From Gracilinanus agilis (Eukaryota), in NCBI RefSeq assembly GCF_016433145.1, contig NC_058133.1, positions 520,915,806 through 520,979,805 on the forward strand: a stretch of 64,000 bases of DNA, in the 5' to 3' direction. The notes under the pieces were generated by a model. That model ran no database searches. It saw only the letters and a list, made by a program, of their open reading frames with translations, and had not been told where the DNA came from. Positions 1 through 64,000 of this stretch are shown piece by piece; position 1 is the first letter of the stretch; the number at the start of each line of letters is the position of its first letter. A program made the position numbers and the translations under genes.

Positions 1-152
1 TTGGGCTGCCATTTGAATGGGGGATGGGGGGAGATTTTGCTAGGCACACATGAATGCATGTCTGTCCAGTACATGATCAAAGATAAGCATAAGCTAATGG
101 AGGCACAGAATTAACAGTTGTGGGTCAGGGGGCATCAGAAACAACTTCCCAC

Positions 153-890
153 TGTAATGGGAAAAGGAAAGAGATATGGATAAGATTTAAGAGAAGTGGA
201 AGGTGGTCTTTAAGTCACATGGTAGGAATTCTAGAGAAAGGATTTTAGCAGGCAGAAGGCAGAGGAGGAACAGTTTGGAAGAGACAACTATTAGAGTGAG
301 TGACTTCCTGTGGTAGTGGGGCTCTCTTCCTGTCCTGCAGGGAAGAGAAAAGGCTGGTTTGCTGGAGCTTGGTTGCCTCAACCTGTCTGTGGAGAAGGAA
401 AAACCCTAAAATCATCTTGGGAGGTTTTCTGTTGGACTGGAAAACATCTCGCAAAGTACGAAGGGCCGTCAAACCCCCTCTGACTGACTCGGAACAGGAT
501 CCTAGACTTGCAGAGTGAAATTCTAGGAAGGACAGTATCCCCCCACTCAAGATTCCCCTGCGTGACTTCTCCCTTGTTAACACTCCTTAGTGGAATTATT
601 GTAATCAATACCTCTATCCAGCCCCAGGGAAACACAGAAGATTAATAAAGGCTGTCATTAGAGCCCCAACAGGCCACCCAACAAGCCCCTAGGAAAACCC
701 CAAGTATAGAAGTCAAGATACAGGAATTCCCCTAAAATCACCCTACAACAAACCAGCAATTAGTGAGTTAATGCTAAAAACTTTAGTTCCCTAACAGAAA
801 CTGCAATTTTCACAAATCCCACACACAGGTGTCCTCAAGGCAGCCCCAAGTTTCTCTGATCTTTGATGAGGAATGCCAACACAGAGAGAA
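153..890 (+). mobile_element. LTR-like sequence, boundaries uncertain
   Basis: Starts TGTAAT and has AATAAA near 645 followed by a U5-like tail. No TSD identified. Confidence 0.35.
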
Positions 891-914
891 GGGAGGATAA
901 GAAATGAAAAATTA

Positions 915-1120
915 GGGGCAGCTGGGTAGCTCAGTGGATTGAGAGCCAGGCCTAGAGACAGGAGGTCCTAGGTTCAAATCTGGCCTCAGACACTTCCCAG
1001 CTATGTGACCCTGGGCAAGTCACTTGACCCCCACTGCCTACCCTTACCAATCTTCCACCTATAAGTCAATACACAGAAGGTAAGGGTTTAAAATTAAAAA
1101 AAAAAAAAAAAAAGAAAAAA
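915..1120 (+). mobile_element. Young opossum-type tRNA/CORE SINE (SINE1_Mdo-like)
   Basis: GGGGCAGCTGGGTAGCTCAGTGG head, B-box GGTTCAAATC, poly-A tail, TSD agaaatgaaaaatta (900-914 and 1121-1135). Confidence 0.93.
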
Positions 1121-1379
1121 AGAAATGAAAAATTAGAGCAGGCTGCCCCTAGAGTGTTCTCGTCAAACCCCAGAGAACAGAACAGAGCAGAATAAACCAC
1201 CCATGAAAAATATCGAAAAATAAAAAACCATATTGATATAACATTTGGATCAGTTCTCAGGTACTGTATCTTTGAAATCTGAAATTGATTGTGTAATTGT
1301 GTGATTGTGTAATCATCTAGCCAAGAAATCACTTTCTGATTAATTATACAATTGAATTATAAAAAAAAAAAAAAAAAAG

Positions 1380-2648
1380 AATAATCATGCCTAAATCTGA
1401 CTGGTTAAAAATAACTGGCCAATCTTTTGCAGTTGGAACACAAGCTGTGTACCTTGTGGATGGGCAGGGAAGCCCAGTAAATCCATAAAGAATTATTCTT
1501 GCCAAAGCTTTGCATCTTTTGTTATTCATGGAATATCAATCAAATGATTTTGCCAATGTATGACTTGATTCATTATCTATAAGAAAAAATTGTATGTTGA
1601 TTGTGGAAATTCATGTTAGCATTTGTGTAATCTTGAGAAAAGAGTATAAAAAATAAAGACATAGCAGGGAGCTTTAACAGCTTCTGCAAACTTTACTGTT
1701 TTCTGCTGTTCTCAATGGCTTAACAGTTCTACCACCCCCCACCACCACCCCCCACCCCCCCAGCTATCTAGAGTTTCTGGGGCCATTCCCTGGCAACAAA
1801 GGATCTGACTATACCTACTGTGATTTTATCAACTTTCCTGAAGGTTCTGTCTAAAATCTTATCAGTTTGGCTTTGAGGATTTATCTCAGGAGTCAGACCC
1901 ACTGGGGTTGGACTTGGCCATTTTGAGGGCAATCCTAACCGGTTTTGGAGACTGCTTTTGAACTCAGCCAAACCAACTACTGAGGGTCAATAGATAGGCA
2001 GCTTAGCCAGCTCTTTTTGGGGAACACCTAGATAGAAATAGGGAGCTGGTAGGTTAGCTTGAAGACCAGAAGACTCCTTCTTGCAAGAGATATAGATGTT
2101 GGTGGATTGGATAGCTAGATCCTTTAGTCAGGGACACCTTGTTCTGATCCTCGGTTTGTACCCTCTCTTTGAATAAATAGAGATACTGATTTTATATAAC
2201 ATTGTCTCCAAGGCGTTTTGCATGACTAGCTCAGTGTAAGAAAGTGATTCTGCTTTACTCTCACTAACAGGGGCTAGACTATCTGGAGACCCCAGGTGGG
2301 TATTTAGGGAGTTCTCTAAGTGAAAACTACATCTATGCACTAGAGTTCTCCTATTAGCCTTCTGGGTTTATTAGCTACTCTGTTTTTCAGGATGAGAGCT
2401 TAGAGATTTGAAGTTTTCTTGAAGGTCAGAAGCCATTTAAAATCTTCGGTCACAGCAGGGGGCTTCTGCGGTGGTAGGAAGCCTGAGAGCAGGCAGACTA
2501 ACTGACAGACAGACTCAGTAAGTCTGTGCTGACAAGTGCAATACCTCTCTCCACCTGATAGGGGGCTCCATAACCTATCTCCCAGTCAGCTGTCAATCAA
2601 ACAGCTATTTGCAAGCAATGTTAAGCAGAGTGCATTTTATTTATAACA
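1380..2648 (+). mobile_element. LTR-like region, probably including the 5' LTR of ERV-A (ends ...ttataaca at 2648)
   Basis: TATA- and AATAAA-like motifs (about 1645, 2172). The ATAACA end matches the ERV-B LTR end and sits a similar distance upstream of the gag ATG. 5' boundary not resolved. Confidence 0.4.
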
Positions 2649-2735
2649 GCGGAAGGTAATAATTCCTACTGTGTCCCTGGGGAAATTCATTTTTCTTAAG
2701 AAGCTTATTTCTCCAGTGTGCCTGAGCATAGCACA

Positions 2736-4330
2736 ATGGAAACTATCTGGTATTTTACTACAATGATACCTTTTTTCTATATGGTAATCATGCCAGATTA
2801 CGTACATGATTTTTTTGAGTTCCAAGTTTTATTACCAATCACTGATATTACCAAATGTGGGGCTCTGTCTTATTTGCCTCTCCTGATTCTTCTAGTAGGA
2901 TGCCTCTACCAATTCAAGAAGATTGTGGTGGCAATTTTTAAAAGGCTTAATGTTACTGGCTGGTTAATCTTAGGGAACAGTGAAATAAAGCAACTAGTTT
3001 TAACCTTGCAAGCAAAGCTTGAGCAAGTAGAGGCTCAGTACTTAGAACTTACCAAAGCCAAAGGGGCAATGTCAAGGGTGGTACCACAAGGAGTAATTAG
3101 AACGGGTGGTGCTGAAAAACAAGTACTTCTCAGCTACAACTAGAGGAACAAGCTTTAGAAAATCTCCTGCAGCAATGTTTCCTCTCCGAGATGTACCTTT
3201 TATATCACCTGACCTGGGAATTCTGCATATTAAATCCCATAAACACTTCACACAAGTTGATTTGAATGCAATGAAAAAGAGAACCCCAAAGTTTGACAAT
3301 GAATCAGTGGGAGTGATTAAGGAGTTTAAGAGAGTAACTGGGATTTTTGATACAGATTTTTGGGATTTTGAAATTCTTATGGGTGAATGACTAAGTAGGA
3401 GAGAAAAACAACAATTTATTAAACAAACACATAATAATGATGATCTCACTCCATGGCCCACTGAAAATTCTGAACTCGAGATGAATTCTGTTGAAGCATA
3501 CAGATATTTGGGGAAAGCTAGGGAATCTATTCTAGATGTCATGAAAGCAAATTCCAAAAGCCTTGGCACATGGTCAAAATTTGAAAGATTAAGGTAGGAA
3601 GCAGGGAAAACACCAGCAACATTTTTGGACAGATTTATAGAATGTGGGGAGAAATAGCTGGAAATGGACATTTTATCTGATGATAACATAGGCCACATTA
3701 GAAGACAATTTCTTTTTTTTTTTTTTGGAGAAACAATTGCCTGAACTGGTATTCTATGGGTCTGGAGGAACTTAAAAGAAAGGCTTGCTATATTTGTCAT
3801 GCAGATAAAGACAGACAGGCAGAGGACAAAAATGACTTGATTAATGACTTAAGAAAGCAATTAAAAGAAGTAAACCAAAAGCTTAAGGAAAGTGAGATAA
3901 AGGAGATCAAAGCAGTGGCAGCTTTAAGATCTTATAGACCTGCTAAAAGTGACTACAATTCCAGAACAAATAGGTAAAATCCCCCTAAATGTTATTTATG
4001 TAACCATGTTGGACCGTGTCCAACCATGTTGGACCATGTAACCATGTGTTGGACACATGATGAGAGAGTGTCATTTTAGAGGACATTTCTATGAGCAAAG
4101 GTTTAGGGGAAACCTTGGCAATAACTTTAACAACAATGTTTATAGGTAGAGTTCATATAACCATAATAATAACAGGTTTAACAATACATACCAAAGACAA
4201 GATAGTAACTGCTATAATCATGGTTGTTGCCATGAGACCAAACAAGCCCCAGACTTGCAAACAATGTAAGAATATATGAAAACTGGAACTTGTCCTAAAT
4301 ACTCTCAAGTAGCAGGAGGCAATTGCCAAA
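2736..4330 (+). pseudogene. gag: ERV-A gag remnant (hydrophobic N-terminus, CA, coiled coil, one zinc knuckle, N-rich tail)
   Basis: ORF fragments 2718-3143, 3106-3390 and 3756-3977; knuckle CYLCNHVG(H)MMREC at 3990-4071. Confidence 0.85.
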
Positions 4331-4659
4331 AAGGGGATATGGAAAAGGGGGCATGTACATTATGAAGGTGTGCATAGGATAGCACAGTTTTAGGAAACAA
4401 AAATAAAGATTGTGGGAAGGAATACATAGATACTATAACAACAAGTGAGAGCAATGGAATAGAAAATGAAGGAAGGTGCTGTGAAAAAAGTAAATCCTGG
4501 CAAAATGATAGGAACTATTAAACCCTGGCAAAATAGTGATGCAGAAGTAAATGGGGAGGTGGAATGTGACAGTCAGGAATTAGAGATGCAATTTCCCAGA
4601 TCCAACTATTTTAGCAACTATTATAACTACACATTCACCACCAAACAGCACAGAACCAC

Positions 4660-7600
4660 ATGTTACATTAAATGTTGGGGGGCATATTTATGATTGCTTA
4701 GTTGACATGGGTGCAACTAAAAGCATTTTGCAAACATCCCCTGAGGAATGTAAGGCTGGAGGAAGTTTGGAAATAGTGGGAGTAACTGGGAGACCACAAA
4801 GGGTAAAGAAGTTACAACCCAAAATATTATCATTAGGTCCTTTATCTGTGGAATACTCATCTCTTTTAATGCCCAACTCACCAACGAATTTATTTGGCAG
4901 GGATCTTTTATGTAAATTAAGAGCCACCATACAATGTACACCATCTCAAGATATCTCTTTACAACTTCCTGAAAAATCCCTTGAAATTTTTCCAGTGTTA
5001 TTCTTAGACAAAGTTGAGGCAAAAGGAGAAATGTGTACAATTTATCCAATTCCAGACGATATTCCAAACAGTCTATGGGCTTCATCTTCTACAGACGTAG
5101 TCTTAACCTAAATCAGCAATACCAGTTAAAGACTAGAGGGGGTCCTCCACCTTGTATTCCCCAATATCCTTTAAGTAAAGCAGTAGAGGGCATAAGATCA
5201 ATTATAGAATCATTGTTAGAGCAAGGCATTATAGTACCATGTATTTTAGAATGTAATACTCCTATACTAACAATTAAAAAACCAAAGTTGATGAAAATTG
5301 GAAACCGTGTTACAGATTTGTCCAAGATTTAAGGGCTATAAATGATTATGTTATAAAACCACTCCCAATAGTACCATCTACAGCTACAATTATCTCCTCC
5401 ATACCCAGTTGTGCACAATATTTCACAGTGGTAGACTTTTCTTTTTTTTTCCCCGTTCCCCATACATAAGGACTACCAAAAGATTTTTGCTTTCACCTGG
5501 CAGGGAAGAAGTTTCTGTTGGAACCGTTTGCCCCAAGGGTATTTCAAAAGTCCATTTCTCTTTTTGCAAATCCTAAATAATGATCTAGAAACTATCCATT
5601 TTAAAGACAGCAAATTAGTACATGACATTCTTTTAGCCTCTCCAAATTAAAAAAATTTGTCTTAGGAGATAGCAAGTTTCTTTTATGTGAATTATGTAAG
5701 AGAAGACATAAGATCTCTGAAACCAAGATGCAATGGTGTCTACAAAGAGTTGAATACCTAGGATTCATTCTATCTGGAGGTTCTAGGAGTTATTTCCCAA
5801 AATGTATAGCCAACATCCAAAAACTCAGAGCCACAAGAACCAAAAGACAGTTAAGAGCCATACTTGGGATGATGGGTTTCTGTAGACAAGGGATCCTTGG
5901 GTATAGCGAATTAACCAAATCTCACTAATTTAACCAAAAACACAGAACCAGAACCACTCAACTCAAATCAGAACATTTGCAAGCCATAACAAAACTTAAG
6001 GAAGCAATTCTTTGCGCATCAGCCCTTGGGATACCAGATTTTGAAAAACCGTTTATGTTATTTGTGCATGAGCATAAAGGGATAGCTTCAGGAGTGTTAA
6101 TAAAGACCCTAGGACCAAATCACCATCCCATAGCATATTATAATGCAAACTAAACCCTATCGCAGTTGGTATCACTCCATGCTTGTGTGGCATTGCTGCC
6201 GCAGCACTATTGATACAGAAATCTGCAGATCTAGTTCTCAGGTATCCTTTAACAATCTTTTGCCCTCACCAAATAGAAGCCCTTATACTTAAATATTGTA
6301 CTCAGGCTTTCCTGGATCAACATATAGCCAAATATGACATAATTCTTCTTGGGAATGAAAATATACAAATTAAAAGGTGTAGTGTGTTGAACCCAGCAAC
6401 ACTCGTCCCAACTTACCAACTAATGGAGAACCATTGCATGAATGCACAACAGTTGTAGAGTTAGCAGAATAACCAAGAAAAGATTTAAAAGACAGACCAA
6501 TTGACAATCTTGATCTTGTGCTTTTTATTGATGGTTCTTCATATATGCAAAATAGGATATGGTACATGGTACATGGGTGCAGCAGTAGTAACATAATTTG
6601 AGACCTTACAGTATGCTCCTCTACCCAAGAATATGAGTGCTCAAGGGGCAGAGTTAGTGGCTCTTAACACACACTTGTAACTTAGCTGAAAGCAAGAGGG
6701 CTAATGTTATGAGTTCTCGATATGCCATGTGACCGGGTCAATTTGGAAACAGAGAGGGTTTATTACATCTGCAGGAAAACAGCTCATGTTGGGATTATAA
6801 CAGAGCTACTGACAGCTATGTTAAACCTAAAGAATTGGCCATAATACATTGCAACAGTCATTCTTTTAGTAAAGATGCAATGTCTTAGGGTAATAATCAA
6901 GCTGATTTTGCAGCTAGGTACACAGCACAAAATGCACCAGCTTGCATAATGAGTTTGTCCATGATAGAGTCAACAGATCTTAAAAAAACATATTTGGACA
7001 CTGAAATTCAGACATGCAAACAGAAATTTGGAGCTAGGGAAGACAATGGAATTTGGGTAGCATCCACAGGAAAGCCTATTTTACCAAAACATTTTTACAA
7101 CTATCTATGTCAAGCTATCCATAATGTTAGAGGGAAATCAGAGAGAAAGCAGGAAGTGCCAAAGCAGAGGCAGAGATAGAATTCCAGAACTCTGGTGACA
7201 GTGACTCTGCTGGGACAGTTGGGTTTTGGACTTGCTCTCTGGAGTAAGAGACAGTATATGTGGACTTCTCCAACAAGCCTTTTACCTTCTAGGAAGTGGC
7301 TGAGTTTGGTTTAAACTCCACAGGTGGACTGTGTGAGTAAAATCCTTACTCCCCTTCGTATTGGAGCTATGCCTGCTACTGCTGTGATTCTAATGGACTC
7401 CTGCCAAACCCAGAGAACAACTGTTTGTGAGACATCTCCCTTTTTGATTCAGTGGACCTATGTATCTTCCAGCTTTTCCTTACTCAGTTACAACGGGGGG
7501 GGGGGGGGGGGGGGATATGGTGGTATTCTGGTTAGGAGATAGTACAGGTAGCTGGGATCTGTAGGTAGAGATTCAGTGTAGTAAAGATCTATTTAAACCT

Positions 7601-7940
7601 ATTGGACTTTGGCGGGAAGAATTAGTGTTAATACCCAGGTAGATCATCCCACTCCCCCTTCCCCTACCTGTCCCAGTTTAAAATAAAACTCTGATTTACA
7701 ACAGATTGGTAACTTGTCAGTTTCTCCCTGGAAGCCTTCCCAAACCCAGAATTCTGATAACTGGCAGTGAGGACTATTTCATCTAAGTGTCTAGAAAACC
7801 ACCTAACCTTAACCTTACCTACTATATTTATTTTTTACTTCAATAAGGGTCATTTTGGGTCATAAGCTATCACTGATACAATAAAAAGAGTATGGATTAC
7901 ACCTGGGATGAGCACAAATGCTAATCAAGTCTCCCACACA
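4660..7940 (+). pseudogene. pol: ERV-A pro-pol remnant
   Basis: Protease 4707-5111, RT about 5130-6100 with the YVDD motif damaged (KLVHDILLAS near 5615), RNase H about 6500-6930, integrase N-terminus split by a solo LTR. Confidence 0.88.
7125..7842 (+). mobile_element. Solo LTR nested in the ERV-A integrase
   Basis: TG...CA ends, 4-bp TSD ATAA (7121-7124, 7843-7846), AATAAA near 7683. Removing it restores ATC CAT AAG GGT CAT TTT GGG (IHKGHFG). Confidence 0.92.
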
Positions 7941-9219
7941 AGCCGGGAGTAGACTGGGGGGGAGGGGGGCGTTGAGCAGAATTCTAAGGGATGTTTGGGG
8001 TCCTAGGAGGCAGGGGAAGGAAGAAGAGTCACAGACATGAGAAACAGAGACAAGAGAAGACTGGCCATAGGAAAGGAACAGCAAGGAGGCTGGTCAGGGT
8101 CAGATTGTGCAGGGAGAGCTTGTAAAGTCACCCAGAAGGGTTTCAAATAAGGAGTTTCGGGAGGAGAGACACTCTGGGAAGTTCTCTTTGGCAACTATGC
8201 CTGCCTCTGGAGGATATAATGGGCTAAAGGGAGAATAGCGTGCCAGAGTCCAAGTGTAGGCCTTTGGGAAGGTCCAAGTGAGACAAGAAGGTGGCAGCTG
8301 TGAGGAGAATTAAAAGGAAAAACAGGAGAGATGGAGGAGAAAGGACTAGATAGACCTGTGTATGTGGGCAAAGGAGAATGAGGATCACAAGCACTTACTG
8401 CTGGCTGAAGAGAGAGGGACACCCAGGGCAGATTTGATGGGGATGTCAAACAGCAAAGGAGGACAAAAGCAGCTGAACAAGAAGTAGAAGAATGAGGAGA
8501 GAGCAGGGTCCTAATAACCAGAGAGGAGAGAATGCCCAGGAAGGCTCCAAGCAGGGTTAGTGGTGTGAAGGTTTTGAAGAAAGGAGCAGATTCAGCCATT
8601 GATGACAACGACGACAGATGCTCTAGAGAGCTGTTTCAGACTAGTGGTGAGAGAGACTGCAGAGGCCTGGCCAGGGAGCAAGAGGACAAGTGGAGGCAGT
8701 GAAAATCTTTCTGGAGGTTGGCAGTGAAAGGGGGAGAACACATAGGACAGAATCTCAGAGGAGGGTTAAGATCAAGCAAAAAGGTTTGTGGAAAGCAACA
8801 AAATGATGATTCTAAAGGGAGAAAACCTTGAAGAGAGCTAGGTGTGGAAGACAACTGAGGGAACAAATGCTGAAGAAGGCGGGAAAGGAGGGGATCAAGG
8901 TCTTGGAGAGAAGGCCTCCCCTCAGAGCCTGAGGATATTGGCAAAGGACTTCAAGATGCAGAGGAGGGAAAGGAGCTCAGTGAAGCAGGAGTTCAGGCCC
9001 TGAGCCAGGAGGTGAGGGAAGGGGGCAAACAGTAGGAGGCTGAGGGCAGGAGAGGGCATGTTTTTACAAGATTTTGAAGCTACCTATGGATGCAATGACA
9101 TACTATACATATAACTCTGGAAATCTAAGCATGTACTGGAATACTTGCCTCCCTAGGAGACTTTATAACAAGCTCCACCATTTGTTTCTCTGTGGAAATG
9201 GGGCATTCCATTCCCATGA

Positions 9220-9508
9220 TCAATCTATCAACATTTATTAAGCACCTATGTGCCAGACCCTATGATACCAGGAGGCAAAGACAGGCCCTGCCCGCAAGGA
9301 GCTTACAGTCTAGTAGGAGAGAAAACATGTAGACAACTATACTATGTGCAAACAAGATAAGTGCAAGATAAAATTAAAATATTTAATAGAAGGAAGGCAC
9401 CTGAAACCTCATGTTCTGATGAGACTTTAGCTGAGACTTAAAGGAAGCCAAGGAGGCTAATACTTAGAGGGGAGGGAGAGAGTATTTTGGGTGACAGCCA
9501 GAGGAAAT
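9220..9508 (-). mobile_element. L2 LINE 3' end, interrupted by ERV-B and continuing at 17024-17330
   Basis: caacatttattaagcacctatgtgccag is the reverse complement of an L2 3' terminus. Purine-rich L2-like sequence resumes after the ERV-B TSD. Confidence 0.7.
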
Positions 9509-10463
9509 TATAAGAGTTAATTAGTTAATTGGATTAATTAGAGAACAAGGATGATCATAAGAAGGTCTCCAGCTAAGAAAAGAGTTTCTAAGGTTCCTTT
9601 CAGCAGCCAGAGAATTCTGAGTAGGTCAGAGGTAGAGAATTCCCAGAGACCCTAGGAAAAACAGTTGGTCAATGGATCACTAAATCTCTAGATCTTCCTT
9701 GTTGAGAAAGGGTGTCTAGGGAGCTGCTTCTGAGCAATTTGGAACATTTGGTGGTAGATTACTTGGGAAACATCCTGATATCGAAGAAGGTTAGAAAAGT
9801 GACTGATAGACAGAAGAGTGGCTGTGCGGTTCTGTAGAACTCCACCAGAGGGGAGTAGAGAGCAACAACTAGGAGAGAGGCTGACTTTGAATCTCTCAGA
9901 GTGAATCCTCTGAGTCTGGAGAGAGAGAAAAAACTATATTGAATCTTAAAAGCTAAAATATAAGGAAAAGAGTTTAAGTGTAATATAATTATAATAGCTT
10001 AGTAAGATAGATTTATTTAATAGACAGAAAGAATAGTTAAGTTAGCCCTGAATTTCCAGAGAAGTCGCCTCATGAGAGACAGATTTGGGAATTGGGGTTT
10101 AATTAGATTTTTTTATATTAGGGTAAATAAAAATTTCCTACCTTTCTATTTTCCTTTTCCTATCCCCGTATCTTTCATAGTTTAAAAAATTTTTTTAATA
10201 AAATATAGCTTAAAATATAGTTTTAAAATGCATGTGTTTGTTTATTATTTTATATATTATATATATGTTATATATATATAAATCACAACTCTAATAAATA
10301 AATGAATAAAAATAAAAGTGTTTTTTATAACCAACCTCCAGTCAATTACCTCAACTGCTAACGAACCATCTCCTCAACTGCCAACAACTGAATCTCCATA
10401 TTAGCTATATTCTATCAATATTTATTGACATCTATAAATACTAGGTCAATATTCCCCATGAAA
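9509..10463 (+). repeat. ERV-B 5' LTR (955 bp)
   Basis: Both ends align with 16841-17023; followed by ag-TGGC; several AATAAA motifs. Confidence 0.88.
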
Positions 10464-10537
10464 AGTGGCAAATCAATGCTCCTCTACCAGGACAAGAAAC
10501 TGCAAAGAGATACATCTAAAAGGACTTAATAGTCAAA

Positions 10538-12290
10538 ATGATATTCAACAACATAAACCTAGGGAATGTGACCTAGGTTTTTACAAGAAAGATTCCTGGG
10601 TATATTAGGGATAGCTCAGTCCCACAGCCAATACTAAACATACTTTGTCTTACACTATTTGATATTTTAAAATTGACACCATTGGGGAGCTGTGGAATAC
10701 TCTTCATTTTCATGATTACGGTGTTCATTTATTACATCCTAAATCTAAAAGCACTCCAGAGAAAGAAACAACAAAAAGAAAAGCAATTTGACATGCGCTT
10801 CGAATATCTAGAAAACATAATGAAGCAAGGAAAATTAATGGAGCAATATTTTCGAGAAACAAAATTAGAGAGGGAAACCAAGGAACTGAATAACAATATT
10901 GGAGGTTTTTTCCCACTACTAGAGGTCCCAGTACTAACCCCAGGGTACCAATTCATAAATGTTAGACATCATAAAGGATTTACACAAACACTTATATAGA
11001 TAGCTTTAAGAAGGGAACTCCTTCATTTGAGGAAGAACCTGTGGCAGTTACCGAACAATTTTTTTTTTTAAACCCTTGTACTTCGGTGTATTGTCTTATA
11101 GATGGAAGATTGGTAAGGGTGGGCAATGGGGGTCAAGTGACTTGCCCAGGGTCACACAGCTGGGAAGTGGCTGAGGCTGGGTTTGAACCTAGGACCTCCT
11201 GTCTCTAGGCCTGACTCTCACTCCACTGAGCTATCCAGCTGCCCCCAGTTACCGAACAATTTGAGAAAATAGTTAAGCAATTTGATTCTGATTATCTCGA
11301 TTTTGAAATTTTACTAGATGAATTATTGGCAAAGAGGGAGAAAGAAAAAATTGTTAGAGAAACTAGTGAATGGCCACTTGTAAATCCAAAATGAAAAATT
11401 AATTCTGAAGGAGGTTATGAACAACTGGTTAAAGCGAGGCAGGCAGTGATTAAAACAATGAGAGTGCTCTGATAGGCAAGGTAACTGGACTAAATTTGAG
11501 CAGGTGAGACAGGACAGTGGGAAGATACCTTCAGCTTTTATGGATAGGCTTATAGACCTAGGGGAAAGGTACATTGGACTTGACGTCTCCAAAGCATGTG
11601 ATGTGAGGCACTAACATAGACAATTTGTTAAAAATACGTGTGTGGTGGTGAGAAATTACTTTAAACAACAATGCCCTGATTGAAATGAAATGGAATTAGA
11701 TGAATTGAAATGTATAGCAAAATACATTTAAAATGCTGATAAGGACAAACATGAAGAAAAGAATAATGAGTTAGTTGAAGAACTGAGACAAGAGAAAAGA
11801 TCTGAAAATAAAACTTAGCAAAGTAGAAAAACAGGGAAAAAAACCAAAACATAGCTACTGTCATAGGCAATACAATGCTCCACAAAGAAATTACAATGAT
11901 CAGGGCCCAAGGTGCTACATGTGTGGCCATAGGGGTCATTTAATGAGAAATTGTAGATCCTGGGAATGAGTTTTCAGGCAAAATGGAGGCTACCTCTCAA
12001 ATAATTTTAGAAACAATGGAAATTTTTATTGGGGAAACTGATACAACTATGGGTTTAGAAATGAAGGCAGGTACAACAACCGAGGCAATGCATACAATGG
12101 ATTTAGGTACAAATATCAAGATATAAGAAATGGCTTTCCAAATGGCTATCCAAATGCATATAATTACCAGGGTGATAACCAGGCTGAGGTAATGCAAACG
12201 TATATAAGGAATGGTGAATGCCCAAAATATTCACAAATTGTCAGTGCTAATACTCAGAAGCAAGAATCCCAGAAAGCTCAATCATAAAAG
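10538..12290 (+). pseudogene. gag: ERV-B gag remnant
   Basis: In-frame ATG at 10538 (one TAG at 10574), hydrophobic helix, FPLLEVP, MHR-like WTKFEQVRQDSGKIPSAFMDRL, knuckle CYMCGHRGHLMRNC at 11913-11954. Confidence 0.87.
11062..11245 (-). mobile_element. Young SINE inserted in ERV-B gag
   Basis: 17-bp TSD cagttaccgaacaattt (11045-11061, 11246-11262). Confidence 0.95.
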
Positions 12291-12469
12291 TTTACTAGGG
12301 GAGGTGGAATTTAGATACTAAAAATGAAAGCTTTGAAATATGGAATTTGGGGATTGAAGCAAATAATCTAAGAGAGTGAAGGACAGTATAACAAATATAG
12401 GTTTCCTGATCCAGAAGTCTTAACACCAGTGGTGCCAGTGGTACTCTTCACTCTCCCCTGAAGAGTACA

Positions 12470-15400
12470 GAATCCCATGTCACATTGAAAATTGGAAATA
12501 GTATTTACAACTGCTTGCTGGACACGGGATCATCTAGATCTGTATTGATAAATTCCCCAGATGAACAGTACTATATGGTGGACTCTATGAAGGTTGTAGA
12601 AATTTCTGGGACACCTTTTGAGGTGAAAAAGCTGCCACTCAGGATGGTTTCTCTGGGTCCACTGAGTGTAGAGCATTCATTTTTATTGATGCCAAACTCC
12701 TCTGTATATCTTTTGGGAAGAAATTTATTGTGAAAATTGACAGCAACAATAGTGTGTACCCTAGCTGGTGATATTTCTCTGTAATTGCCAGAGGAATCAC
12801 TAAATGTGTTCCCAGCATTATTCTTAGAAGATCATGAAATGCAAAAGACATAGATTTATGAAATTCCTACAGATATTCCAGAAGCATTGTGGGCCACATC
12901 ATTTACAGATGTAAGTTTACTAAAATCAGCTTTGCCAGCAAAAATCACAACTAGAGGTGGTCTAGCTCCATCAATAAGACAGTATCCCTTGTCAAAAGAA
13001 GTCATAGAGGGCATAACACCAGTGACAGAGTCCTTGGTAAAGCAAAAGATTATAATCCCTTGCAAGTCTGAGTACAACACGCCAGTCCTGCCAATCAAGA
13101 AGCTTATAAGGCAAATGAGAAAACAGTTTATAGATTTGTGCAAGATCTCAGAGCCATAAACAACGATGTAGTAAAGAGGCATCCAGTAGTCCCCAGTTCA
13201 TCAACAATAATTTCTTCAATACCAAGCAATGCAAGATATTTCACAGTGGTGGACCTATGTTCTACATTCTTTTCTATCCCAATTCACAAAGATTCCCAGA
13301 AGATTTGTGTTTATGTGGAAGGGCTCTCAATATATCTGATATGTCATCTTCCACAAGGGTTCATAGAAAGCCCTATGGTCTTCTCCCAAATTTTAACACA
13401 AGACCTGGCCAAAATAGACTTCCAAGAGAGCACACTTATCCACTTTGTTGATGACTTATTAGCTTCTCCCTTGGTTAAGGCATGTCAAAGGGATAGTAAA
13501 CACCTTCTGCTAGAGTTATTTAAAAGGGAACATAAAATAACAAAAGCAAAAATACAGTAGTGCCTCCCTAAAGTAGAATATCTAAGATTTGTACTAGCAG
13601 AAGGGTCAAGATACATCTCAGAGAAAAGGATTGCAAACATTCAAAAATTAACAGCACCAAGAATAAAGAAGCAGCTAAGAGCCATATTGGGAACAACTGG
13701 GTTCTGTAGGCAGTGAATACCTTGTTATGGAGAGATCACCAAGCCCCTTACAGAACTAACAAGAGATACAGTAACGGAGCAACTGAAACTAAGTGCTGAA
13801 CATCTAGCAGCAATAGCAAAATTGAAACAAGCCATCTTGTCAGCACCTGCATTGGGAATACCAAATTACAATAAGCCTTTTGTGTTGCATGTCCATGAAA
13901 GGAAAGCTGTTGCCTCTGGTGTGCTTGTACAGTCTGGGTCCACTGAAAAGGCCAAAAGCTTTCTATTCAGCTCAGCTAGATCCTATTGCAGCCGAAGCTC
14001 CTCTGTGCCGCAGAGGAGAAGCTATCACTGCTTTGTTAGTCACCAAAGCTGCAGACTTGGTATTAGTATGTCCACTTACAATTATGTGTATGTCCTCATG
14101 AAGTAGAAACATTGCTGCTGAGAAATGGAACCCAAGCTTTCTCAGATCAGTGATTAACTAGATATGAGATCACTCTGCCAGGCAATGACAACATCACATT
14201 AAAGAGATTCATATCCATAATCCTGCCACTCTATTGCCAGATTTGCCACCTAATGGAGAACCTCTACATGACTGAAAAAGTGGTACAAATTGCAGAAAGA
14301 CCTCAGGAAAACTTATCTTGACACACCTTTAGACAATGCTGATCTCATACTTTTCACTGATGGCTCATCTTTCATAAAGGATGGCATACAGCACACCAGA
14401 GCTACTATGGTTACAGAGTTTGAAACAGTTTGGTATACAGCACTCCCATCAAATCTGAGTGTACAAGCAGCTGAGTTGATTGCCCTAAAATAAGCCTGTT
14501 TAATATCAAGGGATAAAGATGCTACAATCTACAAGGACTCTATGCATTTGGCATTTAGCACATCATGAGAAGTCTGGTTACAGTATGGGTTCTTAACATC
14601 TTTAGGAAAGAACCAATGCAAAGATCATTAATGAACTTTTAATTGCTCTGCAATTGCTAAGGAGGTTAGCTGTCGTTCACTGTCCAGTGTATACTGGGAA
14701 TGCTGACTTTGTTGCAAGAGGGAACCATAGAGCAGATGTACAGCAAATCTCTCCTTCATAAGTGAAACAGATTTGGCAAAAGCTTATAATGAAAAAGAAG
14801 TTAAAAAGTGGAGATAAAATTTTAAAGCACAGCAAAAGAACAGTATTTGGATTGCATCTTATGGAAAGCCAATAATACCAAGAGCTTTTTACAGCCAAAT
14901 CTGTCGAGCTATACACAGGAAAGGTCATTTTGGCACACAAACCATAGTGGATAGCTCCAGTATTACAAATATAGCTTGTAAGACCTGTTCATCTTGTCAA
15001 GTATGCCAACAGTACTACCAGTCTGTTTTCAGGCAAAAAGCATTTGGAAGAAGACCATTAGCTTTCACACCTTTTGAGCATTTGCAGATAGACTTCATAT
15101 CGATGCCAAAAGCAGGAAACTAAATACTGCTTAGTTATAGTGGATCAATTGACAAGGTAGCCAGAAGTTTTTCCATCTAATAAGAATACTGCAAATTTTG
15201 TGGCAAAGGTGTTATTAAAAGAAATCATACCCAAATTTGGCCTGCCAGGAAGGATAGATTCTGACCAGGGGACACACTTCACTGATTCAGTATTATAACA
15301 AATATATGAAAAGTTAGGAATAACACCAAAATTTCATGTACCTTATTATCCACAGAGTTCTGGGCAAGTGGAAAGACTGAACAGAGAAATCAAGACCATG

Positions 15401-15860
15401 ATAGGAAAGTTATGCACAGAAACACATTTAAAATGGCCAGAGGCTTTGCCTTTAGCCTTGTTTTACTTAAGAACCAGACCCAGAGGTGACCAGCACATTT
15501 CACCATATGAAATGATATTTGGTCACCCTCCATTATAATCTAAGACTTTCAGCCCTGTGTATAATTCCATGTTAGCAGAGTACATAAGAGTTACAAACAA
15601 GAATCAGAGAGTTGCAAAAATTAGGAACACTAGTGCAAGCAGACCCTATTGATTTCACACTGCATGATATAAACCCTGGTGATACAGTCTATATCAAAAA
15701 CTTTAATAGAAAAGGATGTAGACAGCCTGCTTGGGAAGGGCTATATCAAGCTACACCAAGTGCTGTAAAAATAGGAGAAAAGTCAAGCTGGATTCATTGA
15801 TCTCATGTAAAGAAAATTACAACAGTAGAAAATACTTCAGGAGAAGACGGTAATCTAGAA
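12470..15860 (+). pseudogene. pol: ERV-B pro-pol remnant (PR, RT, RNase H, IN)
   Basis: CLLDTGSSRSVL; IRQYPLSKE...YNTPVLPIKK; HLPQGF; HFVDDLL; LFTDGSSF; HRKGHFG...CSSC; LQIDFISMPK, DSDQGTHFT, PQSSGQVERLNREIK; WEGLYQ...SWIH. Stops and frameshifts throughout. Confidence 0.93.
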
Positions 15861-16059
15861 TGAGATGAAGATCAACACAACAATGGCAGAACTGCAATGG
15901 ACAAGGACAACCACAATGTCAATGGAACAAAGACTACTACCACACAACAATGACAACACAATTGGACAATGGTATTGCTAGACACTATTTCAAGGACATT
16001 GGACAAGGATCACTACAGTCAAGACTGAAGATTGAAGACAGGATTTAAGTTTTGAATCT

Positions 16060-16364
16060 TGTTACAACAGAGGTTTGTAAGCGAAGATATGTGGTAGGTA
16101 TAAAGTTTAGGGTTTAAGAATAATTCTTATTAATATAATACCCAGAATGTTAAACAAGGATATTACAAAATTCTAACTAGCAAATAGTCTAGCTCGTTAA
16201 GCTAGATTTCTTACTCTGCCCTCTTTCTTATTTCTTTACTTCCACTCTTTCCCTCTATTTTATAAATAAACTGCTATAAAAGGCATTTGAGACTTGAGAT
16301 ATTTTAATTTCACAGACCACATTTCTCATTTATTTAAACCAACCTTACTTTTTTAACCCTTACA
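16060..16364 (+). mobile_element. Partial solo LTR nested in the ERV-B 3' region
   Basis: 3' end AATAAA...cccttaca resembles the LTRs at 33918 and 58966. Possible TSD ATCT/TTCT with one mismatch; 5' boundary uncertain. Confidence 0.6.
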
Positions 16365-16840
16365 TTCTGACAGACCATGAAGGTTATGACAGTAGCCCTC
16401 AATTTTCTTGACTTTTCCTTCACTTTGCTACTATCTCAAGTCAGCTTTTCTTTGTAGCTGGTTCTACAACCCACAGCTGCGAAATAAAGGTTAAGTCCAA
16501 ACATTTTTTCTTTTTGTTTTCCTTAAAATAAATAGAACACAGTTGTTTTTATCTTAGGACAACTTTAAAGTATTATTTTTAGGCAGAATTTTGTTTTCTA
16601 TAATAGTATAGGTGGAATAGTGTGTTATTTTGTTATTGCAATTGTTTGCATTTGAATTTTTGTAAATGTAATGTGATTTGCATTTTGCAGAATTTTCCTT
16701 ACTTTCTCTTATTCTTTTTTCTGTCTCTCTCTAGCATAGTAAAATAGTTTAGATTAGTTTTAGAATAAGAAGAGTTAGGTGTTTGCTTCATTTGAGAAAG
16801 TCATGACAGACATTTCAATGAAGCATGGGAGGGGAGTGGA

Positions 16841-17023
16841 TATAAGAGTTATTTAGTTAATTGGATTAATTAGAGAACAAGATTGATCATAAGGTCTCCA
16901 GCCAATTGCCTCAACTACTAATCCAATCATCTCCTCAACTGCCAACAACTGAATATCCATATTAGCTATATTTATCAGTATTTATTCATATCTATAAACA
17001 CTAGGTCAATATTCCCCATAACA
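16841..17023 (+). repeat. ERV-B 3' LTR, internally deleted (183 bp)
   Basis: Equals the first about 60 nt and last about 125 nt of the 5' LTR, joined at CTCCAG. Confidence 0.9.
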
Positions 17024-18248
17024 AAATAAAGGTCGGAGGATCTTTCTGTAGAACAGCCAGGAGGCCAGGGTCACTGGATGGAGATGAAGGTGTAACTAGC
17101 AGAGAAGAGGGGCAGGTTGTGAAGAGCTCTGAAGGCCAAATAGAGCATTTGGTAGTTGCTCCAGGAGAAAGCTATTTTGGTGGCTGAATAGAGGAAATTA
17201 CAGAGGAGGGAAAGACTAGAGGCAAGTGGGCCAGCAATAGGCTACTCCAGTAGCATGAGGTGATGAGGGCCTGTGCCGGGGGTGGCAGTGCCAGAGGAGA
17301 GAAGCTACAGAACTGAAATTGATAGACTTCAGCAACAACCAACACCTATTACCAACCAACAGACACCCCTCAGCCTAAAGGCTGAGAGACTTGAATTCTA
17401 ATTTAGCCTCAGATTCGTATAACTGTGTGACCCCAGAAAAGTCGCTTCTCCCACCTAATTCCAGGGTTGTTCTGAGGATCAGATGAGGTAATGTTTCCCA
17501 AGTGCTTAGCATATCACCTGGTACTACACAAATATTAGCTTCATTATCATCCTCATCACAGATGGATTGGCAAACCATTCTACGTGAAGCAGCAACGTCC
17601 TCTGAGCAAAAGCTGCCTGAGCTAGCTCCAGCCCTTGTCCCCCAGTGCCCCAGGCATGGCAGCACTCAGAATCCCAGCCCAAATTACCAGACCTGCATCC
17701 TTCCAGTGCCATAGCCATCACAAAAAGAAGGACTTTTGTCATTCTGTCTCCATGCATATGTCTTTGTCTCCTTAGCAACCACCACAAAGGACTCTCCCAC
17801 CCACCCAAACTGATGTTCTCAAAACCCCAATCCTTGCCCCTACAGCAATGGGGGGCAGATTTCTCAATGGAAGTGATGTCAGAAGGCATGCTGCCACCCA
17901 TCTAGGGTTGACTAGGCCCAGGGAAATTTCCCACATGCATTGTCTCCTCTACTTAGAAAAGAAGCTCCTTGAAACCAAGGACTTTCAGACCTTTCCCATA
18001 CTATCCTTTATTCAATGCAGGAGCCACCCTTCACTTGGATGCCAAATGAGAGCCTGAGAAGACAAAAACGACCAGAAAGCCTAGAGCTGCCATGACCTCC
18101 ATTCAGGAGCCTGGGCCCTTTCCTATTTTCATACAAATACTACTGAGCAGTTGAGAAGGGGCCACAAAACTGAACTGTAAATGGCCCAAATCCCAACTAG
18201 AATAAATCTACAATGACCTCTTTCACTGCATTCCCCCAAAATACCCAC

Positions 18249-18400
18249 CTTTCATTCTGGGTATGGTCCATGTCAGACCTCAGCAGAGATAGGAGGTTTG
18301 TTCCTTCTTCATGTTCTCGGTGGCGCCGCTCCTGAAGCTTTTTCAGCTCCTCATGACTCTCTGCTACTTCACTATTTAAGGACAAGACTTTTTCCTTCAG
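18249..18400 (-). CDS. PCNT: Pericentrin exon (LKEKVLSLNSEVAESHEEL...NLLSLLRSDMDHTQNER); last PCNT exon in the window
   Basis: 152 nt, phase 0-2. Matches human LKDQVLSLSHEIEEC...ANLLSMLKADVNLSHSER. The following GALQDALRRLL exon was not found at lower coordinates. Confidence 0.95.
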
Positions 18401-18584
18401 CTGTTGGGAAGGAGACCCCAAAAGAAGAGATGAAATGAGGCATCATAGAAATGTACTGCTGTATGTTTCCCTCAGGAAAGATGTTTCCCCAAACACTGCC
18501 CTGAGGCGATCCTATTCCAGGCTCTCTTTCAGCACCACGGTCAGCTGATGAGGGCACTGACCACTGCCTGCCTGCCCCTCCCTC

Positions 18585-18591
18585 CCTCCCT

Positions 18592-18628
<37 letters not shown>
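18585..18628. repeat. (CCCT)n/(CT)n microsatellite
   Basis: Read directly. Confidence 0.9.
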
Positions 18629-18631
<3 letters not shown>

Positions 18632-19663
18632 ACTCCTCACAAACATGGAAGGGAGGACATGATTTGGGGAGTATGAGAACAGCTCTTAGTACTCTAGGAC
18701 TGAGCTGGCTGGAATCACAGACCTCCCATCAGCCATTCCCTGCTTTCACACACCAGAACATTCCTATGCTAGTCCCAGGAAAAATTAATACTCTCTGGAA
18801 GTCCCAAAGGTGGTCAAAGAGCCCTAGATTGAAACCAGGCTTTCTGACTGCAAAGTCACTGTCATCCCTAAGTTGTCTTATATTGTCTTTTGTTTTTAAG
18901 TCATTTTTATATGCAGAGAAAAAAAGAATAAAAGCGTAATCAGAGAAACATTCCCCAACAACTGACCAGTATGCTCTTCTTCTTAGTAAATGAGCTAGCT
19001 ATCTCTATACCTGACCAATAAATGGTGAAAGCCATACTTCAAAATAAACACCATTCCCAGAAAAACTCCAGGGGCTCTCCCAAGTACCACAGCAAAAAAA
19101 GAGCTTCCTGGTTTGGGGCAACTAGGCAGATACTTCCTAGCTGTGTGCAAGTCACCTTACCGCTACTGCCTAGTCCTTATAATAAAGCTCTTCTACCTTG
19201 GAACTATAAAAATGGGTTTTCAAACACATCTGGCATTTGTGCTAAAGGCATTTTCCCTACAGACAGCAGGTCAGATATATTGCTTGCAATTATGGAAAAA
19301 GGAAAGCTGAAAGACAGGACCTTGTTAACAAAGAAGGTTCATCTGGATACTGGACACAGCCAACAATGGGAGACAAAGGAGTGCAATTGCAGAGATCCCA
19401 GACACTTCCCCAGCACACAGCCTCATCTCTACTATTCACAAGCTGGGGTCCCTTGGCAAAACCCCTTTGGCACTTTTGTGTCAGACTCCTTACCACAAAG
19501 CCAAGGGGTGAGATAGAATTTCTCTTAAGGTCCCTGCCAGCTCTAACACTATGAATCTTGATCCCACAATTTCAACTCCATCTCCCTCTCATACCCTCAG
19601 CCCAGCTCTCCAAAGACAACAGCTGCGAGTGAAACCCAGGGATGCAGGTACAAATTCCAAGGG

Positions 19664-19848
19664 ATTTTTTTTTAAACCCTTGTACTTCGGTGTATTGTCT
19701 CATAGGTGGATGATTGGCAAGGATGGGCAATGGGGGTCAAGTGACTTGCCCAGGGTCACACAGCTGGGAAGTGGCTGAGGCCGGGTTTGAACCTAGGACC
19801 TCCTGTCTCTAGGCCTGACTCTCACTCCACTGAGCTACCCAGCTGCCC
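19664..19848 (-). mobile_element. Young SINE, very similar to the copy at 11062
   Basis: TSD ttccaaggg (19655-19663, 19849-19857). Confidence 0.93.
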
Positions 19849-20721
19849 TTCCAAGGGCTTTTTTTAACTATCTCCCAGTGCCCTTTGGAGCAGACACTGC
19901 CATGGAGGGCATCCTTCAAGCCAGAGGGCCTCAGAGACATTCAGTTCAAGATGGACACCTCACATGCTTCAGATGGGCCTATTCTGCTTAACACTTGGAT
20001 TGCTTAGACTCGTGTGACCTGATCCATAGGAGCATTCTCTTGCCTCTACCAGATGGCTAGTCCATGAGCAACCACTCTTATTTCTGTCTTGGACCTATCT
20101 GCCCTATCTTTAGCCTCAGAGGATAGGATCAGCTGATGAGCTAAGCTCCCTGAAGACAGGGACCAAAGTCTCTACCACAGGGGCTGCCACAGGTTTCTGT
20201 CTAAGCAAACACGTATTCAGCTGAGATGTTTCCCACTATCTGAGGATCTTTTAGCAACTCCCCCCTTCACCCTTTGCTCCCCTCTTCAGTCCTGACCCTT
20301 TCACACAGGAACTGATCTCTTCTACCCAAAGTCTTGCAGTCTATACAATTCTTCCTGTCAACTGTGCTTTCTTTCCCTCCTCAGACAAAATCCTTCAAGC
20401 AGGAAGGAGTACAAGGGCCGCTTTCTCAGGCTACTCTTCAGGCTCTCTCTTTTCTAATCCTTCCAGGCCTCAGCTTTATGCTCTCAGCATCCCACTGAAA
20501 TTCATGTTTCCAAAAAGATTTGTCTCCTTCAGGCCTCAATGAATCCTCTGCTGCACTGTCCTATGACAGTGGACCCTGTCAATCATTCTCACCTCCATTG
20601 GGACTCTTTTCCTCTTTGGCCTTTCCTCTGCCCCTAAAGTGGAAACAAAGGTCTCCCAAAGTTCAGTGCTCTGCTGCTCTCTGGCACCAACCAACCACCA
20701 CCACCACCATCACGATCACTA

Positions 20722-20903
20722 CAGAGATGACATACACTAAGAGATGCTGCAGAGCTGGCATTAAGAGATGTCACATAGTTGACACTGACGAGATGCTAGA
20801 GAGGTGAAATCGACAAGAGATGCTGCTGAAGTGACACCAACAAGAGACGCTGATGCTGTAGAGGTGAAATCGACAAAGAGATGCTGCCAAAGTGACACTG
20901 ACA
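20722..20903. repeat. Degenerate minisatellite, unit of about 25 bp (aagagatgctgc..aggtgacac.gac)
   Basis: About 8 recurrences of agagatgct; agaggtgaaatcgacaa occurs twice. Confidence 0.75.
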
Positions 20904-20904
20904 G

Positions 20905-21500
20905 GATCTGGAGGTGAGGCAGGGAGGAATCCAGGAGGACTCCCAGTTTGGGAGTCTGGGTGACAGGGAAGAGGAAAGTTGGGAAGGAGGGAGTCTGGAG
21001 AAGTGAATGAGCTCAGTTTTAAAGATGCTGAATTATAGACAACTCGGAGAAAGCCAGTTCAAGATGTCCAATAAGCAAGTGGAGAGGTGAGTGTGCAGGT
21101 AGGGAAGGAAGTTAAGATTCGCTAAGTAGATCTGAGAATCACTGGCCCAGAGAAGAATGAATTTGTGAGAGCTGATGAGCTCACCAAGGAAAATGACACC
21201 CAAAGCCAAAGAAAAGGGCCCAGGCCAGGATCCTAAGGAAGCCCTTCCGTTAGAGGGTGTGCCTGGAGAATTCAGCAAAGGAGACAGGAATGGTCAGAGA
21301 AGGAGGAGGAGAGCCAGGGAGAGGATACCAAGGAGGAGAGAGTGACCAGTGGGGATGAAGGCGAAGGAGAGGTCGAGGAAGGGGATTGAGAAATGGAAGA
21401 GAATACTGGTCCTTTTGGAGCAATGATGAGACTGGAAGTCAGACGTAGAAGGTAAAGAGGAGAGTGAGAGGGAAGGAAGAGAAGGAGCCTCTTGTAGACG
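20905..21500 (-). mobile_element. L2 LINE fragment
   Basis: Purine-rich sequence typical of the L2 antisense strand (gagctcagttttaaagatgctgaatt...). Confidence 0.6.
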
Positions 21501-22116
21501 GACTCCTCAGAAGCTGATCTGTCAAGAGGAAAAGATGTTCGGGTGAACTCCACACCCCCAGGCTGCCGTGCACAGGCAGGGCTGGATCTTTGTCCCTCTG
21601 GAAGGGTATCTTAAGTAGTTCAGGGGCCTCAAGACTGCCACTGAGGCCACAAGCTATCCCAATCTATCAATCCCAATCCCTGTCTTTTCTTTCTCAGGCA
21701 GATCCCATTTCTGTCCCAGCCTGGCCACCTTTCCAATCACCTGAGTTTAGAATGTGGACGTTACCCCCATCCCCTCACCCGGCTTTGGGTAAGGCCTTCA
21801 TCACCACTCGGCTGGAATGTTTCCATAGCTGTGGGTCCGTGCCTCCCCATCCAGATCACTCCCAAAGAGGTCTTCCTAAAGCCTGGCTGTGACTGGAGGC
21901 ATCAGCCTGTTTCCTTCATTTCAGGGACAAACCCTTCTGGCTCCTGCTCCTTCCTTGTTCTGAAGGACTTCTGCAAGGAGGACGCCTTCCCCAACTTTCA
22001 CTTGCTGGCTGGCGCCTTCCCACCAGACTTCGCCTGAAGGCTTGCCATTGCCCCAGAATGGATTCTAGCACCAGATGCCTTGCCAATCCAACCAGTGCAC
22101 AGTGGTACATGCATAC

Positions 22117-22260
22117 CTGGAGAATGAGGCCGCTCTGCTCCTGCAGCTGCAAAGTCAGCACCTCCTCCTTTTGGCAAAGGGCCTGTGCCTTTTCTCTCTC
22201 AAGGGCCAACAGCTCCTCAGCTTCCCGTAAGGCAGCTCGCTTCTCAGTCTCCAGTTCATC
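22117..22260 (-). CDS. PCNT: Pericentrin exon (DELETEKRAALREAEE...QSGLILQ)
   Basis: 144 nt, phase 0-0, CAG|gtatgc donor. Matches human GEFGSEKKTALHEKEE...LSLQLQKKNHQVQQ. Confidence 0.93.
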
Positions 22261-22658
22261 CTGCACAAAAGGACAACAAAGGCCAGAGGCCAGATTCAGC
22301 CACAATAAGCCCCTCTTCCATCCTTCGCTGCGGCTCTCCTCTTTAGAGAGGCCCAGGGGGAAAGCAGGGCTGAGAGCTCAGGGAAGGAGAGGCAGCCCAG
22401 CAGGGTGCAGGGGCAAATCCCCCAACACTAACTCAGGTTTCTTCTTCTGGCCCACAAATCAACACCAAGGGAAGCACCTCAAAAATCAGAGACCCGTGGA
22501 AGAGATCAGAGAACCCTAGCAAGGAGCAGGGAAGTCATACAACACCACAGACAGTGTTGAAAGGAGTCCCAAGAAGTCACCCCCTTGCATTGTGGAGCTG
22601 AAGGGGAGGGAAAGGTACTGTCTGACGGCGAGTGGGCACACAGCAAAGCCTGTGCTAC

Positions 22659-22790
22659 CTTGAGCTGGGCCATTTGCTGGGCCAGCATTACTTCTGACTG
22701 CCCTTTGAGCAGCTCCATCTCCTGCTGAAAGAGCAGCTCCCGCTGCCGCTTGGCCTCTTCGCTCTGTGCAGTCACTGCTCTGGCCTCTTC
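22659..22790 (-). CDS. PCNT: Pericentrin exon (EEARAVTAQSEEAKRQRELLFQQE...MAQLK)
   Basis: ctcttgcag| acceptor, AAG|gtagca donor, 132 nt, phase 0-0. Confidence 0.87.
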
Positions 22791-23249
22791 CTGCAAGAGC
22801 ACAGGGATGGGAGAGAGAGAGAAGGCTTGTAACATGCCATCCCACCCACCCACCATTGCCTAGAGCAGCAGCAAGCAGCACCAAGATTCCCCACTTTCCT
22901 GGAGAGGCGCTTGTGAGGCCCCAAAGGAGGAAGGAAATGGCGGGGATGATCTGGGAAAGTGGGTGAGAATCCCAGCCTGACCACAAGCAAAGCCAGGAAC
23001 CCCTGGGGGCAGGCCTGGGGCCCTGGCATTCTTGAAGCTCATTTTGGTCTCCAGGGCTGAAATTTCGACCCAGCTGTTCTGTGAAGGGAAGTGATGGCTA
23101 ATAACCAAGCCAGGGCCCTGTGGAGCAATTAGAAGACAAGCAGAGAAGTTGGAACACAAGCCCTGATATCCCTTTTCAGAACCCTGCTCTAGAACGAGGC
23201 TGCTGAGCCTGGTCCGTCTTCCGAAGGGCCCTGATGACCCTGCAGCCTA

Positions 23250-23800
23250 AAATCATTGAAAATCAATGAAAAAAACCATCGAAGGCAGCCTAGCCATACC
23301 AGAGCTCCAACTGCATTTCAAGGCAGGGATCAACAAAACAATGTGCTGCTGGCTAAGAAACAGAAAGTGGATCGGGGTAGCAGACTGGGCACGAAGTACA
23401 CAAATGACCACAGTAATATAGTGCTTGTTAAGCCCAAAGATGCCAGCTTTGGGAGCAAGAACTTGACATCTACAAATACTCCCAAGACAGCCAAAAGGCT
23501 TTAGTTTGGCAGAAACTAGGTAGAGACCAGCATGTCAAGATACAGCCAAAATGAGTACGTGATTTAGACGTAAAGGGTGATGCCATAAACAAATTCGGGG
23601 AAGTGGGGGGGGCACAAAAGAAAAATTTACCTGCCACGTCTATGGATAAGGGAAGAGTTTGTGACCAAATAAGAGAGATCAAGAATGGCAGGAAGTAGGA
23701 CGGATACTTCTGATTACCTCAAATTAAAAAGGCTTTGCACAAACCAACTAATGCAGTCAAAATTAGAAGGAAAACAGGAAACGAAAAGGCAATTGGAGTT
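23250..23800 (+). mobile_element. Old L1 ORF2 fragment
   Basis: WLRNRK..DR, DYLKLKRLCT resemble marsupial L1 ORF2 (DYIKLKSFCT). Confidence 0.7.
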
Positions 23801-25877
23801 GCGAGATGGGAAGTTGGCAGAGTTGGAGACAGGCAACACCACAGAGACAGCCATTCAATTCATGGGAATTGAAAAGAGGGAGGAGAAGAGAGGACCCAGG
23901 ACAGAATCTGAGGGACCCCCATGGGTAGAGGGTGAGACCTGGAGGAGAAGCCAGTCAAGGAGACAGGACAGTCAGAGAGGGAGGAGGAGACCTGGGGAAG
24001 AGGGCTGTCCCAAAACCTTGAGGGAAGAGGGCCCCAAAGAGGAGGAGTGACTGCAGAGATGTACGAGAGAAGGAGGACTCAGACAAGGTCACTGGATTTG
24101 GCAACAAAGAGACCACTTTTGGCTACTTTGGGAGAGGCAGGTTCAGAAGAAAGAAGAGTCAGAATGATAAGTACAGAAGGCTGTAAGGGCTTCAGAACAG
24201 ACCAAGAGGGTAGAGGCCCCCCAGTAGAGCCTGAGGAGTTAGGTACAGAGGGCAGAAGTAACAGAGGAGCATGGTGGCCAGGGACGAATTCAAGGGCTGA
24301 GTAAGGCTCTCTTGGGGATGGGGAAAGACCAGACATAAGAGAAAGAGGGAAGGTACCAGAGGAAAGGGAAGGCAGAGTAGACCAACTCCTCTTCCTGCCC
24401 CAGAGCTCCAAGGACATGGCCCTGGAAGGAAACAGGTCACACGTAGTATCCGTACTCTACAGACAAGCAGAATTCCATGAGCAAAAACCATAACAAGATG
24501 GATGCAGAAACCTGGGGATGAAAGAGCTGACCTTACCTCATTCTCTCCAGGCCCACAGAGATTCGCAGGGGGCTTCGGGAGCCACGACTACTGCAACAAG
24601 GGAACATGCAGTCTGGGCTCAAAGAAGGATGGGAAGATGGAGAGTGGCTGGCCAAAACAGACAAGCCGTCAGCACGCTAGGGGCTGCCCCAGTGTCAGTG
24701 GAAAGAACAAACCCCCCAGGTCAAGTCTGGATACAGAAAAGAGATGAGAAAATGCCCATCCTTTGTCCAGAGCAAGGGACAGAGAGAGTACAGGCACTGA
24801 TCGCCACTGCAGCCCCCATCAGACTCACTCCTAGGCTGGTTCTCTTTGCCAAGTGGCTTTTCTCCCTTTGGAGTCTGGTGTCAGGGACAGCTGGCTCCTT
24901 CATGAGGAGGGAGGGAGAATTCTTCTTTATAAAACGACAGTCACAGAAAAGCCAGAGAGAGCAATGCAAATTTCAGGAAGAAAAAGAAAGGATTCTTGCC
25001 AACTACGTCCTCCATAAAATGAGCTAAAATCAGAAGAAAAGGCCAAGAGGCCAAGAAGACCTCTTTCTTAACCTGCCAACTCTCTAAATGGTCCCCAGCA
25101 GAAATGAACCAAAATGATCTGGTCCCAGATATCCTAAAAAACAAAAGATTGGTCAATGGGAGACTTGAAAATTCAGAATTAGAGCAGGAGTGTAAGTCAG
25201 TGTTTGAAAAAGGCAAAACCATAAAACAGAAGAGAAAGGCATCGCCAGGAAAGAAAGATGGCTGGCCCAGCTGGGCCACCAAAGGACCGAAAACCTATCT
25301 GGGCCTGCACCCTCCACAAGGTTGGGCACTAAATGCTCAAGAAATAAAGGATCTAAAGGGAACAGCAAAGAGTCAGTGGATGAAGGCACCGTGGTTTACA
25401 AAATCATGAAGCTGAAAAACCCTCAAAAGACCCAGTAGCCAATTTCGTCACTTTTACACAGAAGAGGCGAGGCGGCTGTGAAAAGTAGAGCCAAAAAGGC
25501 AGGCGACAAAGAACACAGTCCAAGTTGTCTTCATCAACTCAAAGAAGGGAATCATTGGTCCAACAAGACTATGGAGAGGAGAGGGGCTTGGGAAATAGTT
25601 GAGGGCCCAGGGACACAAGGGTCATTGTGATGGGGCCTCCAGAGGCCACGCTGCTGGGCATTCTGCCTCTAATGCTTACCCATGACCACAATGACCATGG
25701 GCTGGCCTCAGGTTTCCTTGCCCTCATCCCCAGAGTTCCTCTATGTGATTCTGGGCAAGACTGACCCGATTTCACAGCCCATAAGATATCCAGATGAACA
25801 AGACCGCTCACACTTTAAACTGAAGTTTAAAGAAGGAGCCAAAGGCTTGCTTTCTTAGCCCATCCCACAAGGCTCAC

Positions 25878-26066
25878 CTCCCGATCCCGCTCATGCTGGG
25901 CTCTCAGGCTGCCCAGTTCTGCTGTGTGGATGTCCTTGAGTTCCCCCAGGGCTCTGCGGTGCTGCTCCTCCATCCCGACCACTTCTTCCCTCAGTCTGTC
26001 CAAAGCTTTGTGGTGGTCTACCTCCAGCAAAGCCCTCTGCCTGTGAAGGGCCGCCTGCAAGTCCTC
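25878..26066 (-). CDS. PCNT: Pericentrin exon (EDLQAALHRQRALLEVDH...AQHERDRE)
   Basis: ttcctcttctag| acceptor, GAG|gtgagc donor, 189 nt, phase 0-0, coiled coil. Confidence 0.88.
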
Positions 26067-26904
26067 CTAGAAGAGGAACCATTGGGAAGAGAGCCTCAGC
26101 GACTGAGAACCGAAGCTGGCCCTCCAAGAGGAAAGAAGAAAGTGCTCACACTCTGAGATCGAATGTTCTTAAAAAGAAAAACGTCCTTTTTCAGGAGAGG
26201 AAACGCATGGAGCTTTTCGAGCTCATTCCATCCCTCACATGGCCTCTCCTTCCACCCCAAATAAGGCCTTCCTCCAAACTGGAGGCCAATTTCATGGGAA
26301 CCTGACTACGTGAGAGGGGCAGCAGAGGGGCGACTGCTTCACTTCCCTCATCTCTGTGGCATCGCTCAGCGACCCCACAAAATACGTTCTCTTCGCTAAG
26401 AAGCTGGGCCGTCTGGGCCCCGGGTCCTCATTCCAGTCAGGTGCTCTTGGAAGCCCTGGTAGGAAAAGGGATGCAGTCAGAGCATCTCCCCAGAGTCTGT
26501 AGTCAAGGAGAGGAAAACTCAAAAGCATCTGTGGGGGAATTCATCCTAGCAACAAGCTACCAGTCGGCCCTGGGGGCTGGCCAATTCAATGAGAACGCAA
26601 GCTTCCTTATCGATTAGCTCTCTTAGACAACGGAAAAGAAAACCACCCGATTCCCCAATATTGCTGAATACTGTTCCAGAGGAGAGCTTGGGCAACTCTA
26701 TCTAAAAGCAGTCACGTCCTTTGCAAAAGGTTCTCCTGTGTGTGTGAATCATCAGCTGAACCAGAGTAGGAGACACGGAAGTGAGGAGGAAAGGAAGTCT
26801 AGTCTACTTCTTTCGGATTGTTCATTTTAAATCCTCACCTTCCACCTTAGAGTTGATACTACGTTTGGGTTCCCAGGCAAAAGAGCAGTCAGGGCTAGAC
26901 AGTG

Positions 26905-27020
26905 GGAGTTAAGGGACTGCACAGGGTCACACGGCTAGGAAGTGTCAGAGGCCACATTTGAACCCAAGACCTCTCATCTCTAGGTGTGGCTCTCCACTGA
27001 GTGAGCCACCCAGCTGCCCC
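26905..27020 (-). mobile_element. Older CORE-SINE
   Basis: cagggtcacacggctaggaagtgtcagaggccacatttgaaccc...cagctgcccc. Confidence 0.7.
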
Positions 27021-27504
27021 GTTAGTCTTTTTCTAAATGGGGAACAAAGCATGGTTCCATTCCGAGTTTCAGAAGTGAAAAAGGAAAAGGGGGAGATCAT
27101 CGTTTTCCTCCTCCCACCAGCATAATGCCTGGGTCACCCAGAAGCACCATTTTTCATGTGCAGACAAGCCTTCTTGGGTGGACTTGGGCATGAGCGCTAC
27201 AAGCCGGGGCAGTTTAGACTTCCAACCTCTCTCCAAAGAACAGGCTGCTTTGAAAACTCGAGCCCACTCGGGCCCCTTGTTTTCTCACTGGCCCAGCCTG
27301 GGTCACAATGTGGCCCAATTCCCTCCCACCTCCCTTACAATAAGCAGCTTAGAACAAGCCAGGCCAGGTTCCCAGAATGAAGGGGCAGCCTGAGCTCTAC
27401 CTCTCACAACAAGCTCAACGTGCAGGCCGGCCAGAGCCGCCCAGGTGGGCTGAGATGGAGCTTGGCAGTGCCCGCCGGCAGGTGCCCTCCCAGCAAGCAC
27501 TCAC

Positions 27505-28192
27505 CTGATGGGCATCTTGCAGCTGGGCAGTCAGAGCTTTTAGTTTCTCAATGTGTCCAGCGGTCATTTCAATCTTGAGGCTCTCTTGGGCCTGCTGTAG
27601 CTCCTGCTGGTGCTTCTCTGCCTCCTGAGCCAACAGCTCCTTGTACTCAGTGTCCTTCTCCCTCAGCTGCTCCTCAAGCCTCCCCTGCAGTTGTTCCAAC
27701 TCACGGCTGTGTTCCTCCTGGATGGTCTGAATCTCAGACAGGTAACAGGACTCCAGAGAATCCAGATTTGACAAGTGCTTGGCCTCCAGTCCACTTGTTT
27801 CTGAAGCATGCTGGGCCTGCAGCTCAGCCTCTCGGGCTTCCACTTGGGCCCGGTGTTGGGCCTGCAGCTCAGCCACATGGGTTTCCAGCTGGGCCTGCAG
27901 CTCGGCCTCACGGGCTTCCAACTGGGCCCGGTGCTGGGCCTGCAGCTCAGCCTCATGGGCTTCTAGCTGGGCCTGGTGCTGGTTCTGTAAGGAAGCTCGA
28001 AGGGCATCCATCTCCTCACTTTGCTGGCTCTGCAGCTCAGCGGTCAGGGCCTCGGTCTGCTGTCTGTGCTTCTCCTGAAGCTGCTGACTCTGTATCTGGA
28101 GTTCACTGGCATGTTTGTCCTGCAGCTCCTGGAGGAGAGCATCTTGTCTTTCGGTGGCTTTCTGCATCATCTCTTTCTGCTCTTCCAAGAAT
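27505..28192 (-). CDS. PCNT: Pericentrin exon (FLEEQKEMMQK...HLSNLDSLESCYLSEIQTIQEEH...QDAHQ) with an internal repeat
   Basis: 688 nt, phase 2-0, CAG|gtgagt donor. Matches human HLSSLDSLESCYLSEFQTIREEH. Confidence 0.96.
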
Positions 28193-28489
28193 CTACATCA
28201 GGTTAAAAAGACACATTATCTGGTGCAAAATGGCTGCCCTAAATCACCCAGAATGCTGTCACCTCCTTGTCAGAGGACTCCTAGCTTAGGTACAAGGCCG
28301 GGTCGGGGCCTGTTTCAGTCCTGTGCTCAGATTCGCACCCAGGGCACTAGGCCTTGACCTGAGGGCTTCTGGACTCCAGGCCTGACTTCACTGGACCCAT
28401 ATCCTCCTTACGCCCAAGAGCTCTCCAATCTCCAAGCTCTAGAGTGCCCTCTCCATACTAACCTCGTTTTGTGACACCTTTAAAGACTC

Positions 28490-28620
28490 CCAGGTGGCCT
28501 CAGACCCTTCCTAGCTGTGTGACCCTGGGTGAGTCACTTGGCCCCCACTGCCTAGCCCTTAGCACCTTTCTACCTTGGAGCCAATACCCAGTACTGGTTC
28601 AAAGTCAGAGGAAGCATGGG
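28490..28620 (+). mobile_element. 5'-truncated SINE
   Basis: ttcctagctgtgtgaccctgggtgagtcactt...ggagccaatac. Confidence 0.75.
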
Positions 28621-29107
28621 TTAAATAAAAGAGAAATAAATCAATAAAACAAAGATGCTATTGGAATAGGATTTGGGCCATAATCTAAAAAGGGCATCAC
28701 AGAGGAAACGGCTCTAAGGCAGGGATTTGGAAAAGGTCTCTGAGGAGCCAAGAGAGGCCGCCCCAAGTTTCCAGACAATCCTGGCCCACTCTGCTGTTGG
28801 GGGAGGGAGCCTACTACACCCTGGACACTGGCCAGCACTTTACGAATGCTCTTTCATTTGACTCTCCCAACAACCTCACATGTACACTCTTGGACAACCA
28901 AGGACATAGGTGTTGGAGGCCGAACTCGAACCCAGGTCTTCTCGATTCCAGGCCCAGTACTCCCTAGCCAGAATTAGTGGGAGTGGGCCTATGGAACCCA
29001 GGGCAGGGACAAGCACATTAGGACTGGTTGAAAAGATGCCCAGAAAAGGGACAGAACTTCCATTGGTGATAAATGCCAAAATGGAGCTTGCTGAGCCCCA
29101 GTCCTGG

Positions 29108-29109
<2 letters not shown>

Positions 29110-29142
<33 letters not shown>
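29110..29142. repeat. (CA)n microsatellite
   Basis: Read directly. Confidence 0.95.
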
Positions 29143-29147
<5 letters not shown>

Positions 29148-29907
29148 GAGGAAGAGAGGGCACCTGCCTTCTACGCTGACCCACACTGACAACACCCCCC
29201 CCCCCCCGATGCCCCAAGCACTGGTGTTAGAAGCCTCTGATGTGTTTCTATTTTCCCAACTCAGTTAGAAGAAAAGTCATTTGGGCATTTAAGAGGGCAG
29301 CTCCAGAGACCAGCTCGGTCCGAGGATGCCAGGCCCACGCGCGGGCACTGCAAACCGATTCTCAGGGCTTTGGAGTAACAGGACCAGCAGACCATCTGCG
29401 GAGCAGCCACAAAGGAAAGGCTGGCTCGGGGGGCCATCTTATGAAGAAATGTAAGAAGTGGCTGCTTTCAAGTAGAGGGTCTACTAACGGATGGTGATTC
29501 AGGGATGTCCTGCTTGCCTCCGGGGAAACTAACCCCCAAAGTCTACTGACTAAACCCAAAAGGCGCCCTTCCTCCCCGAGCCCACAGGAAAACAGGAAAG
29601 GGAACGGGAAGAGGATGGAGAAGGGCAGGGAGAGGTCCACAGAAGTCAGCTGGCGCAGACTGTCCAGACAAGGCACAGGCCAAAAGCCAAGCCGAAAGCC
29701 AAAGGCAGAGCTCCAGTTGGTCCTTCCGCTCTCTTGGAGCCTCAGAACCAGCGGCCTCCTCTCAGGACTCTAAAGCCTCTAACTGCCAGAAGTCTTCAGG
29801 GAACTTTTGCATCTTTGCATTACAGGATCTGCGGAAACAAGGGTCTGCCTCTGCAGGGACAGATCGTACCCGAGGACCCCCCCGCCCCGGGCCTCAGAGT
29901 CCCCCAC

Positions 29908-30254
29908 CTGGCCCGGCTCGCCTGCAGCTCCAAGGCACATTCCTCCCGAAGCCGGCGGGTGGCCTCCTCTCGGACCCAAGCCTCCCCCAGGGACGTCTCC
30001 AGCCTCGCAATGTCCGCTGCCTGCCGATCGCGCAGCTGCTCCAGCTCCGCCACGCGAGCCTCCAGCGCCCGTCGTAGGGCCTGCCGCTCCTGCTCAGCCT
30101 TGCCGTTTAGCTCGAGGGCTAGTGCGGCCAAGCTCTCCTCGCTCTGGACCCTCCACGCGTCCTCTCTGCCCCGGTCCTTCTGGATCATTTGCCGAACCTC
30201 TTCCTTCATTCTCTCGATCTCTGTCTGGTGGTCCTCGACAAGCCTGCGTCTCAT
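29908..30254 (-). CDS. PCNT: Pericentrin exon (MRRRLVEDHQTE...EECALELQASRA)
   Basis: cctcttggcag| acceptor, AG|gtgggg donor, 347 nt, phase 0-2. Matches human VKHNLIEDHQKE...DCALQLMLARSR. Confidence 0.93.
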
Positions 30255-30410
30255 CTGCCAAGAGGAATCAGGCCCGTTGGGGAAGGGCACCCCCGGCCAG
30301 GGCCTCGCAGCTCTGGGAAGAGCGGACCACTTAGGACCATCGTCCCCAGAGGGAGGATCCATGAGAGCCCGCCGGCTCCCGCAGCCCCCCAGCCTGCCAC
30401 AGACACTCAC

Positions 30411-30646
30411 TTTCTCAGCTTCCTCCTTCAGGCAGCTCTCCTGTTGCACCTTCTCCAGCAGTTCCCTATTTTCCCTCTTTGCAAGGTCCACTTGGTCCCG
30501 AAGTTGTGAGATCAGCTCCTCCTCAGACTGAAGCTGGGCCACTCTGGCCAGGTGATCGTCTTCTAGGACCAAGACCCTCTCTGCTACCTCTGCCTCCACC
30601 TGGCGGGCAGCAAGCTGAGCACACTGCAAGTGCAGCTTGGTGATGT
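30411..30646 (-). CDS. PCNT: Pericentrin exon (DITKLHLQC...CLKEEAEK)
   Basis: ctccccgcag| acceptor, AAA|gtgagt donor, 236 nt, phase 1-0. ENRELLEKVQQESCLKEEAEK resembles human ENRNLYGKLQHETRLKDDLEK. Confidence 0.92.
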
Positions 30647-31394
30647 CTGCGGGGAGCAAAGACAGCCAGCTTGTGGCGGAGCATCCCCTGCAGCCCCCCA
30701 GCATCGCCTGGGCCCAGGAGAGGGACCTAGACAGGGTCGGGAGTTTGGTTTGTCCAGACGTCCAGCCTGTGTCCCCTCCCCATACCTTCTGGAATCCCGC
30801 TCTTCCCTCCCTTCTCCCGGGAGCCTTCCCTGAGGGCCTCAGCTACGCCCCTCATCTGTGCCTTAGGTTTCCCAGCAAGCCGAACCCCACCCCAAATGAT
30901 ACTTGTCAGGGGGCACATCACCCCAGGGGGAGCTCCAGGTAAGAGGGTCGTGCCCATTCAGTGGAAAGGCCTGAACTGGCTGGACTAGACTAGGCTGGCT
31001 TGGAGCAAAGCAGATGGACCCTGGGTCCTCTGGCCTGGACTACACCAGACGCTGGGCCTGAGGGGGCCAGGCCTTCCGGGGAGGAGTTTCTCTCCAGGAT
31101 CCCAAAGAACAGGGCCAGTGAAGGAGAGAGTGCCAACCCTCTCGGAGCAGCCTTGTGACTCGGGTAGGGACGCCTCCTCCAGGGCTTCCTCTGCCTCGTC
31201 CTTACTCCCCCCGGCTGGACCTTTAAGAAGGCGGCCAGAAGCCGGGGGGAGGCAGCGCTGTTCCCTGCCCATTACAGTCCTTCCTGCCTTCTTTGCCCAC
31301 GTGCTGACAAATCAGATGCCTGGGGCAGGCCAGCCACAGAGCTGGAGGCCAGTTGGGGGGCCGGAGCCGACAAGCCACAGCCAAGGGCCGGCAC

Positions 31395-31611
31395 CTTTCC
31401 TGTGTTCCTCGGAGAGTCCACCACGCAGCTGGTCCAGTTGTAGCTGGTGCTGTTGCTTCAAGTTCTCCACGTGGGCGGCGTGCTTCTCAGAGAGGTCTGC
31501 CTTCACTTTCCGGACCTCCTCCTCGTGATGCGCCCGCAGAGAGGCCTCTAATGTGGCCGATTCCTCCCTGTGTTTCTCTTCGAGCTGCAGCCTCAAGTGA
31601 GCAATCCCATC
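31395..31611 (-). CDS. PCNT: Pericentrin exon (DGIAHLRLQLEEKHREE...LSEEHRK)
   Basis: ctcttccag| acceptor, G|gtgccg donor, 217 nt, phase 0-1, coiled coil. Confidence 0.9.
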
Positions 31612-32959
31612 CTGGAAGAGAGAGGACAAGGGCGCTGGAGCGACAGCCTGCCACCCACGGCTCTGCCCTGCACTGATCGTGGCATGTGCTCAACAGGGCT
31701 GAGGGCCTGGGAGGGCAAAGGGGAGCCCAGGGGGTGCTGAGGGAACAAGGAGCCATCCAGGATCACGGGTACACAAAGTAGCACCAGGGGCTCCAGAAGG
31801 GCAGAGGCCTTCCCCGGGAGCTGGGGGCGGCATCACCCTATCTTACTTGAGGTGAGAGCAGAGCTCAGGACCACCCTCCTGGTACTTGGAAGGCAGCCAC
31901 GATGCTGCCTATTTCCAAGGGCCTTTCATAGGCCTGGCCTTCCCTATCCCTAGCAGGGAGAACCTCGGCCACTATCCCACGGTGCCCTCCTCGCCTCCAA
32001 ACCTGCCAAACCCTGGCTTTCTCGGCCAAGCACCCAGCTCTGTGGGAGCCTCAAAGGTTCCCAAGGTGCCTTCCACCCTGCGGCCCGGGAGAGGCACAAC
32101 CGTGGGGACCACCAGCTCTTTTAAGAAGGCCCAAATTGCAGCTTCGGGAGGTGAGCAGGAGGCCGCGCTGACACGCCTTGTCAGGGCCCCGGGCCGTGGG
32201 CATCTTCTACCTGGCCTCTTCTATTTCCCCAAGAGCCTCGGGGCCCATGTACGACATCAGCAAATGCTCCCAGCCATCAGTAATGGTAACAAGGGAGCCT
32301 TCGTAGGGCACCTCAAGGTCGGCCAAGCATCATACAAACAGGACCTTTTTTACCCCCGTGACTATGACCTTTATCCAGATGAGGAAACGCGGGCAGGAGG
32401 GGACCCAGCTGGCCAACAAATGTCTGATGTTGGCTTTGAGCCACCCAGCCTCCTGTTCACCACAGCAGCAGCTCCCCCAAAGCCCAGACCCCAGGAGCCT
32501 CCACACTGGGAGTGGCCTTCCCTTGGGAGAAGACGATGCCATCCCGCCTCCATCCACGCTAGAAGAGCGAGGAGGACTTGGCACAAGCTCTGTCCCTCAC
32601 AAGGCCCTGACAGAGCCAACAGAACCACAGCCACTGGCACACCAGAAAGACTGATGACTCAGACGGTCCAGCCAAGTGGCAAAGCACCCCTGGGCCCAGG
32701 CCTGCACTCAGCCAGCCTCCACAAGGAATATGAGGTGAGAGAAACCCCTCAGCTCCCCGATCTCAATTCCAGGAAGAGGCCTGTGGACAGGACTGGGCGG
32801 CACCTCCCCAGCCCCAAAGATGCCCTGCTCCCACAGCCTCTCAAGGACTCCACTGGCCTCTGCAAAGCTTTCAGCAGATCCCTGCCCCCCCCAGGACCTG
32901 GCCCAGAGCCCAGCCCTTGGCTTCTCCCCGTTTCAGGTACCAGCCCCTCAGCCCCTCAC

Positions 32960-33047
32960 CTTGTGCTGCTCCAGCTGAAGTATTAGCTGTTCCAGATGGG
33001 CTTTTCTCTCCATTTCGGCCTCCTCTTCCACAAAGCCAGCACACAAA
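32960..33047 (-). CDS. PCNT: Pericentrin exon (SLCAGFVEEEAEMERKAHLEQLILQLEQHK)
   Basis: ctcctgttgtag| acceptor, AAG|gtgagg donor, 88 nt, phase 2-0. Matches human LSCVGLEEKPEKGRKDH...ERHK. Confidence 0.92.
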
Positions 33048-33372
33048 CTACAACAGGAGAGAGAAGAATGAAGCAGAGAGTCCTCTGCCCCCCCCCATGG
33101 GTGGTCTCCCGGCCGGCCCCATTTGCTTGTGTGGCCTTCTCAGATGCTAGAAAAAAAACATCCTCCTGATTTCTGGGATTCTGCTTAGCTGGAGGGACTT
33201 GGCATCCTCTATGGCTCTGAGCAACATGGGATTCAGAAGAAGGCTAAGAGCCCAGAAGTCTGCCGGGGGAGCCAGGCCCAGGAGGATTGGGGCTCAGCCG
33301 TCGGGGCCCCCTCCATGGTCAGATTGCCAGCAACGGCCCCAGAGGCAGGGCACCCAGGGGGCCCCGGACTAC

Positions 33373-33616
33373 CTGATGTCTGCAGAGTCGAGGAAGGAGT
33401 CCTCACGGACCTCCCGCAGCCTCTGCTGGAGCAGGTGCAGGTCCTCACGGTAGCTCTCCTCGGCATCGCGCAGCTTCTGCTCAAAGTAGACCCGCAGCTG
33501 CTCTAGTTCGGCCTCGTGCTCACTTCGCCACTGCCGCTGCCGCTGCTCAAAGCCGTGCTTCAGGCGCTCCAACTCCTCCACATGGGACGTTCGGGCCACG
33601 AGCTGTTCCTTCAGTT
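33373..33616 (-). CDS. PCNT: Pericentrin exon (ELKEQLVARTSHVEELE...LEQLRVYFEQKLRDAEESYREDLHLLQQRL)
   Basis: 244 nt, phase 1-2. Matches human LEQLRIYFEKKLRDAEKTYQEDLTLLQQRL. Confidence 0.97.
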
Positions 33617-33917
33617 CTAGAACAGGAGGGTCCTCGGTCACACGGAAGCTGGAGCCAGTGTGCTTCAGGGCAGGGAGGATGAACATCCCACACACTGCCA
33701 CTGCTGCCAACTCAAGACACCGGCCCTCGCCCACAGCGGCAGCAGGTGCCACACCACCAGGGACACCAAGAGGGCTGGCGTGGGTGGCGTGGAGAAGGGA
33801 CCTCAAGGGGCCTGGAGCATCTGGGCGCTCCCTTCCCTGCTCAGTTAGGCTTCCTGAGCTCAAGGGAGGCTCCAGGCCTCATCTCTGCCTCTCTTTAAGA
33901 GCCCAGCTATGGGCCTC

Positions 33918-34628
33918 TGTGATAAGGAGATTAAATCTACCTTGCCCATTCTTAAATCTAATCACCAAAAGTATAAACAACTACACTTAACTCACAAGTT
34001 GGGAGCTCTGTGACCTATGTGTGCTAGAGTGACAAATCAAAAATTACAGACTGTCTCCTGGGCAGTCCTAAGAAAAGCATCTGTTGTGATTGGACACGTA
34101 AACTAGGAGGAAGGCACAGGAAGTGACGCAAAAGAAGCCCCTTTAAAAGAGAGTTCAGTGAGTTCAGCTTCCCTCTTCTGGTTCGTGTCTTGGATCTGAA
34201 GCTTCTTCTTCTTGTTTGTGGCTTGGACCTGGAGTAGCACTGGACCTGGGACCCTGAGACCTTGGTGAGACTATTCTTAAACCTTTCTCTTAGAACTACA
34301 CATGGTGAGTGAAGAAGGCTGACTACCTTAGCCTCCAGAGGGGCCCTTGCTTAAGAGAAGCCCTCGTGACTAAACCTCTTGTTAATTGACTTTTAGGCTC
34401 TCTGGCTGGGCCTCTGGAGCCCTGCTAGAGTAAAGCCCAGACTTGAATACAAATCTAGTTCGTTAAGTTAGATCTCTACCCTTTTCTTATCTCTATACTC
34501 CCACTCTCTCCTGTATTTTGTAAATAAATTACTAAAATCATTTTAAGAATTGGTATTTATTCAGTTCCTTGGCAACCACACCTTTAAATATTAATATATC
34601 CAATCAAAAACCCCTTTTCCCTCTTACA
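33918..34628 (+). mobile_element. Solo LTR (711 bp), class I-type
   Basis: TG...CA ends, 4-bp TSD CCTC (33914-33917, 34629-34632), tttaaaa TATA-like motif near 34143, AATAAA near 34523. Confidence 0.93.
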
Positions 34629-34819
34629 CCTCCACTCTGGCCTCCCTTAGCCACTGGCACCCCCTTCTTTCTAGCCTTTCCTCACTCGGTCTCTTTCCAG
34701 CAGACACCTTTGAATAATCTCCAGATTCTTGTTCCAGGTCCTCTTCCCTTCTGTCTGTGCACAACTGCCTGGTGATCTCAGCAGCTCCCCTGGACTAGAA
34801 TAATGACCATCAGGGTATC

Positions 34820-35040
34820 TAGGCAAGCAGTGCATAGAGCACAGGTCTAGAGTTCAAATTCAGCCTCAGATGTGTACTGCTGGGGTGACCCTGGGGAAGT
34901 CACTTAACCCTGTTGGTGTCAGCTTCATTATCTGTCAAATGAGCCAGAGAAGGAAATGGCCGACCTCTCCAGTATCTCTGCCAAGGAAAACCCAGATGGG
35001 GTCACAAAGAGTCACATGCAACCAAACACCTGAGCAAATG
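34820..35040 (+). mobile_element. MAR1-like SINE (tRNA head, CORE, RTE-type tail)
   Basis: CORE followed by gagaaggaaatggc...ccagtatctctgccaaggaaaaccc...gggtcacaaagagtc. Confidence 0.8.
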
Positions 35041-36020
35041 CATGCTGACAATGCTTCCATCTACCTTTCTTCCCTGGCCTCCGTGCTGCCCTGTGGTCTC
35101 ATGTCTCCACTGGACGAATGTCCAGTAGACGACCCCTCCCCGCTGTCCTTACCTATGCCTTACCCCTTCCCCAGTGCTGGTTGGTGCCTAAGCCAGTCAC
35201 ATCTGTCTGGTGCTCCCCCACCTGGGCTAAGGTAAAAGTATGTCTTAGGACCTCCCCACTCTGGGCCATTCCACCGCAATATTCTCTTCTTCAATCAGCT
35301 CTACTGGCAGCCAATGGCCTCTGGGATCCAACAGAAAACCCTCTGCTTGGCCTTCAAAGCCTAACCCCCTTTGCCTGGTCCTTCTTACTCTTCTGCCAGA
35401 GATTCTGTACAGATTGGAAGACAGAAGATAACACTTTAAAAACACAAGAATCTCCATGGTGCTGATCGGGCCGTTCCCATTAGCTAGCAATCACCTCTAG
35501 AGGTTTTTTGTCTCTAGGACAAAATCTCAACCCATTTATGAACGCCCTTCATGGCCTGAACCCCTGTTCAACCTTGGCGCACACAGCCACCCTTCTTCCC
35601 CACGCCTGAGCCTTCCCACACACCAGGAATCAGTCTGCCTGTTTCCTCAGCCACAAAAAAATCCCACCCAATCTCCATCCAGCAGGAATTCTTCCTCCCT
35701 CCCTCCCAAAGCACCTTCTAGTTATTCCGTAACCACTTGTCAAGAAAGGAGCAGGCAGGGCAGCCAGAAGAGAGCTGGAGTCCAGGCCCACTTCGGACAT
35801 TTCTGGCTAGGTGACCCTGAAGAAGTCACTTACTCCCTCGATGCTCTGACCCCGCATCAACAGAGGGAGCGAGCTCCCCACAGCAATGAAAGCCCAGGTT
35901 CAGGCCTTCTCTCTCTCCCAACACCCTCGCTATCCGCCCTGATGGAAGGCAAGTTTCTGAGGGCACACAGGAGGCCTCAATGCTGGGGGGCTGTGAAGAC
36001 CCCATGATTTTGGCACGTAC

Positions 36021-36132
36021 CATTCAGCTCCTGGCGATTGGCCCGTGTGGAATCGAGCTGAGACCACAGTTGCTGGATCTCTTCGTGAGACTGCACCTTC
36101 AGTTCTTCATAGGAGGCTTGAAGTGTGTCCAG
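36021..36132 (-). CDS. PCNT: Pericentrin exon (LDTLQASYEELKVQSHEEIQQLWSQLDSTRANRQELN)
   Basis: 112 nt, phase 0-1, G|gtacgt donor. Matches human LENLQASYEDLKAQSQEEIRRLWSQLDSARTSRQELS. Confidence 0.96.
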
Positions 36133-36621
36133 CTGCGCAGAAGGGGAACATTACCCATCAGACAAGGCTATTCTGGCCTCCAGGAAGCCAATGGTGGCTT
36201 TGCTCCTGACTCGAGGACAGGTTTCAGACCCCGGGATGCAGGGGAGCTGCCTAGAGGCTTGAATGGGCCGGGTGCTTCCGGGAGGGGCCCCTCAGACAGA
36301 TGGCAGAGCAGCAGCCCAACGGGCAGGGCACTGCCCTCCCTCAACACAAACTTCCTCAGCCACAAGCCAGGGTGGCAACACCTGCTGTGGTAGTGTCGGG
36401 GAGCTCAGAGGAGAAGAATGCACACTCAAGGCACAAGTAAACTGCTCACACGCACACACATGCTCATGAGCTGTTCGGGTCCCCAATACCGATGCCAAGT
36501 GGGCAGAGGGTCATCCCCGGGAGAAGCAGGCCTCCTCGAAGGTGACGGACGGCAGAATGCCAGGATGTGATCACCACCCCAAACCAAGAGGGTTTCCAGG
36601 GAACCCTGCCTGGGCACCCAC

Positions 36622-36746
36622 CTCTCTCTGCTTTTCTTGGAATTTCAGGTTCGCGTCTTCCAAATACTGGTCATGCTGAAGCTGCAGCTCTTGGCGAAGG
36701 TCCTGCAGCGCCACCTGGTGCTGGGCTCTCAGGCTCCTGAGAGTGG
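36622..36746 (-). CDS. PCNT: Pericentrin exon (TLRSLRAQHQ...KFQEKQRE)
   Basis: ttctcttccag| acceptor, GAG|gtgggt donor, 125 nt, phase 1-0. Matches human ALRNLESHHQAAIEKLREDL. Confidence 0.92.
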
Positions 36747-37063
36747 CTGGAAGAGAAGCAGCTGGGGGTTGAGGCTCCAGTGGACAGGATGGACCTGCTG
36801 CCCCCAAGGGAGCTCAGTCAGAGAGGAAGGTGGCTGGACCCTCCTTCAAAGGCAGAAAGGCAGCCCCCTTCCTTGCTCATCCGTAGCCCTGGACACCGGG
36901 CCTTATTCCCATCCCTGGATCCTCCCTCAAAGACACCCCGGGAGACAGGTCGAGGCCGGACATGCCATCAGGTCTTCCTGACGGGGGCACCACACGCACC
37001 AGGACTAATGAGGGCTCCAGGGAATCCTCCTCCAAGCCTTCAGGGGCCCCAGAAGCCCCTTAC

Positions 37064-37238
37064 CTTCAGCCTGGGCCTTGTCATGGCCCATCTTCTCGAG
37101 CTCTGCCTTCTGCTCGGCCAGTTGGGCCCTCAGAGCCTCGCGCGTGCTCTCCATTTCTGCCTGGTGCTTCGTGGACAGCTCTTCCTGCAACCTCCTCAAG
37201 GAAGAGTCCCTCTCCGAGGCCCAGTCTCCCCGGAGAGT
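37064..37238 (-). CDS. PCNT: Pericentrin exon (TLRGDWASERD...GHDKAQAE)
   Basis: 175 nt, phase 0-1, donor G|gtaagg. Matches human TLKEDWESEKD...FQDKNQAE. Confidence 0.95.
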
Positions 37239-37573
37239 CTGGGAAAACAGCAAAGACAGATCACAGGCCCTTCTGGCACACCCCTGCATGGTCCCAGGTC
37301 CAGGGAAAGGAGGGAGAGGAGACCAGCAGGGGGCGATCATGGAACCCCTCCCAGGCTGGCAAAGGGCTCACTACATCTTGGGGCGTCAGATCCTCACCCC
37401 CACGCAGCAGTCAAGACGTTGGTGAGCCCTCGCTTGACAGGAAAGGGAAGAAACCCACCTGAGTCCTCGAGTCACTAAGCTTGTGTAGGGGGAGCCCCAC
37501 TCCTGTACCCTACCACCCCCAGACCAACCCTGACAAAAAGCAAACCACGCCCACCCAAGGCAGCATGGGATAC

Positions 37574-37629
37574 CTCCAACGTCTGGGCCTGTGTCTCCAC
37601 TTCTAATTCCAGCTTTTTTTCCAAGTCGG
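37574..37629 (-). CDS. PCNT: Pericentrin exon (ADLEKKLELEVETQAQTLE)
   Basis: ttttctatttcag| acceptor, GAG|gtatcc donor, 56 nt, phase 1-0. Matches human AELKEKLQSEMEKNAQIVK. Confidence 0.9.
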
Positions 37630-39699
37630 CTGAAATAGAAAAGAGGGCCCACCCTGAACCCAAAGGAGCTTTACAACAGCCCCAGGCACCAGACTTGCCC
37701 AGGCCTCAGTCAAGTGCTTCCAGGGTGCCAGCAATCCTGTCCCTCAACTATGGGGGGGTGCAGCCCCAGTGTTGGGGGAGCCAGAAGGAGGACATGGCCA
37801 CGGTGGGGCCTCCAGCATCAGAACTATGCCCGCTGGTCCCCAGGGGCAGGCCAGAGGGCACCGGAGGCCAAGCCATACATTCAAGCTGCCAACACTGAGG
37901 GAAGCCAAAAGCACACGGTCCTCAGAGGTGCGCGGAAAGATTCTGGGTGATTTTCAGACCTTTCTTCATGAGCTCCACACGGCAACCACGTCCCGTCTAG
38001 GGGAGCCGAACGAAGAAACCTTTGAAAAATCACCTGCACCTGGTCAAGGCTTCCACGCACAAGGAGAGTCTGGCCCAAAGAATCTCGCCCCCAAAGGTTT
38101 GCAAGAAAACAGGCCCAGCCTGCTATGTTGTACCAAGACCCAGCCGGCCTGGATGTGCTACTTGGCCCCAGCAAGGGTAATGGGCACCAAAGGGGCCGAG
38201 AGAGCTGAGGCCTGGCAGCCACCTCAGCCACAACCACGTGGAGCCAGGGGCACCTCTCTGACCGAGAATGACACCCTCAGGAGGAACCCCAGGGAGGACC
38301 CTTCTCCAAAGGTGGTGTGGGGACCCCAACAGGTCTCCCCTGGGGGCTCCTGAGAAATAATGGGAAGACCTAAATATTAATCAATGTAACCCACAAAAGC
38401 TTTGGGGAACCCTCACTCATTCTTAAGAGCTTAAAGGAGTCCTGAGACCCTGGGCTGCTCCCAGCTCCCAGCCACCCCATTCCCCGAGCTGGTTCCAGCC
38501 CTCCTGGGCCCTCACTTTCCAAAGGAAGGAACAGAGGCTCCAGGCCTCGCCCCAAGTTAGCTGCACAACACAGACTAGAGTCCAAGGAGCCCACACCAGC
38601 TGTGATCTTGGCAAACACTTAGAAGGATGCTTCTCCTGGCCACGAGGAGTACCAGGGCCCCAACCTCGTAAAACCACATTCCGAGGTGACACCAGAATTC
38701 GGAGTTTCCTCTCCGCATCTTATTACAGCTCCAGCATTGGCCGTTCAACCCAGATTCTTTTTTGTAGAGCATCCCCCCACCCCAAGGGTCTAGCCTCCTC
38801 TTCCTCTCAGGCCTCGGTGCTGCGATGACCATCCAAGCCATTTGGACTCACTGACCCTGCTCGCCTGTCCCAGGTCCTTCTTGCCCACCACTTGGGGGCC
38901 CCCTTTCTCTCAAAGTGTCAGCGGTCTCAAATGCCACCTCAGGGGAGGCTCTCTTTTCTCAGTCTTCCCTGCCCTGCCTTCTCTCCATCCAGATACAGCT
39001 CTAGGGTGCTTGGTTCCCTGGGCTCCAGGGCCAGCATGCCTGCTCTCTCTGGATCTCTCTGGGTCTCTCTGTCCCCTTCTCTGACGACGGCTTCATTCTC
39101 AACCTCTATCACGGGGTCATAATGGATCTCCTACCTCTAAGCAGCTGCGGTCCCTCAACCATCTGTCCAAGGACTTCCCGGCTGCTTGCTGCACACACCT
39201 TCCTGGGCGATAGCATCCCCTCCCAAGGGTCCGAGCATCAGCTCAAGGCAGAGAGCCCTCCAGATTAGCATCAAGGCCTATGAACACTTTGGTGCCAGGC
39301 CTGCTGCTCAGAGCCCCCACCCCAGGGGCAAGGCCCTCCCTCTGCCAAGGGCTCGTCACACCTTCTCACCACTTAGAAGGGGTCCTTGAGAGCAGCCTCA
39401 GGAGCACTGAGGTGAAGCAATTTGCTCTGAGTCAGGGCCAGCCCATGTCCCAGGCCCTGAGGCTGAGGCCGGTTCTCTCTCTACTGGGCTACACTATCCC
39501 ATAGACGTATGCCCACGGGGTCAGATTTATCCCTCAAATGGACTCTAGAACAGAGCTAATAACCCAACTAAAGAAGGGAGCTCTGGGCCTAGCAACTTCT
39601 CCAAAAACCCCCAGTGATGAGCTGGGGGTTGAAGCCAGTTCTGAGCCCTCAAACCCAGGAGGCTCACGAGCATCTTCCATACCACAGGTCCAAGAGGGA

Positions 39700-40260
39700 G
39701 GCGACCCCCTGCGCCCTCCTCTCCACGTCCCTATCTCAGCTGAGGGCACCACTGCCACCCTGCCCATTAGCCCAGGGGCTGCCTGCTTCTGAGTCCCAGC
39801 TCTCCATCACTCCCTTCTCTCCACTCAGAAAGTCACTCCTTGTGGCCATCACATCACGCCTTAACTAGTCTTTCTTCTTCATTCCGTCTCCCCACTCTGG
39901 CCTACACAGTTTTCTGTTCTACTCCTGCTCAAAAGCCTTCGGTGGCTCCCAATGGCCTTTGAAGGAAAAAGATCCTGCATGCAATGGCACTGACCCAACT
40001 AGGCCAAATGGTTTCCTATCTGCCTTTTCTAGGCTGGGTCTTAGCCCTGGAATTCACTCACTGCTGCCTCATTTCTATCTTGCAGAATCCTTCTTTTCCA
40101 CGGCCTTGTCAGACACCATCTCCCCTCCTTTCCTCAAATATTCCGGGGGCTACTCTGGGCCTGAGATGTTCCCTGCTCCCGTCACTCCTTGCCCTTTGAT
40201 CTAACCACCACCCTTGCACATGTCCTCAATACTTTCTCCCAGACTCGAGTCTGAAGACAG
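39700..40260 (+). mobile_element. L2 LINE fragment
   Basis: ctcctgctcaaaagccttcggtggctcccaatggcc is typical of L2. Confidence 0.55.
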
Positions 40261-40669
40261 GGGCTTAGCAGCACAGACCTGGGAGGATCTGGGCAGTCAG
40301 CGCAACAGCTGGTGAGGGCAAAAGGAGAAAACGCGGACCAAATCAGCTCGGGAGGCAGGGCAGGGCAGGGCAGTGGAGAGAGCTGGTCTGGGAGGCTGAA
40401 ATCAAGCCCTGGCGCACATTCATTCTCCCTCTCCCTCCCTCTGTTCCCATCTTCCTCTGTGTCTCTCTCCCTCTCCTTCGCCCTCTCTCTCCCAGGCAGA
40501 TATCTAAGGCTACCATCACACAGAGAAGGTGCTGAGCGACTCTAGGAGCTGTTGTCTACAGCAGTGATGGGCAAACGCAGGCCAGAGGTGGCCCCCTGTA
40601 ATGCTCTACCCGCCCGCACAACATTCTTCCTCATCTGACGGACACAATACAATAAAACTCGAAGGAGTT

Positions 40670-40868
40670 GGGGGTAGCTGGGTAGCTCAGTGGATTGAGA
40701 GCCAGGCCTAGAGACGGGAGGTCCTGGGTTCAAATATGGCCTCAGCCACTTCCCAGCTGTGTGACCCTGGGCAAGTCACTTGACCCCCATTGCCTACCCT
40801 TACCACTCTTCCACCTATAAGTCAATACACAGAAGTTAAGGGTTTAAAAAATTTAAAAAAAAAAAAAA
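40670..40868 (+). mobile_element. Young SINE
   Basis: Full head, poly-A, TSD aaaactcgaaggagtt / aaaactcaaaggagtt. Confidence 0.93.
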
Positions 40869-41271
40869 AAAACTCAAAGGAGTTGCCTTAGAAACAGACT
40901 GACAGGAGCATCTCCTTTCCTTTGGCCCCTCTGTGAGAAGTTTGCCCATCACTGGGCTACACCAATGAAAGCACAGGCCTGATCCCAAAAGACAGGCAGA
41001 AGCTGGGCTGAGCTAGAGCAGATTCCACCCAGCCCTGTGGGGTTAGCCCTGTGCTCGAGAAGAGTGAGAGGAAGAAGCAGAGGCAGCATTCTGGAAGGTC
41101 TCCTACCTGCAGAGACACCCATCCCCATGGCCTTTGCTAGGGTTGCACAGCCAGGATGAGCCTTGGCCCCTGGGCTAGCCCAAGCTGGGCTGCAGAGGAT
41201 CCCCCTTCTGGGGCTGGTGCCCAGAGCCCTTGTTCCCCCAGAAGAAGCCCTCAAAGGGTAGCGCAGCATAC

Positions 41272-41527
41272 CTCGCTCCTGCTGGTGCTTCAAGGCCATT
41301 TCTTCCTTCTCCTTGCGATGCTGCTCTCTGACATGCTCCAGCTCAAACTGCAGGCGGCTCTGGAGGAGGGCCACCTCCTGAGCTCGCTTGTCATTAAGCA
41401 TCTCTCGCAGCTCCACCAGGGCCGTCTCCTTCTCCTTCCGCAGGTTTGCCTGGGTCAGCTCCAGCTGGGCCGTGTGCATGTTGCTCAGGCTCAGGCGAAG
41501 GGCCTCCAGTTCCAGGGTGTGGAGAGT
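41272..41527 (-). CDS. PCNT: Pericentrin exon with the conserved LELEALRLSLSNMHTAQLELTQANL motif
   Basis: Near-identical to recalled human PCNT LELEALRLSLSNMHTAQLELTQANLQKEKETALTELREMLN. gcag| acceptor, G|gtatgc donor, 256 nt, phase 0-1. Confidence 0.97.
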
Positions 41528-41579
41528 CTGCAAGGGACAAAAATCATGATTTAGGCCTCTCTTCAGGCACCTGGAGCAG

Positions 41580-42180
41580 GAAGAGACGGAGGAGGAGGAA
41601 GAGAAGAAGGAGGAGGAGCAGGAGAAGGAGGAAAAGAAGGAGAAGGAGGAGGAGGAGGAGGAGGAGGAGGAGGGGAAGGGNNNNNNNNNNNNNNNNNNNN
41701 NNNNNNNNNNNNNNNNNNNNNNNNNNNNNNNNNNNNNNNNNNNNNNNNNNNNNNNNNNNNNNNNNNNNNNNNNNNNNNNNNNNNNNNNNNNNNNNNNNNN
41801 NNNNNNNNNNNNNNNNNNNNNNNNNNNNNNNNNNNNNNNNNNNNNNNNNNNNNNNNNNNNNNNNNNNNNNNNNNNNNNNNNNNNNNNNNNNNNNNNNNNN
41901 NNNNNNNNNNNNNNNNNNNNNNNNNNNNNNNNNNNNNNNNNNNNNNNNNNNNNNNNNNNNNNNNNNNNNNNNNNNNNNNNNNNNNNNNNNNNNNNNNNNN
42001 NNNNNNNNNNNNNNNNNNNNNNNNNNNNNNNNNNNNNNNNNNNNNNNNNNNNNNNNNNNNNNNNNNNNNNNNGAAGAAGGAGGAGGAGCAGGAGAAAGAG
42101 GAAAAGGAGAAGGAGGAGGAAGTGGAGGAAAAGGAGAAGCTGGAGGAGGAGGAGGAAGAGAAGGAGGAGGAGGCAGCTGT
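41580..42180. repeat. (GGA/GAA)n purine tract interrupted by an assembly gap (about 41681-42072)
   Basis: Read directly on both sides of the N run. Confidence 0.9.
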
Positions 42181-43199
42181 GGGGCTGCGGGGCTGTGGGG
42201 TTGGGGAGCCTCTCACATGAGGAAAGATCTCCTCAAGGGCTGGAGTGAGACCGATGACAGAGGCAGGAGGCTCTGGGGGGGCCACTCCTTTCTGTCTACT
42301 GTGCTGAGGCCTGGTCCCGTAGCAGGCAGCCCTTCTATTGGTAGCAGTGACCCTCTGTGCTCATTTGTGACCAGAGGCCAACCCTCTCTGACAAGGCTGG
42401 GCTTCCATGCTGGCCTTCTAGCTGACCCTCACTAGGGAACAATGCTCCCCAGGGCCTCATGCAAGAGCAAAGGAACAAACACTCGACCAGCACGTGCTGG
42501 CTGACTAGCCAAGGTGGCCATCACCTAATGCTTGCTGTGTTTCCCAAAGGAACTTTGGTTGGGCAGATTGACCAGGACCCCAGTGGGTGGGCAGCCCCCT
42601 TGGGTGGCCTGTTCTGGAACCCGGCTGTGCCTCCCCAAGCTCCCTATTGGTCCACCTGTGCCCCCTTGGCTGCCCCCTCCAGACTCCATATAAGGTGAGC
42701 CCTCTCACTTATCCCCTGAGGCCAGAGGCCAGCAGGCTCCCTGCTCCTAGAAGCTCTCTCAGCAGTTCTTTCTCCTTCAAACTTCTGTCCACCCACCCAC
42801 ATCACTCAGTCCTGGGTCTTGCCACTCCATGACATAAAGGCCACAGTACGAGGGACAACCCTCTATTCTGTTAAAGGCTCTGGTCTCAAACACTGGAGAG
42901 ACTGAGACAAAAGTGAAAAGAGCCCCAGGCTCCAAGAACATATATTCTACTGGGGTAGGGTGGAAAGACAGGAAAAGCGGCTGGCAAAACACAAAACACA
43001 CCCCAGTTAACTTCAGGGCGATGGGAGAGAGAGAGCGAATCACCCTGAATTCAAGGTGCACCAAAAGCCAGAAAGGTCTTAAGTGACACCGAAGCTCAGT
43101 CTGGAGGGATCTTGGGATCCCAAGGGGCAGATATGAGAAGGGAGAGCATCCCTGTATGAGGCCCAGACACTGCGAAGGCAAGCAGAGAGAAAGCCTTTG

Positions 43200-43988
43200 G
43201 CCAATCAGTCAACAAACATCCTTTGGGTGCTGCCTATGTGCCAGGTAAGGGCTGGGCAAGGGAAACCAGAGAGGGGCAAAACCACACACCGAGTCCCTAT
43301 CCTAGAGGAGCTCAACCAATCAGGGACTTCCATGGGAAATTGCCAGGGACTCAGAAGTCAAAGTGAGGAGGAAAGGCATGCTGGGAACAGAGGGCAGCCC
43401 CCCCAGTACAAAAGGCAAACGTTTAAGATGGAGCATCAGTGTTGAAAGAACAGCAAGTAGGTCTGTCAATGTGAGAATGGAAGCCAATGTCAGAAGACTG
43501 GCAAGATCAGAGGAGGCCAGGTCAGGAAGGGAATTGAGAAGCCCACGTATGGAGGCTCCATTTGATAACGACCAGAGATGACTGAGCAGGGAGATGACAG
43601 GCAGATCTATCCTCTAAGAAAATCACTTGGGCAGCAAACTGGAGGGACCCCGAGATGGCAGAGACCAATCAGAAGGCTACCATGGCAGGCCAGGCAGGAG
43701 GGGGTGAAGGCCTGTCATGGGGAAACATCTCTGAGAGTATAAAGAAGAGGACTCCCACCAAAAAGGCTGCAGAGATAAAACCAACAAGATCTGGCAGCTG
43801 AAGGGATGGAGTCAAGGGCAACTCTGGGAGCCTGGGAAGACGGTGGAGGGCATGCCCTAACAGCAAATAACAGCCATGTTGGGAATCCTTGTTGGCTGAC
43901 TGAAGAGGCATAGGGATGGGGAGGGGAAGAGAATGAGTCTGAGACACCTCCATGACACCCAGGACAGAACATCTAAAAGGAAGATGGA
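43200..43988 (-). mobile_element. L2 LINE fragment (host of the LTR at 43989)
   Basis: caatcagtcaacaaacatcc...tatgtgccagg is the reverse complement of an L2 3' end. Confidence 0.6.
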
Positions 43989-44539
43989 TGTAGGAGGCCA
44001 ATAAGAGAAACAGAGTCTCAGATAGATAAAAATCTGGGACTCCTCTTTGACCCCTTTTGTGATCCACACCTTTTCTTGTTGAAGGGTGTTGTGGCCTTAT
44101 TGGAAAGCTTTAAGCTCTTAGCAAACCAGTAGTCAAGAAGTCAACATTCTTCCCCTTTGGTCAGAAATGCAGCTGCTTGGCAAGTCAAGGCCGAAACCTT
44201 AGTTTAGGGGCATTTCGCCCCTGAGAAATGTATTCTCAGACTTAGCTTGCTGATAATCACGCAGCTGAAGGTCCAGCCTGGTTCTTATCTTCACCTTGAA
44301 GTTTCTGAGGTTTCTGTGTGTTGTCTAAACTAATTGCAACGTCTATGAAGCTGTAAAACTCTCTCGGTACTTTTGGAGTGAAAGGGAACTTTGATTTCAT
44401 ATATAATAAACTTGTGGCTCAATGGCACTTTGGAGAAGCAACTATGAGTTAGCAGTCAAGATCATCTCCCCTCTCCTGTTTCTTTATCAACTAAGCCGTC
44501 CTTATCAGATTATCTGGAGATGATAAATAGATTTTGACA
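43989..44539 (+). mobile_element. Solo LTR (551 bp) with a 6-bp TSD, probably class II (betaretrovirus-like)
   Basis: TG...CA ends, TSD GATGGA (43983-43988, 44540-44545), AATAAA near 44406. Confidence 0.85.
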
Positions 44540-44998
44540 GATGGAAAAGCAGGACATGAGCCCAAGAGAGACAGGGCAAAGTGACGTGAGATCAGGCCAG
44601 AAAAAGAATGCATTCCATCCATGGAAGGGAGCCCAGATTTATTCCTTGAGTGGAGGGCCAGAAGACACCAGAAGGCTAATTTGGGGTTGATGTCAGGAAA
44701 ACAATGAGAGTTCCCTCTGCAAGGGGCGGCTTCTCATTCCCCGGAGCTCCTGAAAGAAACGCTAGAAGCAGATTTGTGAGGCATATGGCCCAGGGGAGTC
44801 TTATTCTGAGACAAGTTTAAGAAGAAATCTTACAGCACTGGACAATCTTGAAATACCTCAAAGGAGGCCTCTGGCCCACAAGGTGACCCTCTGGAGAGGG
44901 CCCCGAGAAGGTCATGAACCAAAATCACAGGGTGCCTGTTCAGGGCCCCCCCCCAAGTTTGAACCAAGCTCAGAGATCATGAGAAGCATGAAGTCTAC

Positions 44999-45175
44999 CT
45001 GCGCCTGGAGCTGGGCCTGCTGCATCTCTGCTCGGTGTGATGCATTCATTTGTTGCTGCAGCCCCTCCATCATCTGCTGGTGCTTGCTGTGAAGTCCCTC
45101 GCGTAGCTGTTTCATCTCCTCCTTATGTTTACTAACCAGCTCTGCGATCTCACGATCATGTTCTCGTTCATGGAT
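44999..45175 (-). CDS. PCNT: Pericentrin exon (IHEREHDREIAELVSKH...MQQAQLQAQ)
   Basis: ctgttttctctcgag| acceptor, CAG|gtagac donor, 177 nt, phase 0-0. Confidence 0.9.
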
Positions 45176-46399
45176 CTCGAGAGAAAACAGAGCAAGATCG
45201 TTGTGAGTACCCAGCTTAGGGAGAGAAAGGCCGGATGCAGGCTCCCAGCCACGAAGACACTTTCTGAGCGTTCACACGTGTGGCCCTCACGGGCTCAGGG
45301 GGGTTATTTACCAAACTGTCAAGAACAAAGAATCCCAATAGACACGTCTGCTTGTGAACGCCACCTCATTTTCTTTAGGAGGAAAACTTGGGCCTGATTC
45401 TAAGGCCTGACAAAGACGACTCAAAAAAAGAAAGGGAACAGTCAACACAAGCCGAAGCACCGCACCAAATGGCGGGAGGCCGATACATGAAGATGCGGAA
45501 AAAAACACACATCCAACCTTGGAGCATCAGAATCAGATAACGTTCTTAGCAGGTATGGAAAAGGCCTTCCACGAGATACGATATGACATTGATTTCTTTA
45601 AAAAAAGTCCATGAACAACTAACGAGGAATGGAAAAATTTCTTTCTTGCCCAAACCAAGACCATGTGCCCAACTCCAGTGTCACTAGGGGGTTCCAGATT
45701 TAGGGCTGAGCATGAGTGAGAGCATCCTGCAGTCTAGCCCCTCGTGTTCTGGAGGAAGTCTGGGTGACCACATGGATGATGATAAGCAGCCACAGGGGGA
45801 GAGGAACTCACATCCTCTGCAGTCCAACTCTGCCCTCAAATGCTAAGCCGAACAGGAGAGAGACTGTGTGAGCAGCAGGCAAAGCACACCAGGGGACCCC
45901 TACTTCCAAAGGACCCGATTTCTGAAACTCTTGGGACTGTACAAAACAGGGTAAAAAGAAAAAGATCGGCACCAGAGAGAGATCTTTGCATGTAGTCATG
46001 GTTTACCCTGAACAGCCACGGCTCTCAACACCAAAAGGTAGCCGTCTCCCAAAGGGAACCACTGGATCCCAGCTGAATCCAGCAGTCGTCAGCATTCCGG
46101 GGCACCACTACAAGGACCCTTTCTAACAACACCCAGCACCACTCCACCCAGACTGGGCCACTCTCTGAAGACAACAACAAAGCAGCAAATCCCTCCAGGA
46201 AGAGCCGGGAAACTCTCAACATTCTTGCATAGATAATGGGTGGAAAAGAACAGAAATGGCCCCATATCCCAAATTCAATATTCCCTTCTACCAGGAAGAA
46301 TCCAGAGATCAAGGCCTTCTTTCTAGCCCATAGCTTGATTCAGTCTGGTCCTCAGGGTGATAGGCTAAGGGCAGACTCTAGGCTGACTCCAGAGAAACA

Positions 46400-47050
46400 A
46401 TAACTCTCCCAATGTCTGATCCATTGTGAAAATTCCATTAAGGGGATTTTTAAAAGCATCACAAGAGCCAAGATGCTCTTTGCTACCACAAAAAGTCTGC
46501 TACAAATATCTGGCATGCATGGGGACTTTTTTCCTATCAAATACAATTTCTTGGTGGTATGCACCTCATAGTAGAATCTGGTTAAAAGGTCAGGTCATTT
46601 GAATCGCTTTATTTGCATGATATGAACTGCTTCGCAGCCCCACCAATGAAGGACCAGTGTGTCTATCTTCCCATAATCCCCCCAACAACGACCACTGCCA
46701 TCTTGTGTCACCTTTGCCAATTCCCAGAGGCCATGAGGGTTGTCCTGATTGGCATTTCTCTTATAAGTGATCAGGAACATTCTTTCATGCAGTTAATACC
46801 TTGCAATTCTTTTTGAGACCGGTTTTTCATGGCCTTTTTCGAATAGTAAGTTTGGGATCTCCATATAATACACCTATGTCTGTTGATTCTCTGTATCTCG
46901 GAAACCAAACCCCATTTGGCCAATGTGATACAAAGATCCTTTCCCCATTCAGCCAGCTCCCTCCTCGTCCCAGATGCATTCACTTGGTCGGTGTGGAAGT
47001 TTTTCTATTTCATTTATTAAATGATCTCTCATCTGTTGTAATCACCTCTG
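46400..47050 (-). mobile_element. Old L1 ORF2 C-terminal fragment
   Basis: The minus strand gives IC..LFVVAK and CW.DYGK..TL..HWWG, which resemble the L1 ORF2 C-terminus. Confidence 0.75.
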
Positions 47051-47803
47051 CGGCTCGTCTGAAACTGGAACTGAAGTAGATGCTCAAAGAGTGGAGAACG
47101 GTGAAACCAATCGTGGTCCATTCATGGAAAAAGAATATTGCTATGCCCCAGTGATGACTACAGTGAACGGGGGAAACTTGGAAAGGCTTCAATGGGTCAG
47201 GGAGGCTGCAGTAAGTTTGTAGAGGAAAGAGAGAAGGGCCAAGACAACAACCAAAATAAAGTGGAAATAACCGCCAAATCGCTTCACCAAGAAGTTAAAA
47301 TTTTGAAATGACAAAGAACAGGTACGGTGGAAAAGAAGGGAGGTGAGGCGACAGCACCCCACTCTTCTACAGAGGCCAGAAGGCCACCAGTGTAGACTGC
47401 TGCCCCTAGGCCTCCGGGATCTTTAGAGGCTAATTCCTTCAGCCAATGGTTTCTCTACTTCCCCTTTTTCCTTCATTCCTTCCCTTTCTTTTCTTAAATT
47501 TCTTGTTCCCTGGATTGGCTCTTTAGGAAGGGAGAAGGGAGAGGGGAGAAGGGAGAAGGGAGAGGGGAGAGGGGAAATCTCATCGACATAAAACCCAATG
47601 CCATCAGGAAGGATTCTTTTTTAAAAAGAAAGAAACTTTAACAAATATTTCACAGGCTGGAGGAGAAAGATGGTGGCTAAGACTCAAGTAACAGCAGGAC
47701 CTGAAGACCATCTCGGTCTGCAAGTGTGAGAAGGCCAGCCTGGTGGGGCCAATGCAGAAGCCCTCCCCTAACGAGACAAGGCCAACCCTGTTCATCGAAG
47801 TAC

Positions 47804-47899
47804 CTTTTTGATGGCACTGATCTGTTCTCTCCGCTCTTGTTCCCATTTCTGCTGCTGTTCGTCCAACTTTTCTTTCATCTCTTTGCGTGTGGCCTCCAC
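47804..47899 (-). CDS. PCNT: Pericentrin exon (VEATRKEMKEKLDEQQQKWEQERREQISAIKK)
   Basis: cttgtttctag| acceptor, AAG|gtactt donor, 96 nt, phase 0-0, coiled-coil composition. Confidence 0.9.
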
Positions 47900-48002
47900 C
47901 TAGAAACAAGATGAAGGAGAAGGAGGCCAGGCCTCTTTTCCACAAACTCCGCCCACAGCCCCTGGAAGGGGGCACCGATGCCCAGGGGGCCCTGCTGCCT
48001 AC

Positions 48003-50234
48003 CTCTTTCTGGTGCTCTCTCCTCAGTTCTGCTCTCTCCTGTTCATGCTGATGTTGCATCTGACTCATCTGCTTTTCATGGTAGCTGCTCAGCTCAGACG
48101 GGACGTCCTCGAGAGCACAAGTGGCTTTCTGCACCTCCTCCTGGAGCAGCCACTCCAGCTCGACCTGAGCATTTTTCAAGGAAATGGTTTGCTGAACTGG
48201 GCTATTTTCTGTTGATAGGAAACCAGATTCTTGTACCTTTCTTTTAGCATCAAGTTTCTGATCCTCTGAAAGGACAGATGTCGATTTTCCAGCCAATGCT
48301 ACTTTTTCATGGCCCCGTCCTTTTTCCAAGCATTTAATTTTCTCGATCAGTTCAAGTATGTTTTCCTCAAGGTTTTCCCTATCTTTCGTGAATTTTTCTT
48401 CCAAAGTATTTTTTTCTTTGACAACTTGCCTCAACAGGTTTTCCTTAATGGTCATCTCAGCCTTCAAGGTCTCCACCTCCTGCAGCAGAGATTCTTCCAG
48501 AGTGATTTTCTGACTCGGACACCCAGCAGGCATGTGGCTTCTGGCTTTGTGGACGTGGAGCTGGCCTGGTGGTCTATTCTCCTCCTGGCTGCACAGAGCC
48601 TCGAGACCCACTGAGGCAGAGGCCATTTTCCTTGATCGTACCCCCTCTTCCTTCTGGGAGACTTCAGCCATCACATGGCAATGAGGCTGGTGAGTGACTG
48701 AGGCCCAACCTCCTAAATCTGTGATGCCACCAGCTGTGGCCCCGGGTTGGGAATGTTCCTCTCCTTTCAGCCTCGGCACAATCTCGTCACAGGACAATGA
48801 ACCTCCCCCCTCTTGGCTCAGTCCGTTCGGAAGCCTGTGTGCACCCTCCCAACACTTCTCCTCAGCCACCTCCTCCTTCACTTCCTGGGAGAAATTCTTT
48901 AGTGCCAATTCCTTCTCCCTAAGTAGATGACTTAACTTCACACATCTCTGCATCAAGTAAGCCTTGTCTTTATCCATTAACTCAAGGATCTCACTTAAGT
49001 GATCTGGAGAAAAGCCAGAGGGGTCCGTCCATGGGGCAGCATATGAGTCTACTTGCACAGAATTTCCTTCAAACAAAACATTCGAATCTATGTTTCCATC
49101 AAAGCCAATAATGAGCTCATCTGATAGGAAGTCCAGACTCTCTCGCTCAGATTTTCTCTGTAAAGCAGTTTCTAGATCAAAATGGTCAGGTGCCTCAGAC
49201 ATACTCGACTGATCTTGTACAGTAGAGACCAGATATTTTTCCATCAAGTCCCTGGTTTCCTCCATCCTCAATTCCTCTGATGACACTTCGTCATCGAGAG
49301 TCCCAACTTCAATCTGGTCATCCTCCTGGTTTTGAAAACTTGGGTTTTCTTCTTCAGATTTTAAACAGCACCTTTGGAGAACATCTCGGCATTCCACTTC
49401 ATGGCAAACTGACTCTCTTGGCCTGAGGCATAACTTCCTTGGCATTTCCTCAAGTTCTGCTTTCTGGGCCTCAGAAAGACCCAGTAATTTTCTCTCCTCC
49501 CAGCTCCCCTGTCCCAGTGTCATGTCATCCTTCAGTCGTAGCTGTCCACTCTTTTCTGTTTCTTGCAGCAACTTCTCATTCGATTCCTGGCCATGGAAGT
49601 TGAGTAAGTTTTGTATCTCGTCGTCAACCTTGGCGTCCAAAGCTTCCTCCACGATTTGCTCTGCAGAAGGAGGTTTTCTTTTCTTGTGCTCATCATTCTC
49701 CATGTGCTCTGCTCCATGTCTTTCCTCCTGTAAAGTCGCCCTGTGGCTCTCGGGCATGGCACACAAGCCATTTCTACACTCAGCCAACTCCAGGAATTGA
49801 CTACCGAAATCGATGCCAAGTCCACCGAGGCTCTGCTGCTCGCTGCCTCTCGGGCCTGTCACTGGGGAGGTTCCCAGCCTGGCCGGCCCACTGGCACTCC
49901 AGGATTTCCCATCCGTGTCTCCATAAGCCTTTGCCTCTGCGACGCCCAGCTCACCCCCCAGGTTCTGCAGCAGTGGCCCACAAACCTCTCTCGGGGAAGG
50001 TGCTTGGGACTCCTCCACGCAGTCTCGCTTTTCCTGTTTTAACTCGAGGATTTCGAAAGTCTTCACAGAAAAGGTATGTTGGGATGAAGCTCCAGCGTTG
50101 TTGGCGAGGCCTAACTGGTCTTGGAGGCTGCCGATTGGCCCTTCCTTCTCTCTGACCCCCTGTGACAGCTGCTGACTGACACTTTTCCCATGTTCTTCCA
50201 TCCAGGCAAACGCAGCCTCTCTCTCTTTGATGGT
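48003..50234 (-). CDS. PCNT: Pericentrin giant exon, 744 codons (TIKEREAAFAWMEEHG...ELRREHQKE), acidic with coiled-coil patches
   Basis: Core of the 865-aa ORF 47604-50201. Acceptor ttttatttttaag|ACC, donor GAG|gtaggc, 2232 nt, no stops, phase 0-0. Confidence 0.92.
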
Positions 50235-50360
50235 CTTAAAAATAAAATGTTAGATATCAACAAAGAAGCAAACTTCATGACCCGATATCATGCCACCATC
50301 ACATTACAAGTTACTTAAAAGCAAAGTGATAATGTCGGTTTTTTATAAATCCAAAGTGAA

Positions 50361-50540
50361 GGGGGCAGCCACGTGGTTAGTGGCTTAAAAACCAGGCCTC
50401 GGGAGGTCCTCGGTTCAAACCTGGTCTCAGACACTTCCCAGCCGGGTCAACCCCGACAAGTCACTTGACCCCCAAAGCCTAGCCCTTACCACTATGCTGC
50501 CTGGAACCAATACACAGCACTAATTCTAAGAAAGAAGGTC
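50361..50540 (+). mobile_element. SINE (older copy)
   Basis: ggggcagcc head, B-box, cttacc...ggaaccaatac tail. Confidence 0.8.
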
Positions 50541-51077
50541 ATCCAAAGGAGTAACAAGCACACCAGGGTCACCAGGGAAATTATCTCCAATTATGCAAGC
50601 TGATAAGGACAATTGGAGTAAATGGTTTCTAAAGGGCCTGAGGCCATCTTGGTCCAGACAAGGTCCTTTTACTTCCAATGGGTCACAACCAAAGAACTGG
50701 TCCTGTTCTGAAAAGGAATAGGCCTCTGGCCAATTTGGAGGGGCCCCAAGGAGGATAAATCAAACGCGCCCAGGTGGGCCGCTTCTCAGATCTACAGAGG
50801 GGTAAGTGACCCTGCTCCTCCAGAATCCAAGTAACTAGGACGTCATATTTGGGGCGAGGGTGGACCCCTACAATTCCATCAGCCCAGCAGGGGCCAGGCA
50901 TCTTCTATTCTGAGAAGGGCAGCCCTCAGCATGGGGAGCTTTGGGGACTGGGAAGTCCAGGGAGGTCCTTCTGATTCCCAGTCATTAGAGTCACTGAGAA
51001 AGTCTCTTAAAGAGAACATCATGTCCACTTGAGGCACGCTCTCAGGCAGGCTCTCGGGGGACTAAACACTCTCTCAC

Positions 51078-51227
51078 CTTCTGTGATGATGCTGGCAGCT
51101 TTTCCAGATCCCATCCCTGTAGGGGAGGGTTTGGCTCTCCAGGGCCCGGCAGAGAGGCCGCTGCCTGGGGCTGGCTGTGGGACAAGCATCCTTTGGCTGG
51201 CATCTTGCTCTTCAGGAGCTCACTATT
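51078..51227 (-). CDS. PCNT: Pericentrin exon (NSELLKSKMP...DLEKLPASSQK)
   Basis: cacttcatgttcag| acceptor, AAG|gtgaga donor, 150 nt, phase 0-0. Sits where the AKAP9-like exon order predicts one; sequence divergent. Confidence 0.65.
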
Positions 51228-52399
51228 CTGAACATGAAGTGATTGGCCTGTGAGCTCCCACAGGAAGAAGGTCCTTGGGTGCCTCCCCTTCCCCTTCCCA
51301 CCTCCCCACGAGGTCCTCACAGACTCTCAGGAAGTGCAGGCCAAGAAGTGCTGCCCATGAGGTCAGACTGATGGCACACACATTGGTTAAGGCAAAGAAA
51401 ACAATTCACTTTACTTGGAGCAGAAGGCAGGTTCCCTCCCCCTAGCTTGGCACCTGGCTCACTTTGCGCCCACCCTTCCCACATGCGCCCGCCTATCCTG
51501 TCTCTCGCCCTGTGCTCTCAGGTTCTAGAATCCTCCGTTCCTCTAACTCCTGTCTCTCCCCTTATAGAGGGGTCACTCCTGGGACATCCCTGGGCCTCAA
51601 AGTCTTGGGCAACTTCCCTCTCTGATCCCAGGTTTCCAGCCCATCACCTCTCAAAACTGAGAGCAGGAAAGGGCCGCAAAGGACACCTTGTCCAACCCAC
51701 AGCCCAAAGGAAACATTAGTCGAATACTGACCGTAACGGGCCCTCCCAAAGCCTCTGTCTGAAGACATCCAAAGCGTCACAACTGACTAAGAACGAACGA
51801 TCATTAGTGGTGCTTCTAGAGTGCCTTCACACACACGATCTCATTTAATACTCAAATACCCTGGATTTGTGGGCTAAGACTGTTCCCATTTTACAGAGGA
51901 GGGAACTGAGCCAGAGGTGAAATGCTGTGTCCAGGGTCACACAGCTAGCTAGGAAGGGTCTAAGAACAGGGTCAACTCTGTAGCCCCTGCATCCCCATGT
52001 GTGCCTTCCAACTCCAAATGCGGGACTACGCCTATGTCCTTGGCTCCCTAGGCTTCCCCACCCATGTGTTCCTCAGCCGCAGGGCTTTCTAGGTCTAGAG
52101 CTGGAAGAAATCCTGGAGGCCATCTAGTCCAGCCCCCGAGCCCCAGGGTCACGCTGCAGGGGATTGCCTCTCTTCTTATCATCTGGCCTCCGCCTCTCCT
52201 AGACTGCTCCAAGAACTTCTCCAAGGCCAGTCAGACACTCCATTATCCAGGCTCTTTGGTCCATGACAGGGGACAACTGAACAGTGTTTGGTGCTCTCTC
52301 CTCCCTCAGTTTCTATGGCTGCACACTCGCTCAGGGCTCTCCTGCTGCTCTGACTTCTTCTTTGTCTCTGGAAAAGTCCCAGCATCCTCTTATCCCAGA

Positions 52400-53015
52400 G
52401 GCACTGGGCTTCCTGGAGGTTCGGCCCTGGACGATTCCTCCCAATAAACCTCCATTCTATCTCAGCACCCCTTCACTCGGATGGATCCTTCCACCTGGGG
52501 GTTCCCTCCACTGGCTCCACAAACTCACGCTTGGTGAAAACCGACCTTATCCTCTTCAGCAGGTGCTCCCTCCCAGGCCTCAAACCCCCATCCCTGAGCC
52601 CAGAGCCAGCTTCATGATCCCTTTCCATAGCCCAGGACTCAGGGCCAGCCCCATTTTTGATTCTTCTTCTCCCTCCCCCAGAGGCACCAGCCTCCTTGCT
52701 GATTCTCCACTCTCTCCTCCATGGGCACCGTCACAGGCTGTCTGTCTTCCATGGCTGGTGGACTCTCTTCTCTCCACCTCTTGGCTCTCTGGGCCCCCTT
52801 CAGGACTCAGCTCAAGTCCCATCTTCTGCCAGAAGCCTTCCCAATTGGCCTCAATGCCACTGGCTGAGACGGCTGCCAGTTCTCCCTGCATATCTCCCCC
52901 GTGCCTACTTGTTTGCAGCTTGTCTCTCGCGTTAGAACGTGAGCTCCTTAACAGCAGCCATGGTTTCTGTCCTCCTTTGTATCTGGCGCCCATTAAGCAT
53001 TTAATAAAAGGCTAC
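52400..53015 (+). mobile_element. L2 LINE 3' fragment
   Basis: Ends gttagaacgtgagctcctt...gcatttaataaa, the L2 terminus. Confidence 0.65.
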
Positions 53016-54518
53016 TGAGGCAACCAAGGGACCCAGTGGACAGAGTGCTGGCCCTGGAGCCAGGAAAACCTGAATTCAAATCTGGTCTCAGACACTGACT
53101 AGCTGTATGACCTGGGACAAGTCACTTAACCTCTGTCTGAGCTTCCTCCTTTATAAAATAGGGATTTCTGGGTCACACCGGCAATGACATTTTTTCCGAT
53201 CCCCATGACAGCTCAACCCTCTCCAAAACAGAAATCGTGTGCCAAAAAGAAATGGCTCTTCAGCCATCTGTCTCACTCACCACCTTGCTGGCATGGCAGT
53301 GAGGCTGCCCACCAGCACCAAACCCCACACCCTAGTCCACCCTTCCTTCCTCCAGGCGATGGAAGCCTAATTAGGCCCTGACAGACACACAGACAACCCC
53401 ACAGCGATCAGTCCTGTGCCACGCCAGCATGGCTCTCCTCTGAAATGCAGGTGGCCAGCCAGAGAACTGAGGAATGGAGGGAATAAGGCAAAGGGGAAGA
53501 GTTTAGCATCCAGCTGGGGTCCCTTCTGGCCACCCAAAAGGCCCCAGTGGCAGCTGAACCACGAATTGTCTAGTGGGGGAAGACGCTGAGACACTTTGAG
53601 ATCCAGCCCTCAAGGAAATGACAGTCAGAGAAGAGAGTCAGAAAGTGAGCCAAGAGGGGAAATAAGGAGAAAAAACGCTGAAAATCCCCGAGAGCCGGAA
53701 AATACGTAGCTAAGCCAAAAGGGCAAACAGTACCAACGGAAGGAACGAGGCACACCAGGCCTAGGCAACAGCCTGAAGTCCCCAAGAATAAATGCTGCCC
53801 CTAAAGGGAAATGTTCCACTCAGTCCTTGAGGAGGCAGAAGACCTCACAGGCTCCAAGAACGAGGAGCCACAGCACACTGTTCCTAAGTGGTGAAGTAAA
53901 AGAGAACTGAGGCACATGAGGGCCATACGGCCAAAATGAGGGGCCAAACAGAAACCCTGCAATGTGCGAAAGCGAGCCCCATCAGGAAACAAGGAGCAAC
54001 GGACTGGGCGTGCGAACGACAAAGAGTGGAGGAAAAACAAGAACTGGGGAAAAAAATCTGCTCACTCTGCAAAGCGAACGTCCAGATCGTAGAGGCCGGC
54101 TGAGGATCGGCGGGGGCTCAGAAGAACACGGCAGGACGCAAAGACTGGAAGCCATACTGAGGGAAATGAGAGACGACTGATGACGGCCCAGGCCTTCTGA
54201 ACACAGAAAATGGCATTTCAGTGGAGGGGATTCACAGATCCCCTCCAAAAAGACACAGGGCTGCCAAGTCCAAGGCACAGAGAGGTCAAGTTTAGTTATT
54301 CAGTTCAGAAACAAGCACTGCAAGTCATCAGGAGAAAGCCTTCAAATTCAAAGGAAATGACATCCAAACAAGGCAAGACTATTGCACCCCTGCCCCCCCC
54401 CCAAAATGGCAGGAGGAATGGAGTCATGTGTTCTGAAGAGCTCCAGGACTTGGGTGCAACCTGCACTGACCGAGCCTGCAGATCTGAGCTTTACCACAAA
54501 TGAAAAAGAGACAGTCAA

Positions 54519-54727
54519 GGGGCAGCTGAGTAGTTCAGTGGATTGAAAGTCGGGCCTAGAGACGGGAGGTCCTGGGTTCAAATCCAGCCTCAGACACTTC
54601 CCAGCTGTGTGACCCTGGGCAAGTCACTTGACCCCCATTGCCCACCCTTACCACTCTTCTGCCTAGGAGCCAATACACAGAAGTTAAGGGTTTATAAAAA
54701 AAAAAAAGAGAGAGAGAGAGAGAGAGG
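54519..54727 (+). mobile_element. Young SINE with an A/(AG)n tail
   Basis: TSD gacagtcaa (54510-54518, 54728-54736). Confidence 0.92.
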
Positions 54728-55339
54728 GACAGTCAATAATTAAGACATGTCGGAAGCATTCTTAGAAGAAAAACCAGAAGCAGAGAGATGATCTGCTTCT
54801 CAAATGCCCAAATAAATGCAATAAAGGAAGAGTGAATAAATGGTGTGGTCTGGGAAAGGGACAGGAGGTGACACTCCTAGGAAAACAGGAAGGCATGACA
54901 GAGAAAAGATTTTGAGAAAAAAGGGCAATGGGGGAAGGTACAGATGACTGGTAGGAGAGGGGCCCTCCCATGGGGCAGTATTCTCTGGGACATCTATAAT
55001 AATCTGCATCATGAGGCAGGCGGGAACAGAAACTACCTAGAGGGAAGAGCCCAAGAGGGACGCCATGGAAGTTCTGATGTCCTGAGGGAGGCAGGCAATA
55101 GAGACTAGTGCATTAAGGGGATCACCTATTAGAAAATGAGTGTCTCAAGACAAGTTCCCAGAAATCCGACTTTTAAAACAACGAACAGAATGAACATTAA
55201 GACAACTCTTGGGCACCAGCTGGCACTCATCAGAAGTGACAAATGCTCTTTACATCTTGTGTGTGCGTGCGTGTGTATCCTATTCCAACATGGCAGATAT
55301 GGAAATATGTTTGTATGACTTCACAAGGATAATCAGAAT

Positions 55340-55510
55340 CATATTGCTTCAGGATTGAGAGCCAGGCCCAGAGACAGGATGTCCTGGGTTCAAATCTGAC
55401 CTCAGACAATTCCTAGCTATGTGACCCTGGACACGCGGCCCTTACTCTTCTGCCTTGGAGCCAATATACAGTATTGATTCTAAAATGGAAAGTGAGGGAT
55501 TAAAACAAGG
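55340..55510 (+). mobile_element. SINE, partial
   Basis: ggattgagagccaggcc...ggttcaaatctgacctcagac...ggagccaatatacag. Confidence 0.8.
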
Positions 55511-55573
55511 AAAAAATCAAAACTGTTCCTCCATAGCAGAGGACAGACTTCAAATAGCTTATGAGCAAATTAC

Positions 55574-55723
55574 CTCTTGTAACTGCTGTTGTAACCCTTG
55601 AATCTGATTGGCCAAGAGTAGCACTTCCTGCTGGTCATCCTCGTGGTTTTGCCTCACCAGCTGAAGGTTATTGGTCAGTTGGACAATGATCCTGTCTCTT
55701 TCCTGGACTGCCATCTCTAATTC
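55574..55723 (-). CDS. PCNT: Pericentrin exon (ELEMAVQERDRIIVQLTNNLQLVRQNHEDDQQEVLLLANQIQGLQQQLQE); not in the supplied ORF track
   Basis: ttggtag| acceptor, GAG|gtaatt donor, 150 nt, phase 0-0. Clear similarity to recalled AKAP9 EFEAAIKQRDGIITQLTANLQQARREKDE. Confidence 0.9.
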
Positions 55724-55992
55724 CTACCAAGGGGGCCAATACACAACATCAAAGCTCTTTCTCATTTTGAAAAAGCCCACTCGGCATTGTACACATTGAG
55801 TGACCAAAGAGACAGTCTACAAGGGTCAGAAGGAAAGCACTGACTGTGCCCTGCGTGGGGGGAGCCCCTCACAGAAGGCCCCAGGGTCCACCTGGACACC
55901 CGGCACCAAGTACGAGGTGTCTGTCTGAACCCACCCCTTTGTGGCCCCTTTTGGCCTCTTTCTGGTATGCTATTGCTATTTATCTGGATGAG

Positions 55993-56123
55993 NNNNNNNN
56001 NNNNNNNNNNNNNNNNNNNNNNNNNNNNNNNNNNNNNNNNNNNNNNNNNNNNNNNNNNNNNNNNNNNNNNNNNNNNNNNNNNNNNNNNNNNNNNNNNNNN
56101 NNNNNNNNNNNNNNNNNNNNNNN
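55993..56123. other. Assembly gap (N run)
   Basis: Read directly. Confidence 0.99.
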
Positions 56124-58965
56124 GCCGTGAGCTGGGGGTGGGGGCAGAGCTCAGTGACCTGGCCGGCATCCCTCGGCTCTCTTTGCCCTCCGATTTCTAC
56201 CTCAGGGCACACTTGGGGGCTAATGGATCAGCCTCTTCTACTCAGCTTCACTTCCCTAACGAGCAGAGATCAGAGGCCTCAGAGATTTGTCACCTGACAC
56301 CTGTGTGCACTTGGAAAATCATCCACTTCCCCACTCTGCTCAGTTTCCCCAGCTGTCGGATGTGGAGTTTGGACAAGTCACAGCACCACGAGAGCGACCC
56401 ATGATGGGCCCAAAGCCTCCATGAAGCCTTCCCTCTTTGAGTGTCCCTAGTGCCCTATGGTGGTACGTTTGCCTTGGGTCTTGGGGAGCTTGCACGCACC
56501 CCCCAAGTCTGGGGTTGATATGCTTCCTGTGAGGATGGAGCCGAGGAAATCAATCCATCAAATTCCCTGAGGTCTCTCTAAAAGCTCTGGCCCCCCCGGA
56601 GGGCTCAGCTTCTCAGTCACCCCAACACAGACTGTGGCCCAGGTTTTCCCCGCAGAGGGAGCAACGTGGCCTTGCATCATCCACTCCAGTCTGGTTCTCG
56701 TATCGGACTGCACAGGCCTTAGGCTAGGGAGGGAGGCCTCCCTGCAGACCCTTAGGATTGGCCAGGCCCCACTCCTCAGGCTGTGTGCGAAGGGGAGCTC
56801 AGGGTGGCCGATCAGAGCACCGGCTGGATTCTCACAGCTGCCTGTGCTCAATCCAGAAGCTCAGAAACTCTACACTGTGATTTTGGCCCCTGGACCCTGT
56901 GCCTTGTTTCTGATGGACAATACGATAGCCTAAACCAGGAGAATACACAATTTCTCATGGTTCCCCCTAACCCACCCATTCTTTGGTTGAGGGCATCCTA
57001 GTTCTCCCAGACCACAGCTGTGGAATCCCCTCCAACTCCTCCCTCACCCTCCATGCCCAACCTCCTTGTCTCCCCTCAGAGGAGCCTGCTTCAGGCCCCA
57101 ACCAGCTCCAGCCTGATCCCTCCAAGACCGCCCCACTCCAGGCCGGCCTCCATTCGGTTACTCGGGTGATTTTTCTAAAAAGGCAGGTCTGCCTCGATTG
57201 CCTCTAGACCCAAGCAGAAACTCTCTTGGGAATTTAAAGGTCTTCCTAGCCGGCCTTCCTCTCTAGGAGTGACTCGATGCTGCAATCAGGACCTTCCTGA
57301 AGCTTCTCCTTTTGCCTGTGCGTAGCCGCCCCACCTCTACCCCTCCATGCCCAGATTATTCTATACCCTCCCTGCACAGCTTGGTGTTTCCCTCCCACCT
57401 CCCCCAGGTACCTCTGCTCATGCCTTCCCTCATCAGCCTACCAGCACAGACCCAGTATCTCTCTGTCTACTTTGTACCTGGTTCCCCTCTTAGACTCTGA
57501 GCTCCACAACCAAAAGGCTGTTTTCTGCCTTCCTTAGCACGGTCCCTGGCACACCATCAGCACTAAATAGGTGCACAGTGACCAAATGCACCATCAAACC
57601 TCCTCAACAACCAAGCCCTGGTTCATCATTCCTGGGGCGGGATCAGATAAGCACTAGTCAGATCTGGCTGCAGGTCTTCAGGCTCCTGCCCCAGGGAGCT
57701 CTGCTGGACCCCGGATGAGGGCGTAGCAAGGAATGCTCCTCCCTACATCTACGGACACAGGACACCAAGCTGAGAGCAAGCGAGGGAGTCAGCCCGCAGA
57801 GGGGTGACGAGTCAGGACCCAGAAGGATCATGGCAGGCTGAATGGAATACGAAAGTCACCAGGGGCACGAGTAGCGTCTTGCAATCAGACACAAAAAATC
57901 AAGTGTTGCAGGAGGAGGCACAGGCAGAGAGCCACTGGGAAACGGACGTGGGGGGTTCACTGGGCTCTACGAGGTCATGGGCACCTTTAAGGGAGGTTCC
58001 AAGGACAAGGAAACCAGGGTTACACTGACCTGAGCCCTTACCCACCCTGGATGGTATCCTGGAATACCGTGGGCAGTTCTGGGCACCAGGATCTAAGAAG
58101 GACCCTGATAAGCAGTATTGTCCAGAGGAAGACAACCAGAGCACAATAAGGAAGGGCCTTGGGGCCCAGTGGAACGAAGTGGGACTGTTTAGCCTAGAGA
58201 AGGCTCAAAGGAGACCTCGGAGCTGGCTTCAAATATTCTAGGGGCTACGTACCAAGTCAGGGCCTGGGGAGGAGGGTCTAGACTCGGGAACAGTGGGCTT
58301 ATGCTAGGACAAACTCCCAACAATGAGAGCTGTCCCAAAGTGGAAGGGGCTGCTCCAGAGTTGGTGGGCTACTGCTTTTGAGGGGCTCTTTAAGCAAAGG
58401 CTAGGAAACCACTTGTTGGACATGTTCCATTGAAGATTCCTTGGGAGAAAGGATGCACCAGATGGCCTCTAGGGGGTTTTCCAATTCTCGGATTCTGCAT
58501 CTTTGGATTTTTATTAATAATTGCTTTAAAGTTTGTGAACATTATTTTTTTTTTCAGATCACTCAAATCTGCAGAATGGGTGATAGGGGGCTCTACTCAA
58601 AAGCCTTAAAAGCTTAGGCATACATGCTGCTGTCTAGCATGAGCTCACCCCTATTACTGCTGAACAGTCTGAAGTGAGATTAATATGGTTTTTAATGAAA
58701 AACGCTGCTGAAGGTTTAATGGTTTTTTAAAATCTTAGAAACATCAAATTTCAGGGTATTTCTTTTCTTTAACTTTTTGGGTTTTTTTCTCCCAATCCCA
58801 TGTGATTCATCCAGGGAAAAGGAAACATTCATTGTAGGGATAAGGCCTAGTGACCATTTTGGTAGGAGCTGTGGCCATACCTTCTGAACAGAGAAGAAAG
58901 TTCCCGTCCCCACTCTCCTCAGCACTGTCAACCGGCTCCATGTTCAAAAGGAGATTTCTCAGTGC

Positions 58966-59660
58966 TGTGTAAATGAGATTAGCTCTGGCCCATTCATAGT
59001 CAAAACTCTACTTACCCTCGGCATCTAGAGGATATCATCCCCACCTCCCTCAAAGAAAGGGAGGGGAGATGAGTGATCTCCACGTGACAACAAGTATCAA
59101 ATCAAGAACAAGGGACGGCCCTTCGGGCCGTCCAAATCAGTGTAGAGGCTGCCATTGGTCCACTTGAATTAGAGGTGGACCCACGGGAAGTGAAAAAAAA
59201 AAAAGCTGTCTCTTTAAATTCGTGAGTTACAACCTGGTAAAGTTAGTTGAGGAGTGGAAGGAGTTCAGGAGTTTCGGCTTTGGACTTGGGGCTGAAGGTT
59301 CTCGGCTGAGACCTCAGGCAGCTTCTACTCTGAATGGTCACGTGGGTAAGTCAGGCTGACTTCTTGGGCCTACCTTGGCGTTTCCAAACTCTGCCTTAAG
59401 TAGGCTTCTAGCCTCTCTGATTGCTGAGGTCTTGTGGCTTGTAGCCTAGTTTAATTAGCCTTTTAACCTTCTCTCAGAGGCCTGGACCAGCCTCTCCCTC
59501 TCTCTAATTACTTACATCTACCTTCCTAATTGTAAATAAACTACCTTAAACTGGATGCTGACTTGGGTCTATTTTATTTACAGAATCCATCAGAATGGTT
59601 GATTCCTGGCGGCCACACCTTAAATATATATCTATAAAGACCCCAAATCTCCCTCTTACA
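58966..59660 (+). mobile_element. Solo LTR (695 bp), class I-type, related to 33918-34628
   Basis: TG...CA ends, 4-bp TSD GTGC (58962-58965, 59661-59664), AATAAA near 59535, shared 3' end tggc..ccacac...ccctcttaca. Confidence 0.93.
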
Positions 59661-61491
59661 GTGCCAGGCTTGCCTTCTGCCCTGCAGCAGAAGCCTCTTA
59701 CGTGTGGTCCCTCCATAGAATGCCAGTTCCCAAGGAGCGAGAATTGGATGGCCTTCCCCTCAGATCTCAGGCTGAGCACAGGGCTTAGCAGCAAAGAATA
59801 AGCTCTCAATAGTTCAGCAAGTACTTCTGTAAAAAGCCCTTCAATTTGGATTGTTACATGCACAATGGCTTTGCGTCCAAACAGCACTTCTGCTCATTAC
59901 ATGCCAGTTTTTCCGTGGCTCGTGATTTGATGTTTAAGGCTGTTTCCTCTTTCTTTTCTAGCTTTAAAGTCTTGAAGAAGACAGTGGGGTCCCCGGCGCG
60001 CTAAGAAGCTGCTAACAAGAATCCTCTCTGTAACTCGTCCCCCTCTTTCCAGTGCTGCTGCTGCTGCTACCAGCTGACACTGTCTACTGCTAGTTTACTA
60101 CACTTCAACCCTGACTCTCTCTTTCCTCACTTTCTTTTCTGCTATTCTATTCTTCAGGGTCAATGGCAGGGAAAGGAATGCTATGGTGGCCCTTGGCCCC
60201 AAAGCCATTCTCTCTCTTCTCTGCTTCTGTCCCTAGTTTAGAAGGAGCAGCAGTGAGGGCTTGGAGCCACTGGCAGGGCTAGGCTGCACGAAGACTGTGG
60301 CGGCAGGGCCAGGGTGCAGAATACTGCCACAAAAGCAAGGCCTGAAACATCTCTCCACACGCCTCCTCCTGACATTTCATTCTTCCTGGGTCGGTCTTGG
60401 GGGGCGGAGGGGGAAATAGAGTAGCTTCTCTCTACTCCTCCATTTACCAGGAGAGAATGAATATCATGATGTGAAAAGGCAGGCCAGCTCTTCTGGGCAC
60501 TCCAGAAGTCTTGGGGAGTCAGAGGCCAAGATGCCGATGGCTCCCAGGCCAGGGTTCTTTCCCCTGGAGGGAGTTCAATATACCTTCCTTAAGTACTTCC
60601 CCTAGACAGATACCAGGAACACAAGACACCTCGAGGGGCTGTGGTGTCAGCCACTAAGCTTTCCTGCGCTCCCCACCCTCCCCCACGAGGTCACCACCCA
60701 GGGCTTCCAGAGCAGTCGATCCCCCTAAGGTGCTGTGACCGAGGCCAGTCCACGGCCAACCTGACTCTGAAGCAAAACGACAAAATGGAACTTGGGCCGG
60801 GGCCTACGTGGGCGCCCACCCAGGAGGAGGTCACCCACCCCCCACACCAGAATGCATTCTCTGCCCTCCAGGAACACATAAGCAAAGTGAGAATCCCAAG
60901 ATGGAACGTGAACAAGACCTCCCGAAGCACAGACAGCTGGAAGGAGTCAGCACTGAGGCTGAATCTCTGACTGCTCGAACGTGCTTCTCGTCCATCACAG
61001 GGAAGGCAAACTCATCAGAATCATCAGCTGACACCAAATGGAATAAGGAAACGAACAAATGAAAAACGTTTACTCCTACTCTGGGCCACAAGACAGTCGT
61101 GCCTCCAAGGAGCTTACGGCCAAATAAAAAAGCGTATTACCAAACTCCACAGGAATGGCTACATCAGCAAAGCTCATAGCATCAAAATCGTCGTCCCCAA
61201 AGACTTTAAACATCTGAGAAGTGCCCGCCAGGCTGTCTATCCCCAACCCAAACCTCAGAGATCAAGACTGAGAGCAGCTCCAAGTCTCTGTGTCTCACAC
61301 AGTCACCCAAGGAACCTTCTGGACCTCTTACTCTCCTCCTCCAAATTGGGTTGGGTTCCCTGGGACAACGCGGGCAGCTCCGGGCCGGATCCTCCCCAGC
61401 CCTCAGCAAAGCTCCTTTCCCTTTAGGATCTAACCCTTTCCAAGAGCCAGCTAGCCAGATGGGTTTCTCTGGAGGTCAAGCTCCTACCTAC

Positions 61492-61674
61492 CTGCTGCAG
61501 CTGAGCGGCCTCAGAGCACTGGGCCAGCTGAGCCTGAAGCTCGCCCACCTCCTGACTCAGTAGGTCAATGTCTTCCTGCCTGTCCACGAGTTTCTCTTCC
61601 AGCATCTTAATCTTGGCCTGAGCCCTCGGTTCCTCGGGTCGCCTGGGATCTGTGGCTAAGGATGATGCGTTGTC
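61492..61674 (-). CDS. PCNT: Pericentrin exon, AKAP9-like coiled coil (DNASS...KMLEEKLVDRQEDIDLLSQEVGELQAQLAQCSEAAQLQQ)
   Basis: Acceptor ctctctctgaacag|, donor CAG|gtaggt, 183 nt, phase 0-0. Resembles recalled AKAP9 LEMMESELAGKQHEIEELNRELEEMRVTYGTEGLQQ. The 5' boundary is less certain than the 3' boundary. Confidence 0.8.
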
Positions 61675-61879
61675 CTGTTCAGAGAGAGGCAGCACCATTT
61701 CACACACACTGGCAACCCTCAAGTCTCATCTAGCATCTGACGATTGTAAGGGAAAGAGTGGAAGCCATCAAGCAAGAGCCAGGAAGCCTTGGACAGGCGT
61801 GCAAAGGCCAAATGGCCTCATTTTGTTCAGACTTAGGAGCCTCAAAAGAAACAGGGGTGGCTTTAGAAATCATTCTGAA

Positions 61880-62075
61880 GGGGGCGGCGAGGTGGCTCAG
61901 TGGATTGAGAGCCAGACAAGAGATGACAGGTTCTGAGTTCAAATCTGACCTCAGAGACTTCCTAGTTGTGTAGCCTGGGCAAGTCACTTACCCCCCTTGC
62001 CTAGCCCTTACTGCTCTTCTGCCTTGGAGCCAATTCAGTGTTGATTCTAAGATGGAAGGTGAGGGTTTAAAAAAC
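61880..62075 (+). mobile_element. SINE
   Basis: Full head and tail matching the other copies. Confidence 0.85.
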
Positions 62076-62771
62076 AAAAAAAGAAATCACTCTGCAGAAA
62101 TAGCTGGACACAATGACCGTAGAGCAACTTTACATATGGTGACAATTTGGAAGAGAGAAGGCAGCCGGGGCAGGGCCTTCCATTCATAGAAGTAATAAAC
62201 CACTGCGATTCTTCAACAGCTGTTGGGTGTGAAAGAAAACTTGCAGTGCTGACTCGGTACTTCAAGTTACTTTGGGCACTTCCAAGAAATTCTAATATCT
62301 CAACGGCCAAGCTCAACTTTCAGTCCAAAACCCAGAGCCACTTCAGAGGCGAGTGCACCACAGCCCCGGCCTCGGAGGCACCACGCGGCCAGCCCGCGGC
62401 AGGAAGCCAAGAGCCCACAAATGTGGCATCTCGAAGACCCCAAGTCACCTGACTCATTTGATGGCTGTGCATCCCGGGAGCGAGCCGGCTCACAGAAAAG
62501 GGCCCTCCCTGTGAGCTGGCCACCCTCCCCCCCAGGCCCAGGAGGAGCAATCTCAATGCAAAGGGGTTAGGAGCGTCCTGCCCTCCAGAGCAAGCATCTG
62601 TATTCTCAGAAATGGAGAGAAAGCTCGGCTAAGACCCCCAAAGACTAGGCGGACAAAGAGAGAAGATGACAATGCATCCAGCAACCACTCAGTTACCCAA
62701 ATCCCCACGTTCCAGGGCCGTTTTGACACGGGCTCACCCTAAGTAACGGAAAAGAAACCAAATGTCCTTAC

Positions 62772-62849
62772 TTCAAGTATCGGTTCCTGCACAATTAGTT
62801 CAGTAATTGGATTCTTCTGTGTTCCCAAACTGGAAAGCCCTCTCTCAGC
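62772..62849 (-). CDS. PCNT: Pericentrin, putative N-terminal region exon (26 codons, AERGLSSLGTQKNPITELIVQEPILE)
   Basis: Strong acceptor tctctttatttataag| and donor GAA|gtaagg. 78 nt, open only in phase 0, which matches the phase-0 start of the next exon. No recognisable homology, so supported only by splice signals and phase. Confidence 0.55.
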
Positions 62850-63133
62850 CTTATAAATAAAGAGATAAAGAGGGGATTAGGGAGAAAGGAGAGCAAAATC
62901 ATCAACAGCGCCCACCCTCCCTAAACCCAAATGGTGCCAACCTAGCACACAAGGCATATCCTCTTTACCAGATGCTGGCATCGCTTTCCCATTCCCTAAG
63001 GCAACATGGCTGCCTGAAATTCCCCAAGACTGAGAGAATAACGGCAAATCTGCTAAATCAGGGATGGGTGGTCAAGGATGCTGCGTTCGAAGGATCTCTC
63101 TAGGGATAAAATTAATCAACAAATATTTATTAC

Positions 63134-63320
63134 GGGGCAGCTGGGTGGCTTAGCAGACAGAGAGCTAGGCCTAGAGACGAGAGCTCCTGGATTCAAATCG
63201 GGCCTCACTCCTCCCAGCTTTGTGACTCTGGCCCAGTCACTTAACCCCAATTGCCCAGCCCTTACTACTCTTCTGCCTTGGAACCGATACTAAGGCAGAT
63301 GGTACGGGTTTAAAGAAAAG
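63134..63320 (+). mobile_element. SINE
   Basis: ggggcagctgggtggcttag head, CORE, tail. Confidence 0.85.
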
Positions 63321-64000
63321 TTTATATTGGCATCTATGTTCACATATAGCCTGTATATGAAGTATTAACCCCTTGCGAGCCACTACAAATCAAAGAACGA
63401 AGAGTTCAAAATACTGAAATTAAAGAATCGAGGTGTCATCAGAACACGGGACAGCAGTGCCTGCAGGGTTAGGCAGCCATTTCCATCTAAGGCTGCTGAT
63501 TATCAATAGTTCTGCGTGTCAGTATTTGCTGGGTTTTCTCCGGCATCCCCAACATTTGTAGTTTCGGCACCGTCACCTCAGAGTTTTGAAAAGCAAAAAC
63601 TGCACGTCTTCTCTTTGTAGGATCTGTGCTGCCCTTCTAATTCCCGTATGCCTCAAGCTAGCTAGCTAGTCCTGCTGCCCGCTCGGACTCCATGCAATAC
63701 CCCGCGACAGCACTGCCCAAAGTATGTTCTCTCTGACTTGTAGCCCACACAAAGGACCCAGGAGCCCTAGGATCCCCACCAGCCAAAACTGACCCCCTGA
63801 CCCAGGAGGCTCCCCAAACGGGTTCTCACAGCCACATGTTCCCCGCCCCCTCCCTCCCCCCCCATATCTGGCTGAGACTCATTCCCTTCTCTTTCTCCTG
63901 CCTAGAATCTTGGACAAAACAACACGTATCTCTCCCCTCCCCCTTCTTTTCCCTCCAGAGCCCACTGCTGTGGTACTAGTCCCCATCACCCCTGGGAAGA

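Follow-up and report, generated by a model that had tools for sequence, protein, structure and literature searches.

Anatomy and class of the element

The window analysed in this work is a 64,000-nucleotide stretch of the Gracilinanus agilis genome, and the element at positions 9509-17023 is a defunct copy from a class I endogenous retrovirus (ERV) lineage without env (Table 1). The first-pass annotation had bounded it by both long terminal repeats (LTRs) and a target-site duplication (TSD), and the LTR pair and the AAAT duplication were found at these ends; its observation as a whole was confirmed, and it holds throughout a large family rather than being peculiar to the window copy. The sequence missing from the 3' LTR is equivalent to 9574-10342 of the 5' LTR, and the two LTRs differ at 14 of the 183 sites of their shared parts. 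The primer-binding site, which we take to be of the tRNA-Arg type, starts 72 nt before the gag ATG. The median leader of the relatives is 72 nt as well (measured in the 10 of 44 copies with a detectable primer-binding site), and it is about 770 nt in the young clade. The pol frame ends with a TGA at 15861-15863 and is followed by 963 nt up to the polypurine tract (PPT), in agreement with the distance of about 1 kb noted earlier. A nested LTR had also been proposed for this spacer. The part at 16197-16366 does resemble the 3' ends of LTRs in relatives. The relatives have 16065-16180 at the corresponding place, however, and a spacer of similar size (1.0-1.1 kb), and no TSD of a nested LTR was seen.

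Table 1. Features of the element and their positions in the window.
Feature	Position	Strand	Remarks
Left TSD, AAAT (4 bp)	9505..9508		right copy 17024-17027
5' LTR	9509..10463	+	family-typical length; 3' LTR of relative L113 matches along its length
Primer-binding site	10466..10483	+	degenerate
Gag N-terminal segment	10538..10630	+	ATG without Gly2; N-x-T sequon 10565-10573; in-frame TAG 10574-10576
Hydrophobic block, predicted membrane anchor	10631..10747	+	contains the 19-mer 10691-10747
Basic patch and long helix (predicted coiled coil)	10748..10912	+	ends at likely protease site preceding capsid proline
Capsid, MLV p30-like	10913..11737	+	frameshifts, stops and SINE interrupt the frame
SINE in capsid	about 11059..11250	-	own TSD
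Single CCHC zinc knuckle, then N/G/R/Y-rich Gag tail	11913..12287	+	
pol: protease, RT, RNase H, integrase with MLV-type C-terminus	12288..15863	+	stops and frameshifts
3' region without env	15864..16826	+	LTR-like relic about 16076-16366
PPT	16827..16836	+	
3' LTR	16841..17023	+	769-bp internal deletion

The assignment to class I was borne out, since the reverse transcriptase (RT) and the capsid are both MLV-like. In a similarity ranking, as distinct from a reference tree, the window RT scored 72 bits to the MLV-type RT, 31 to foamy, 28 to 7sr6 and 24 to HIV-2, and the RT of relative L054 scored 544 bits to the MLV type and 161 to foamy. The window capsid matches MLV p30. Thus a p30-type capsid, one CCHC knuckle and an MLV-type integrase C-terminus are all present, with the knuckle and MLVIN_C matches of the window copy falling just below the Pfam cut-offs. 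Class I ERVs carry gag and pol in one frame with a separating stop and generate a 4-bp TSD. The same-frame junction with its stop was read in relatives L092 and L054, as the frames of the window copy are broken, and the window element has the 4-bp TSD. The canonical Gammaretrovirus layout (myristoylated matrix, late-domain region, and env with ISD and CX6CC) was not found in the window lineage; it is present in the sister clade, in which Gag_MA is weakly matched in 3 of 8 rows and env remnants occur.

A hydrophobic block in place of matrix

The matrix is described as a standard part of retroviral Gag. In the window lineage, the place of the matrix in Gag is taken by a hydrophobic block, which is conserved, and by a predicted coiled coil. 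The Gag start reported at 10538 is indeed an ATG without Gly2, although in the window copy the TAG parts it from the hydrophobic frame. From 10577 to 10996 the frame is open into the capsid start, as had been described, and the natural copy L011 has an unbroken frame of 372 aa from the equivalent Met to the capsid. The hydrophobic stretch of 19 residues was found at its place with a Kyte-Doolittle (KD) score of 2.30, but the family block comprises about 40 residues and is not one clean 19-mer: a hydrophobic run, an acidic position (88% charged), a Pro/Gly turn, a second hydrophobic run, a basic position (79% charged) and a third hydrophobic run follow each other. In the window copy the conserved acidic position lies at 10661, and the basic position, at 10718, is occupied by Thr, so its 19-mer is atypical of the family.

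The block is coding and under purifying selection across diverged copies. A KD score of at least 1.6 was reached in 33 of 33 aligned natural copies and in 0 of 22 matrix-type N-termini; these 33 rows keep their hydrophobicity although they share only 19-54% identity with the first row. Over 28 copies there were 33 stops in the Gag frame versus 250 and 84 in the other two (2100 codons each), and hydrophobicity is lower in these other frames. Moreover, 74% of 423 variants at hydrophobic columns remain hydrophobic versus 50% expected. Across diverged copies dN/dS was 0.27 for residues 1-31 and 0.38 for residues 32-73, values that are rough because synonymous sites are near saturation. For the young capsid, a pairwise dN/dS of 0.88 was discarded as unreliable because some rows continue out of frame. 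The notion that the stretch is decayed or AT-rich non-coding sequence in a copy that lost env after insertion can practically be dismissed: the window copy is old and broken, with a stop between ATG and block, but stop depletion, dN/dS below 1, the less hydrophobic other frames, unbroken natural frames and env in 0 of 48 loci (see below) refute it.

There is no room for a normal matrix, as had been noted, since a median of 55 residues separates block and capsid. The matrix profile matched none of 51 old, 24 young and 20 type C/D loci. The AlphaFold model (pTM 0.28) has a single long helix at 32-111 followed by the capsid beta-hairpin, and no helical-bundle matrix; a model of the young-clade Gag was too weak for use (pLDDT 40). 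A Foldseek search with the predicted Gag model gave nothing at E<=0.001, the top row being MLV capsid (E 0.65). The hydrophobic part could also be an extension of the glyco-Gag or pre-gag kind that accompanies a normal matrix-Gag, a layout seen in one library match, P0076, where a matrix-like start with Met-Gly comes after a hydrophobic stretch. This reading is highly improbable, given the missing matrix-profile match, the short distance to the capsid, a downstream Met-Gly in only 3 of 23 rows between block and capsid, and a charge bias opposite to the type II layout described for glyco-Gag (PMC3423011). A relic origin from a glyco-Gag-like leader after deletion of the matrix is possible.

Absence of env and origins of the anchor clades

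The env search relied on a profile built from the sister clade because the Pfam env search gave only an unrelated gamma-type env on a class II-like pol. This TM-subunit profile matches nothing in the window, as the first reading of the sequence had indicated. Loss of env after insertion by the window copy alone does not account for this, since an env remnant was found in 0 of the 48 loci read past integrase (0/10 old, 0/20 integrase-anchored, 0/13 young, 0/4 type C and 0/1 type D), while the profile matched 11 of 12 loci of the matrix-type sister clade. In the reverse direction, none of 20 env-anchored loci had any anchor type. The data support that env absence marks the lineage and not just the window copy. 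In the matrix-type copies L077-L079 and L084 most of env is deleted and the matrix is kept, which shows that env can decay without the swap.

Three anchor clades were resolved in the RT tree, each with 100/100 support, with matrix/env rows at the base. From the RT trees L032 and L073 were left out, their RT being taken as that of nested elements, as were nine near-identical young copies in one tree; the later trees use hand-picked subsets of 36 and 48 rows. The N-termini of the anchor clades cannot be aligned with each other (profile probabilities 0.1-3.6%), and their 3' junctions differ. One of the three has copies with 99% identical LTRs, and two anchor types were also found in Monodelphis proteins. 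In the capsid tree the matrix clade forms one side of a branch, and AU tests did not reject a single origin (p 0.064 and 0.197). Starting from an ancestor with both matrix and env, the matrix was probably exchanged for an anchor on two or three occasions. The sister clade with matrix and env and the two further anchor clades had been missed in the first-pass annotation, and they make the case for convergence stronger than was proposed.

A derivation of the anchor from env or matrix was unsupported by protein or DNA profiles. The young N-terminus resembled the env membrane region by eye, with a profile probability of 1.8% (E 0.027), and DNA profiles of the two compared in both directions gave best E values of 0.77 and 0.25 at unrelated places. 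The old N-terminus gave a profile probability of at most 0.1% against matrix or env. Word-index protein searches gave no match; in the ESM Atlas the full Gag returned only Gag-like clusters under 0.9, and the young N-terminus returned unrelated phage proteins.

Proposed membrane targeting and comparison with known systems

We hypothesize, with a probability of roughly 0.55, that the block is an ER signal-anchor which leaves the capsid cytosolic and leads to IAP-like intracellular budding. The prediction of a membrane anchor rests on KD scores and charge counts. A K/R excess on the C-side of the block was found in 28 of 29 old and 12 of 12 young rows, and 17 of 28 old copies carry the N-x-T sequon (16 of 28 have Met at the start place). 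Because of the positive-inside rule and this N-side sequon in many copies, the N-terminus would face the lumen, and capsid and nucleocapsid would remain cytosolic. The signal recognition particle (SRP) may deliver nascent Gag and the RNA that encodes it to the ER, and such delivery could be why the element tolerates a leader of 72 nt. The long helix would stand in for the matrix as a spacer and oligomer, and assembly and budding of particles would take place at inner membranes, as with IAP. Cleavage by the protease before the capsid proline would release the core, so that reverse transcription and integration could follow within the same cell.

The earlier interpretation stands as to a class I, env-less lineage with a conserved hydrophobic block for matrix in frame with the capsid, but "a transmembrane helix" is too simple for the old clade. 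With a Pro/Gly turn and two conserved charged positions inside it, the block of this clade could be a hairpin and may not cross the membrane once. As a hairpin or amphipathic anchor it would sit in the cytosolic leaflet of the ER, nuclear envelope or lipid droplets, with Gag as a scaffold, with or without budding. The order helix, Pro/Gly turn, helix with a conserved acidic and a conserved basic position in the old clade agrees with this, as does the absence of the sequon from 11 of 28 old and 12 of 12 young copies; IAP Gag was also reported to reach the ER membrane in vitro without lumen entry (PMC3945221). Nevertheless, we consider this arrangement rather unlikely, as the young clade has a clean uncharged stretch of 22 residues (KD 2.5-2.9), type C scores 2.2-2.7, and in the old clade the two charged positions are about 18 mostly uncharged residues apart.

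A plasma-membrane anchor, with env-less particles spreading by Env borrowed from the matrix-plus-env sister clade, is improbable. Env remnants of that clade are numerous (150 of the 150 scored matched, among 1191 candidates), and many sister copies are without pol, so complementation in trans occurred in the group. However, PPxY/PTAP late domains were found in 0 of 50 old loci in any frame and in 0 of 12 young Gags in frame, while 7 of 22 matrix-type loci have them in the matrix frame. The young clade does contain PTAP strings (15 of 15 when all frames are counted), but they are out of frame and were rejected as late domains; YPx(1-3)L-like strings in 5 of 50 old loci, any frame, are weak.

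The N-terminal module could also act as a capsid-fused fusogen of the FAST/sORF2 kind, released at maturation as a small membrane protein of about 125 residues (old clade), and allow cell-to-cell spread independent of env, but this is very doubtful. Its short N-side domain, hydrophobic segment, aromatic end and polybasic patch fit most of an insect sORF2 screen (bioRxiv 2025.03.14.642691), but such features are common to many signal-anchors, the module is not a separate ORF, and MGxxxS/T occurs in only 2/33, 0/12, 0/10 and 0/10 rows. Shared amino-acid changes of the young clade number 44.5 per 101 sites in the first 42 residues versus 7 per 65 in the TM and 16 per 159 in the coil, and this fast-changing N-terminus would be the exposed domain of such a fusogen. 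The N/S ratio of 1.49 is based on 7.5 synonymous changes, and pairwise dN/dS spreads over 0.78-2.42, so relaxed selection fits equally well. It would be surprising if opossum class I ERVs had repeatedly swapped matrix and env for one capsid-fused FAST-like fusogen and moved from cell to cell without an envelope gene.

No prior description of such matrix-less anchored class I elements was found in the accessible literature. Here a class I lineage amplified for long with the matrix gone and a hydrophobic anchor instead, beside a sister with matrix and env. Anchor-type elements may bear on the high ERV load of opossums, reported as 7-10% of the genome (PMC11334065, PMC13709493).

MLV glyco-Gag is likewise a membrane-inserted Gag in a class I virus, but it is a CUG-started extra product of type II topology beside a retained matrix. 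In the window lineage the anchor replaces the matrix, the charges predict the opposite topology, and no upstream in-frame extension of an intact matrix-Gag was found. FAST proteins and insect sORF2, the latter occurring in env-less LTR elements, likewise have a short N-side domain, a hydrophobic segment and a polybasic patch; they are separate small ORFs, mostly myristoylated, whereas the module is capsid-fused and no separate small ORF with the motif was found. Of the single N-out TM with polybasic patch that marks such proteins, the basic C-side is seen here, and the N-out topology is predicted. FcERV-gamma6 of the cat and MLERV1_3 of the bat are class I elements with env deleted that spread by retrotransposition, but they kept the matrix under relaxed selection, and the accessible text reports no replacement (PMC4643047). 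MEBrv 3 of dasyurid marsupials lost env and continued to amplify; it belongs to class II, and neither "transmembrane" nor "matrix" appears as a word in the main text of its description (PMC11334065).

Mouse IAP (class II, derived from IAPE) has the same combination of a lost env, a changed Gag N-terminus and a sister lineage with env; env loss with a hydrophobic Gag N-terminus is an IAP family trait present here, while the betaretrovirus-like pol is not, as RT and capsid are of class I. IAP keeps a modified matrix, whereas the window lineage is without any, and its block and helix have no detectable homology to the sister matrix. The loss of env in IAP was accompanied by gain of an ER signal, and its ER targeting was reported to go through SRP (PMC4643047, PMC8096092, PMC3945221). 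For MuERV-L, also without env but of class III, particles were reported to build up in the ER (PMC5930517). Should the anchor be an ER signal, all three ERV classes would have arrived at assembly on inner membranes (IAP, MuERV-L and the window lineage), and perhaps three times in one host family. Whether Gag retargeting is a repeatable step from retrovirus to retrotransposon, and why it is helpful, thereby becomes testable.

The Gag hydrophobic block in the window and in the family

In this work, the ERV copy was found to be bounded by LTRs and a TSD and to start its Gag at the ATG proposed in the first-pass annotation. The hydrophobic stretch runs in frame to the capsid start, as had been claimed, and an in-frame TAG lies just downstream of the ATG in this copy. 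The 3' LTR lacks 769 bp of the 5' LTR and differs from it at 14 of 183 common sites, so with a neutral substitution rate of 2–3 per billion per year the age is roughly 13–19 million years, an estimate from few sites. The copy is dead because its capsid and pol are broken by a SINE and several frameshifts. The nested LTR previously placed 3' of pol is only partially supported. The window also holds another member of the hydrophobic-Gag lineage (N-terminus profile E 0.003), broken and more diverged than the first, and exons of a host gene with a long coiled coil, presumably pericentrin-like as judged by eye, for which no Pfam match was found in the three frames tested.

Features of the window, in window coordinates
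Feature	Position	Strand	Remark
ERV copy	9509-17023		AAAT at both flanks
5' LTR			955 bp
Gag ATG	10538		
In-frame TAG	10574		
Open frame through capsid start	10577-10996		includes hydrophobic stretch and basic patch
Gag tail after zinc knuckle	11955-12287		low-complexity, N/R/G/Y-rich
End of pol	15863		
Start of PPT	16827		
Second lineage member	2736-7934	+	
Capsid of second member	3169-3714		
Pol of second member	from 4590		
Host-gene exons	~21900-50250	-	

The hydrophobic Gag N-terminus is real and family-wide. The 140-aa frame of the window has at least 150 genomic matches (150/150 scored; 864 candidates), the layout of the element is common to the 40 matches examined over 10 kb each, and one locus (L011) keeps an unbroken frame of 372 aa from the equivalent Met through the capsid. 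In an alignment of 33 stop-free natural rows, 19–54% identical to the first row, the best 19-residue Kyte-Doolittle hydropathy was at least 1.6 in 33/33 (median 2.18) and in 0/22 matrix-type N-termini, a count that is partly built in because the rows were picked for resembling a hydrophobic query and trimmed around the most hydrophobic window. Other signs are independent of this selection: 28 copies carry 33 stops in the Gag frame versus 250 and 84 in the remaining two, pairwise dN/dS of the N-terminal region is 0.27 and 0.38 (synonymous sites being close to saturated), and of 423 variants 74% remain hydrophobic, where 50% is expected. The ~40-residue block conserves one acidic and one basic position (the latter Thr in the window copy), separated by a Pro/Gly turn. 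Lys/Arg are commoner C-terminal than N-terminal of the block in 28 of 29 rows, and 17 of 28 copies have a sequon near residue 12. The AlphaFold model (pTM 0.28) contains one long helix (32–111; pLDDT 70–96 over 41–110) followed by the capsid hairpin, and no matrix-like bundle.

Matrix, env and late domains

The first-pass annotation had considered that a matrix might be hidden downstream, and the matrix profile matches none of the 51 loci of the old clade, that is, the window element and its relatives. The block lies a median of 55 residues from the capsid, with Met-Gly between them in just 3 of 23 rows. The control was the sister clade with matrix Gag and env, recovered by capsid similarity (L052 and 20 more); a Met-Gly start is present in 11/22 of its rows, 3/8 match Gag_MA weakly, and its matrix profile recognises 10 of 148 library Gags at the N-terminus.

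The env profile was made from the TM subunit of the sister-clade env and also picks up an unrelated gamma-type env at E ~1e-5. Where a locus includes the integrase end plus 1.4 kb or more past it, env is present in 11/12 of the matrix type and in 0/10 old, 0/13 young, 0/4 type C and 0/1 type D loci (the last three being further hydrophobic-anchor groups), as well as in 0/20 integrase-anchored loci, only 4 of which have the Gag N-terminus in the stretch covered. Env loss is lineage-wide by this search and not peculiar to the window copy. Among 20 env-anchored loci, an anchor was found in none and a matrix profile match in four. Several matrix-type copies keep the matrix despite deletion of most of env and pol, which counts against a strict link between env and matrix. 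PPxY or PTAP occurs in the matrix frame of 7/22 sister loci, in 0/50 old loci (any frame) and in 0/12 young rows (in frame). Matrix, env and late domains are lost, and in frame with the capsid stands a hydrophobic block that is constrained and has basic residues on its C-side.

Other arrangements were observed at env and 3' regions. Matrix-type loci L071, L072, L077–L080, L084, L086, L088 and L089 retain gag together with no more than the very end of integrase, and have lost part or most of env. In L092 and matrix-type loci, LTR-like sequence follows an internal tract resembling a PPT ~0.5 kb upstream of the true PPT, which suggests LTR replacement. L108 (G000:C1:265579000-265588999, host genome) is a tandem array of five units with a period of 5827 bp; a gamma-type env frame is open in every unit, the copies are 100% identical where compared, and the array may be genuine or a product of the assembly. 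The young elements L106, L107 and L109 combine a class II-like pol with an open gamma-type env frame, and all the matches scored in the gamma-type env search (78/78) reach the strength seen in them.

Class assignment and number of anchor origins

The class I assignment holds by RT and capsid similarity: the bit scores of the RT piece in the window are 72 against MLV-type RT, 31 against foamy RT and 24 against HIV-2, those of an unbroken pol from a relative are 544 against MLV-type and 161 against foamy, and the capsid matches MLV p30 structures and Gag_p30.

In the young clade (182 matches), Gag frames of close to 600 aa are unbroken, paired LTRs reach 99% identity, and a Pro-rich linker accompanies a hydrophobic stretch that differs from the old block and is cleaner (Kyte-Doolittle 2.5–2.9); the 3' region corresponds to that of the matrix/env clade after excision of env. 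Type C, first recognised in P0008 and P0148 of Monodelphis, is present in the host genome too and has a 3' junction different from the other anchor clades. Type D, nested within the old clade, is a high-copy, mostly gag-only and probably non-autonomous family (3641 first-look candidates); its loci (L161–L170; insertion in L080) are LTR-bounded with an extended hydrophobic N-terminus. The N/R/G/Y-rich composition of the Gag tail recurs across clades (L057, L092, P0006, P0148) and might help in RNA binding or condensate formation. Monodelphis domestica is the source of 6 of 10 library proteins looked up (all those named), and a seventh has a cluster member from Monodelphis, so the host is taken to be a marsupial of the opossum type; RefSeq has these Gags as uncharacterised Monodelphis products.

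In the RT tree, rooted on a distant class II outgroup, the old, young and C groups each form one clade at 100/100 with the matrix/env rows basal. The N-termini of the three are unalignable, whether among themselves or against matrix or env. A single anchor origin is not rejected by AU tests (p 0.064, 0.197), and the capsid trees are also compatible with it. From these sequences it is likely that anchors arose two or three times; a single origin must involve anchor exchange at least twice.

Proposed mechanism and comparison with known systems

We hypothesize, with a probability of roughly 0.55 for the whole scheme, that nascent Gag would go to the ER co-translationally, with its N-terminus luminal and the capsid cytosolic, that particles would assemble and bud at inner membranes, and that the protease would free the core. 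A hairpin anchor on the cytosolic membrane face is a less probable reading, and plasma-membrane release with a borrowed Env is unlikely. The N-terminal module as a FAST-like fusogen is somewhat less likely still: the first 42 residues of the young clade change ~4 times faster than TM and coil, but their N/S ratio is not clearly above one. A glyco-Gag is very improbable given the matrix profile and Met-Gly counts, and decay can practically be dismissed in view of the stop depletion, dN/dS, unbroken frames in relatives and family-wide lack of env.

As judged by its sequences, the family likely works like IAP and is not an IAP; a repeated origin of hydrophobic-anchor Gag is probable. Full-text searches of the literature turned up no account of a membrane anchor on the Gag of class I ERVs, marsupial or other; supplements or Repbase could carry one. 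Published work covers SRP and IAP Gag (PMC3945221), MuERV-L in the ER (PMC5930517), glyco-Gag (PMC3423011), sORF2 (bioRxiv 2025.03.14.642691) and related subjects (PMC8096092, PMC13709493, PMC8672886, PMC3758190, PMC11334065). Ribet's IAP result is summarised in PMC4643047, and in that paper env-less class I families retain their matrix, whereas in the window lineage the matrix is absent.
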